Of a stretch of 45,247 nt of DNA, positions 1 to 45,247 are shown piece after piece; the stretch's first letter is position 1, and the number at the start of each line of letters is the position of its first letter. The stretch comes from a virus: the IMG/VR virus record IMGVR_UViG_3300045988_046511. One strand, written 5' to 3'. Below the pieces are notes generated by a model. It saw nothing but the letters and a program-made list of their open reading frames with translations, was not told the origin of the DNA and searched no databases. The translations under genes and the position numbers were made by a program.

Positions 1-130
1 CAACCGCAACAGCGGCAACTGGAACAGCGGCGACTGCAACAGCGGCGACTGCAACAGCGGCAACCGCAACAGCGGCAACCGCAACAGCGGCAACTGGAAC
101 AGCGGCGACTGGAACAGCGGCGACTGGAAC
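1..130 (+). repeat. 15-nt in-frame tandem repeat (aacagcggcNNNNNN), left portion
   Basis: About 8.5 units of consensus AAC AGC GGC [GA]AC [TC]G[CG], encoding N-S-G-[DN]-[CWR]. The same repeat family is present at 45110-45247. Confidence 0.9.
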
Positions 131-490
131 AAAACATCCTTTTCCAATGGCTGTTTCAATACGGTATCGCCCAAAATCTATATGTTCAACAAGCCCACTG
201 ACTGGACGCTTGAGCAGTGGTTTAACTGCCGCGCCCGGTATCTGCTGAATCAGATTGAAGATTGCCCGCTTGAATACGTTTGGTTTGATACCATGAGCGA
301 TGAAGAAAAGGCGGCGCACCCTGAAGCCGAAACTACGGGCGGCTATCTGAAAGAGCGTACCACGGCGGATAACGCCCGGAAATGGTGGGCGGGGCTTAGT
401 GCCGATGATCGCAACATCATTTTCAGCTTGCCGAACTTCGATGCGGCGATTTTCAAGGAAATCACCGGGATTGACGTTGACGCGGAATAA
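2..490 (+). CDS. C-terminal part of a pentapeptide-repeat protein (continuation of the ORF that runs off the right end of the window)
   Basis: Frame 2 is open from base 2. It reads NRNSGNWNSGDCNSGDCNSGNRNSGNRNSGNWNSGDWNSGDWN (15-nt units), then a non-repeat domain (MFNKPTDWTLEQW...) to TAA at 488-490. The ORF track shows only the part from the internal ATG at 182. Confidence 0.65.
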   Translation, partial: NRNSGNWNSGDCNSGDCNSGNRNSGNRNSGNWNSGDWNSGDWNKTSFSNGCFNTVSPKIYMFNKPTDWTLEQWFNCRARYLLNQIEDCPLEYVWFDTMSDEEKAAHPEAETTGGYLKERTTADNARKWWAGLSADDRNIIFSLPNFDAAIFKEITGIDVDAE

Positions 491-503
491 GGGGGTATCT
501 GCT

Positions 504-899
504 ATGAAAGAGTACATGATCGTTAAAGTACAGTTTAACGTGAGTTCTAAGACTTGCACGGGCAAGCTGTACACGTTCCTTGCCTATGAGGAATACACGC
601 CCGGTGACGTGGTGGTTGTTGATACGCAGAACGGTTTCCAGCTTGCCACGGTTGAGGGTACAGCGTCTAAGATTCCCGATGGAATCCCCACGGGCGGTCT
701 GAAAGAGATCGTTTGCAAGGTGGATTTCACCGCATGGAACGAACGCCGGGAGCGGGCAAAGCGCATGAACGAACTTCAGTGCATGATGAATAACAGGGTT
801 AGGGATTTGCAGGAAACGGCACTCTTTGAAATGCTGGCAAGCAAAGACCCGGAACTGAAAGCCATGCTTGACGAATACAAGACCTTGCGGGGGTGCTAA
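504..899 (+). CDS. hypothetical protein (131 aa)
   Basis: ATG 504 is preceded by AAGGGGG. Same frame as track ORF 399-899, whose upstream start would overlap the previous gene. No motif recognised. Confidence 0.55.
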   Translation: MKEYMIVKVQFNVSSKTCTGKLYTFLAYEEYTPGDVVVVDTQNGFQLATVEGTASKIPDGIPTGGLKEIVCKVDFTAWNERRERAKRMNELQCMMNNRVRDLQETALFEMLASKDPELKAMLDEYKTLRGC

Positions 900-2214
900 T
901 GTGGAACTTTACCCCCATCAACAGACCGCCTTAGAAGAAACCAGGCAATATAGCCGCGTTGCCTACTATCTGGATATGGGTTTAGGGAAAACCTTTGTCG
1001 GATCAGAAAAAATGCGGGAACTGAACAGCCCCGTGAATCTGATCGTGTGCCAAAAGTCCAAAGTTGAGGACTGGGAAAAACACATGATAGAAAATTATGC
1101 AATGGATCACTGTTGGATAATTTATAACCTGACTGACAAAAAGGATTTTGAACGCTTCTTCAAAGAAGTAAAAACCCGGAAATCTGGTGATCCTACCGTT
1201 TGCGGCGTTATCAACTATGATTTGCTGTTCAGACGGGCAGAAATAGCCCATTTAACGGGTTTTACTCTCATGCTTGATGAATCATCCATCATTCAGAATG
1301 AGGGCACAAAACGCTCTAAATTCGTCTTAGGGTTGCACCCGGACAATGTGATTTTGCTTTCTGGCACACCAACAGCCGGAAAGTATGAAAAACTTTGGTC
1401 ACAACTGCACCTTTTGGGATGGGGGATCAGCAAAGACCTATTCTATAAGCAGTATGTAACGACAGAGTGGATGGAAGATTCACAGAGCGGCTTTCGGATA
1501 AAGGTTGTAACGGGCTATAAAAATGTGGACAGGCTGAAAGCGAAACTTGCCCAACATGGGGCGGTTTTTATGAAGTCTGAAGATGTTTTTACCCTGCCCG
1601 AACAGTCCTTTATCTCTGTAACGTCCAAAATACCCGGATGTTACAAGAAGTTCATGCGGGATGATGTGATAACCATTGACGGGCGGGAATATGTGGGAGA
1701 TACCACCTTATCAAAACGCATATACGCCCGGATGATGTGCAGTTTCTTAAACCGTGAGCGCGTGGCGGCGTTCGTGGATTTGGTACATTCAACGGAAGAT
1801 CGTTTGATCGTGTTCTACAACTTCAATGAAGAATTGAACACGATGCTAGAAGCCCTTACCACCTACACGGGGGAGATGGAGCGGCCTTGTTCCATCATCA
1901 ACGGCGAGAAAAACGATTTGACCGCTTACGATCAGTACGAAAATTCAATCACGTTCATTCAGTATCAAGCTGGGTCTATGGGCGTGAATCTGCAAAAAGC
2001 CAATAAGATCATCTATTTTTCACTGACCGATAGAAGCGAACTTTTTGAACAGTCTAAAAAGCGGATTCACCGCATTGGACAAACTCAACCTTGCTTCTAC
2101 TATCAAATGATATGCCCCGGAACGGTGGAAGAAGATATTTTAGAAGCTTTGAAGATGCGAAAGGATTATACAGATGAATTGTTCAAAGCCTATCAAGCGG
2201 CGCACCATTGCTAA
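868..2214 (+). CDS. SNF2/DEAD-like superfamily 2 helicase
   Basis: Motifs YPHQ, GLGKT (Walker A), LDESS (DExx), LLSGTP, QYQAGSMGVNLQ and KKRIHRIGQ. The real start may be GTG 901 (directly after the upstream stop, GGGGG just upstream) rather than ATG 868. Confidence 0.85.
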   Translation: MTNTRPCGGANVELYPHQQTALEETRQYSRVAYYLDMGLGKTFVGSEKMRELNSPVNLIVCQKSKVEDWEKHMIENYAMDHCWIIYNLTDKKDFERFFKEVKTRKSGDPTVCGVINYDLLFRRAEIAHLTGFTLMLDESSIIQNEGTKRSKFVLGLHPDNVILLSGTPTAGKYEKLWSQLHLLGWGISKDLFYKQYVTTEWMEDSQSGFRIKVVTGYKNVDRLKAKLAQHGAVFMKSEDVFTLPEQSFISVTSKIPGCYKKFMRDDVITIDGREYVGDTTLSKRIYARMMCSFLNRERVAAFVDLVHSTEDRLIVFYNFNEELNTMLEALTTYTGEMERPCSIINGEKNDLTAYDQYENSITFIQYQAGSMGVNLQKANKIIYFSLTDRSELFEQSKKRIHRIGQTQPCFYYQMICPGTVEEDILEALKMRKDYTDELFKAYQAAHHC

Positions 2215-2815
2215 CCGCATTATCACTTCTTGGGTCATTATCGCTCTGATCTTTTCGGTTGTTGGGTTTGCAATCGGTGCGGTTTCCCATTCCAGCAAGC
2301 CTAAAACTGAAACCCTGATCTATGGCCGCGCGGCGGACGGTAAGATTTTTGATGGCGATATGTCCGTGAGTTATGAGAGTGAAGATACCCTCTTTGTTCC
2401 TTTGGGCGTTCCCCTTGATTCGGACGTGCAAGAGTTCATTTATTACCTGTCTAAAGGCTACAACATGGATTTTACCTTTGTTATGGCTATCATTCAGCAG
2501 GAAAGCGGCTATCAGCCGGACGCGGTGAGTAATACCGATGATTACGGTTTGATGCAGATCAACAAGGTAAACCACGGCTATATTACGGACGAAATCGGCG
2601 TGACAAACTACCTTGATCCCTACGAGAACGTAAGAGCCGGGATGTTCATTCTTCGTAAATTGTTTGAGAAGTACGAAACCCCGGAAAAAGTCTTGATGGC
2701 CTACAACTTAGGCGAGAGCGGGGCTAAAGCCCTTTGGGACAAGGGCGTTTTTGAAACCAACTATTCAAAATCTGTTCAACGGATTCAAAGTGAATTGAAC
2801 AACATGAAAGGATGA
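2174..2815 (+). CDS. membrane-anchored lytic transglycosylase (SLT domain)
   Basis: N-terminal hydrophobic segment WVIIALIFSVVGFAIGAV. SLT catalytic signature IIQQESGYQPDAVS...DYGLMQIN...AYNLG. Confidence 0.8.
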   Translation: MNCSKPIKRRTIANRIITSWVIIALIFSVVGFAIGAVSHSSKPKTETLIYGRAADGKIFDGDMSVSYESEDTLFVPLGVPLDSDVQEFIYYLSKGYNMDFTFVMAIIQQESGYQPDAVSNTDDYGLMQINKVNHGYITDEIGVTNYLDPYENVRAGMFILRKLFEKYETPEKVLMAYNLGESGAKALWDKGVFETNYSKSVQRIQSELNNMKG

Positions 2816-2822
2816 AGCAACA

Positions 2823-3263
2823 ATGAAACTCTGTAAAGAAGCTATGGACAACGCCACGGCTTGCGGTAAGAACTGCTGTTGTCTGGAATGTGATCGGCGG
2901 GAATCATGCTCTGAGGTGTGCGGCGAACTTTCGGAAAATTGCGAATTTGCGTTTGAAAGTGACACGTCACTTGTTGAAATGCAAAAGAACGCGGCGGCTA
3001 TCATTTCCGGCATTGCCGCCCTTGCAGTCCAGAAGAAGCAGATCGAGGAACAGGAAAAGGCGATGCGCGACAAATTGCGTGAAACCATGGAGAGTTACGG
3101 CGTGAAGTCCTTTGAAACGCCTGAAGTTAAGTTCCTTTACATCCCGGCCACTACCCGCACCACCGTTGACACGGCAAAGCTGAAAAAAGCAATGCCGGAC
3201 GTGGTGGAGAAGTACAGCAAGATCACTAATGTTTCCGCGTCCGTCAAGATCACAGTGAAATGA
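2823..3263 (+). CDS. hypothetical protein with a Cys-rich N-terminus and a coiled-coil-like centre
   Basis: 146-aa ORF tightly packed with its neighbours. N-terminus is CGKNCCCLECDRRESCSEVCGELSENC. No family recognised. Confidence 0.55.
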   Translation: MKLCKEAMDNATACGKNCCCLECDRRESCSEVCGELSENCEFAFESDTSLVEMQKNAAAIISGIAALAVQKKQIEEQEKAMRDKLRETMESYGVKSFETPEVKFLYIPATTRTTVDTAKLKKAMPDVVEKYSKITNVSASVKITVK

Positions 3264-3463
3264 GTGAGAGAACGCCGCGTTTCCTTTGGATGGAAGTTTC
3301 AAGGGATGAATACGAATTGCCGTTAGCTGTGGCGGATTCGGCTTTGGAACTTGCAAAGGTTTTGGGGCTGAAAGATGAAAATTCGGTCATATCCTCTGTA
3401 AGCAGAGCGAAACGCGGCGGTTATTGGTGCAAATACAAACGTGTTCCTTATCTGAAAGAGTAG
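3260..3463 (+). CDS. hypothetical small protein (possible HTH)
   Basis: 67-aa ORF with an ATGA overlap onto the upstream stop. The LELAKVLGLKDENSVISSVSRAKR segment looks helix-turn-helix-like. Confidence 0.5.
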   Translation: MSERTPRFLWMEVSRDEYELPLAVADSALELAKVLGLKDENSVISSVSRAKRGGYWCKYKRVPYLKE

Positions 3464-3471
3464 GTGATCTA

Positions 3472-3696
3472 ATGGAAGATGAGGTTATTTTAATGTCTCC
3501 GCCCGGTGCTACTGGGAGTAAGCGGCATAGGTTTTGCAAGGTTGAACACAACGGTAAAAGCTACTGGGTAGACCTGACGGCAACCCGTAGATTACGGGGC
3601 ATTGACAGCGCAAGGCTGTACACGCTGAAAGATGGTCGGTTGACCGTTGCAAGGCTGGTTCGTGTGTCCGTTCTTCGTTCGCAAGGGGTGATTTGA
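3472..3696 (+). CDS. hypothetical protein
   Basis: ATG 3472 lies after GTAGGTGA. It is in frame with track ORF 3424-3696. Confidence 0.45.
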   Translation: MEDEVILMSPPGATGSKRHRFCKVEHNGKSYWVDLTATRRLRGIDSARLYTLKDGRLTVARLVRVSVLRSQGVI

Positions 3697-4109
3697 TGGC
3701 AGAAGAAAAACTTTTTGAAAAACGCCTTGAGCGTTATTTAGAAAAGCAAGGCATTTACCCCCTTGGCCGCGCCGCTGATCGGATGCCTGTCCCGTCCATT
3801 GGCTACTATGAAAAGCGTTGGGGTGGCGGGTTTTCTAAGTCCGGCTTGCCTGATCTGCACCTTGTCGCCAATGCAATCAGCCTTGATGTGGAGCTGAAAG
3901 CCCCCACGGGCAGGCCGTCCCCGCTTCAAAAGTTCATGGTATCCCAAATCAACAACGCCGGGTCTATCGGTGTGATCCTTTACCCTGATGGATTCGAGGA
4001 CTTCAAAAAACTGTTAGAGGGGGTGACCCAGTGCAATACTCACATTCCCGTATTGAATGCTTTGAAAAATGCCCATTCAAGTACAAAATGCGCTATCTTC
4101 AGCGGCTAA
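3696..4109 (+). CDS. VRR-NUC domain nuclease
   Basis: GLPDLHLV...DVELKAPTGRPSPLQKF matches the VRR-NUC PD-(D/E)xK core (D...ExK...Q). ATG 3696 overlaps the upstream TGA. Confidence 0.7.
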   Translation: MAEEKLFEKRLERYLEKQGIYPLGRAADRMPVPSIGYYEKRWGGGFSKSGLPDLHLVANAISLDVELKAPTGRPSPLQKFMVSQINNAGSIGVILYPDGFEDFKKLLEGVTQCNTHIPVLNALKNAHSSTKCAIFSG

Positions 4110-5818
4110 ACACCCTGCCCCCGGATGAAGCGGACAGCCCGTTGATCTTAGGAACGGCGTTGCACACAGGCATTGAAGAAAGCCTTGAAGCGGCGGTGAA
4201 AAAATACTGTTCCAGCTATCCGATCATCACGGATGAACACATTAACGAGGTTATCAAGCTGGAACACGTTATCCCGCTGGCAAGGGCAGGAATCCCGCCC
4301 GGTGGTGCGTTCGAAGTCCCCATTATGGACAAGGACTTTATAGGCTACATTGATTACCTTGTGCCAATTAACAAAGTTGATGGTACTGAATATTTTGATC
4401 TCTACGACTTCAAATATTCAAACAATGTTCAAAGTTACAAGAAATCTAATCAGTTGCACCTTTACAAGTATTTCTTTGAGCGGAACAACCCCGGCAAGAA
4501 GATTAGAAACCTGTATCTGTTCTTTGTTCCAAAAGTCCAGATTCGGCAAAAGAAAGGTGAAACGCTTCTTGATTTTAGGGAGCGGCTGAAAGACGAACTT
4601 GCCGGGGTTGATGTTCAAACGGTTCAAGTGGAGTTCGATTATTCAAAAGTGATTGAATTTCTGCTTGCGATAAAGACAGTGAACGAAACAATAGAGTTCA
4701 CAAAAACAGAATCGTACTTGTGCCGATTCTGTGAGTATCAAGATTTTTGCGAGAAAGGATGGGATTTTATGATTCTCCCCGAAAACAAACGCCGCAACAT
4801 TGAACAGGTTCACAAGCGTAAGCTGTGGATTTATGGCGCACCGTTCAGCGGCAAGACCACTTTTGCCAACTCTTTTCCTGATCCGCTCATGCTCAATACG
4901 GACGGTAATGTTGAGAACGTGGACGCGCCTTACATCCCTATCCGCGATAACGTCAAGGTTGAGGGGCGCATGACAAAGCGCACCCTTGCATGGGAAGTGT
5001 TCAAAGATACCATTTCCGAACTGGAAAAGAAGCAGAACACCTTTAAGACCATCGTTGTTGACCTGCTGGAAGATACTTATGAATCTTGCCGGGTTTATAT
5101 GTATCAGCAGATGGGCATTACCCATGAATCTGATGATTCTTTCCGGGCGTGGGATAAGGTGCGCGGCGAGTACCTGAACACCATGAAGCGGCTTATGGTG
5201 CTGGACTATGAAAATATCGTGCTTATTTCCCATGAGGATATGAGCAAGGATATTACCCGCAAGGGCGGTGACAAGATCACGGCTATTAAGCCCGCTGGAC
5301 TGCCTGATAAGGTGGCTAACAAGGTTGCGGGTATGGTTGACGTGGTTGCCCGTATCGTGGCTGATGGCGAAACCCGCACGTTCTCTTTCAAGTCCAATGA
5401 GGTTGTCTTTGGTGGTGGACGCTTGCGTGTCGCCGCAAAGGATCTTCCGCTTGATGTGGATGCGCTCTTTGCTGTGTACGATGAAGCCAACAAGAACGCC
5501 GCAAACGGCGTATCTGAAAACAAGCCGCAAACCGAAAGCACCGAACGAGCCGGGCGTTCCCGCCGTAAGGCAGAGGAAACGCCCGTCACCCCGGCAGAGA
5601 AGCCGCAGGAAGAGCCGGAACAGGTTGAGCCTGTAAACGATACTCCCGCAGAAGAAGCCCGGCAGGAAGCCCCCGCAGAGGGCGAGAACGCACCCACCGA
5701 AAATGCCGATGATGGCAACCCCCCGATGGACGGTGCGGTTGAAGTTCCTGCACCCAATGCACAGCCCGAACAGCCCGCCGAACATCCGCGCCGCAAGCGC
5801 AGAGTGCGGGAAGCCTAA
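4031..5818 (+). CDS. fusion of a Cas4/RecB-like PD-(D/E)XK nuclease (Fe-S Cys motif) with a Sak4/RecA-like P-loop ATPase and an acidic Pro-rich tail
   Basis: N-terminus YSHSRIECFEKCPFKYKMRYL and CRFCEYQDFC (C-x2-C-x5-C, 4721-4750). Walker A GAPFSGKTT at 4835-4861 in KLWIYGAPFSGKTTFANSFPDPLMLNTDGN. Last ~100 aa are low-complexity P/E/A-rich, ending in RRKRRVREA. Confidence 0.8.
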   Translation: MQYSHSRIECFEKCPFKYKMRYLQRLNTLPPDEADSPLILGTALHTGIEESLEAAVKKYCSSYPIITDEHINEVIKLEHVIPLARAGIPPGGAFEVPIMDKDFIGYIDYLVPINKVDGTEYFDLYDFKYSNNVQSYKKSNQLHLYKYFFERNNPGKKIRNLYLFFVPKVQIRQKKGETLLDFRERLKDELAGVDVQTVQVEFDYSKVIEFLLAIKTVNETIEFTKTESYLCRFCEYQDFCEKGWDFMILPENKRRNIEQVHKRKLWIYGAPFSGKTTFANSFPDPLMLNTDGNVENVDAPYIPIRDNVKVEGRMTKRTLAWEVFKDTISELEKKQNTFKTIVVDLLEDTYESCRVYMYQQMGITHESDDSFRAWDKVRGEYLNTMKRLMVLDYENIVLISHEDMSKDITRKGGDKITAIKPAGLPDKVANKVAGMVDVVARIVADGETRTFSFKSNEVVFGGGRLRVAAKDLPLDVDALFAVYDEANKNAANGVSENKPQTESTERAGRSRRKAEETPVTPAEKPQEEPEQVEPVNDTPAEEARQEAPAEGENAPTENADDGNPPMDGAVEVPAPNAQPEQPAEHPRRKRRVREA

Positions 5819-5849
5819 TCACAACCGACTGTAAGAAAGGACTATAACA

Positions 5850-6320
5850 ATGAGCATTTTCGATGAATTTGACGCTAACTTTGATACCGCTGGTTTGGCG
5901 AAAGATGCCGCTGAAGCCGCAAAGAACGGCAACACCCGCCGTGAAGTTCCCCACGGTACTTATGAGGTGGAGATCAATAAGCTGGAACTGGGTAAGAGCA
6001 AAAAGGGTGATCCCATGTTCTCTTGCTGGTTTAAGATTCTCACGGGTGAGTACAAGGGAAGCATGATCTTCCTCAACCAGATCGTGACGCAGGGTTTCCA
6101 GATCGGCATTGTGGACGAGTTCTTGCGTTCGCTTATGTCCGAAATGGATGCACCGATCCCCGTTCAGTTTCAGACCTACAATCAGTACAACAATCTGATT
6201 CTGGATATTATGGAAGCCATTGACGGGAACTTTGAGTACGCTTTGGAGTACGGCGAGAACAAAAAGGGCTTTAACACGTTCAAGATCACGGAAGTTTACG
6301 CCCTTGTGGACGAGGACTAA
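5850..6320 (+). CDS. DUF669-like protein (ssDNA-binding-type partner of Sak4 modules)
   Basis: VPHGTYEVEINKLELGKSKKGDPMFSCWFKILTGEYKGSMIF resembles the DUF669 pattern as I remember it. It sits directly after the Sak4-like ATPase. Confidence 0.6.
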   Translation: MSIFDEFDANFDTAGLAKDAAEAAKNGNTRREVPHGTYEVEINKLELGKSKKGDPMFSCWFKILTGEYKGSMIFLNQIVTQGFQIGIVDEFLRSLMSEMDAPIPVQFQTYNQYNNLILDIMEAIDGNFEYALEYGENKKGFNTFKITEVYALVDED

Positions 6321-6386
6321 GCCCCGGCTTGTGACCTGACAAGATAAACAGGCGGGCGGGTATGGTGGGAATTTCAAAGAAAGAGG

Positions 6387-8105
6387 GTGATTGCTATTTT
6401 ATTCTACGATTTTGAGGTTTTCGCTTATGACTGGCTTGTTGTCATTATTGATATGGTGGAGAAGAAAACTCACGTCATTATCAATGACAAGGCGGAACTT
6501 GAAGCCTTTTATGAAGCGCACAAAACCCGAATTTGGGTAGGATTCAACAGCCGCCACTACGATCAATACATCTTACAAGGGATTCTATGCGGGTTTAACG
6601 CTAAGAAGCTAAATGATTACATTATTGTCAAGGGTAAACCAGGCTGGCAGTATAGCAACCTCTTAAAGAGTTACCCGCTTCTTAATTACGATGTAATGTT
6701 GAATACCGATGTGGGTTTGAAGTCCTTTGAGGGTTTCATGGGTAACGATATTCGGGAAACGGAAGTACCCTTTAACCTTGACCGCAAGTTGACGGATGCA
6801 GAGATCAAACAGACCGTTTTTTATTGCACCCATGACGTTGAACAGACTATACAAGTTTTCATGCGCCGAACGCAAGAGTTCAACACCATGATGTATTTTA
6901 TCAAACACTTTGAACTAGGAATTGAATACATTTCCAAAACCAAACCACAGCTTGCCGCAACTATTTTGGGCGGCAACAGGAAAGGCGCAAGTTTTGATGA
7001 TGAATTTGATTTCCCAATCCTGCCGTGTTTGCGCTTGAACAAATACAAGCATATTGCGGACTGGTACGCAAACCCTGAAAACCACGATTACGAGAAAAAG
7101 CAGGGTAAGCAGATGATCGCCGGGGTTGAACATACCTTTGCATGGGGCGGCGGACACGGCGCGCGGGCTAAGTATTCCGCCGATGGCGTATTCATCATCA
7201 TTGACGTTACCGCCTATTACCCATCTTTGCAGAAACAATATCACTTCGGCTATCGGGTAATGGATCACCCTGAAAACTTTGAGTTTATCCACGATTCCAA
7301 CATAGCCTTTAAGCGCAAGGGCGACAAGAAAGCCCGTCAGCCGTTCAAGATTATGGATAACGCCATTTCCGGGCAGATGAAACAAAAATCATCCGCCCTG
7401 TATGACCCCATGAGCAACAACGCTATCTGCATCAATGGACAGCTTTTATTGCTTGACCTTGTAGAACACCTTGAGGGGCATTGTGAGCTGATCCAGAACA
7501 ACACAGACGGTATCATTGTTAAGGTCGCGGACTATGACCGGGATTTTGAAGTTTTGGATGATATTGTTTGGGAGTGGGAACAGCGTACAGGTATGCGCAT
7601 GGATTTTGATACTTACTTTGGAACGATCTATCAGAAAGACGTTAATAATTATCTGTTGGTTGACCGGGAAACGGGTGCAGTAAAACGCAAGGGCGGCTAT
7701 GTTATGAAGCTGGACGATCTAAGCTATGATCTCCCCATCATAAACAAAGCCCTTGTTGATTACATGATCCATCAAATCCCGGTGCGCCGGACGATTTTAG
7801 AGTGTCAAGACCTACGCGAATTTCAGCTTGTTTCCCGGATCAGTAGCAAGTATACGCATATCATGTACGGCGATAAGCCGTTGAAAGAACGGTGCATCCG
7901 CATTTTTGCTTCTACTGATCCAAACGATCCCGGCGTGAAGAAAGTGAAAGCGTCCAATGGGCGGCTGGAAAAATTGCAAAACTCCCCGGAACACTGTTTT
8001 ATCTATAACGATGATGTAAAAGATGTTCGAGTGCCGGACAAGCTGGATCGCCAATGGTACATCAATTTTGCAAACAAACGTCTTGAAGATTTTGGAGTAA
8101 GCTAA
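6387..8105 (+). CDS. DNA polymerase with N-terminal 3'-5' exonuclease motifs (family B-like motifs)
   Basis: Exo motifs YDFEVF (DxE), NSRHYD and YCTHD. Polymerase-like motifs DVTAYYPSL and NNTDGIIV. Family assignment is uncertain without a search. Confidence 0.7.
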   Translation: MIAILFYDFEVFAYDWLVVIIDMVEKKTHVIINDKAELEAFYEAHKTRIWVGFNSRHYDQYILQGILCGFNAKKLNDYIIVKGKPGWQYSNLLKSYPLLNYDVMLNTDVGLKSFEGFMGNDIRETEVPFNLDRKLTDAEIKQTVFYCTHDVEQTIQVFMRRTQEFNTMMYFIKHFELGIEYISKTKPQLAATILGGNRKGASFDDEFDFPILPCLRLNKYKHIADWYANPENHDYEKKQGKQMIAGVEHTFAWGGGHGARAKYSADGVFIIIDVTAYYPSLQKQYHFGYRVMDHPENFEFIHDSNIAFKRKGDKKARQPFKIMDNAISGQMKQKSSALYDPMSNNAICINGQLLLLDLVEHLEGHCELIQNNTDGIIVKVADYDRDFEVLDDIVWEWEQRTGMRMDFDTYFGTIYQKDVNNYLLVDRETGAVKRKGGYVMKLDDLSYDLPIINKALVDYMIHQIPVRRTILECQDLREFQLVSRISSKYTHIMYGDKPLKERCIRIFASTDPNDPGVKKVKASNGRLEKLQNSPEHCFIYNDDVKDVRVPDKLDRQWYINFANKRLEDFGVS

Positions 8106-8106
8106 A

Positions 8107-8487
8107 ATGGACGATTTTTATAAAACCTGTCGTTGGTGTCGCTGGAATAAGAACGGCGAGTGTCAGCACAGCGGCACTTTCGCCGTGGACTCCCTCAAAG
8201 CAGAGTGCAGATTAGATGATGGGATCATCTATGAAGCGGTCAAGGAAGCCTTTTCCGATAAAGCTTTTGTAAAACTGAAAAGGAATCTTGAAAGTTCACT
8301 TTCAAAGAAAAAAGCGAACTTGTTCTATCAAGAGTTCTTGCAGGAACTTGAAGATATGCAACGCGACTGGGCGATGGCTATTGATAATGCTGTGAGCGCA
8401 AAGATCAATTATGAACTTGAGGGCGTGAACGGGCTTTCCGTAGAACTTGCCGATGAGGATTCGTTTTGCTGTAAGTATTGGGAATAA
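8107..8487 (+). CDS. hypothetical protein
   Basis: 126-aa ORF starting 1 nt after the polymerase stop. N-terminus is CRWCRWNKNGEC. Confidence 0.55.
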   Translation: MDDFYKTCRWCRWNKNGECQHSGTFAVDSLKAECRLDDGIIYEAVKEAFSDKAFVKLKRNLESSLSKKKANLFYQEFLQELEDMQRDWAMAIDNAVSAKINYELEGVNGLSVELADEDSFCCKYWE

Positions 8488-8502
8488 GGACGGTGATAAA
8501 TT

Positions 8503-10395
8503 TTGTTCTTTCGCGGATATGTCGAAACCAAAGATAAACAGTGCGTGGAGAAGTTCAAGGGCAGGACGGACTTTAAGACCTATGAACAGGTGAAGTCTTT
8601 ACCAGAGTTCGCCGGGATTCTGGCAGAAGATACGATCCTTGTTGATCTGGACGATGGGGAAAGTTCGGATGTTCTGTTCAAAGTTGTTCAAGATTATTCT
8701 TTGAACTGCCGCGTTTATCGTACCACGCGGGGCAAGCACTTCTTGTTCAAAAATAGCGGCGTGGGCGGCTGTAAGACCCATTGCACCCTTGCAATCGGCT
8801 TGAAAGCTGATATTAAAGTGGGCGTGAAAAGTTCCTATGAAGTGCTTAAATACGGCGGTGTAGAGCGTGAAATCCTCTATGATACCGCCGAAAATGAGCA
8901 AGCGCAACCGCTCCCCCGATGGCTGTTCCCCGTCCGTAGCAAGATGGCGTTTCTTGATATGGAAGAGGGGGACGGACGAAATCAAGCCCTGTTCAATTAC
9001 ATTCTGACCCTGCAAAGCAATGATTTTACCGTGGAAGAAGCGCGGGAAACCATTCGGATCATCAATAAGTATGTGTTGAAAGTTCCACTGTCAGACAGCG
9101 AGATTGAAACTATCTTGCGGGATGATTCGTTCAAGAAACCCGTTTTCTACAACGGTAGCACGTTCTTGTTTGATAAGTTTGCTATCTTCCTGAAGAACAA
9201 CGCCCATATCATCAAGATCAATAATCAGTTGCACATTTATAAGGACGGTATCTATACCGCTGGATATGGCGAAATTGAAGCCGCCATGATTAAGCACATC
9301 CCCGATCTAAACCGTGCAAAGCGGTCTGAAGTCGTTGATTATCTTGATCTGTTGATTCGGGATAACACCAAACCAGAGGACGCGCACCTAATCGCCTTTA
9401 AGAACGGCCTGTATAACATCATTGACGGTTCTTTTGCAGGCTTTACCCCGGAACACATTATCACCAATAAGATTCCTTGGGATTACACGCCGGGGGCTTA
9501 TTGCGAACTGGCAGATAAGACCCTTGATAATATCGCTTGCCATGATTCACAGGTGCGTTTACTGTTAGAAGAAGCTATCGGCTATTGCTTCTATCGCTGG
9601 AATGAGCTAGGCAAGGCTTTTATCCTGACAGGTGACAAAAGCAACGGTAAATCAACTTATCTGTCTATGGTGCAGAATCTTTTAGGTGAAGAAAACATTT
9701 GCGCTCTGGACTTGAAAGAACTTGGAGATCGCTTCAAAACTGCTGAGATGTTCGGTAAATTGGCGAACATTGGCGACGACATAGGCGATGAGTTTATAGC
9801 AAACCCCGCCGTTTTTAAGAAGCTGGTAACGGGTGATCGCGTGTCTGCTGAACGCAAGGGGCAAAACCCGTTTGAGTTCAACAACTATTCAAAGTTCTTG
9901 TTTTCTGCAAACCAGATTCCCCGTATCAAGGACAAAACGGGCGCAGTTCAGCGGCGTTTGGTTATTATCCCGTTCGATGCCAATTTTTCAAAGGATAAGG
10001 CGGGCTTTGATCCCACCATCAAGCATAAGCTGAAATCCCCTGAAACAATGGAATATCTTATCAATCTTGGGCTTGCTGGCCTGAAGCGCATTCTTGAAAA
10101 TCGTGGTTTCACCGATTCGGACAAGGTAAAGAAAGCTCTGGACGAATACGAGGAAGATAACAACCCGATTTTGGGCTTTTTCAAAGAGTGCGAGGATGAA
10201 GATTTTCATATTGAAGATAACACGACTGATCTTGTTTATTCGCGGTATCAAGAATACTGCTTAGCTAACAACTTACAGGCTATGAGCAAAACCGCCTTTT
10301 CCCGGCAGATCGCCCGAAATCTGCATCTTCACACAGAGGTTAGGCGGATCGGAAAAAAGACAGCCCGGTTTTATGTTGCAGGGGATCAAAAATAA
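8503..10395 (+). CDS. bifunctional primase-polymerase / P4-family primase-helicase
   Basis: N-terminal prim-pol-like region (LVDLDD...RGKHFLF). AFKNGLYNI motif. Walker A ILTGDKSNGKSTYLSM. The D5/P4-type C-terminal half is typical of phage/plasmid primases. Confidence 0.8.
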   Translation: MFFRGYVETKDKQCVEKFKGRTDFKTYEQVKSLPEFAGILAEDTILVDLDDGESSDVLFKVVQDYSLNCRVYRTTRGKHFLFKNSGVGGCKTHCTLAIGLKADIKVGVKSSYEVLKYGGVEREILYDTAENEQAQPLPRWLFPVRSKMAFLDMEEGDGRNQALFNYILTLQSNDFTVEEARETIRIINKYVLKVPLSDSEIETILRDDSFKKPVFYNGSTFLFDKFAIFLKNNAHIIKINNQLHIYKDGIYTAGYGEIEAAMIKHIPDLNRAKRSEVVDYLDLLIRDNTKPEDAHLIAFKNGLYNIIDGSFAGFTPEHIITNKIPWDYTPGAYCELADKTLDNIACHDSQVRLLLEEAIGYCFYRWNELGKAFILTGDKSNGKSTYLSMVQNLLGEENICALDLKELGDRFKTAEMFGKLANIGDDIGDEFIANPAVFKKLVTGDRVSAERKGQNPFEFNNYSKFLFSANQIPRIKDKTGAVQRRLVIIPFDANFSKDKAGFDPTIKHKLKSPETMEYLINLGLAGLKRILENRGFTDSDKVKKALDEYEEDNNPILGFFKECEDEDFHIEDNTTDLVYSRYQEYCLANNLQAMSKTAFSRQIARNLHLHTEVRRIGKKTARFYVAGDQK

Positions 10396-10545
10396 AGAGG
10401 TGAATACTTTGATCTTTACCGAGAGAGAGAACAGCATGGTTACTTCGTTGGTAACAGGCGCAACCGGGATGCTGAAACACACGACTATTACGCCACTGAG
10501 CCAAAGGCAACAGAAATTTTACTTGAGCAAGAACGCTTTGCCCCG

Positions 10546-10989
10546 GTGGTGTGGGAGTGTGCTTGTGGTGAGGGGCATATTTCTAAAGTGCTTGAATCGC
10601 ACGGGTACGATGTTGTTAGCACCGATTTAGTATACCGTGGATATGGCCGTTTGAATCCGTGCGATTTTTTATTAGAAAATGTTGTGGATTTCAGCGGCGA
10701 TATTATTACAAACCCGCCTTATAAACACGCCCTTGAATTTGTTGAACACGCTTTGAACATCGTTCAGCAGGGGCGTAAAGTTGCAATGTTTTTGAAGCTA
10801 ACTTTTCTTGAGGGAAAAGCCCGCAAAGCGTTCTTCCTGAAGAATCCGCCCAAAGTCGTATATGTTAGTTCTTCCCGGCTGGAATGTGGGAAGAACGGCA
10901 AATTTGAAAGCAAAAACGCTGTTGCGTATGCGTGGTTCGTATGGGAAAAGGGCTTTAGCGGTGATCCTATTATCAAATGGATAAATTGA
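10546..10989 (+). CDS. N6-adenine DNA methyltransferase (NPPY), N-terminus unresolved
   Basis: WECACGEGHI (SAM-binding motif I-like) and ITNPPY (motif IV). Protein-like sequence HDYYATEPKATEILLEQERF continues upstream in the same frame back to the stop at 10393-10395, with no start codon. See the finding at 10396-10989. Confidence 0.65.
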   Translation: MVWECACGEGHISKVLESHGYDVVSTDLVYRGYGRLNPCDFLLENVVDFSGDIITNPPYKHALEFVEHALNIVQQGRKVAMFLKLTFLEGKARKAFFLKNPPKVVYVSSSRLECGKNGKFESKNAVAYAWFVWEKGFSGDPIIKWIN

Positions 10990-11003
10990 AAGGATGTATC
11001 ACA

Positions 11004-11468
11004 ATGGCAACTAATCTGATTTATAATCTTCCGAAAGCGGAAATTTTGGCACAGCTTGCGGAAGAAACGTCCGAATTGGCACAGGCGGCTTTGAAGTTGC
11101 GCCGTGCTATTGACAAGGAGAATCCCACGCCCAAAAGTCAGGCAGAAGCAACGGATGATCTGATTGAAGAGATTGCAGATGTCCAGCTTTGCCTTGAGGT
11201 TCTCTTTTACGATTCTAATCTGGATGACCTTGATGACAAGATTACCCTCGCCAAAGCCACTAAAAAGGAACGGTGGGGAAAACGACTTGAAGCCGCAAAG
11301 ATGAAATCCTATGTGGTTTCCGTTGGTGTTGAGGGAGATATTTTTGAAACGATACTTCTTACGGCGATTAGCCCGGAATCGGCTAAATCTATGGCAAAGA
11401 AGTTGTACAGCAACAAGTACCCATCTATTCCCCAAAATCAGATTTTAACTGATATTGAGGGGTGCTAA
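11004..11468 (+). CDS. MazG-like nucleotide pyrophosphohydrolase
   Basis: LAEETSELAQAALK and LIEEIADVQLCL match the MazG EExxE...ExxD helices. ATG 11004 follows GAAAGGA. Confidence 0.65.
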   Translation: MATNLIYNLPKAEILAQLAEETSELAQAALKLRRAIDKENPTPKSQAEATDDLIEEIADVQLCLEVLFYDSNLDDLDDKITLAKATKKERWGKRLEAAKMKSYVVSVGVEGDIFETILLTAISPESAKSMAKKLYSNKYPSIPQNQILTDIEGC

Positions 11469-11469
11469 A

Positions 11470-11898
11470 ATGACAGGGCATAAGTATTCAACTAAGTTCA
11501 AGAAAAACGTGAACTTGCCGTATGCAAAGGTAGGCAAACAGGTTTTTAGAAGCCTACACGATGCCGAAACCTATTGTGGAGAAAACGGCCTTGACCCGGA
11601 TTCAGCGATTGAATACGGGAACGATCCAAACCTTAGAAGCCAATGTGCGGAAATTGCCAAATATCAAAAAGCCGTTCTTCGCCGTACTGAAAGCAAAATC
11701 CGAAAGCAGATTGAAAAGTTAAGAGCGGATATTGAAAGGGATAGCGAAAAGCTGAAATCCTGTCACCATCTGGATGAACGATCTTGCGAGGATAGGTTAC
11801 ATGAAGATGTTGCCAAACATACGGCAATGTATGACGCGCTAAAAATTGTTTCCGATATGGTTACAGAACTTGAATGGTTATCCAACTGGAAAGATTGA
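11470..11898 (+). CDS. hypothetical protein
   Basis: ATG 11470 lies after GAGGGG. In frame with track ORF 11455-11898. Confidence 0.55.
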   Translation: MTGHKYSTKFKKNVNLPYAKVGKQVFRSLHDAETYCGENGLDPDSAIEYGNDPNLRSQCAEIAKYQKAVLRRTESKIRKQIEKLRADIERDSEKLKSCHHLDERSCEDRLHEDVAKHTAMYDALKIVSDMVTELEWLSNWKD

Positions 11899-11909
11899 AA
11901 GGACTGACT

Positions 11910-12125
11910 ATGAACAATCCGGCTAATCCCAAATGCAACGCAGAGGGGTATAACGATCCCACGGCGTTTTATGGTACGCAGAAAATCGTTCGGGAAGAAT
12001 CGGAAACCGAACGGCGGGCGAATGAACTTATCAAGGTGTTAAAGTTCATTATTCGTTCAACTGGCTTTGAACTGATTGAACGTGTTAAGATTCGTGACGT
12101 GAAAACGGGAAAGGAATTCAGATAA
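11910..12125 (+). CDS. hypothetical small phage protein
   Basis: ATG 11910 lies after GAAAGGA. The AEGYNDPTA motif recurs in small Firmicutes phage proteins (from memory). Confidence 0.5.
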   Translation: MNNPANPKCNAEGYNDPTAFYGTQKIVREESETERRANELIKVLKFIIRSTGFELIERVKIRDVKTGKEFR

Positions 12126-12301
12126 TGAACATTGATGAACGCTATCGGGCGGCAGAGGGTGAAGCCCAACTTGAGTACATCAAGCAGTGGAGAGAGCGCA
12201 AGCGCAAGAAAAAGGACAGGCGCAAAGACTATTGGATGGAGGCCGTTTGGCATTTACGGATGTTCTTTGATATGCTCTTTAAGTTCGTTAAGGGGGAATG
12301 A
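12125..12301 (+). CDS. hypothetical 58-aa basic protein (below the ORF-track cutoff)
   Basis: ATG 12125 overlaps the upstream TAA. Its stop (12299-12301) overlaps the next ATG (12298) as ATGA, so it is translationally coupled on both sides. Confidence 0.45.
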   Translation: MNIDERYRAAEGEAQLEYIKQWRERKRKKKDRRKDYWMEAVWHLRMFFDMLFKFVKGE

Positions 12302-12555
12302 AAATGGGGATGCTTGCACAAATCAGTGACGCGGTAAACGCCGCTTTTGCAGAGTATAAGAAAGAGTTTGGAGAGAACGCCCAAATCACCGATGGTACGG
12401 AGTTTGTCACGGTGTTCAATAACTGTGCGCTGATCGTTCGGGCAGAGGGTGACACGCTCAAAACGGAGTTTATCGGTGGCAAGCCGTATCAAGTAGATAT
12501 GAGCCTTGCAATCTATGATGAGGTGGAAAAGAATGGACAGATTCAAATTGACTAA
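12298..12555 (+). CDS. hypothetical protein
   Basis: 85-aa ORF with GGGGGAATGA coupling to the preceding ORF. Confidence 0.55.
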   Translation: MKMGMLAQISDAVNAAFAEYKKEFGENAQITDGTEFVTVFNNCALIVRAEGDTLKTEFIGGKPYQVDMSLAIYDEVEKNGQIQID

Positions 12556-13096
12556 GCAGGATCGGATCAATCAGTATAAAATCATCATGTACAACGTGGA
12601 GGGTGATTTGGAATACTACACCCGCCCCGATACCGTGCGGCGGCTTGATGAAATGGGATTCTTCGATGCGCCCGCTTCGATCAATCACCACGGCGCATAC
12701 AGCGGCGCACTGTTCGATCATTCTCTTGCCGTTACGGGTGCTTTGCTGGACTATACGGACAAGATGGGCTTGACGTGGAGCGATGCGAGAAGCCCTTACA
12801 TTGTTGGTATGTTCCACGATCTGTGCAAGTGCGATAATTATAAAGTGGTGGATGGAAAATGGAAGTATAACCCGAATATGATTCTTCCAGGCCACGGCGA
12901 AAAGTCGATCATCATGCTTCAGAATATCACCCCCGATGCTTTGACAAATGAAGAGATTGCTTGCATCCGCTGGCACATGGGCGCGTTTGATGATCGGAAT
13001 AATTGGGAGTATTACACCCGTGCCGTTGCAAAGTTTCCGAATGTCATGTACACCCATGCGGCAGATATGGCGGCGGCATACATTGTGGGGGTGTAA
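12533..13096 (+). CDS. HD-domain metal-dependent phosphohydrolase
   Basis: INHHGAYSGALFDHSLAV (H) followed by VGMFHDLCK (HD), later LPGHGEKS and IRWHMGAFD. ATG 12533 follows GAGGTGG. Confidence 0.7.
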   Translation: MDRFKLTKQDRINQYKIIMYNVEGDLEYYTRPDTVRRLDEMGFFDAPASINHHGAYSGALFDHSLAVTGALLDYTDKMGLTWSDARSPYIVGMFHDLCKCDNYKVVDGKWKYNPNMILPGHGEKSIIMLQNITPDALTNEEIACIRWHMGAFDDRNNWEYYTRAVAKFPNVMYTHAADMAAAYIVGV

Positions 13097-13099
13097 ATT

Positions 13100-13357
13100 T
13101 TGATTGGTTTACTTCAAAATGTTTTCGAGCTGGCAAAGAATATAGTTGGCTGTGCAGGACTTCTTTATTTCTTTTTGATCCTTGTGGGTAAGGTGCTGGA
13201 TGCGGCAGATAACGTAAAACAGAAGTTGCGTTCTCTGAGAAAACGAGGGAGAGCGTACCGGGAATACAAACGCCTATATAATGACTTCTGTACTTACAGA
13301 ACGGATTTGGAACATTGGCGAGAGATGCACGAAAGGTGGGCTAAGGGTGATAAGTAA
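13100..13357 (+). CDS. hypothetical membrane protein
   Basis: 85-aa ORF with a hydrophobic segment GCAGLLYFFLILVG followed by a basic tail. Confidence 0.45.
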   Translation: MIGLLQNVFELAKNIVGCAGLLYFFLILVGKVLDAADNVKQKLRSLRKRGRAYREYKRLYNDFCTYRTDLEHWREMHERWAKGDK

Positions 13358-13520
13358 CAGGCTTTGTAAAGACTGCTTGCATTGCAAGAGCAAACAGACG
13401 GGCGTTGTGACGTTCCGTTATTGGTGCGAGATCACAAAAGTGGGCGTTCGCCCGTGGATGGAAAAGCCGCACCCCAAATGCCCGCTCAAGAGTGGCAGGG
13501 CGGGACGCTTTGAAAGTTAA
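13347..13520 (+). CDS. hypothetical Cys-rich small protein
   Basis: GTG 13347 lies after AAAGGTGG. Contains CKDCLHC...C...C spacing. It is the last ORF before a 278-bp AT-rich gap. Confidence 0.35.
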   Translation: MISNRLCKDCLHCKSKQTGVVTFRYWCEITKVGVRPWMEKPHPKCPLKSGRAGRFES

Positions 13521-13650
13521 GATTCAAATTGTTACACTGATTTTCACAAGTGTTTCATAAGTGTTTCTATTTTTGAACGATTAAACGTATTTGTTACGTT
13601 TGTTTCGATTTGTACACTTATTTTGAAGTTTTTTATATATTGATGCTCTT

Positions 13651-13697
13651 GTTGCGTCATTGTGTGACGGCGCAACATATAAAAAATAATATATAAT
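13651..13697 (+). promoter_or_regulatory. palindrome GTTGCG-N14-CGCAAC followed after 15 nt by TATAAT (copy 1 of a duplicated promoter-like element)
   Basis: GTTGCG 13651-13656, CGCAAC 13671-13676, TATAAT 13692-13697. It lies about 100 nt upstream of GTG 13799. The same architecture occurs on the minus strand at 41092-41138. Confidence 0.5.
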
Positions 13698-13798
13698 AGT
13701 AAATAGGGGGTGCGTAACCGAAACGTGAAACACGAAATTTTAGAAAAATAACGATAATTCGTTAAGCTAGTGTTACGCAAAGAAAAGAGGTTTGAGAA

Positions 13799-14221
13799 GT
13801 GACGGCGAAAGAGTATTTACAACAGCTTGAACGCGCGGATGTTATCATAGAGCAGAAGATGAAAGAACAGGCCGATCTTGAAGAACTGTCTAAGTGCGTT
13901 CGGGCGATTGATTACGGCAAGGATCGCGTTTCGTCCAGCGGTACAGGCGATGCCCCGTTTGTAAACCCGGTGCTGAAAATCGTGATGCTTGAGCAGGAGA
14001 TCAACGCTGAAATTGACAAGTATGTTGACCTGAAGCGCAAGATCACGGGCGAGATTCAAAGTTTGCAAGACCCGCAGTTCATCAAGGTGCTGTTTAAGCG
14101 ATATGTTGAGTATAAGGGCTTTGATGATATAGCTAAAGATTTGAAGTGTTCGGAACGCAATGTTTACACGATCCACGGACAGGCACTAAAGGATTTCACA
14201 GAAAAAGTTTTGAAAATGTAA
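13799..14221 (+). CDS. DUF1492-like / sigma-70 region-4-like late transcriptional regulator
   Basis: First gene after the long AT-rich gap and immediately upstream of terS. C-terminal FKRYVEYKGFDDIAKDLKCSERNVYTIHGQALKDF resembles a sigma region 4 HTH. Confidence 0.6.
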   Translation: MTAKEYLQQLERADVIIEQKMKEQADLEELSKCVRAIDYGKDRVSSSGTGDAPFVNPVLKIVMLEQEINAEIDKYVDLKRKITGEIQSLQDPQFIKVLFKRYVEYKGFDDIAKDLKCSERNVYTIHGQALKDFTEKVLKM

Positions 14222-14240
14222 AAAGTTGCAGTCTTTTTCA

Positions 14241-14270
14241 TTGAACTTCATGTGTCAAGTGTGATAAAAT
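14241..14270 (+). promoter_or_regulatory. sigma-70-like promoter: TTGAAC, 18-nt spacer, extended -10 TGATAAAAT
   Basis: TTGAAC at 14241-14246. TG at 14262-14263 and TAAAAT at 14265-14270. Confidence 0.45.
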
Positions 14271-14284
14271 ATATAATGCAAGAA

Positions 14285-14318
14285 GCCGTAAAAGAAAACC
14301 TTTTACGGCTTTTTCTTT
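14285..14318 (+). terminator. intrinsic terminator between the late regulator gene and terS
   Basis: Stem GCCGTAAAAG (14285-14294) / CTTTTACGGC (14300-14309), 5-nt loop, then TTTTTCTTTT. Confidence 0.7.
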
Positions 14319-14394
14319 TGCCCGGTGAATCATCGTAACTGATCGTAGGCAGTCAGTAATCTTCCGTTCGCTGGGCTTATTTTGTTTTAAGGGG

Positions 14395-14847
14395 GTGAAT
14401 ATCTTGAACGAAAGGCAACAGCGATTTTGTGATGAATATTTGATTGACTGCAACGCTGTACAGGCGGCAATCCGAGCGGGGTATTCGCCTAAGACTGCCC
14501 GTTTTGCGGCAGAATGGATAAATGAGCGAAACCCACAAAAACCTACTTCAAAGTTCAACGCCGAAATGAAAGCCTATATTGACGCAAAACTTGAAGCAAT
14601 GCACAACGCAAAAACAGCGGATGCACAGGAAGTTTTGGAGTATCTAACCTCTGTAATGCGAGGGGAACACAAAGAACAGGTGCTAAAGCTGATTGGTGAC
14701 GGTGTGCAAACGATCTCTGATATTGACGTTGGGGCTAAAGACCGTATCAAGGCCGCTGAACTGATTGGCAAGCGGTACGGAATGTTCAAGGATGGGCTTG
14801 CTGTTGAAGTCGAGCCTATCACACTGATAAACGACTTAGCGGAATGA
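14395..14847 (+). CDS. terS: terminase small subunit (P27/Terminase_2 type)
   Basis: ERQQRFCDEYLIDCNAVQAAIRAGYSPKTA is the typical N-terminal HTH of this family. It overlaps terL by ATGA. Confidence 0.85.
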   Translation: MNILNERQQRFCDEYLIDCNAVQAAIRAGYSPKTARFAAEWINERNPQKPTSKFNAEMKAYIDAKLEAMHNAKTADAQEVLEYLTSVMRGEHKEQVLKLIGDGVQTISDIDVGAKDRIKAAELIGKRYGMFKDGLAVEVEPITLINDLAE

Positions 14848-16073
14848 AGATTTCATTACAGAAAGCCGTAGGGCGCGGCTATGTGGACTTCTGGAACACG
14901 AAAGCCCGATACCGTGTGTGTAAGGGTAGCCGTGGATCGAAAAAGAGCAAAACAACTGCACTGAATATGATTTATCGCCTGTTTCAATATCCAGAGAGCA
15001 ACGGCCTTTGTGTTCGGCGTTTTTCAAACACTTTGCGCGATTCCGTGTTTTCGGATTTGAAATGGGCTATTCATAAGCTGGGAGTGGATGCGTATTTTGA
15101 TTGCACCGTGTCACCTATGCAGATCACCCGGCGTTCAACCGGGCAGAAGATTCTTTTTCGCGGTCTGGACGATGGCTTGAAAATAACCTCTATTTCCGTT
15201 GATAAGGGCGTTCTGTGCTGGGTATGGATAGAAGAAGCCTATGAGATCAGCAATGAGGATGATTTCAACAAGCTAGATATGTCAATCCGTGGTGAAGTTC
15301 CACCGGGGTACTTCAAACAGCTTACACTTACGTTCAACCCGTGGAGTGCAACAAGCTGGTTGAAGCCCCGGTTTTTCGATACGCCGGATGATACAGTGTT
15401 TACCAAAACTACAACATGGGAGTGTAACGAATGGCTTGATGATGCAGACCGCAACATTTTCTTGAAAATGAAAGAAAACAATCCCCGCCGCTATCGCATT
15501 GAGGGCGCAGGGGATTGGGGCATTGCGGACGGCCTGATTTACACCAACGTCATTGTTGAAAACTTCGATGTTGACCAAATCCGGGCTATCCCCGGTATCA
15601 AATCCGCATTCGGCCTTGACTTTGGCTTTACTGATCCTAACGCTTTTACCGCTTGCATGGTGGATAACACCGCTATGAAAATCTATGTTTTTGATGAGTG
15701 GTATAAAACGGGGGTTACGAACAAGATCATAGCCGAACAGATCAAGCGCATGGGGTACGGTGGTCAACGCCTTATCTGTGATTCCGCCGAGCCAAAATCC
15801 ATTGCAGAATTGCAAGATGAGGGGCTGAGGGCTGAATCTTCCCGAAAAGGCAAAGACAGCGTAAACCACGGCATACAGCTGATTCAAAACTATCAGATTG
15901 TGGTGCATCCCCGGTGCGTGGAGTTCAAGAAAGAGATAGATAACTATTGTTGGGCGAAAGGCACAGACGGAAAGCCCACGGACAAGCCGGATCACGAATT
16001 TTCGCACGGTATGGATTCGATGCGGTACGCCGTTACCAAAGTGCTTATGCCTGATACATTCAGCTTTGATTAA
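14844..16073 (+). CDS. terL: terminase large subunit (PBSX type)
   Basis: Walker A-like KGSRGSKKSKT. Size (409 aa) and position between terS and the portal gene. Confidence 0.85.
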   Translation: MKISLQKAVGRGYVDFWNTKARYRVCKGSRGSKKSKTTALNMIYRLFQYPESNGLCVRRFSNTLRDSVFSDLKWAIHKLGVDAYFDCTVSPMQITRRSTGQKILFRGLDDGLKITSISVDKGVLCWVWIEEAYEISNEDDFNKLDMSIRGEVPPGYFKQLTLTFNPWSATSWLKPRFFDTPDDTVFTKTTTWECNEWLDDADRNIFLKMKENNPRRYRIEGAGDWGIADGLIYTNVIVENFDVDQIRAIPGIKSAFGLDFGFTDPNAFTACMVDNTAMKIYVFDEWYKTGVTNKIIAEQIKRMGYGGQRLICDSAEPKSIAELQDEGLRAESSRKGKDSVNHGIQLIQNYQIVVHPRCVEFKKEIDNYCWAKGTDGKPTDKPDHEFSHGMDSMRYAVTKVLMPDTFSFD

Positions 16074-16084
16074 CTGGAAAGGGG

Positions 16085-17596
16085 GTGAACAACGTGAGTT
16101 TTGTAGATTCAATGATGTTCAAAGTTTCAAACCTGATTTTGCAAGGTGCGCAGATTTCCGACAAACAGTTTTTGGAACGTGAAATTGAAAAGTGGAAAGG
16201 TAGCCCACAGCGCGTTATGCAGATCAAGGGTCACTTGTACTACGACAACGATCACGATATTTTACACCGCAAGCGTCAGATGATCGGTGAAGATGGGAAG
16301 CTGGTTGACGTGGGCAACGTGCCAAACAACCGCCTGATAGATAATCAGTTTGCAAAGCTGGTCAATCAGAAAGCTAACTATTTGCTGGGCAAGCCCTTTG
16401 TTGTTGATGGAGAGAATAAACAGTATGTTGAACTGTTAAAAGACGTGTTCAACAAGAAGTTTATGAAAACCCTGAAGAACGCCGGGAAACTTGCTCTTGA
16501 GTGCGGTATTAGCTGGTTATACCCCTATTACACCGAAACGGGAGAACTTGCCTTTAGGACGTTCCCCGGTTATGAAATCCTGCCGTTCTGGAAAGACACG
16601 GAACACACACAGCTTGAAGCCGCCGTGCGCCTGTATCTGGTGATCGGCTATCAAGGCACTACACCGACTGTTATTGAAAAGGTCGAAATCTACGACTTAG
16701 AGGGCGTTCACCGCTTCGTTCTGGATGGCGGCGTACTGATCCCAGACTTAGAGGGAGCAGACAGCAACACCGCCCCGTATGCAAGCATGATGGACGAAAA
16801 CGGCAATACTATTCCCCTGAACTGGGAGCGTGTGCCGCTCATCCCCATCAAGTACAATGATTGTGAAATCCCCCTGCTGAAGAAAGTAAAGACCTTGCAG
16901 GACGCGCTAAACGTTATGCTGTCGGACTTTGAAAACAATATGCAGGAAGATCCCCGAAACACTGTGCTTGTGCTGAAAAATTACGATGGCACGAACTTGG
17001 GCGAGTTCCGCAAAAACTTGTCTACGTTCGGCGTTGTAAAGGTGCGCACGGTTGATGGTGCAGACGGTGGGGTTGAAACGCTTGAAATTCAAGTCAATTC
17101 AGAGAATTACAAAGCTATCCTTGAACTTCTGAAAAAAGCCATTATCGAAAACGGTATGGGCTATGACGCGAAAGATGATAGGCTGAATGGCAATCCTAAC
17201 CAGATGAACATTCGATCCATGTATTCGGACGTTGACCTTGACGCTAACGATATGGAAAGCGAGTTGCAAGCCGCATTCGAGGAACTGCTTTGGTTCATCA
17301 ACACCCATTTTGCCAACTCCGGCATGGGCGATTTTAGCGGAGAGGATGTAACGATCATCTTCAACCGGGATGTTCTCATCAATGAGGGTGAGGTGATCCA
17401 GAACTGTAAAGATAGCGTTGGCATTCTGTCTGATGAAACCATTGTGGCAAATCATCCTTGGGTTGACGATCCCGCCGCCGAAATGAAGCGGTTGGAAGAT
17501 CAGAAACAGAAAGAACAGGATCGCATTGCACAACAGCAATATGATCCGTTCGCACCCCCACAGCAACAGCAGGGCGGTGATCTGAACAATGACTAA
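16085..17596 (+). CDS. portal protein (SPP1 gp6-like)
   Basis: About 500 aa and immediately downstream of terL. Acidic/Gln-rich C-terminus. The start may be GTG 16094 (better spacing from AAAGGGGG). Confidence 0.8.
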   Translation: MNNVSFVDSMMFKVSNLILQGAQISDKQFLEREIEKWKGSPQRVMQIKGHLYYDNDHDILHRKRQMIGEDGKLVDVGNVPNNRLIDNQFAKLVNQKANYLLGKPFVVDGENKQYVELLKDVFNKKFMKTLKNAGKLALECGISWLYPYYTETGELAFRTFPGYEILPFWKDTEHTQLEAAVRLYLVIGYQGTTPTVIEKVEIYDLEGVHRFVLDGGVLIPDLEGADSNTAPYASMMDENGNTIPLNWERVPLIPIKYNDCEIPLLKKVKTLQDALNVMLSDFENNMQEDPRNTVLVLKNYDGTNLGEFRKNLSTFGVVKVRTVDGADGGVETLEIQVNSENYKAILELLKKAIIENGMGYDAKDDRLNGNPNQMNIRSMYSDVDLDANDMESELQAAFEELLWFINTHFANSGMGDFSGEDVTIIFNRDVLINEGEVIQNCKDSVGILSDETIVANHPWVDDPAAEMKRLEDQKQKEQDRIAQQQYDPFAPPQQQQGGDLNND

Positions 17597-19496
17597 TGCG
17601 GAATACTGGAAACAGCGTTTCACACAGCTAGAAGCCGCTCAAAACCGAAAAGGCGCGACTGCTTATCTGGAAATGGAGAAGCAGTATAAAGCCGCGCAGA
17701 ATGAGTTAGAAGCCCAAATAGCGCGGTGGTATCAGCGTTTCGCTGACAGCAACGGTATTTCTCTTGCACAGGCTAAACAATGGCTTAAAGGGCAGGACTT
17801 GGCGGAATTTAAGTGGGACGTAAAAGAGTACATCAAGTACGGCAAGGAAAACGCCATAAACGGCGCATGGATGCAGGAACTTGAAAACGCTTCTTCTAAG
17901 TTTCACATTTCCCGCCTTGAAGCCCTGCAAATCCAGACACAGAACAGCCTTGAAACCATGTTTGCACAGCAGTTGGGAACGATGAAAAAAGCGTTATCCG
18001 ATGTTTACGCAAGCGGGTACTATCACACGGCTTACGCCGTGCAACAGGGCTTTGGGCTGGGCTGGGATATTGCCGGACTGGATCAAGCGCAAATCGAAAA
18101 GGTACTGTCTAAGCCGTGGGCTGTGGATGGCTACAACTTTTCAACCCGCATTTGGAACAGCAAAACAAAGCTGGTCGGAGAGGTTCACAATGAACTTTCA
18201 AAGAATCTGCTAACGGGTGCTGATCCGCAAAAGGCCATTGATTCCCTTGCAAAGAAGATGGGAACATCTAAGAGCAACGCCGGGCGGCTGGTAATGACCG
18301 AGCAAGCCTATTTCAGTAGCGCGGCGCAAAAGGATTGTTTCAATGATCTGGACGTTGAAGAATATGAGATCGTGGCAACGCTGGATTCTCATACTTCCGA
18401 TATTTGCCGTTCGCTGGATGGCAAAGTGTTCAAGATGAGCGATTACAAGCCGGGTGTTACTGCCCCGCCGTTTCACGTCTATTGCCGTTCCACCACCGCC
18501 CCACACTTCAAAGAAAACTTTGATGCAGGAGAGCGGACGGCGCGTGGAGCGGATGGGAAAACCTACTATGTGCCGGACGATGTGACCTATTCCGAATGGA
18601 AAAAGGCTTTTGTAGACGGTGACAAGAGCGGGTTTGCTGAAGTCAAGCATAAGCATTATAAGCGGGAAGAGCCAAAACAACAGGCTAACCCGCGCAACTA
18701 TAATTGTGATATGGCGCAAAAAGTCGGAAATAATCATTTTGATAATATCCGCGATAAAGTGGATGGTTGCCAAAATGACGATCTCCGCACAGTCTGGAAC
18801 ACCTTTGAATCCCAAATCAAAGTTGCTGACGCTCATTATCATGGGCGTTCCTTTGCTTCTGGCGGCACGATCAATATTACTATTGGTTCGGATGCAAAAG
18901 GGAATAGCTATAATGCCCCGTATGCTGTTACGTTCCATGAATCGGGTCACGCTATTGACTGCTTAACCGCACCAATGGGCGGTAAAAGCGGGCAATGGTT
19001 TATTTCTTCGTCCTATAAAGATGGACTGTTCCCCAAAACGATTAAAGCTGAGGTTTCCGATTGGGTGAACGCCGTCTATAAAGAAATGAAAGCCCACAAA
19101 GACGATTTCCAATACTGGATAGATCAGAATTGGATTGATTCAAATACAGCGGCGTATTATTCCAACAGTAGTTGGTTCAAAATGAGTAAATCGCTTGCAT
19201 ATAAAGCAATCCAAAATCAGCTTTCAGCCCTTAACTGGTTGCAAAAAGGTGATATTTCTGATATTCTTGAGGGGGCAACCCGAATGAAAATTTGTTTGGG
19301 TGTTGGACACGGCGCGGCATATTGGACTAACCGCGTATATGACGGTATTGATTTTGGTTTAGGGACTGAAGCATTTGCGGAAATGACTTCCGCTTCAATG
19401 ACTTGTCCTGAAAGCCTTGCGGTAATTCAGAAGTATTTACCTAAATCTTATGCCGTGTACAAAGAGATAATCAAGATGATCGCTGAAAATGTGTAA
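17589..19496 (+). CDS. MuF/SPP1 gp7-like head morphogenesis protein with a C-terminal HExxH metallopeptidase-like extension
   Basis: MuF core ATLDSHTSDICRSLDGKVFKMSDYKPGVTAPPFHVYCRST. About 290 extra C-terminal residues containing TFHESGHAID (HESGH at 18936-18950) and a downstream GTEAFAEM. Confidence 0.8.
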   Translation: MTNAEYWKQRFTQLEAAQNRKGATAYLEMEKQYKAAQNELEAQIARWYQRFADSNGISLAQAKQWLKGQDLAEFKWDVKEYIKYGKENAINGAWMQELENASSKFHISRLEALQIQTQNSLETMFAQQLGTMKKALSDVYASGYYHTAYAVQQGFGLGWDIAGLDQAQIEKVLSKPWAVDGYNFSTRIWNSKTKLVGEVHNELSKNLLTGADPQKAIDSLAKKMGTSKSNAGRLVMTEQAYFSSAAQKDCFNDLDVEEYEIVATLDSHTSDICRSLDGKVFKMSDYKPGVTAPPFHVYCRSTTAPHFKENFDAGERTARGADGKTYYVPDDVTYSEWKKAFVDGDKSGFAEVKHKHYKREEPKQQANPRNYNCDMAQKVGNNHFDNIRDKVDGCQNDDLRTVWNTFESQIKVADAHYHGRSFASGGTINITIGSDAKGNSYNAPYAVTFHESGHAIDCLTAPMGGKSGQWFISSSYKDGLFPKTIKAEVSDWVNAVYKEMKAHKDDFQYWIDQNWIDSNTAAYYSNSSWFKMSKSLAYKAIQNQLSALNWLQKGDISDILEGATRMKICLGVGHGAAYWTNRVYDGIDFGLGTEAFAEMTSASMTCPESLAVIQKYLPKSYAVYKEIIKMIAENV

Positions 19497-19508
19497 AGGT
19501 GGTGCGCT

Positions 19509-19676
19509 ATGGAAAAACTGATTGAACAGTATGTTGAACGCTTCCACGAAAATTTCCCGCTATTCGCCCTCATGGGAATGGATGAAGCGGAAATTGAAAA
19601 AATCATCCAGAATGCCCTTAAAGATGGCGTTCCCTATTCTCCCCCCGAACAGGACGGAGAAAACACCGTATATTAA
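19509..19676 (+). CDS. hypothetical 55-aa acidic protein (below the ORF-track cutoff)
   Basis: ATG 19509 lies 8 nt after AAGGTGG. MEKLIEQYVERFHENFPLFALMGMDEAEIEKIIQNALKDGVPYSPPEQDGENTVY. A terminator follows. Confidence 0.45.
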   Translation: MEKLIEQYVERFHENFPLFALMGMDEAEIEKIIQNALKDGVPYSPPEQDGENTVY

Positions 19677-19695
19677 AACCGCATATCGCTAACTA

Positions 19696-19732
19696 AGCAC
19701 TTTTGAAAGTTATCTTTCAAGGGTGCTTTTTT
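19696..19732 (+). terminator. intrinsic terminator after the MuF / small-ORF pair
   Basis: AGCACTTTTGAAAG ... CTTTCAAGGGTGCT stem, followed by TTTTTT. Confidence 0.65.
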
Positions 19733-19922
19733 CATGCCATTTTAAGGGGGGTGAGATCATGGCGTGTCCGTTTGTCGGCAAGTAGAAAGGCGGTGATCCA
19801 AACCTATCTCCCAACTGTGGGTTAAACAGTGAATCGTCTTTTTCGTATTGCAGACGGTAAAGAACAAGATCAAATTCGTGGTTCGTTACCCACGGTAAAC
19901 AACGGAAAGGCTGGTATGAACA

Positions 19923-20516
19923 ATGAAACGTGAGGACTTGATTAGTTGGGGTCTGACCGATGAACAGGTTAAAAAGGTTATGGCCGGGCTGGACGGTGAC
20001 TTTGTGACTAAGACCCGTTTTAACGAGGTCAACGAGGAAAACAAGACGCTGAAACAGTCCGTTTCTGACCGTGACAAGCAGTTGAACGATCTGAAGAAGT
20101 CCAGCGGCGACAACGCCGAACTGAAAGCACAGATCGAGGAACTTCAGAAGAAGAACACCGAACAGGCTAAAGCCCACGCCGCTGAAATGGCACAGCTGAA
20201 GCTGGACAACGCGGTTGATACCGCGCTTACGGCGGCGGGTGCTAAGAACGGTAAGGCCGTTAAAGCCCTGCTTGATATGTCTAAGGTCAAGTTGGGCGAG
20301 GATGGCAAGCTGTCGGGCTGGGATGAACAGATTTCTGCTGTTCAGAAGTCGGATTCTTACCTGTTCAACGCCAAACAGCCCGCAAACAAGGGTATCAAGG
20401 GTTTCAATCCCGGCAAGTCGGATGATGTGAAGCTCGGTACTAAGGTGGATATGTCTAAGATGAGCCTTGAAGAGCTGACCGCTTACATTGAAGCCAACCC
20501 GGATGCGGCAACCTAA
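19923..20516 (+). CDS. scaffolding protein (GP20-like)
   Basis: 197 aa, coiled-coil and charged (NEENKTLKQSVSDRDKQLNDLKK...). It lies directly upstream of the major capsid gene. Confidence 0.75.
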   Translation: MKREDLISWGLTDEQVKKVMAGLDGDFVTKTRFNEVNEENKTLKQSVSDRDKQLNDLKKSSGDNAELKAQIEELQKKNTEQAKAHAAEMAQLKLDNAVDTALTAAGAKNGKAVKALLDMSKVKLGEDGKLSGWDEQISAVQKSDSYLFNAKQPANKGIKGFNPGKSDDVKLGTKVDMSKMSLEELTAYIEANPDAAT

Positions 20517-20555
20517 CAACAGAGTTCAAAAATTCAAAGAAAGGATTGAACACAA

Positions 20556-21650
20556 ATGAGCAAATTCGATGCAAAGAGTTTCAACGAGCGGGCTTTTGGT
20601 GTTTACATGAACGCCATTCCCAACGTGAAGCTGAACAAACTTCGTGAGAGCCGCGCGATTGTCGCAGATCAGCGACTTCGTGAAACTTTCGTCAACAACG
20701 GACAGACTGGCACTGTATACGCCGTCCTGCCCTACTTCGGTCTGATCGGCGGTGACGCACAGAACTATGATGGTGTGTCTAACCTCACCCCCGAAAAGAC
20801 TGATACCTTTGAGCAGGGTGTTTTCACCTATGGCCGTATGATGGGCTGGACTGAAGCCGATTTCTCCTATGATGTGACTGGCGGCGTGGACTTCATGGCG
20901 AACGTCCGAAACCAGATCAGCCGCTATTGGAATGATCGGGATCAGGACACTATCCTTGCTATCCTCAAGGGCATTTTCTCTATGTCCGCCACTGGTACGG
21001 GCAACATTAAGACTGCTAACGCCGCCTTTGTGTCTGCCCACACCTACGATATTTCCGCCCCCACCACGGATGCAAAGACCACTGATGATATGATGGTGAG
21101 CGCAACCACCCTCAACAGTGCCATTCAGCAGGCTTGCGGCGACAACAAGAGCAAGTTTAGCCTTGTGATCTGCCACTCTACCGTTGCAACTAACCTTGAG
21201 AACATGAAGTTGCTGGGCTACCTGAAGTACACCGACAGTGAGGGCGTGGAGCGTGATCTGGGCATGGGTACTTGGAATGGTCGTCTTGTTCTGATTGACG
21301 ATTCCATGCCCGCCGAGGTTAAGAACGTGGGCGCAACTGGCGGTGACGTTACCCTGTATACCACCTATGTTCTGGGTGAAGGCGCAATCGGTTTTGAATC
21401 CGTTGGCGCAAAAGTTCCCTATGAGATGGTGCGCGATGCAAAGACCCGTGGCGGCGAGGATACGCTGATTTCCCGTAAGCGCAACGCCGTTTCTGTTGCC
21501 GGTATCTCTTACCTCAAGGCGGTGCAGACTACGAACAGCCCCACCAACGCGGAACTGGAAAACGGCAAGAACTGGTCTCTGGTGAGCAACGGCACTGATA
21601 CCATCAATCACAAGGCCGTTCCCATCGCCCGCATTATTTCCCGTGGCTAA
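20556..21650 (+). CDS. major capsid protein
   Basis: 364 aa, directly after the scaffold gene, with even non-repetitive composition. Call is positional. Confidence 0.75.
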   Translation: MSKFDAKSFNERAFGVYMNAIPNVKLNKLRESRAIVADQRLRETFVNNGQTGTVYAVLPYFGLIGGDAQNYDGVSNLTPEKTDTFEQGVFTYGRMMGWTEADFSYDVTGGVDFMANVRNQISRYWNDRDQDTILAILKGIFSMSATGTGNIKTANAAFVSAHTYDISAPTTDAKTTDDMMVSATTLNSAIQQACGDNKSKFSLVICHSTVATNLENMKLLGYLKYTDSEGVERDLGMGTWNGRLVLIDDSMPAEVKNVGATGGDVTLYTTYVLGEGAIGFESVGAKVPYEMVRDAKTRGGEDTLISRKRNAVSVAGISYLKAVQTTNSPTNAELENGKNWSLVSNGTDTINHKAVPIARIISRG

Positions 21651-21658
21651 GTAAGGCG

Positions 21659-22057
21659 GTGTTTCCAGTGCTGGATATGGTAAAAGCGCGGTTGCAGTCT
21701 TTTGGATATAAGATTCAAAATGGGGATGAAACCATTTTGAATTTTTGTATTCAAAAGGTGGAAAGTTCCATCAAGAACGATTGCAACGTGTCCTCTATCC
21801 CGGACGGGCTGGTTTGCATCGCGGTTGATATGGCAGTAGGCGAGTTTTTAACGGCAAAGAAAACTTTTTCGCCTGATAGCATTGCAGGGCTTGATTTAGA
21901 TTATGCTGTGAAGCAGATACAGACGGGTGATACCAATACTGTATTTGCCACGGGAGAGGGGTCACAAACCGCTGAACAGCGGCTAACGGCCTTTATTAGT
22001 TATCTTCTGACTTATGGGAAAGGCGAATTTGCTTGTTATAGGCGGATTCGATGGTAA
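21659..22057 (+). CDS. head-tail connector (gp6-like) protein
   Basis: 132-aa ORF in the connector position after the capsid gene. The start could be GTG 21668. Confidence 0.55.
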   Translation: MFPVLDMVKARLQSFGYKIQNGDETILNFCIQKVESSIKNDCNVSSIPDGLVCIAVDMAVGEFLTAKKTFSPDSIAGLDLDYAVKQIQTGDTNTVFATGEGSQTAEQRLTAFISYLLTYGKGEFACYRRIRW

Positions 22058-22437
22058 GCGCACTTGAAGCCGCCCGAAAAGCGGCACGAAAGGCAATCGA
22101 AAAAACTTACTATACCGGGCTTTGTTCCGTTGTGGAACGCCGGGATGTAAGGGACGAGCAAACCAAAATCACCCATAAATCAGAAGTAACAGTAATCGAA
22201 AATCAGCCCTGTAAGCTGTCCTTTGAAAAGCTGGATGCCACAGCACAAACCGAAACGGCGGCAAGCCTTACGCAAGGCACAAAGCTATTTCTCCCCCCGG
22301 ATGTGGAAATCAAGGCAGGATCAAAGATCATTGTGGAGCAAGACGGAGTAAAAAACGCCTATTCCGCAAGCGGTGTTCCTGCTGTATATCCCACCCATCA
22401 AGAAATCATCCTCACACTGTTTGAGCGGTGGGCTTGA
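22051..22437 (+). CDS. head closure / head-tail adaptor protein
   Basis: 128-aa ORF overlapping both neighbours. Call is positional. Confidence 0.5.
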   Translation: MVSALEAARKAARKAIEKTYYTGLCSVVERRDVRDEQTKITHKSEVTVIENQPCKLSFEKLDATAQTETAASLTQGTKLFLPPDVEIKAGSKIIVEQDGVKNAYSASGVPAVYPTHQEIILTLFERWA

Positions 22438-23003
22438 TGGCACGAATGGGAAAGGTTTCAGCCGGGGATTTGAAAAAACTTCAACAAGAATTGAACAAGA
22501 TTGAACAAAAAGATGTTGAATCGTTTATTTCTGCCTGTGCGAAAGAATTAGCCGCCCGACTACTTGCCAAAGTTATCAAGCGAACACCCGTAGGCGACTA
22601 CTCTAAAGAAATAACGGTGGTTGCTAAAAAGGATTCCAAACACCACAAGGCGGGCGATACCTACACCAAACGTGTAAACCCCTCTGGAAAGATGGGCGGC
22701 ACGTTGCGCCGGGGCTGGACTTCAGCAACGCATGAAGAAGCGGCAAGCGGTAAAGGCCGGGGCGATGCCAAAGCCTACGTCGATTCGTTGCAGATCAATC
22801 ACAAAGGAAACCTCTTGACGATTGATATTGTGAATCCCGTTGAGTATGCTTCTTATGTGGAGTATGGACACCGAACAGCTAATCATACAGGTTGGGTGCA
22901 AGGTCAATTCATGCTCACCATATCCGAACAGGAAATACAGACGATAGCCCCGCAAGTCCTTGAAGCAAAGATTAAGCAGTTTTTAGGGGAGTGCATCAAA
23001 TGA
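22437..23003 (+). CDS. HK97 gp10-like tail-attachment protein
   Basis: ATG 22437 overlaps the upstream TGA. VEYASYVEYGHRTANHTGWVQGQFML resembles HK97 gp10 family C-termini. Confidence 0.6.
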   Translation: MARMGKVSAGDLKKLQQELNKIEQKDVESFISACAKELAARLLAKVIKRTPVGDYSKEITVVAKKDSKHHKAGDTYTKRVNPSGKMGGTLRRGWTSATHEEAASGKGRGDAKAYVDSLQINHKGNLLTIDIVNPVEYASYVEYGHRTANHTGWVQGQFMLTISEQEIQTIAPQVLEAKIKQFLGECIK

Positions 23004-23431
23004 TAAATTCAATTATTGAAGCTATCAGCATTGCCTTAAATGCTGAATTTGGCGATGATTACACGACTTACACGGAAGAACAGGAACAAGGCTTGAAAGA
23101 GCCTTGTTTTTTTATTTCCACCCTAGAGCCTACGCGCAACCTTTTCCGGGATCGTAGATATTTTAGGCGGCAACAGTTCTGCATCCAGTTCTTTCCCGCT
23201 GATCGGGATAGGGCACAGGCGGAGTGCAACGATACAGCCGAACGGCTGGAAGAATGTCTTGAAACCATCACGGTTGACGGTGATTTGATGCGCGGCGACA
23301 AGATGAATCATAAGATCGTAGATGATGTGTTGAATTTCTTCGTTAATTATGATTGCTTCGTTATCAAGAAATACGACAGTGAGCCGATGGAAACATTGGA
23401 GATTAAAGGAGCTGTGAACAATGGCGGTTAA
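23000..23431 (+). CDS. tail completion / hypothetical structural protein
   Basis: ATG 23000 forms an ATGA overlap with the upstream stop and follows an AGGGGAG RBS. Call is positional. Confidence 0.5.
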   Translation: MINSIIEAISIALNAEFGDDYTTYTEEQEQGLKEPCFFISTLEPTRNLFRDRRYFRRQQFCIQFFPADRDRAQAECNDTAERLEECLETITVDGDLMRGDKMNHKIVDDVLNFFVNYDCFVIKKYDSEPMETLEIKGAVNNGG

Positions 23432-23606
23432 AAACACCACGGCAAAGGCGGCGGAGATGCCCGCATTTACCAAAGAACAGCTTGTGAAAGCGGAACGCTG
23501 GTTCAATCGGCGTGATCTGCTTAACGCGCTGTTGGAAGATGATAAGACTTATACCATTGAACAGGTGGATGATCTTATCAAAGAATACTATAAGAAACCT
23601 ATCTGA
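23421..23606 (+). CDS. hypothetical protein
   Basis: 61-aa ORF with an AAGGAG RBS 9 nt upstream. Confidence 0.5.
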   Translation: MAVKNTTAKAAEMPAFTKEQLVKAERWFNRRDLLNALLEDDKTYTIEQVDDLIKEYYKKPI

Positions 23607-23626
23607 AGAAAGGAAAGGTGAGTAAA

Positions 23627-24937
23627 ATGGCACTTGGCGGCGGTACTTTCGTAACGCAGAACAAGATTCTGCCCGGTGCTTACATCAACTTCGTATCGCT
23701 TGCATCTGCATCCGCTACGCTGTCTGATCGTGGCACTGTTACCATGCCCCTTATGCTGGACTGGGGCAATGAGAGCGGCGTTTTTGAAGTCACTAACGGT
23801 GATTTCCAGAAATCCACTATGAAGCTGTTCGGCTACGCCTATACCGATGATAAGATGAAAGGCTTGCGTGATCTTTTCAAGAAAGCAAAGACCCTGTACG
23901 CCTATCGTCTGAACGGCGGCGGCAAGAAAGCGAGCAACACTTTTGCTACGGCAAAGTACAGCGGTACACGCGGCAACGATCTGAAGATCGTGATCCAGAA
24001 GAACGCAGATAACGATTCTCTGTTTGATGTGTCCACCTATATGGGACTGTCTAAGGTGGATGCACAGACCGTGGACAAGGCAAGCGCATTGACTGACAAC
24101 GACTATGTTGCTTTCAAAAAGGATGCTACGCTTGCCGTTACCGCTTCTACTCCGCTCACTGGCGGCGAGAATGGCGCGGGTACGAGTGACGCATACCAGA
24201 CCTATCTTGATAAGATTGAGCCGTATGCGTTCAACTCTATGGGCGTTGTCACCACTGACAAGGCAACTAAGAGCCTGTTTGCATCGTTCAACAAGCGTAT
24301 GCGTGATGAGGTCGGTAAGAAGTTCCAGCTTGTCCTGTATCAGTACAAGGAAGCGGACTACATGGGTACTATCAGCGTCAAAAACAGGGTGCTGGACGAT
24401 GGCGCAGATGAGGCAAGCCTTGTCTATTGGGTCACTGGCGCGGCTGGCGGCTGTGAAGTCAACAAGTCAAACCAGAACGTGATCTATGATGGCGAGTTCA
24501 CCCCCGATCTGAACTATACACAGGCAGAACTTGAAAAGGCTATCAAGGCGGGTGAGTTCACTTTCCACAATGTCAACGGCGTTCCCCGCGTTCTTGATGA
24601 TATTAACACTATGGTATCTACCACTGATACTTGCGGTGATGTTTTCAAGGATAACCAGACTATCCGCGTGATCGATCAGATCGCCAATGATACCGCCGTT
24701 CTGTTTGCGACTAAGTATCTGGGCGCGGTTCCTAACGATGCGGCGGGTCGTACCTCTTTTTGGGCTGACCTTGTGAAACTTCACAACGAACTTCAGAAAA
24801 TCCGTGCTATCGAGGATTTCAAGGATTCCGATATTACGGTTGCACAGGGCGACACCAAAAAGTCCGTTGTGACTTCCGGCGCAATCTCTGTTATCAACGC
24901 AATGGGCAAGCTGTATATGTCCGTTTGCGTGTCTTAA
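23627..24937 (+). CDS. tail sheath protein (XkdK-like)
   Basis: N-terminus MALGGGTFVTQNKILPGAYINFVS is typical of Firmicutes sheath proteins. About 436 aa and followed by the tube gene. ATG 23627 has better RBS spacing than GTG 23618. Confidence 0.85.
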   Translation: MALGGGTFVTQNKILPGAYINFVSLASASATLSDRGTVTMPLMLDWGNESGVFEVTNGDFQKSTMKLFGYAYTDDKMKGLRDLFKKAKTLYAYRLNGGGKKASNTFATAKYSGTRGNDLKIVIQKNADNDSLFDVSTYMGLSKVDAQTVDKASALTDNDYVAFKKDATLAVTASTPLTGGENGAGTSDAYQTYLDKIEPYAFNSMGVVTTDKATKSLFASFNKRMRDEVGKKFQLVLYQYKEADYMGTISVKNRVLDDGADEASLVYWVTGAAGGCEVNKSNQNVIYDGEFTPDLNYTQAELEKAIKAGEFTFHNVNGVPRVLDDINTMVSTTDTCGDVFKDNQTIRVIDQIANDTAVLFATKYLGAVPNDAAGRTSFWADLVKLHNELQKIRAIEDFKDSDITVAQGDTKKSVVTSGAISVINAMGKLYMSVCVS

Positions 24938-24957
24938 AGAAAGGGGGTTAATGCAGT

Positions 24958-25446
24958 ATGGCACAGCCTACGAATGTTTTTATGAAGTCTAAGGACGCGA
25001 TTTCCGCGCGTCTGGCGGAATGCTTTGTCACCATTGGTGATCGCCGCTATAACTTCATGCAGATCATCAACTTTGAAGCAAAGATCGACAAGACCAAATC
25101 CAAAGTTCCCCGCCTTGGCACGATTATGATCGGCCACAAGTCCGTTGCACAGGAAGGCACTTACTCCGGCAAGGCGCATTACAATCAGTCTGTGATGCGT
25201 GAATGTCTGGCAGAGTTCAAGCGCACGGGCGAGGACACCTACTTTGAAATTCAGGTCACGAACGATGATCCGGCAAGTGCGGCACAGCGTCAGACCGTTG
25301 TTTTCTACGACTGTCTGACCGATGGCGGCACGCTGGCTAAGTTCGATGCCGATTCGGAGTATCTGGATGAGGATATTTCCGGCACGTTCGATGATTATTC
25401 CATCCCGGAAGATTTCACCGAACTGGACGGTTTCGCCACTAACTAA
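24958..25446 (+). CDS. tail tube protein (XkdM-like)
   Basis: 162 aa, immediately after the sheath gene. AKDAISARLAECFVTIGDRRYNFMQIINFEAKIDKTKSKVPRLG has the XkdM-like pattern. Confidence 0.8.
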   Translation: MAQPTNVFMKSKDAISARLAECFVTIGDRRYNFMQIINFEAKIDKTKSKVPRLGTIMIGHKSVAQEGTYSGKAHYNQSVMRECLAEFKRTGEDTYFEIQVTNDDPASAAQRQTVVFYDCLTDGGTLAKFDADSEYLDEDISGTFDDYSIPEDFTELDGFATN

Positions 25447-25454
25447 GATCGTTG

Positions 25455-25495
25455 CCCCCGGATGTGGAAATGTACCCATTCGGGGGTTTTTCTTT
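25455..25495 (+). terminator. terminator-like hairpin after the tube gene (probably a partial, attenuating terminator)
   Basis: CCCCCGGA (25455-25462) pairs with TTCGGGGG (25479-25486), followed by TTTTTCTTT. Confidence 0.45.
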
Positions 25496-25518
25496 GTAAA
25501 GAATGAGAGGTACAGAAA

Positions 25519-25950
25519 ATGTCTAATTTTTCCTATTTTATGAAAGCGAACAAAAAGGTTAAGGAAAATGTTTTCCACCCTGTTACCGCTTCTCTGTGCG
25601 ATGCCAACGGCAAGCCCCTTGATTGGGAGTTCCGGCATATCACCTCTAAGGAAAACGATGAAATCCGCGAGGATTGCACCAAAGAAATTCCCGTCACTGG
25701 CAAGCCTAACCTGTACCGCCCCCATGTGGACGGTAGCAAGTACACTAAGGAACTGCTTATCAAGTCCATTGTCACCCCCGATCTGTACAATGTCGAACTT
25801 CAGAACAGCTACGGCGTGAAAAAGCCGGATGATCTGCTGATGGCAATGGTGGACGATCCGGGCGAGTACAACGCTCTGGTTGCCTTTGTCCAGAATCTTC
25901 AGGGCTTCAACACCTCTTTCAACGATTTGGTGGATGAAGCAAAAAACTAA
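25519..25950 (+). CDS. tail assembly chaperone (XkdN-like), short form
   Basis: 143-aa ORF between the tube and tape-measure genes. It ends ...DEAKN-TAA directly on a slippery heptamer. Confidence 0.75.
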   Translation: MSNFSYFMKANKKVKENVFHPVTASLCDANGKPLDWEFRHITSKENDEIREDCTKEIPVTGKPNLYRPHVDGSKYTKELLIKSIVTPDLYNVELQNSYGVKKPDDLLMAMVDDPGEYNALVAFVQNLQGFNTSFNDLVDEAKN

Positions 25951-26141
25951 TTGAAGAGGGTGACTGGGAAGCGAGTTTTGCTTTCTATGCCCTCTTAAAA
26001 TTGCACATCTTACCATCCCAATTTCTTGAAATGGACGAACGGGAAAAAGCGTTCGTGATCGCGTCCATCAAGATCAAACAAGAAGATGATGCAAGGCAGA
26101 AAAAAGAGCTTGAGAGGAAAGCAAGCCGGAAAGGACGGTGA
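25519..26141 (+). CDS. tail assembly chaperone, -1 frameshift long form
   Basis: After a -1 slip on A_AAA_AAC (25941-25947), the -1 frame is open for 64 more codons (KKLIEEGDWEASFAFYALLKLHILPSQFLEMDEREKAF...RKGR) to TGA 26139-26141, 4 nt before the tape-measure ATG. Confidence 0.65.
25941..25947 (+). promoter_or_regulatory. slippery heptamer A_AAA_AAC for a programmed -1 ribosomal frameshift
   Basis: Canonical X_XXY_YYZ in the zero frame (gcA AAA AAC taa). Confidence 0.6.
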
Positions 26142-26145
26142 TTAA

Positions 26146-29100
26146 ATGGCTTCTATCAAGACTTCAATCGAACTGTATGACAATTTTTCTGATCCTATGA
26201 TGGATATTGTCAACGCCGCAAATGCTGGTACTATCGCTATTGAAAACGTACAATCCGCGATGAATGCGGGCGTAGATATGAGCGGTATTAACCGGGCTAC
26301 GGCGGCAATGCAGTCTTTTGAAAATACGATGCAAGCCATTGAAGCACCCTCTTTTTCCTTTGGAGATGTGGACACCACCTTACCAGATTTAGGGGTTGCA
26401 ACTCCAAACATTACAGTCCCGGTGATCCCTGTTGTGGAAAGTCAGCCGCAAATTGACGTTCCCGATGGTATCACCGTACCTGTAACGGCGGAAGTTGTGG
26501 AGCAACCCCGAATTGACGTACCCACAGGGATTGAAGTTCCCGTGAGTGCTGAAATTACGGAACAGCCGCAAATTGACGTTCCCGATGGTATCACCGTACC
26601 TGTTGAACTTTCTAGCGTGTCTGAATCTGAAAAACAGATTCAAGATATTTCAACTAGATTGAACAACATTTTGAACTATCAGAACGCAATTAACAACGTG
26701 GGTCAAAACCTGTTCGTTATGCCGGGGGATTCGGCGGCAGAGATCGCCGGGATCAACCGAGAATTAGGCCAAATGCAGACCGCGCTTGATTACTTGAAAA
26801 CAAATCCGTTTGATCTTGATTCGTCCGTTGCACAGTTGCAGTTGGGCAGTCTGTCGAGCGCGATTGACAACGTGATTGAGCGGCAGGAGCGGCTTAATGA
26901 TTTGATGGGCGATGTTCCCTCACAGGTGTATAGCGCAACGCCCACCGTGCAGGATGCCCCACAGGTTGAGCCTACACAAGCCCCGGTAAATGTTCCGTTT
27001 AACTGGCAAGCTGACAATATGAACGTGTTTGAGAACACGGGCATAGAGCGTTTTCAGCAGGAAATAGAGAGTGCTAATACAATGCTTGTCGCATTGAACG
27101 ACACTCAACAGCGGATCGCAGAAACGGCGGCAAGCGTTGACTTGTTCCCCGCGAATGCGGTTACTGATCTAAGCGGTATGCAAACCCGCTTACAGGCGAT
27201 TCAAGATCGTATCGTGCAGATTGAGAACAACCCCTTAAACATGGGTACTAACGCCGCTAATTCGGAGTTGGAACGGTTGCGGGGGCAGTTGGATCAAGCT
27301 GTACAGGCACAGCAAGCCCTTAATAGTGCCATTGACAATATGGACGTACAGGCGGCGAATGATGCTTACTTGCGGTTATCGCAAACCGTGAGCGGCACAG
27401 AACGCTATATCCGTGACAACGTGGATGAACAGGGGCGTTTTAACTCCACCATCGAACAAGGTACAGTTGAAGCGAATATGCTTGCACAGACCATCAAAGG
27501 GGCGGTTGCTTCTTTCGTGGGCATTGCGGGCGTAAAGAAAGCATTGGACTTTGTGGGCGAAACGACACAGGCATTTAACACACAGCTTAACGCGGAAACA
27601 CAGCTTGCAAGCGTTTTGGCGAATATGCTGACCACGGATGCCGTGGCACAGTATCAAGTTGACGTTTCGGCTGATACCACGGATGCCGTGAAGCAGATCA
27701 ACGCTATTCAGAACAGCGTTGATGAAGTAAAAGTGCCTGTTTCTGCTGAAACACAGGCGTTGACAGCAGCTTTCGATCAGATCACGAGTAAGGCAAGCGA
27801 GATTCAAGGCCGGGGCATTTATGGCGATGAAGCTATGATTGCGGCGGCTGGCGAGTTCTCCACCTACTTCACGGATGCGGACGCTATTACAACGATGATG
27901 GACACGCTGGCAGATTACGCTATGGGTATGTCTGGCGGCGGTGCATTGGATTCAACGGCGTTAGTCGATTACGCAACGGGTTTGGGCAAGATGATGTCCG
28001 GCGCGTATGATGCGATGACCAAAAAAGGCTTTGAAGTCACGGATGTTCAGAAAGCAATTATTGAGGGAACGGCAACGCAAGCACAAATCACACAGGAGTT
28101 AGGCGCAGAATACGCCAATATGTCCAGTGATATGCAGGCGGCGGCTACCATTTCCGAAATAATTGAAGAATCTTGGGCGGGCTTATATGAGAATATGAGC
28201 GACACCCCGGAGGGAAAGATCATCCAGATGACAAACGCTTGGGGCGATATGGAAGAGATGATCGGCGGGCGGCTGTACCCTTGTGTACTGCTTTTCGTTG
28301 ATGCCGTTAATAGTAACTGGCCTACCATCGAAACCGTTGTACAGGGCATTACAGGCGGCTTACAGGTTATGCTTACTGTCCTTTCGTGGATTGCACAGGG
28401 CGCGCTTACTGTCGCTGACGTTGTAGCTAACAACTGGTCGTGGATTTCCCCGATCATTGGCGGCGTAACAGCGGCATTGATGGCCTATTACGGTTCGCGG
28501 CTGGCGGTGAACGCTGTTGACATGATCGGCAACGGTATTCACCTTGCAACGGCGGCGGTAATGATGATACACGCGGCGGCAACTGGTACGCTGACAGCCG
28601 CCACAGCCGCAGAAATCGCGGCACAGAACGGCTTAAACGGTGCGTTGCTGGCTTGTCCTATCACATGGATTGTCATGGGCGTTATCGCCCTTATAGCCGT
28701 GCTTTTGGCTGTTACAAACGCAATCGCACAGGTAACGGGCGTTACACAGTCCGGCGTTGGTATTATCACGGGTGTTATCGCCGTAGGCGGTGCGTTCATC
28801 CTGAATACCATTATTTCTCTGATTAACAGCGTTATCACGCTGGGCGTGAGTTTTTGGAATATGCTTGCCAATTTTGCGGCGGCTTTCGGTCTGATCTTCA
28901 ATGATCCCATCGCCGCGATTGAAGTTATGTTCTTGTCGCTGTTTAACTTCATCGTGTCTATCGTATCTTCGGCGGCGGGCATTCTTGATACTATCTTTGG
29001 CTCTGATCTGCAAAGCGCAGTTCAAGGATTTCAAGATAAGATTCAAACCCAAATTAACACCACTGTTGAGAACGCCGGGGGCGACAAGCCGAAAACGCTT

Positions 29101-29529
29101 GATCCGTCTGATTACACTATGGATCGCATTTCCTATGGGGATGCGTTCAGCATGGGTGCAGATTTTGGAGATGGCGTTGTCGGTGGAATTTCCGACTTTT
29201 TCAACAAAACTTTCAACATGGATTCCATTGCCCCCTCTGTTGATCTTAGCGATTACACAGCGGGCATTGGTGACGGTGTGAAAGATATAGCCGGAAACAC
29301 CGGGGCAATTAAAAATTCTCTGGATATTACGGATGAAGATTTGAAGTATTTGAGAGATATTGCCGAACAGGAAGTTATCAACCGTTTCACGACTGCTGAA
29401 GTGAAAATTGATATGTCTGGTATGAATAATAACATCTCTAACGGTATGGATTTGGACGGCGTTATTTCTGCTATGACAGAGGGTTTAGCGGAAGCAATCG
29501 ACACAGCCGCAGAGGGGGTGCATGAGTAA
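26146..29529 (+). CDS. tail tape measure protein
   Basis: 1127 aa, Ala/Gln-rich helical regions, hydrophobic segments in the C-terminal third. Position is after the chaperone pair. Confidence 0.85.
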   Translation: MASIKTSIELYDNFSDPMMDIVNAANAGTIAIENVQSAMNAGVDMSGINRATAAMQSFENTMQAIEAPSFSFGDVDTTLPDLGVATPNITVPVIPVVESQPQIDVPDGITVPVTAEVVEQPRIDVPTGIEVPVSAEITEQPQIDVPDGITVPVELSSVSESEKQIQDISTRLNNILNYQNAINNVGQNLFVMPGDSAAEIAGINRELGQMQTALDYLKTNPFDLDSSVAQLQLGSLSSAIDNVIERQERLNDLMGDVPSQVYSATPTVQDAPQVEPTQAPVNVPFNWQADNMNVFENTGIERFQQEIESANTMLVALNDTQQRIAETAASVDLFPANAVTDLSGMQTRLQAIQDRIVQIENNPLNMGTNAANSELERLRGQLDQAVQAQQALNSAIDNMDVQAANDAYLRLSQTVSGTERYIRDNVDEQGRFNSTIEQGTVEANMLAQTIKGAVASFVGIAGVKKALDFVGETTQAFNTQLNAETQLASVLANMLTTDAVAQYQVDVSADTTDAVKQINAIQNSVDEVKVPVSAETQALTAAFDQITSKASEIQGRGIYGDEAMIAAAGEFSTYFTDADAITTMMDTLADYAMGMSGGGALDSTALVDYATGLGKMMSGAYDAMTKKGFEVTDVQKAIIEGTATQAQITQELGAEYANMSSDMQAAATISEIIEESWAGLYENMSDTPEGKIIQMTNAWGDMEEMIGGRLYPCVLLFVDAVNSNWPTIETVVQGITGGLQVMLTVLSWIAQGALTVADVVANNWSWISPIIGGVTAALMAYYGSRLAVNAVDMIGNGIHLATAAVMMIHAAATGTLTAATAAEIAAQNGLNGALLACPITWIVMGVIALIAVLLAVTNAIAQVTGVTQSGVGIITGVIAVGGAFILNTIISLINSVITLGVSFWNMLANFAAAFGLIFNDPIAAIEVMFLSLFNFIVSIVSSAAGILDTIFGSDLQSAVQGFQDKIQTQINTTVENAGGDKPKTLDPSDYTMDRISYGDAFSMGADFGDGVVGGISDFFNKTFNMDSIAPSVDLSDYTAGIGDGVKDIAGNTGAIKNSLDITDEDLKYLRDIAEQEVINRFTTAEVKIDMSGMNNNISNGMDLDGVISAMTEGLAEAIDTAAEGVHE
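26443..26607 (+). repeat. three 60-nt in-frame tandem repeats inside the tape measure gene
   Basis: QPQIDVPDGITVPVTAEVVE / QPRIDVPTGIEVPVSAEITE / QPQIDVPDGITVPV.... Units 1 and 3 (26443 and 26563) are identical for about 44 nt. Confidence 0.85.
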
Positions 29530-30221
29530 TGAGCAATGGCTATATGGTTTTCCTAAAGTATTGCTTACTGCCCGTCACCCCTAGTAAGATCACCACGAAA
29601 ATCAACAACGCCAACAAAACAATCACTCTGATTGATGAGGGGCAAGTCAACCTGTTAAAGAAAGCAGAGTTGACCGATGTTGAATTTGAGTGCATGATCC
29701 CGCAAACCAACTATCCGTTTGCTCTGTATAAGTCGGGCTTTTTGGGAGCAAGTTTCTTTCTTGCCTACTTTGAACGCCTGAAAACAAGTAAGAAACCGTT
29801 TCAGTTCATCGTTGTTCGGATGAAGCCGAACGGACGGATTTTGTTCTCTACTAATCTCAAAGTGACGCTTGAAGATTATACCATCGTTGAGGATGCCGGA
29901 CAGGGCTTAGATTTGACGGTGAAAATCAATCTGAAGCAATGGCGAGATTACAGAACAAAACTTGTGAATATTCAAGAAAACGATGATTCCACGATCACGG
30001 CCACGGTACAGGCTACACGGGCGGCAGAAACCGCCCCTACGCCTACCGCTGGACAGACTTACACTGTAAAATCTGGCGATTCTCTCTGTGCCATTGCAAA
30101 GAAGTATTACGGTAGCAGTAGCAAGTATACGGATATTTACAACGCCAATAAGTCCGTTATCGGCGGCAATCCGAACTTAATCAAACCCGGTCAAGTCCTG
30201 ACTTTGCCGGAATCCAGCTAA
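29529..30221 (+). CDS. LysM-domain tail protein (XkdP-like)
   Basis: C-terminal LysM: YTVKSGDSLCAIAKKYYGSSSKYTDIYNANKSVIGGNPNLIKPGQVLTLP. Confidence 0.8.
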   Translation: MSNGYMVFLKYCLLPVTPSKITTKINNANKTITLIDEGQVNLLKKAELTDVEFECMIPQTNYPFALYKSGFLGASFFLAYFERLKTSKKPFQFIVVRMKPNGRILFSTNLKVTLEDYTIVEDAGQGLDLTVKINLKQWRDYRTKLVNIQENDDSTITATVQATRAAETAPTPTAGQTYTVKSGDSLCAIAKKYYGSSSKYTDIYNANKSVIGGNPNLIKPGQVLTLPESS

Positions 30222-30235
30222 AAGGGGGTGCTTTT

Positions 30236-31216
30236 ATGAACGTAGAATTTATGATTACTGATCCGAAAAGCGGGCAGAACTATTTCCCCGCTGTTCAAGA
30301 GGGTATCACATGGACTACGGAACGTAGAAGCAACCCCGGCAAGCTGGAATTTACCATTGTACGGGATGAGATCATCAAGTTTACCGAGGGTTCGCCCGTC
30401 CGCTTAAAGGTGGATGGCAAGCCCGTTTTCTTTGGCTTTGCCTTTACACAGAAAGGGAGTAAGGATGAACTTGTCAAGATCACCGCCTACGATCAGTTAC
30501 GGTATCTGAAAAATAAAGATACTTACGTTTACAAAAATAAAACTGCATCCGACTTTATAAAAATGGTCGGTGCAGACTTCAACTTGAATTTGGGAAGTAT
30601 CGCAGATACGGGCTATAAAATCCCCTCAAGGGTGGAAGATAACACTTCACTTTTTGAAATGATTGAAAACGCCCTTGATCTCACTATGCAGAACACAAAG
30701 CAAATGTTCGTTCTGTATGATGATTTTGGAAAGCTGACCCTCAAAAATCTTTCTGATATGCGCGTTGGTGAACAAGGCGCATATTTTATGATTGATGAAG
30801 TGACGGGCGAAAATTTTGAATATACGGCAAGCATTGACAACAGCACCTATAACAAAATTAAGCTGACCTATGAAAATGAATCCACTGGCAAGCGGGATGT
30901 TTACATTGCGCAGGACAGCGGACACATTAACGAATGGGGCGTTTTGCAGTATTACGATACTTTATCCAAAGGCGAAAACGGGCAGTCGAAAGCGGACGCA
31001 CTTTTGAAGTTATACAATCAAAAGACCCGAAACTTGAAGATTCAGAACGCCTTTGGCGATCCTAGAGTAAGAGCAGGGAGCATGATTATTGTAAATCTGG
31101 ATTTGGGAGATATGAAAGTGAAAAACTTCATGCTTGTGGAAAAGGCAACCCACACTTTTAAGCTGGATGAGCATTCCATGACCCTAACGCTTCGAGGGGG
31201 TGAATTTATTGCCTGA
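30236..31216 (+). CDS. XkdQ/YqbQ-like baseplate hub-associated protein
   Basis: 326 aa, after the LysM protein in the conserved Xkd order. Confidence 0.65.
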   Translation: MNVEFMITDPKSGQNYFPAVQEGITWTTERRSNPGKLEFTIVRDEIIKFTEGSPVRLKVDGKPVFFGFAFTQKGSKDELVKITAYDQLRYLKNKDTYVYKNKTASDFIKMVGADFNLNLGSIADTGYKIPSRVEDNTSLFEMIENALDLTMQNTKQMFVLYDDFGKLTLKNLSDMRVGEQGAYFMIDEVTGENFEYTASIDNSTYNKIKLTYENESTGKRDVYIAQDSGHINEWGVLQYYDTLSKGENGQSKADALLKLYNQKTRNLKIQNAFGDPRVRAGSMIIVNLDLGDMKVKNFMLVEKATHTFKLDEHSMTLTLRGGEFIA

Positions 31217-31634
31217 TTATACTGCACTTCAAAAGGAAATGAAGCGAGCGGCAAAAGATATGCTTAACGCTTCAAAGCCTACACAAGTTTGTTATGGTGA
31301 GGTTATAAGCGATTCACCCTTGAAAATTCAAGTAGATCAAAAGCTGGTTTTGGAAGAAGAACAGCTTGTGTTGTGTCGGAATGTTACCGACTATGAATGT
31401 GATGTTGAATTTTCGTTGAAAACTGAAAAATTACAGCACAATCATACAGGCGTACACGGCCCAACTCAACCTGTTACTTTGCAATACAAGGTCAAAAACA
31501 AGAAGAAAATGAAAGTCTATAACGCTCTGAAAAAAGGTGACGCAGTTTTGCTGATCCGAGAGCAAGGCGGACAGAAGTACATTGTGATTGACCGTATCAA
31601 GCCAATCCCAGAGGTGAAAGGTGAGTGGGTATAA
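31200..31634 (+). CDS. XkdR-like protein (DUF2577-type)
   Basis: 144 aa. Call rests on gene order and CYGEVISDSPLKIQVDQKLVLEEEQLVL. Confidence 0.6.
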   Translation: MNLLPDYTALQKEMKRAAKDMLNASKPTQVCYGEVISDSPLKIQVDQKLVLEEEQLVLCRNVTDYECDVEFSLKTEKLQHNHTGVHGPTQPVTLQYKVKNKKKMKVYNALKKGDAVLLIREQGGQKYIVIDRIKPIPEVKGEWV

Positions 31635-32038
31635 TGATTCCGTCAACTACTGGATTTCTGGATAAGGATTTTGAGATCACCCAACAGCCTACCTACACCC
31701 ACCTAATGCAACTTGACAACAAGGTGATTCGTGGGTACACGGACGGTCAAGAAGCGATGCGGCAAGCTATTTTTAAGATTCTGCAAACCGAACGCTATCA
31801 ATACGTTATCTATTCGTGGAATTACGGCATTGAAACGATTGATCTATACGGACAGCCCGTTGCATGGGTATGCCCGGAATTGGAGCGCAGAATCACGGAA
31901 GCCCTCACTTGTGATGATCGGATCACAAGCGTTTCAGACTTTGATTTTGACACGTCCAAAAAAGGTGTGGTGCATTGCACCTTTACCGCCCATACCATCT
32001 TTGGAGACGTTCAAGCAGAAAGAGAGGTGAATTTTTGA
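31634..32038 (+). CDS. XkdS-like baseplate protein (DUF2634-type)
   Basis: ATG 31634 overlaps the upstream TAA. IRGYTDGQEAMRQAIFKILQTERYQYVIYSWNYGIE. Confidence 0.6.
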   Translation: MIPSTTGFLDKDFEITQQPTYTHLMQLDNKVIRGYTDGQEAMRQAIFKILQTERYQYVIYSWNYGIETIDLYGQPVAWVCPELERRITEALTCDDRITSVSDFDFDTSKKGVVHCTFTAHTIFGDVQAEREVNF

Positions 32039-33237
32039 TGTATGAGGGCGAAAGCCATGAAGTAATTCTTGATCGGATGCTCAAACGAGTATCTGACAAG
32101 TTCGACAAACGCGAGGGTTCTATTTTGTGGGACACCCATTCCCCTACGGCGTTTGAATTTCAGCTTTTGTATATCGAACTTGACACGATTTTGCGTGAAG
32201 CATACGGCGACACGGCAAGCCGTGAGTTTCTGATCCGCCGTTGCAAAGAACGCGGTATTGCCCCGGATGAAGCAACCCACGCAATCTTAAAAGGCGAATT
32301 TACCCCGAAAAATATTGACGTTACTGGAAAGCGATTCAATATTAGTTCACTCAATTTCAAAGTTGTTGAACAAATCGCGGACGGTGAATATAAGGTTGAG
32401 TGCGAAACCCCCGGCATTGTTGGCAACCAACAGTTGGGAACAATGATCCCGATTGAATACATTGAGGGCTTGGAAACTGCCGAACTTACGGGCGTTCTGA
32501 TCCCCGGAGAGGATGAAGAAGATACTGAAGCCTTGCGTAAGCGGTACTTCGATTCTTTCAATGAAAAGGCGTTCGGCGGCAACGTGCAAGATTACCTCAC
32601 TAAAACCAACGGCATTCCCGGCGTTGGTAGCACTAAGGTAACGCGGGTATGGAATAGCGATATTTCCCCCGCGTCCATGATCCCATCTGTCAAGGTGAAA
32701 TCGTGGTATGAATCCACCATCAGCACCCTTTCCGGGGATGCGGCGGACTGGTTGCGCACCGTTTACACAGCGGCGGCAGAAAAGAAACTCACCACAGGCG
32801 GAACGGTGCTTCTCACGATCCTTAACTCTGACTATGGCATTGCATCAAGCACTCTGCTTGAAACCGTCCAGAACACCATTGACCCGCCCGAAAACGCGGG
32901 TGATGGATACGGTTTAGCCCCTATTGGTCACGTTGTTTCGGTCAAAAGCGCGGATGCCGTACAGGTGCAAGTGAAAACCACGTTGACGTTTGATAGCGGT
33001 TATAGCTGGTCTAATCTGCAAAACTCCATCAACACGGCAATTTCTGATTACCTGTTAGAGTTGCGCAAATCGTGGGCTGATACGGCGTTCCTTGTGGTGC
33101 GTGTAAGTCAGATCGAAACAAGGCTTTTGAGTATCAAGGGCATTGTGGATATTGACAACACACGGATCAACGGCACGGCAGAAAATTTGACCTTGGGGCG
33201 GTATGAAGTTCCCATGTTTGGGGGTGCAAGCGCATGA
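32038..33237 (+). CDS. baseplate J-like protein (XkdT-like)
   Basis: ATG 32038 overlaps the upstream TGA. 399 aa. ILDRMLKRVSDKFDKREGSILWD is a typical baseplate J N-terminus. Confidence 0.75.
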   Translation: MYEGESHEVILDRMLKRVSDKFDKREGSILWDTHSPTAFEFQLLYIELDTILREAYGDTASREFLIRRCKERGIAPDEATHAILKGEFTPKNIDVTGKRFNISSLNFKVVEQIADGEYKVECETPGIVGNQQLGTMIPIEYIEGLETAELTGVLIPGEDEEDTEALRKRYFDSFNEKAFGGNVQDYLTKTNGIPGVGSTKVTRVWNSDISPASMIPSVKVKSWYESTISTLSGDAADWLRTVYTAAAEKKLTTGGTVLLTILNSDYGIASSTLLETVQNTIDPPENAGDGYGLAPIGHVVSVKSADAVQVQVKTTLTFDSGYSWSNLQNSINTAISDYLLELRKSWADTAFLVVRVSQIETRLLSIKGIVDIDNTRINGTAENLTLGRYEVPMFGGASA

Positions 33238-34103
33238 TCCGCAAAGTCGATCTTGTGTCTTATCTGCCGCCCATCATGGCAGAGTTTCAAGAATACCGGG
33301 TAACACTGGAAGCGGAAAACCCGGAGTTTGTTCTTGTTTGGAACGCAACGGATCAGGTTCTTCAAAATGAGTTCATAGCAACAGCGGATGAATACGGAAT
33401 CAGCCGCTTTGAACAGATTTTGAACATCTTACCATCTAAGGAAGATACCCTTGAGAGCCGCCGTTCCAGAGTGCAAACGCGGTGGTTCAATACCATTCCT
33501 TACACGCTGAAAGCCCTGTTGGGTAAGCTGATTGCCTTGTGTGGTGAAAACAATTTCACTGTTGTTAAAGACTACGATCATTACAAGATTTCCATTTTCA
33601 CAGACCTTGAACTTTTCGGACAGGCTGAAGAACTGGATTTTACGCTTGAAACCATGATTCCTTGCAACATGATTGTTGTTTCCCGTAACAATATTCCATG
33701 CAATGCGAGCGGCTTTGCTCTGATTTGTGGCGGCGTATGCTTTGTGCAAAATTTCTTTATCACGAACGACTTTCAAGAAAGCCACTCTATCACAGGTGAT
33801 ACGAAAGTGGGCGGCGGTACAGTTGACGCGGCTTTCCAGTTTATCACCAACGACAGCGAGGAAAACCACGTTGTCAACGGTGGAGCGGGCTTTGGTGGCG
33901 CACCGATCAGTACCGAACACCTCTTTATCACGAATGACAGCACCGAATACCCCACAGTTGACGGTGCGGCCATTCATGGCGGTGGTCTGGTAAGTAACGT
34001 ATCGGTGACGATCACAAACGACTTCAACGAAAAGTTCAATGTAAACGGCGATGCTTTGAACGGAGCGGGCGTTGTTTTCACTGAATTTAATAAAATGAAC
34101 TAA
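33234..34103 (+). CDS. XkdU-like (DUF2313-type) tail protein with four C-terminal 28-aa repeats
   Basis: N-terminus YLPPIMAEFQEYRVTLEAENPEF...EYGISRFEQIL. The C-terminus carries the ITND repeats (separate repeat feature). Confidence 0.65.
   Translation: MIRKVDLVSYLPPIMAEFQEYRVTLEAENPEFVLVWNATDQVLQNEFIATADEYGISRFEQILNILPSKEDTLESRRSRVQTRWFNTIPYTLKALLGKLIALCGENNFTVVKDYDHYKISIFTDLELFGQAEELDFTLETMIPCNMIVVSRNNIPCNASGFALICGGVCFVQNFFITNDFQESHSITGDTKVGGGTVDAAFQFITNDSEENHVVNGGAGFGGAPISTEHLFITNDSTEYPTVDGAAIHGGGLVSNVSVTITNDFNEKFNVNGDALNGAGVVFTEFNKMN
33756..34091 (+). repeat. 4 x 84-nt (28-aa) in-frame tandem repeats (F/T)ITND-x9-G-x...
   Basis: FITNDFQESHSITGD..., FITNDSEENHVVNGG..., FITNDSTEYPTVDGA..., TITNDFNEKFNVNGD..., starting at 33756, 33840, 33924 and 34008. 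Confidence 0.8.
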
Positions 34104-34123
34104 AACAGAAAGGAAAAATCACT

Positions 34124-35938
34124 ATGGCAGAATTTTCTAAGCTGGTTATCACAGCGAAAGGACAGGCTTTGATTGCTAAGATGATTGCGGGCGTTGGCAA
34201 CATTGAGTTTACCAAAGTTTCCGCGTCCAGCACCACTTACACCCTGTCGCAGTTGGAAGCCCTCACCGCTCTTTCCAATGTGAAGCAGACAAGCCTTATC
34301 TCCAAAAAGACGATCACGAACAATGTTGCTATCAAGCTGGAAGCGGCTTTCACCAATACCGATCTGACCGCTGGTTACAACATGAAAGCCCTTGGCCTGT
34401 ATGCCAAAGACCCGGATGCGGGCGAAATCCTGTATGCTGTCACCATTGAAACTTCTGGTAACTGCTATATGCCGCCTTATAACGGGATCACCGTTTCCGG
34501 CGCATACATCCAGCTTGTTACCACCGTAGGCAACGCTGACAGTGTGAATCTGAAAGTTGACCCTGCCGCCGTTGCCACGATTGGCGATATTCAGGAACTG
34601 GAAGCAAAGATTGCTGATCTTCAGGCATTCGTAGGCTATACCGATGCCCACATTTACGGCGTTGAGGTGGATTTCAAGAACAAGAAGTTTACCAGACTGG
34701 CGGGCGCGTTTGGCAAAACTGGCGGGTACGCCTTTGATTCGGTGCATTGCTTTGGCGGTCGCCGCCGTTGCAACGTCACGAATGACGGTAAGGTTGTAGC
34801 CTATTACGGCGAGGGTGCTTTCTCCACTACTGGCAAGCTGGCACAGAGCGTCACCATTGAAAGTGGACAGTATGCGGGTACTTATGCCGCTGGCACTCCC
34901 GTACAGGTGATGGTGGAACAGCCTAAGTTCTATTACAAGGTTGTACCGCTGGAAACCGAAATCGTGACAGAGGGCGAGGATCACGGCCACTACACCCGCA
35001 AGATTCGCTATTACATTTGTGATGAGCCGGAAGCTGGGTTCAAGGTGCATCCGGCTTTCGTGGAGAACGGCAACGAGAACGATTATATTTACCTTGCCGC
35101 CTTTGAGGGTTCTCTTTGGGATTCGTCCGCAAGTGCTTACATTCTGGATGATGCACAGGTGGCGGACTTCTCCGCCGATATGCTTTCCAGCATCGCCGCT
35201 GTTAAGCCTATGTCCGGCCTTACCCAAAATCTGACCCGTGCCAATACCCGCAAGCTGGCAAACAATCGCGGCAAGGGCTGGGAACAGGCATACGCCGCAA
35301 CCGTGGCCGCTTCTCAACTGCTCATGCTGATTGAGTACGCTTCTTTCAATATGCAGTCCGCTATTGGTAGCGGCGCGGTTTCTAAAACGGATGATACTTC
35401 GTCTAATATGGCAGAGTATACGGGCGCAACTGCCGAACTGGGCAATGATTCCGGCGCAGTCACCAACGCGAACAGTATTCAGATTGTGTCCTATCGTGGC
35501 GAGGAAAACTTCTGGGGCAATATCTGGGGCTGGGTTGACGGTATGAATATCCAGAATCCCACTCCCTTTGATGCGGCTGGTAAGTTCGGCAGACTGTACG
35601 TTGCAGATCATGGCTTTGCAGACGATACCGGGGACGCACCTTATCAGGATACCGGGATTTGCCCCTGCTACGGTGAGGGCTATATTTCCGCCTTTGGCTA
35701 CTCTGAAAACTTCGATTGGCTGTTTGTTCCCGCCGAACACAACGGTAGCACCGCCGTTCCTGTCGGTGACTACTATTGGAACTATAACGCTGGTTGGCGG
35801 GTCGCTAGATTGGGCGGTGTATGGAGTCATGGTCTGATATCGGGGGCTTTCTATTGGTATCTCGGCGATGCCGCTTCTCATCGCTATCGGAGTATCGGCG
35901 GGCGGTCGGTGTATATCCCGTCCAAAAAGGCCGCGTAA
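34124..35938 (+). CDS. tail fibre / receptor-binding protein; DGR target gene with a C-terminal variable region
   Basis: 604 aa, last structural gene of the tail module. The last ~48 codons contain the VR (35795-35914): ...WRVARLGGVWSHGLISGAFYWYLGDAASHRYRSIGGRSVYIPSKKAA. Confidence 0.85.
   Translation: MAEFSKLVITAKGQALIAKMIAGVGNIEFTKVSASSTTYTLSQLEALTALSNVKQTSLISKKTITNNVAIKLEAAFTNTDLTAGYNMKALGLYAKDPDAGEILYAVTIETSGNCYMPPYNGITVSGAYIQLVTTVGNADSVNLKVDPAAVATIGDIQELEAKIADLQAFVGYTDAHIYGVEVDFKNKKFTRLAGAFGKTGGYAFDSVHCFGGRRRCNVTNDGKVVAYYGEGAFSTTGKLAQSVTIESGQYAGTYAAGTPVQVMVEQPKFYYKVVPLETEIVTEGEDHGHYTRKIRYYICDEPEAGFKVHPAFVENGNENDYIYLAAFEGSLWDSSASAYILDDAQVADFSADMLSSIAAVKPMSGLTQNLTRANTRKLANNRGKGWEQAYAATVAASQLLMLIEYASFNMQSAIGSGAVSKTDDTSSNMAEYTGATAELGNDSGAVTNANSIQIVSYRGEENFWGNIWGWVDGMNIQNPTPFDAAGKFGRLYVADHGFADDTGDAPYQDTGICPCYGEGYISAFGYSENFDWLFVPAEHNGSTAVPVGDYYWNYNAGWRVARLGGVWSHGLISGAFYWYLGDAASHRYRSIGGRSVYIPSKKAA
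35795..35914 (+). repeat. DGR variable repeat (VR)
   Basis: Gap-free 120-bp alignment with 36030-36149. It differs only where the partner has adenine. The conservative core is 35800-35914. Confidence 0.9.
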
Positions 35939-36029
35939 ACAGGCCACTTAACAAGTAAAATTGGGTGGTTCAAGGAGTATTGTTGTTTACAAACGATTGG
36001 CAACAAGCGGCAGATGAAAAGAAACCATG

Positions 36030-36149
36030 AAAAAGGTCACTAAATTAGGCAGTAAATGGAATAATGGTCTGAAATCAGGGACTTTCTATTGGAATCTCAA
36101 CAATGCCACTTCTAATCGCAATCGGAATATCAGCAGGCAGTCAGTAAAT
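36030..36149 (+). repeat. DGR template repeat (TR), non-coding
   Basis: A-rich copy of the VR (45 A in 120 nt by my count) with nine AAY codons when read in the VR frame. It lies in the gap between the fibre gene and the RT gene. Confidence 0.9.
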
Positions 36150-36156
36150 GCACGAT

Positions 36157-36188
36157 ACAGCCGGGGTAAACCAAAACGCCCCGGCTGT
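36157..36188 (+). promoter_or_regulatory. GC-rich stem-loop 8 nt downstream of the TR
   Basis: ACAGCCGGGG (36157-36166) and CCCCGGCTGT (36179-36188) form a perfect 10-bp stem with a 12-nt loop, followed by TTCTAT. Confidence 0.6.
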
Positions 36189-36362
36189 TTCTATATAATC
36201 TCTGTATTCTTGAATACCCTGCCGCATGGCAAAACAGTCAGCCCGCAAGGGAAGTTAAAAATAACTTTTAGCTGTATTGGTAGACTTTGAAAATTAACTT
36301 TCAAACAATTTTCAAAGGTTGAAGATTCGGTTTCAAGTGCATACAAAAGGAACATTCAATAA

Positions 36363-37475
36363 ATGAAGCGTTACGGAAATCTTTATCAAAAGATTTGCTC
36401 AATGGACAATTTGAAAGAAGCGCACAGGAACGCGAGAAAAGGAAAGGGCTGGTACGCTGAAGTAAAAGAGGTTGACACGCACCTTGAAGAATATTTAACA
36501 AAACTTCAGGAAATGCTTGTCAATCACACTTATCACACATCCCCTTATGAAAAGTTCATAAGGAAAGAAAACGGAAAAGAACGGGAAATTTTCAAACTCC
36601 CTTACTTCCCGGATCGTATTTGTCAATGGGCGATTTTGCAAATCATTGAGCCGTACTTGTTGCGGAACATGACAAGTACCACTTATTCAGCGATACCGGG
36701 CAAGGGGATTCACGCCGCCTTGCATGATGTTCAAAAAGCGATGCGGAAAGATGTTCCTAACTGTCAATTCTGTTTCAAGCTGGATGTGCGGCACTTTTAC
36801 CCATCCATAAATCACGCAATCCTAAAGGCAAAGTTCAGAAAGTTGTTCAAAGACGCTGAATTGCTTTGGTTATTGGATGAGATCATAGACAGCATATCCA
36901 CGGCAAGTATCGAGGATATGCGCAACATCTGGTTACTTGATGAAGATATTGACCCGGAAACAGGTATCCCGATTGGAAATTATCTGTCGCAGTATTGCGG
37001 TAATTTTTACTTATCTTCGTTCGATCATTGGCTTAAAGAGAAAATGCACGTCAAACACGCTTTTCGCTATATGGACGATATTGTTATTTTCGGAAACAGT
37101 AAAGAAGCACTTCACAAACTGCAAAAGGAAGTTAAACGATACTTCAAAACGGAACTGCATTTGACTGTAAAAGGCAACTGGCAAATCTTCCCGACTTATG
37201 TTCGTGGGCTGGATTTTGTGGGGTACAGATCATTTTTGAACTTCACCTTACTAAGAAAAAGCAGTTGCAAATCTTTCAAGCAAAAGATGAACAGTATTCG
37301 CAAGAAAACCGAAAACGGGCAGATGATGCGATATTCGGAATGGTGTTCCATCAATTCTTACAAGGGCTGGTTAAAGCACTGTGATAGTTACAGGTTACAA
37401 GCTAAGTATATCGCGCCCGTACAAGCGGACGCTGATAGATACTATCAAGAAGTAATTCAGAGAAAGGCGGCTTAA
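36363..37475 (+). CDS. DGR-type reverse transcriptase
   Basis: 370 aa. Catalytic YMDD at 37068-37079 (FRYMDDIVIFG). IGNYLSQ at 36972-36992 matches the [ILV]GxxxSQ signature of DGR RTs. It lies 213 nt downstream of the TR. Confidence 0.9.
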   Translation: MKRYGNLYQKICSMDNLKEAHRNARKGKGWYAEVKEVDTHLEEYLTKLQEMLVNHTYHTSPYEKFIRKENGKEREIFKLPYFPDRICQWAILQIIEPYLLRNMTSTTYSAIPGKGIHAALHDVQKAMRKDVPNCQFCFKLDVRHFYPSINHAILKAKFRKLFKDAELLWLLDEIIDSISTASIEDMRNIWLLDEDIDPETGIPIGNYLSQYCGNFYLSSFDHWLKEKMHVKHAFRYMDDIVIFGNSKEALHKLQKEVKRYFKTELHLTVKGNWQIFPTYVRGLDFVGYRSFLNFTLLRKSSCKSFKQKMNSIRKKTENGQMMRYSEWCSINSYKGWLKHCDSYRLQAKYIAPVQADADRYYQEVIQRKAA

Positions 37476-37477
37476 AA

Positions 37478-37741
37478 ATGGTTGATTATGGCAAGGTGAG
37501 AAGCACGATCAAGCCCGAAAGCGTTGTGATTGACGATTACAGCGTTTGGGAGAATACCAACATTGAAGCGGTTTCCGAAAACGTAGGCACGGAAACCGAG
37601 TTCAACGGCTTCGAGTACAACATGGTTCAGTATGATAAGAATGAGTACATTCTGAAACAGGCACAGGCCAACGCTGAACTGTCCGATCAGCTTACGGAAA
37701 CACAGCTTGCGCTGTGCGATGTGTACGAGATGATTCAGTAA
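37478..37741 (+). CDS. hypothetical acidic protein (XkdW-position)
   Basis: 87-aa ORF starting 2 nt after the RT stop, with an AAAGGCGG RBS. Confidence 0.5.
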   Translation: MVDYGKVRSTIKPESVVIDDYSVWENTNIEAVSENVGTETEFNGFEYNMVQYDKNEYILKQAQANAELSDQLTETQLALCDVYEMIQ

Positions 37742-37757
37742 GAAAGGGGGATTTATT

Positions 37758-37868
37758 ATGGCTAAAGTGTACGCTGACCTGATCCGCAAAGGTAAAAAGA
37801 CCCTTGACAATGTTCCCGAAAAGCTGAAAGCAGAAGTCAAGGCGATTCTGGACGGTGAAAAGGATTGA
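37758..37868 (+). CDS. 36-aa small protein, paralogue 1 (XkdX/CD1375-like position; below the ORF-track cutoff)
   Basis: GAAAGGGGG RBS. MAKVYADLIRKGKKTLDNVPEKLKAEVKAILDGEKD. Confidence 0.5.
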   Translation: MAKVYADLIRKGKKTLDNVPEKLKAEVKAILDGEKD

Positions 37869-37912
37869 TCTTCAATCTTTTCATAATTCTATTCAGAAAG
37901 GTGGTGAATGAT

Positions 37913-38038
37913 ATGGCTATTATCTACGCAACCCTTATCATTAAGGGCAAGAAAACTTTCGCGGACGTTCCCGACAAGCTGAAAGCACAGGTTAAGGACG
38001 TTCTGGAAAGCCTTGAATGCCCCGAACTGGCAGAGTAA
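37913..38038 (+). CDS. 41-aa small protein, paralogue 2
   Basis: AAAGGTGG RBS. MAIIYATLIIKGKKTFADVPDKLKAQVKDVLESLECPELAE. It shares the Y-x-L-I-x-KGKKT-x-x-DVP-x-KLKA-x-VK pattern with 37758-37868. Confidence 0.5.
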   Translation: MAIIYATLIIKGKKTFADVPDKLKAQVKDVLESLECPELAE

Positions 38039-38061
38039 GGAACTTACCCGGATGAAGTAAG

Positions 38062-38105
38062 AAAAGCCGCTGTATGGGCTTCTAAACGCCTGTACAACGG
38101 CTTTT
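38062..38105 (+). terminator. terminator-like hairpin between the tail/DGR block and the lysis block
   Basis: AAAAGCCGCTGTA (38062-38074) pairs with TACAACGGCTTTT (38093-38105) with one mismatch. GCTTT follows. Confidence 0.4.
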
Positions 38106-38136
38106 GCTTTATCACAACGAAAATCTGAAAGGATGA

Positions 38137-38565
38137 ATGAACATGAAAGACAAAATCTGTGTTGCTATTGGCATTGCAGGGGGGTACATCGCTTCTCTGT
38201 TTGGTGGATGGGATGCCGCACTGAAAACCCTGATCCTGTTTATGGCGGTGGATTATGTCACCGGGCTTATGGTCGCGGGCATTTTCCATAACTCCCGCAA
38301 AACCGAAACGGGATCGCTTGAAAGTCTGGCGGGCTGGAAAGGCTTGTGCCGCAAGGGTGTTTCTCTGCTGATCGTCCTTGTCGCTTGCCGCCTTGATCTC
38401 ATTATGGGTTCTAGCTTCATTCGTGACGCAACGGTTGTGGCCTTTGTCGCCAATGAAACTATCTCCATCATTGAGAACGCGGGCTTAATGGGCGTTCCTA
38501 TTCCTGAAGTGATTACAAAATCTATTGAAGTGCTGAAGAACAAGGCAGAAAAAGAAGGCGGCTGA
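38137..38565 (+). CDS. holin (phage_holin_4 / TcdE-like)
   Basis: GIAGGYIASLFGGWDAALKTLILFMAVDYVTGLMVA plus two further hydrophobic segments and ETISIIENAGLMGVPIP. ATG 38143 has better RBS spacing than ATG 38137. Confidence 0.8.
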   Translation: MNMKDKICVAIGIAGGYIASLFGGWDAALKTLILFMAVDYVTGLMVAGIFHNSRKTETGSLESLAGWKGLCRKGVSLLIVLVACRLDLIMGSSFIRDATVVAFVANETISIIENAGLMGVPIPEVITKSIEVLKNKAEKEGG

Positions 38566-38569
38566 TCTT

Positions 38570-39214
38570 ATGTCTACGCTTATCACGTTCAAGGCCGGGG
38601 ACAAAACCCCGATCACAAAAAACTTCACCCGAAACGAATTTCAGTGTTCGTGTGGCTGTTCGGCGCAGATGGTGGATGAAATGCTTGTACAGAAGTTACA
38701 GACTATCCGCACCGTGTACGATACTCCGCTAAAGATCACAAGCGGCTATCGGTGCGTAAAGCACAACGCCGCTGTGGGCGGGGCTAAATCGTCTAAGCAC
38801 CTATACGGCATTGCCGCAGATGTTAAAGACCCAACGGGCAAACTCAACCCCGTTGCTCTTGCGATTCTGGCAAGTAACACTTTCGGCGGCGTGGGTGTGT
38901 ACTGGTACGGCACGGCGGCTTTTGTTCATGTGGACGTGCGCAAAACTAAGGCAACTTGGCTTTGCACTCAAAAGGGTGTGTACAACTACACTTCCCACCA
39001 CTCTTTCATCATGCCCACCGTCCGGCGCGGGAGTTCCACGCAGACCGAAAAGAGCGCAATCAAGATGCTTCAGCGGTTGCTTGGTCTGCCCGTTGATGGT
39101 ATCTTTGGCAAGAACACCGAAAACGCTGTGAGAGCGGCACAGAAAGCCCACGATCTGGCCGTTGATGGCATTGTGGGAAAGAATACATGGCGCGCCATTG
39201 CTGGCGTAGAATGA
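38570..39214 (+). CDS. endolysin: peptidase M15-type domain plus C-terminal peptidoglycan-binding repeats
   Basis: FTRNEFQCSCGC...ITSGYRCVKHNAAVGGAKSSKHLYGIAADV...VHVD (Zn ligands H, D, H). C-terminal LQRLLGLPVDGIFGKNT and LAVDGIVGKNTWRAI (PG_binding_1-like). Confidence 0.85.
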   Translation: MSTLITFKAGDKTPITKNFTRNEFQCSCGCSAQMVDEMLVQKLQTIRTVYDTPLKITSGYRCVKHNAAVGGAKSSKHLYGIAADVKDPTGKLNPVALAILASNTFGGVGVYWYGTAAFVHVDVRKTKATWLCTQKGVYNYTSHHSFIMPTVRRGSSTQTEKSAIKMLQRLLGLPVDGIFGKNTENAVRAAQKAHDLAVDGIVGKNTWRAIAGVE

Positions 39215-39230
39215 AAGGTAGGCGGCTAAT

Positions 39231-39440
39231 ATGAAGAATCTGGTTAGTGTCGAGTGGTGGACAGCGGCAGGGGTTCGCGCGGCTAAGACTGCCGTACAGA
39301 CCGGGCTTGCAATGTTCGCAACACAGGCGGCAAGCGGTACGCTCAATGTGGAGCTGATCGCGGAAACTGCCTTTATTGCGGGCGTTGCTTCGCTGGGTAC
39401 GTCCCTTGCCGGACTGCCTGAAGTGAAGCAGGAAAACTAA
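39231..39440 (+). CDS. small membrane protein, r1t-holin-like
   Basis: 69 aa, two hydrophobic stretches, ends in LAGLPE. It lies directly after the endolysin gene. Confidence 0.5.
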   Translation: MKNLVSVEWWTAAGVRAAKTAVQTGLAMFATQAASGTLNVELIAETAFIAGVASLGTSLAGLPEVKQEN

Positions 39441-39583
39441 CGGTTTTCGTGTTACTAACTTGTTACTAATTGGCAAGTTTTCAGCGATTCGCAAAGAGCC
39501 GTAAATATTGAACTATCTTGAAAAATTAGGTAGGCTCAAGGGTGGAAACGCCCCGGAATTTGTGATACAATAAAAGCAAAATG

Positions 39584-39623
39584 GGCGGGAAATGTCGTAT
39601 TATCGGCGTTTCCCGCCTTTTCT
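39584..39623. terminator. terminator between the convergent lysis and integrase genes
   Basis: GGCGGGAAA (39584-39592) / TTTCCCGCC (39609-39617), then TTTTCT on the + strand. The flank is A-rich on the other side, so it may act in both directions. Confidence 0.65.
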
Positions 39624-39627
39624 GTTA

Positions 39628-40653
39628 CTAATTTGTTATTAGTTCAATGTTCAAGCGCAGTTCTTCAATGTTCTTATGGGTGTATACGCGCTCACCCGTT
39701 CCCTTTGATTTATGCCCCATAAGACGATCTATACAAACCTTGTTCGCCCCGGCAGAATCAAGGCGGGAACGGAACGTGTGGCGGCACTCATGCGGGGTGT
39801 GATTCATATTCAGCGTGTTCATTAGTTCATTCCAAACATCCCGGTATTGGCTTTCGTTCAGCTTCTTTCCGTTGTACTCAAAGAGATACCCGCTTTTCGA
39901 CTGTTCAAAGTGACGTTGAACAATCGTTTGAATTTTTGAATGAATAGGAACAAGGCGATTTTTGCCCGCCGCTGTTTTCACTCCCCCGATCATCGTTCCA
40001 GCGTTGAGGTCAATATTTGCTGTTTTCAGTCCGATCATTTCAGAGATACGGAAACCCGTATACAGGAAGAACAACACAGAATCCGCCCACTCTAAGTTTT
40101 GGTTATCCCAAAGCCGTTGTACCTCATTATCTGTGAAAATCTGCTTTGTGGTTTCGGGGATAGGTGCGGACGTGAGCAGATCGGAACACTGCTTTTGGAT
40201 TATGTCAAGTTCCATTGCAAAGCGGTCAAGATGTCCCCACAGGTTTTTTATTGCGCCTTGGGTTGAGTAGCCTTTGCCGCACCCGTCTATACAATCCTGC
40301 ATTTGGTAAGACTTGATCTGATTGTACTTCAGCCCGCCCAATTTGGCGCAATGGTTATAGGCTGATTTGAGGGATGCCCGGTTAGCTTCGCCCAATTTAC
40401 AAGCCCGTTTATCAAGCCATAGCTTGTAAAGTTCATCCAGTGTAATCTTGTCCGCTTCAATGTCCCACGGGGTAGCGTTGAACTTTGCAAGCAAAATTAG
40501 ACCATCTTCCCGCGTGGCCGTGTAGCCTATGGGTTTCTGCTGTCCAGATTTACCCTCACGCACCACCCACGGTTTCCGCCTGTTCCCGGAAAGCCTAGTA
40601 ACTGATCCGTACCGATTCGGATTTTTCACAGAAATCACCGCCTGTTCTTGCAT
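39628..40653 (-). CDS. int: tyrosine recombinase / integrase
   Basis: C-terminal catalytic region HTPHECRHTFRSRLDSAGAN...LMGHKSKGTGERVYTHK (R, HxxR, Y). Confidence 0.9.
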   Translation of the reverse strand: MQEQAVISVKNPNRYGSVTRLSGNRRKPWVVREGKSGQQKPIGYTATREDGLILLAKFNATPWDIEADKITLDELYKLWLDKRACKLGEANRASLKSAYNHCAKLGGLKYNQIKSYQMQDCIDGCGKGYSTQGAIKNLWGHLDRFAMELDIIQKQCSDLLTSAPIPETTKQIFTDNEVQRLWDNQNLEWADSVLFFLYTGFRISEMIGLKTANIDLNAGTMIGGVKTAAGKNRLVPIHSKIQTIVQRHFEQSKSGYLFEYNGKKLNESQYRDVWNELMNTLNMNHTPHECRHTFRSRLDSAGANKVCIDRLMGHKSKGTGERVYTHKNIEELRLNIELITN

Positions 40654-40676
40654 TTTGCACAGTTCGGCGGTATAAT
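40648..40676 (+). promoter_or_regulatory. plus-strand promoter overlapping the integrase start: TTGCAT-17 nt-TATAAT
   Basis: TTGCAT at 40648-40653 and TATAAT at 40671-40676, with an exact 17-nt spacer. Confidence 0.4.
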
Positions 40677-40682
40677 CAATAT

Positions 40683-40764
40683 GACCGCCGAAATCACTTC
40701 ATCCTTGATTTTTGGTCGTTTCCCCTGCTGGTGTTACCGCACTGGCAGGGGATTTTTTGTTTTT
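40683..40764 (+). ncRNA. predicted ~80-nt antisense sRNA (promoter to intrinsic terminator), antisense to the integrase 5' leader
   Basis: It runs from the predicted start just after the TATAAT to a 12-bp hairpin CCCCTGCTGGTG/CACTGGCAGGGG (40722-40751) followed by ATTTTTTGTTTTT. The U-tract exists only on the + strand, which has no + strand coding gene here. Confidence 0.35.
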
Positions 40765-41026
40765 AGAAGCAAGCCTGAATAATAGCTTTGTACTTGGATT
40801 CGTCAATATCCAATAGACTTTTCTTTCCATCTTTGAAGATAACTTTCACTTGATACCCGCCTTTCATTATCGCTCCGGCAGTTCCGCCCAAAACTTCATA
40901 GCTTTTAACTGTGGTGCTGTTCAGTGGTAACTTTTTAATAAGCCCTAACGAAATTGCAGTATTAGCGATGCCACCGCCAACAACAAGGCTTCCTGCATAG
41001 TCGCCGTTTGTAACCATGTTTTTCAT
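40763..41026 (-). CDS. hypothetical 87-aa Gly/Lys-rich protein, first gene of the integrase operon
   Basis: ORF between the repressor and integrase genes on the same strand. No motif recognised. Confidence 0.55.
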   Translation of the reverse strand: MKNMVTNGDYAGSLVVGGGIANTAISLGLIKKLPLNSTTVKSYEVLGGTAGAIMKGGYQVKVIFKDGKKSLLDIDESKYKAIIQACF

Positions 41027-41091
41027 TGATATACTGTCCTTTCTTTAAGTTCTTGTCGTTACGAATAACAGTTACACAGGCTATCTTTACT

Positions 41092-41138
41092 ATTATATAT
41101 TATTTCTTATATGTTGCGTTACCGTATAATGACGCAAC
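41092..41138 (-). promoter_or_regulatory. copy 2 of the GTTGCG-N14-CGCAAC palindrome plus N15 plus TATAAT (minus strand)
   Basis: GTTGCG 41113-41118, CGCAAC 41133-41138, and the complement of TATAAT at 41092-41097. Spacings are identical to copy 1, and it points at the 87-aa gene and int. Confidence 0.5.
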
Positions 41139-41299
41139 GTGCAAGCCTAATATATAGAAATCAAATCGCAATGTAACAAACGTGACAAGATAAAATAATT
41201 AACGATTCTTAAATAAATTTTTACTATACGCTTTGAAATCCTCAAAATGTACATTTTGAAACAAGTGTAACTAGAACTTGACAAAGAACAAATTGCCCT

Positions 41300-41686
41300 C
41301 TATCCGCACGATTCTTTGACAGAATATTTTTCGTTTTCAAGCAAATCTTCAATCTTGCCGATTGCTTTCCACTGATCGGAATTATCAAGCCTTGAGAACT
41401 TTTTCAGCATTTCACAAGCCGGATCACCAAATACTTCTTTTACATCATCATATATAGCGGACTGTTTGGATGATGTGTTAGAATCATCATTCCAGCACAT
41501 TAGATCGGCGGGAGATACGCCCAAAATTTTTGCGAGTTGTTCAATAGTGGATCGCTTGATGTTCTCCACTCTGCCGCACTCCCACTTATTCACAGCCGCC
41601 CGGTTGACACCCACCATCTTTCCTAATTCTTCTTGGGAAAATCCGTGAGATGTTCTAAGTTGCTTTATGTATTCGCCCATTGTCAT
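41300..41686 (-). CDS. cI-like XRE-family HTH repressor (no peptidase domain)
   Basis: IKQLRTSHGFSQEELGKMVGVNRAAVNKWECGR is a classic XRE HTH. It is 128 aa and divergent from the early operon. Confidence 0.85.
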   Translation of the reverse strand: MTMGEYIKQLRTSHGFSQEELGKMVGVNRAAVNKWECGRVENIKRSTIEQLAKILGVSPADLMCWNDDSNTSSKQSAIYDDVKEVFGDPACEMLKKFSRLDNSDQWKAIGKIEDLLENEKYSVKESCG

Positions 41687-41714
41687 TTTTTATTCACCCC
41701 CTAACTGTATCTTG

Positions 41715-41743
41715 ATTGTAGCACATTTTTACAATTTAATCAA
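41715..41743 (-). promoter_or_regulatory. leftward (repressor) promoter: TTGATT-17 nt-TACAAT with TG extension
   Basis: On the minus strand: TTGATT (complement of 41738-41743), a 17-nt spacer, then TGCTACAAT (hexamer is the complement of 41715-41720). Confidence 0.55.
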
Positions 41744-41782
41744 TTATTTTTGAATTTGTATCTAAAAAACACTCATATTCTA

Positions 41783-41811
41783 TTGACAAGATACAAAGTG
41801 CGTGCTATACT
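41783..41811 (+). promoter_or_regulatory. rightward early promoter: TTGACA-17 nt-TATACT
   Basis: TTGACA at 41783-41788 and TATACT at 41806-41811. Confidence 0.65.
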
Positions 41812-41814
41812 CAT

Positions 41815-41833
41815 TGTATCCTCACAAGATACA
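41815..41833. promoter_or_regulatory. operator TGTATC-N7-GATACA at the early-promoter start site
   Basis: Perfect 6-bp inverted repeat. Additional half-sites: TGTATC at 41706 and 41757, GATACA at 41790. Confidence 0.6.
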
Positions 41834-41851
41834 CGAAAGGATGAAGCAAGA

Positions 41852-42526
41852 ATGAGCGCAACGAGCCTAAAGCCTGTCATTGAGAAACTTGAAAGTTTAT
41901 TTTCAAGTTTCAATCAGAAGTTCTACAACGGCGAACTTCAAATCCCGGTTATCACGGTAAGCCCGGACACGACAAAGGGCGCGTATGGGTGGTGTACATC
42001 GTGGAAAGCATGGAGCAACCTTGACCCGGACAGCAAGACCACGGATATTTCCCAAATGAGCAAAGCGGATTTGGACGCGATGCAGAATGAGGGCTTTTAC
42101 GAAATCAATATCTGTGCTGAACACCTTGCAAGACCCTTTGAACAGGTTGCGGAAACTCTGCTTCACGAAATGGTTCATCTGTACAATCTTCAGATCGGTG
42201 TACAGGACACAAGCCGGAACGGTACATATCACAACAAGAAGTTCAAGGAAGCGGCTGAACAGCACGGTTTGGATGTGGGTAAAGACCCTAAGTATGGGTG
42301 GACAATTACCACGCTGGACGAGGGAGCAAGGGCTTTCGTGGACAGCTTGCAGGACAAGAAGTTTGAACTTCACAGAAAGCACTTGCCGAAAATTCCCGGT
42401 CTGTCAAAAGCCAAACAGTCCAGCCGAAAATATGTTTGTCCGATGTGCGGTTTGATTATCCGGGCAACAAAGGAAGTCAACGTGATTTGCGGTGATTGTG
42501 GGTGTGCTTTTGAAGAGGATGAATAA
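41852..42526 (+). CDS. SprT-like Zn-metalloprotease-domain protein with a C-terminal zinc ribbon
   Basis: AETLLHEMVHLYN (HExxH) and CPMCGLIIRATKEVNVICGDCGC. ATG 41852 lies after AAAGGA. The track start at 41750 would run through the promoter. Confidence 0.75.
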   Translation: MSATSLKPVIEKLESLFSSFNQKFYNGELQIPVITVSPDTTKGAYGWCTSWKAWSNLDPDSKTTDISQMSKADLDAMQNEGFYEINICAEHLARPFEQVAETLLHEMVHLYNLQIGVQDTSRNGTYHNKKFKEAAEQHGLDVGKDPKYGWTITTLDEGARAFVDSLQDKKFELHRKHLPKIPGLSKAKQSSRKYVCPMCGLIIRATKEVNVICGDCGCAFEEDE

Positions 42527-42527
42527 C

Positions 42528-42758
42528 ATGAACGACAGAGCGAAAGAAATCATTGTTAGAGAGCTTAAACAACTGGTTTGGATGTGCCACAAGAACGACT
42601 TTGACGCGGAACAGGCACAGCATGAATTTTTCCGTTTTCGTGGAATGACCTTTGCGCTGTGTCAAGCTGGCCTGATCTCTAAAGAATATCGAAAGATAAT
42701 GAATGAGAACAGCAAGCGGGTTTACTGGAAAGCACGAAAAAGCCATTCGGGGGAGTAA
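42528..42758 (+). CDS. hypothetical 76-aa protein
   Basis: ATG 42528 lies 10 nt after GAAGAGGA and just after the upstream TAA. Confidence 0.5.
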   Translation: MNDRAKEIIVRELKQLVWMCHKNDFDAEQAQHEFFRFRGMTFALCQAGLISKEYRKIMNENSKRVYWKARKSHSGE

Positions 42759-42928
42759 TCCCCCTACCTAATGTAGCCGTGGACGGTCACAAGCCCGTGT
42801 AAATACAGAGTGGGTAGCACCTTGAAAATTGAATCTGTCCGGCAACAGTATACAAAACTGGTAAGGGGTGACAATGTGAATCCCCTGCATAAGTGCTGTA
42901 CATAATTTTGAAAGAAAGGATTGATTGT

Positions 42929-43147
42929 ATGAATAAAAAGTTGCTTAGAAGCGAAATGATTCTTCACGATGATACCAATTCTACGCTTGCAAATGCGTTG
43001 GGTATCTCTCCGCAGTCCCTTTCCTCTAAGATGAACGAAACCAACGGAGCGGAGTTCACACAAAAGGAAATTTCTAAGATTCGCGCAAGGTACAACTTGA
43101 CGGATGAAAAAGTAATCGCTATTTTTTTCACCACAAGTGTATCTTAA
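42929..43147 (+). CDS. small HTH DNA-binding protein (Cro/regulator-like)
   Basis: ATG 42929 lies after AAAGGA. TLANALGISPQSLSSKMN is an HTH-like segment. 72 aa. Confidence 0.6.
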   Translation: MNKKLLRSEMILHDDTNSTLANALGISPQSLSSKMNETNGAEFTQKEISKIRARYNLTDEKVIAIFFTTSVS

Positions 43148-43156
43148 ATAGATACA
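43138..43156. promoter_or_regulatory. second perfect TGTATC-N7-GATACA operator copy
   Basis: TGTATC 43138-43143 and GATACA 43151-43156. It overlaps the stop of the HTH gene and lies 20 nt upstream of the PAPS-reductase-like gene start. Confidence 0.5.
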
Positions 43157-43175
43157 GATGAAAGGATGAAGTGAT

Positions 43176-44279
43176 TTGAAAACTGTTCAAGATATTATGC
43201 GTGAGAACAACTCACTTGCAAACGTGGAGAGGTTCAACGCTATGCAGAAGTGGGATTACAAGAGGAAAGTAGTCCACGCGCAAGAGATGGCGGAAGCCTT
43301 TTACAGCTGGGCGCGGGAGCATGGGAAGAATGTTCATCTTTCCGTTGGTGGTCTGGATTCCATCACCTTGCATTATTTCCTTGAAAGTATCGGATTGCCC
43401 GTGACCTGTATTTCCTGCTCTTCCCTTGAGGGGCGCGGCGTACAGGAAGTTCACAAGCGGATCGCGCAGGAAATGAGCGCAGAATACAAAGACTGGATGG
43501 GTGACGGGGAAGCCCCGGCGTTCGTCTTTTTGAAGCCGCTGAAGAACAAAGTACAGATTTTGCAGGAATGCGGATGGCCTGTTATTTCCAAAGAAAAGGC
43601 CGGAAAGATCGCCCTCTTGCAGAATCCCACCCAAAAAAACGCCACAGTTCGACACGCTATTATCACAGGCGAAACGGGCGAGTATGGCGGTTTTCGCAAA
43701 AGTACCCGCATGAAGTTACCGCAAAAGTGGCTTGAACTGTTCGGCGGTGCTGATCCAGAGGGTGCGGCACTGGGATATAAGGCCGCACCGTTCAAAGTGT
43801 CTGATAGGTGCTGTTACTACCTCAAAGAGAAACCTTGTTCCGACTGGGCGAAAGAACACAACAGCGTTCCTTACATGGGGCTTATGGCGAGTGAGGGCGG
43901 CAGACGTGAAAAAGCCCTCAAGCTGAACGGGTGCAATTACTACGGTAAGACTACCACCCGTTCCGCACCGTTCGCAATTTTCAGCCGACAGGATATTTTG
44001 CGGCTTGCCCTTGATCTGAACGTACCCGTTCCCGCCGAATATGGCGAAATCGCTATGGACGAAAACGGGCAGTTGTACACCACTAAGGCACAGCGCACAG
44101 GTTGTACCATGTGCGGATTTGGTATTCACATTGAGAGCCGCCCGCACCGTTTTGATGTTCTTCGTGAAAACAACCCCCGCGAATGGGAATTTTGGATGAA
44201 GAACGTATGCACCGATGAAAATGGTGAGAAATACGGTTGGGGTCGGATTCTTGATTATATTGGCGTGGAATGGGAGTGA
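43176..44279 (+). CDS. PAPS reductase / PP-loop ATP-pyrophosphatase family protein
   Basis: HLSVGGLDSITL (SGGxDS-type PP-loop). C-terminal Cys pair CTMCGFG. 367 aa. TTG start at 43176 after GAAAGGA. Confidence 0.7.
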   Translation: MKTVQDIMRENNSLANVERFNAMQKWDYKRKVVHAQEMAEAFYSWAREHGKNVHLSVGGLDSITLHYFLESIGLPVTCISCSSLEGRGVQEVHKRIAQEMSAEYKDWMGDGEAPAFVFLKPLKNKVQILQECGWPVISKEKAGKIALLQNPTQKNATVRHAIITGETGEYGGFRKSTRMKLPQKWLELFGGADPEGAALGYKAAPFKVSDRCCYYLKEKPCSDWAKEHNSVPYMGLMASEGGRREKALKLNGCNYYGKTTTRSAPFAIFSRQDILRLALDLNVPVPAEYGEIAMDENGQLYTTKAQRTGCTMCGFGIHIESRPHRFDVLRENNPREWEFWMKNVCTDENGEKYGWGRILDYIGVEWE

Positions 44280-44285
44280 TCTAAA

Positions 44286-44702
44286 ATGTCGTTTGCAAAC
44301 AAGCTGAAAGGCTTGATGGAAGAACTTGATCTTACACAGGCTAAGGTTTCGGACTTAACCGGGATCGGGCGTTCTTCTATCAGTCAGTACGTTTCCGGCA
44401 AAAATGAGCCGTCTAAGGAACGCCGGAAAGAAATTGCCCGTTCGCTGGGAGTACAGGATAACTACTTTGAAGAGTATGACCCGGTTGCAACTGTTCAATA
44501 CAATTCAACCGTCAATCTCCCTGTTGAACTTGTGGCAAAGCTTATGAAGAAATCCCCCCGGTTTGTTCGCCGGGGCTTACAGGACGGGGTTTTCCCGTGG
44601 GGTTACGCCGTGAAGCTGGAACATTGGAGTTACTTTATCTCCTCTGTTAAGTTCACCGAATGCACCGGGATTCAGATTCCCGCTGTTGAGGTATCGGCAT
44701 GA
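44286..44702 (+). CDS. XRE-family HTH protein with a C-terminal extension
   Basis: LKGLMEELDLTQAKVSDLTGIGRSSISQYVSGKNEPS. Confidence 0.75.
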   Translation: MSFANKLKGLMEELDLTQAKVSDLTGIGRSSISQYVSGKNEPSKERRKEIARSLGVQDNYFEEYDPVATVQYNSTVNLPVELVAKLMKKSPRFVRRGLQDGVFPWGYAVKLEHWSYFISSVKFTECTGIQIPAVEVSA

Positions 44703-45247
44703 ACGGCAAGTATTACGGACGCTTGGAAGTCCGTTACCACAAGAAAGAAGCCGCAAGGCTTGAGCATATCAAAAACAAAAGAAAGAGGTCTAAGACGATG
44801 GTTAAAGGCTATAAGGTGTTCAACCCTGATTGGACGTGTAAGGGCAAGCAGTATACTTGCCCCGGCACTTTTGAAGAGGATGTAAACCCGTCTGTCTGCA
44901 ATGTGGGTATGCACTTCTGCAAAAATGCCGCAGACTGTTTCCGTTACTATGATTTTGACCCGAATAACCACGTTGCTGAAGTGATCGCCCACGGTACAGT
45001 TGCAGAGGGCGAGGATAAGTGTGCAACGAACAAGCTGGAAATCGTGCGGGAAATCCCTTGGGGTGAAGTCCTTGAGATCGTGAACACGGGAAAGGCTTGC
45101 ACTGGACGTTGCAACAGCGGCGACTGCAACAGCGGCAACTGGAACAGCGGCGACTGGAACAGCGGCAACCGCAACAGCGGCAACTGGAACAGCGGCGACT
45201 GCAACAGCGGCGACTGCAACAGCGGCAACCGCAACAGCGGCAACTGG
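44699..45247 (+). CDS. N-terminal part of the pentapeptide-repeat protein (partial; continues at base 2)
   Basis: The frame is open from ATG 44699 (ATGA overlap) to the window edge with no stop. An alternative start is ATG 44798 after AAGAGG. A Cys-rich globular domain (MVKGYKVFNPDWTCKGKQYTCPG...GMHFCKNAADCF) is followed from 45110 by CNSGD/CNSGN/WNSGD... units. Confidence 0.7.
   Translation, partial: MNGKYYGRLEVRYHKKEAARLEHIKNKRKRSKTMVKGYKVFNPDWTCKGKQYTCPGTFEEDVNPSVCNVGMHFCKNAADCFRYYDFDPNNHVAEVIAHGTVAEGEDKCATNKLEIVREIPWGEVLEIVNTGKACTGRCNSGDCNSGNWNSGDWNSGNRNSGNWNSGDCNSGDCNSGNRNSGNW
45110..45247 (+). repeat. 15-nt in-frame tandem repeat, right portion
   Basis: About 9 units of TGC/TGG/CGC AAC AGC GGC GAC/AAC. 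Same family as 1-130. Confidence 0.9.

Follow-up and report, generated by a model that had tools for sequence, protein, structure and literature searches.

Evidence for an Avd-less diversity-generating retroelement directed at the tail-fibre gene of a temperate Faecalibacterium phage

The window (the whole 45,247-nucleotide stretch of viral DNA analyzed here, IMG/VR record IMGVR_UViG_3300045988_046511) very probably carries a functional diversity-generating retroelement (DGR) without Avd, in a temperate contractile-tailed Faecalibacterium phage, a reading to which we assign a probability of roughly 0.9. The cassette lies on a single strand in the order target, variable repeat (VR), template repeat (TR), and reverse transcriptase (RT), and its features are listed in Table 1. 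TR sequence is transferred to the final ~100 nt of the fibre gene, and only template adenines are altered in the process.

Template and variable repeats and their variation among relatives

Nucleotides 35795-35914 (VR) and 36030-36149 (TR) align without gaps over 120 bp at an offset of 235. The two copies differ at 30 positions, at each of which the TR has adenine (21 A>G, 6 A>T, and 3 A>C), while 75 of 75 non-adenine positions are identical and 15 template adenines are unchanged. Within the core (35800-35914 and 36035-36149), 25 of 25 differences likewise fall on TR adenines. Under a hypergeometric model, chance would confine all mismatches to adenines with a probability of 2e-17 when the full span is considered and of 3e-15 when only the core is. 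Every figure given for this alignment in the original prediction was reproduced, as was its conservative core upon realignment; the two peptides, the nine AAY codons, and the presence of adenine in 27 of 40 codons were confirmed as well, and the pairwise alignment contained zero mismatches at non-adenine template positions. The core represents the defensible repeat boundary because the first five positions (35795-35799, TGGCG versus AAAAA) are invariant in 9/9 genomes and 16/16 proteins, and are not demonstrably repeat. The window contains one VR copy. The TR begins 91 nt past the fibre stop codon, and the RT gene begins 213 nt past the TR.

Table 1. Features of the DGR cassette, in window coordinates
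Feature	Position	Strand	Basis or remark
DGR target, tail-collar fibre, 604 aa	34124-35938	+	Pfam Phage_tail_fib, PHROG 5302, structure model
Variable repeat (VR)	35800-35914	+	fibre codons 559-597
Predicted helix strand a (GGGU-G-GUUCAA-G-GAGU)	35962-35977	+	pairs with 36205-36219; RNAduplex
Possible strand b, directly upstream of TR	36006-36024	+	pairs with 36187-36204; less certain
Template repeat (TR), non-coding	36035-36149	+	alignment and comparison with nine close relatives
GC-rich hairpin, 10 bp (ACAGCCGGGG / CCCCGGCUGU, 12-nt loop), then UUCUAUAU	36157-36188	+	sequence reading
Predicted 3' strands b' (36187-36204) and a' (36205-36219; ends in conserved ACCC)	36187-36219	+	RNAduplex
P1 hairpin UGCC-GCAU-GGCA (36220-36231), then conserved A-run AAAACA	36220-36236	+	all relatives
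Rfam RF03020 (RT-17 RNA) match, includes P2	36236-36346	+	39.3 bits, E 5e-6
P2 outer helix, central U-U	CUGUAU 36272-36277 / AUUCGG 36325-36330	+	strand pairs across loci
P2 interior	UGGUAG 36278-36283, inner stem ~36285-36317, GAAG 36321-36324	+	
DGR RT, 370 aa	36363-37475	+	Pfam RVT_1, PDB 8ub7_A, PHROG 1423

An RT that is 99% identical to that of the window occurs in eight IMG/VR contigs and in one Faecalibacterium MAG (L042), and VR variation was compared among nine near-identical genomes with flanks that are 97% identical. Pairwise differences among these genomes number 11-23 of 115 nt in the VR versus 0-6 of 265 nt in the flanks, and the VR is distinct in each of the nine. The variable positions comprise 30 of the 45 sites at which the TR carries adenine versus 3 of the 75 non-adenine sites. 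VR polymorphism limited to template-adenine sites had been expected, and this pattern is indeed seen between genomes, not within one sample, against a constant TR. The nine near-identical genomes share the TR with two exceptions: it is identical in L042, carries one A>G change in L003, and is represented by an anomalous copy in L002. An ATG at 36027, the potential start of an ORF spanning the TR, is missing in six of eight relatives.

The same pattern is apparent at the protein level. The fibre protein cluster defined at 90% or greater identity contains 4,093 distinct sequences, and the VR peptides of the 16 proteins sampled from it are all unique (16/16). Every highly variable peptide position among these 16 members corresponds to an adenine-containing TR codon, and the hypervariable codons, 11 in number, all have a TR adenine at codon position 1 or 2. 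Furthermore, an adenine-specific TR/VR pair adjoins the RT at 37 of 40 related viral loci whose RTs are 30-99% identical to that of the window, and two of the three loci that have no such pair end just upstream. We conclude that the DGR has been active in the recent history of this phage lineage. As a result of repeated TR-to-VR copying over that history, the fibre tip differs in essentially every sampled genome. By analogy with Bordetella phage BPP-1, variation of the receptor-binding tip would presumably enable the phage to track changes in host surface receptors and thereby switch tropism.

The tract that differs between genomes extends from approximately 35804 to 35897. The 3'-most 17 nt of the VR (35898-35914) depart from the TR by five A-to-G/T changes, each fixed across all of the genomes; two of the five are at synonymous sites, and one synonymous site in the middle of the VR is likewise fixed. 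From its sequence, this segment is a candidate IMH-like element, and its fixed differences would be compatible with an IMH/IMH* relationship. No significant GC hairpin of the BPP-1 type was found downstream of the VR (z -0.5).

Differences between genomes could also be a record of past activity in the lineage, with the cassette recently inactivated in this particular genome and no rewriting at present. The DGRs of Lelie, Lagaffe_CP, and CP11, which were reported to be without read-level signal (PMC11792537), lend this idea some plausibility. However, the RT ORF of the window is intact with both of its signature motifs (YMDD and IGNYLSQ), the TR matches the L042 copy exactly and those of other close relatives nearly so, the spacer RNA elements are intact, and the VR of the window is unique among the nine genomes. 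Recent inactivation appears improbable in light of these observations.

Reverse transcriptase, cassette architecture, and classification

The hallmarks of DGR RTs are an [ILV]GxxxSQ motif and an intact YxDD. Both are present in the 370-aa RT, as IGNYLSQ (36972-36992) and YMDD (37068-37079), and these coordinates, together with the position of the gene 213 nt past the TR, agree with those originally predicted. The closest solved structure is 8ub7_A (E 1.3e-35), which we take to be the Bordetella phage bRT, whereas group II intron RTs reach only 1e-14. The protein also matches PHROG 1423 with an E value of 3e-133.

We considered whether the RT might instead belong to a retron, a group II intron, or an Abi/DRT defence system, with the repeat pair representing an unrelated duplication. 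The RT does give weak NCBIfam matches to group II intron (TIGR04416, 117 bits versus a cut-off of 300), Drt3a (60 versus 200), retron St85 (48 versus 235), and Drt2 models, but all of these, including the match to Drt2, fall far below their cut-offs. Moreover, a plain duplication cannot yield adenine-only mismatches together with population variation, and homologous RTs as distant as 30% identity almost all have an adjacent TR/VR pair. An Rfam scan detected no intron or retron RNA. With zero non-adenine mismatches and no msr/msd or intron RNA, this explanation is effectively refuted, and we regard its probability as negligible. Comparison of the RT with retron and group II clades, which had been proposed as a check and was performed here by profile and PDB searches, thus favoured 8ub7. 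A weak Rfam 'atpB' match within the RT gene was treated as a chance occurrence.

Avd accompanies approximately 74% of DGRs, but it is not universal and is poorly conserved. Profile searches of 28 small ORFs gave zero Avd-type Pfam matches. The gap between VR and TR is too short for any gene, both in the window and in its relatives, and there is no room for one between TR and RT. An 87-aa ORF located 3' of the RT gene was dropped as a candidate accessory factor because it is acidic and travels with a late-gene module (XkdX-like and holin genes) in related phages.

Judged from these searches, the apparent absence of Avd matches the Avd-less architecture A / lineage 3. Although the original prediction was correct in identifying a DGR, the compact architecture that it considered worth characterizing was already known: Avd-less DGRs of architecture A1 / lineage 3 were defined by Wu et al. 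2018 (PMC5758913), and an A1-type DGR assigned to lineage 3 has also been described in crAssphage LMMB (PMC7290462). The window cassette shares with examples such as LMMB its gene order on one strand, the lack of an accessory gene, a tail-collar fibre target, and a G-x-R-L/S-type motif at the VR end. Its RT is 39.6% identical to that of LMMB and 47% identical to that of the crAss-like phage cr52_1, and this 40-47% identity to crAss-like RTs suggests a possible placement within the lineage 3 clade. The phages themselves differ, in that the window derives from a temperate myovirus-like phage of Faecalibacterium whereas LMMB is a virulent crAss-like podovirus, and the subclade to which the window belongs has an additional hairpin between TR and RT-17 compared with lineage 3 / A1 examples.

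RNA elements between the template repeat and the RT gene

The TR lies in a transcribed region 3' of the fibre gene. By analogy with the RNA layout of BPP-1 (bioRxiv 10.1101/2023.10.23.563531), RNA comprising the TR and the downstream spacer would fold such that pairing of 35962-35977 with 36205-36219 closes off the TR. Beside this closing helix would lie a short hairpin and A-run (36220-36236), a single-stranded linker, and the long internal-loop hairpin P2 (36272-36330), elements that jointly make up the RT-17 motif. The folded RNA would bind the RT, place a cis-primer close to the 3' end of the TR, and arrest cDNA synthesis once the 5' end of the TR is reached. The adenine-mutagenized cDNA would then replace the VR, with no involvement of Avd.

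Structure comparisons across related loci are consistent with several of these elements. With RNAduplex, the a/a' duplex abuts P1 in all 17 loci examined, and cognate a/a' strands have a mean energy of -17.0 kcal/mol versus -9.1 kcal/mol for non-cognate combinations, with the cognate strand ranking first in 13 of 17 columns. These results point to a long-range helix with covariation that encloses the TR. A possible b/b' helix is predicted in the window, and similar helices are predicted in L012, L016, and L018. P1 exhibits compensatory changes at three of its four pairs. For P2, we relied on anchored strand extraction because MAFFT failed to align its 3' strand, and then compared the duplex energies of cognate and non-cognate strands; none of 20000 permutations reached the cognate mean. 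Pairing between GGCAG of the TR and the 5' strand of P1, which can be drawn for the window, was rejected since it is not conserved in relatives. Likewise, inspection by eye across loci revealed no convincing conserved pairing between the spacer and the TR 3' end that might serve as a primer-template duplex.

The RT-17 match in the window falls 1 bit short of the gathering score (39.3 versus 40.4 bits). We attribute this shortfall to two insertions and to a misplaced P1, which the Rfam alignment put onto a neighbouring inserted hairpin (~36241-36252). Nevertheless, all conserved RT-17 elements are present in the window, and the gathering score for RT-17 or RT-18 is reached at the same position in related loci L013, L016, L018, L019, L020, L027, and L029. 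Weinberg et al. 2017 linked only RT-10 to DGRs and left the other RT motifs unassigned (PMC5737381). In contrast to this unassigned status, RT-17 (RF03020) and RT-18 (RF03021), whose motif is shared with the window spacer directly upstream of the RT start, are always located between a TR and a DGR RT among our loci.

The window cassette and the BPP-1 DGR (mtd-avd-TR-brt) have homologous RTs, 8ub7 being the best solved match to that of the window, and in both the VR that receives TR sequence by adenine-specific transfer is located at the 3' end of a tail-fibre gene. Their spacer RNAs also have a comparable order, in which a TR-enclosing helix is followed by a short hairpin with adenosines, a linker that is single-stranded, and a long hairpin on the RT side. 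However, BPP-1 has avd and the window cassette does not, the spacer RNA belongs to the RT-10 family in BPP-1 but to Rfam RT-17 in the window, and the GC hairpin that lies past the VR in BPP-1 has no counterpart here. In addition, the window RT is 42 aa longer than bRT; its insertion at residues 163-196 is larger by ~20 aa and its C-terminus is extended. Sequence similarity between the window target and Mtd is undetectable.

We give even odds to the proposal that RT-17 and RT-18 serve as spacer ('Sp') RNAs in Avd-less DGRs of lineage 3. In combination with the covarying TR-looping helix, they would reproduce the BPP-1 order with no Avd: first a cDNA-stop duplex whose end is a conserved C-C, next a short hairpin and an A-run, and then a single-stranded linker that leads to an RT-binding hairpin. 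A terminator-like hairpin would additionally gate production of the full template RNA in the subclade of the window. The Bordetella bRT is inactive without Avd (bioRxiv 10.1101/2023.10.23.563531). If the proposal holds, RNA alone, perhaps with the longer RT, would supply the scaffolding that Avd gives bRT.

The role of the GC-rich hairpin at 36157-36188 is less straightforward. It might act as an intrinsic terminator for the late (fibre) transcript past the TR, such that only read-through would carry the TR, RT-17, and the RT message, and the DGR would be throttled by termination efficiency. This reading, on which our own judgment is evenly divided, is suggested by the 10-bp GC-rich stem followed by a U-rich tract, and by compensatory changes that maintain the stem in L008, L009, L012, and L013, where a U-tract always follows. 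The hairpin is missing from relatives whose spacers are short but whose RT-17 RNA is the same, and so does not belong to the core of the DGR RNA. Against a terminator, a consensus terminator and promoter scan found nothing above shuffled sequences and did not call the hairpin, whose 12-nt loop exceeds the 3-8 nt limit of the scan; its U-tract is interrupted and overlaps the predicted b/b' pairing. Furthermore, DGRs with Avd commonly have a stem-loop of ~9 bp immediately 3' of the TR, to which Avd binds (bioRxiv 10.1101/2023.10.23.563531). In a competing view, by analogy, the hairpin would be a structural part of the DGR RNA that binds protein, as the stem-loop directly past the TR in BPP-1 binds Avd. 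A terminator-like hairpin between TR and RT-17 is, in any case, awkward to reconcile with a contiguous TR-spacer RNA.

Known systems and the fibre target

Phage-fibre DGRs are a well-known route to tropism switching, and because of this the window DGR leaves the field unchanged. The instance itself is solid but ordinary, since its compact Avd-less type is already known, although the conserved fold of its template RNA is notable. DGRs of Faecalibacterium phages have already been published for Lagaffe, Mushu, Roos, Pioen, Lelie, and CP11, with activity likewise inferred from comparison of cognate genomes (PMC5883640, PMC11792537). These phages are also temperate, infect the same host genus, and carry DGRs with structural-protein targets, but the window fibre lacks the DUF6273, Ig-like, and Mtd matches reported for those targets. 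Megablast searches with 3.3 kb and 25 kb of the window found no nucleotide match in GenBank phages, and no RT of at least 60% identity was found among GenBank phage records, Faecalibacterium phages included.

What the cassette does offer is a DGR that is very abundant in gut phages, with fibre and RT clusters comprising thousands of sequences, and whose activity is evident from natural variation. Because the host genus is culturable, it is a good system for studying Avd-independent mutagenic retrohoming. The analysis also assigns the orphan Rfam motifs RT-17 and RT-18 a defined location, and a probable function, within DGR template RNA. Diversification tools based on BPP-1 need Avd, and a minimal cassette of ~1.5 kb (TR, spacer, and a single RT) would be attractive for engineered targeted diversification.

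The target gene lies downstream of Baseplate_J and Mu Gp48-like genes, and its product consists of an N-terminal collar-fibre domain, a coiled coil, and a C-terminal variable domain. Pfam Phage_tail_fib covers residues 6-150, and the protein matches PHROG 5302 'tail protein' with an E value of 4e-184. The C-terminus gave zero sequence matches in Pfam, NCBIfam, or PDB, even at an E value of 10 or with a profile. An AF2 model of the full-length fibre (604 aa), built from a shallow alignment, was too poor to use (pLDDT 45), whereas residues 257-604 modeled with more diverse alignment rows reached a pLDDT of 63 and a pTM of 0.70, albeit with pLDDT <50 at model residues 327-348, where the VR itself was modeled poorly.

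The structure-prediction check suggested in the original prediction, which looked for a C-type-lectin fold, was therefore borne out only in part: the modeled fold resembles TaqVP and TvpA/FGE-like proteins, but the match is modest and the VR is of low confidence. With moderate model confidence, the C-terminal variable domain appears to resemble a C-type-lectin / FGE-like fold. Matches in BFVD are tail collar fibres, one TvpA-like protein, and one SUMF-like protein. The best and only convincing PDB fold match to residues 257-604 is TaqVP of Thermus aquaticus (5vf4; E 1.3e-3, TM 0.44, Foldseek probability 1.0, 14% identity), a cellular protein rather than a phage fibre that is also diversified by a DGR.

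Adenine-confined variation in the fibre gene

The element is an active-lineage diversity-generating retroelement (DGR) of a known, Avd-less type that acts on the tail fibre of a Faecalibacterium phage. Two 120-nt segments, 235 nt apart, align without gaps and differ at 30 positions, each of which is an adenine in the downstream copy, the template repeat (TR). From TR to variable repeat (VR), the mismatches comprise 21 A-to-G, six A-to-T and three A-to-C changes, whereas 15 adenines are kept and all 75 non-adenine positions are identical. The probability that all 30 mismatches would fall on the 45 adenines by chance is ~2e-17. Because the first five positions (35795–35799) are constant in every relative compared, the repeat can be defended as a 115-nt core, which holds 25 mismatches and 40 adenines (chance probability ~3e-15). 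No second VR was found by scanning both strands of the whole window.

Variation in the VR spans approximately positions 35804–35897. Within the final 17 nt of the repeat, five A-to-G/T differences are fixed across all genomes, and two of these sit at synonymous third positions. Such a pattern would be consistent with an IMH/IMH*-like stretch that escapes copying. However, a synonymous adenine in the middle of the VR (35842) is likewise fixed, so this reading is tentative. A GC hairpin like that of Bordetella phage BPP-1 is absent after the VR in the window.

IMG/VR holds eight contigs with a 99% identical reverse transcriptase (RT), of which seven reach the VR and one (L006) begins downstream of it. 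These contigs are ~97% identical to the window across the fibre–TR–RT region. Among eight genomes (the window plus the seven contigs), 30 of the 45 TR-adenine positions are variable versus three of the 75 non-adenine positions, and pairwise VR differences amount to 11–23 of 115 nt versus 0–6 nt in 265 nt of flanking sequence. A ninth genome, the copy in a Faecalibacterium MAG, has a TR identical to that of the window and a VR with 29 mismatches, all at adenines; its VR differs from that of the window at 19 positions. The protein cluster of the fibre at 90% identity comprises 4,093 distinct members. In the 16 members compared, every VR peptide is different, and the fibre positions with at least four residues all reside within amino acids 562–590, at TR codons whose first or second base is adenine. 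The 13 adenine-free TR codons are invariant in these members, and no fibre position outside the VR has at least four residues.

The TR is conserved among relatives, with one A-to-G change in L003 and an anomalous copy in a second viral locus, L002 (IMGVR_UViG_3300006299_000057). Nucleotides 5667–5787 of L002, which correspond to window positions 36030–36149, deviate at 15 positions, all in the 5′ half; 14 of these are adenine positions, and 13 match the VR of L002 itself. This anomaly could be due to VR-to-TR gene conversion, to self-homing into the TR or to an assembly chimera of the two repeats.

The gapless, adenine-only alignment of the original prediction was reproduced, as were its two peptides, its counts of nine AAY codons and 27 adenine-containing codons among 40, and its coordinates for the fibre gene, the RT and the IGNYLSQ and YMDD motifs. 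Its expectation that polymorphism would be confined to template adenines is borne out at the between-genome level. Given the adenine-only mismatches, the DGR-like RT and the VR variation between genomes, the proposed DGR aimed at the tail fibre is real and had been interpreted correctly.

Positions of the features in the window
Feature	Position	Strand	Remark
Antisense ORF	34100–35947	-	615 aa
Fibre ORF	34124–35938
VR, core	35800–35914
TR-enclosing helix	35962–35977 with 36205–36219		Duplex prediction across loci
TR, core	36035–36149
GC hairpin and U-rich tract	36157–36188		10-bp stem
RT-17 match	36236–36346		TR–RT spacer
Inserted hairpin	36242–36251		CCC-GCAA-GGG, GNRA loop
RT	36363–37475
Acidic ORF	37478–37741		87 aa
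Mini-gene 1	37758–37868		36 aa
Mini-gene 2	37913–38038		41 aa
Integrase	39628–40653	-
Cro/CI-like regulator	41300–41686	-
Cro/CI-like regulator	44286–44702	+

The reverse transcriptase and the compact cassette

The RT matches Pfam RVT_1, and its closest solved structure is 8ub7_A (328 residues, E 1.3e-35). The deposited name of this chain is merely 'Reverse transcriptase', but judging by chain length and the bRT–Avd cryo-EM study we take it to be the BPP-1 enzyme, bRT. Group II intron RTs match at ~1e-14, and none of the NCBIfam models for group II intron, retron or Drt RTs comes close to its cut-off. The window RT exceeds the 8ub7 chain by 42 aa. At residues 163–196, an insertion exceeds its 8ub7 counterpart by ~20 aa and can be aligned to part of the GsI-IIC group II intron RT; residues 328–370 form a C-terminal extension of ~40 aa relative to that chain. 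A search of 28 candidate small ORFs gave no protein resembling the accessory factor Avd. The insertion and extension of the longer RT are possible correlates of Avd-free function, and we can only speculate that they might make up for the absent Avd.

The VR and TR are separated by 115 nt and the TR and RT by 213 nt. An adenine-specific TR/VR pair in the same order and on the same strand is present in 37 of 40 related viral loci (RT 30–99% identical), wherein the VR is followed by a short gap, the TR and, 93–221 nt further on, the RT. Two of the three loci lacking the pair end just upstream of the RT. Some related loci carry additional VRs: six from more remote branches of this RT clade (L020, L021, L024, L027, L029 and L030; ~4800–5800 in each) have two or three per TR, and several of these VRs sit in short ORFs (124–191 aa) upstream of the TR. 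Such loci amount to multi-target forms of the same compact cassette.

The window cassette has architecture A1 of Wu et al., which makes up 29% of their set; their lineage 3 is without avd (PMC5758913). CrAssphage LMMB has likewise been described with this layout and a tail-collar fibre as target (PMC7290462), and the window RT is 40–47% identical to crAss-like RTs. DGRs have also been reported to be common in Faecalibacterium phages (PMC11792537, PMC5883640). Because of these precedents, the cassette is not a new architecture, and the compactness that the original prediction singled out is already known.

A predicted RNA structure between TR and RT

The TR–RT spacer scores 39.3 bits against Rfam RT-17 (gathering score 40.4, E 5e-6); relatives score above the Rfam threshold for RT-17, or for RT-18 if more distantly related. 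Weinberg et al. tied RT-10 alone to a DGR, that of BPP-1, and speculated that other RT motifs could belong to other DGRs (PMC5737381), and a full-text literature search returned no paper assigning RT-17 or RT-18. By inspection, the loci share the order CC, hairpin P1, AAAA(C/A)A, a linker of ~20 nt and helix P2. P1 has the form UGCC-NCNU-GGCA, with compensatory changes in three of its four pairs. P2 carries U(G/A)GUA(G/A) after its 5′ strand, GAA before its 3′ strand and a conserved central U-U or G-A mismatch, and its cognate strands pair better than non-cognate ones (none of 20000 permutations reaches the cognate mean). A small inserted hairpin lies between P1 and P2 of the window and was taken for P1 by the Rfam alignment; L008, L009 and L012 have other, longer hairpins at the equivalent site.

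In 17 of 17 loci, the ~15 nt that directly precede P1 pair with a stretch located shortly before the TR. The sequence of this TR-enclosing duplex is wholly different between loci, yet it always ends exactly at P1. Its cognate mean is -17.0 kcal/mol versus -9.1 kcal/mol (SD 3.4) for non-cognate strands, and the cognate pair ranks top in 13 of 17 columns. Tying RT-17 and RT-18 to DGR template RNAs, together with this helix, is what the analysis adds, and it makes Avd-independent retrohoming more approachable.

In BPP-1, the spacer pairs with sequence upstream of the TR; after this duplex come a short stem-loop and a set of unpaired adenosines docked into G:C pairs ('cPRT Stop'), and further on a single-stranded 'thumb ring' and the long hairpin to which bRT binds. 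Priming occurs at an adenosine located two nucleotides 5′ of the duplex strand (bioRxiv 10.1101/2023.10.23.563531). That study covered Avd-containing DGRs only, and it reports bRT to be inactive without Avd. The BPP-1 system has been reconstituted in E. coli (PMC12875486). Because the RNA elements of the window follow the same order, albeit without Avd, its DGR may by analogy employ a BPP-1-like, cis-primed, RNA-scaffolded reverse transcription. No priming site was identified when pairing of the spacer with the 3′ end of the TR was sought across loci.

A GC hairpin followed by a U-rich tract lies between the TR and RT-17. It is present in the closest subclade alone (the window, L008, L009, L012 and L013), wherein compensatory changes preserve the stem, and is missing from short-spacer relatives. 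The hairpin resembles a terminator for the late operon, in which case the complete TR–spacer–RT RNA would be made less often, limited by termination. However, a simple terminator scan did not call it, its loop being longer than the scan permits. Alternatively, it may be a structural RNA element, analogous to the stem-loop just 3′ of the TR in Avd-containing DGRs.

Fibre fold, phage and neighbouring genes

The target is a tail-collar fibre with an N-terminal Pfam Phage_tail_fib domain and a match to PHROG 5302 'tail protein' (4e-184); its gene directly follows the Baseplate_J and Mu Gp48-like genes within a contractile-tail module. Sequence methods gave no match for its C-terminal 425 aa. A clear pattern, with FGGxWxxGAxAGAF...IGARL at its end, is common to the fibre homologues of distant DGR loci. 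In an AF2 model of residues 257–604 (pLDDT 63, pTM 0.70), the VR segment is poorly modelled. In the PDB, TaqVP, a DGR variable protein, is the sole meaningful match of this model (probability 1.0, E 1.3e-3, TM 0.44), and its BFVD matches are tail collar fibres, crAss-like tail fibres, a TvpA-like protein and a sulfatase-modifying-factor-like protein. Because of these model-based matches, a C-type-lectin/FGE-like fold of the C-terminus is likely but not established. For the ORF antisense to the entire fibre gene there is no family support; codon composition almost certainly accounts for it.

Because the window encodes a holin, an endolysin, an integrase and Cro/CI-type regulators, the phage is temperate. 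Positions 1–45247 also contain a small terminase subunit, tail sheath initiator, tube and baseplate genes alongside the fibre, DGR and lysis genes, a gene content that suggests a complete genome of a temperate phage. Near-identical copies occur in IMG/VR and in the Faecalibacterium MAG, on a 72-kb contig with a 99% identical RT; no nucleotide-level relative was found among 50,697 GenBank phage records.

The acidic ORF (PHROG 18126, unknown function), whose start is 3 nt downstream of the RT stop, is syntenic with the RT down to ~50% RT identity and always accompanied by XkdX-like genes and a holin. It is probably one of the phage's late genes and not an accessory factor of the DGR. The interval from the DGR to the holin contains two tandem, paralogous mini-genes, ~60% identical, that match PHROG 1382 and the CD1375-like/XkdX-like family.
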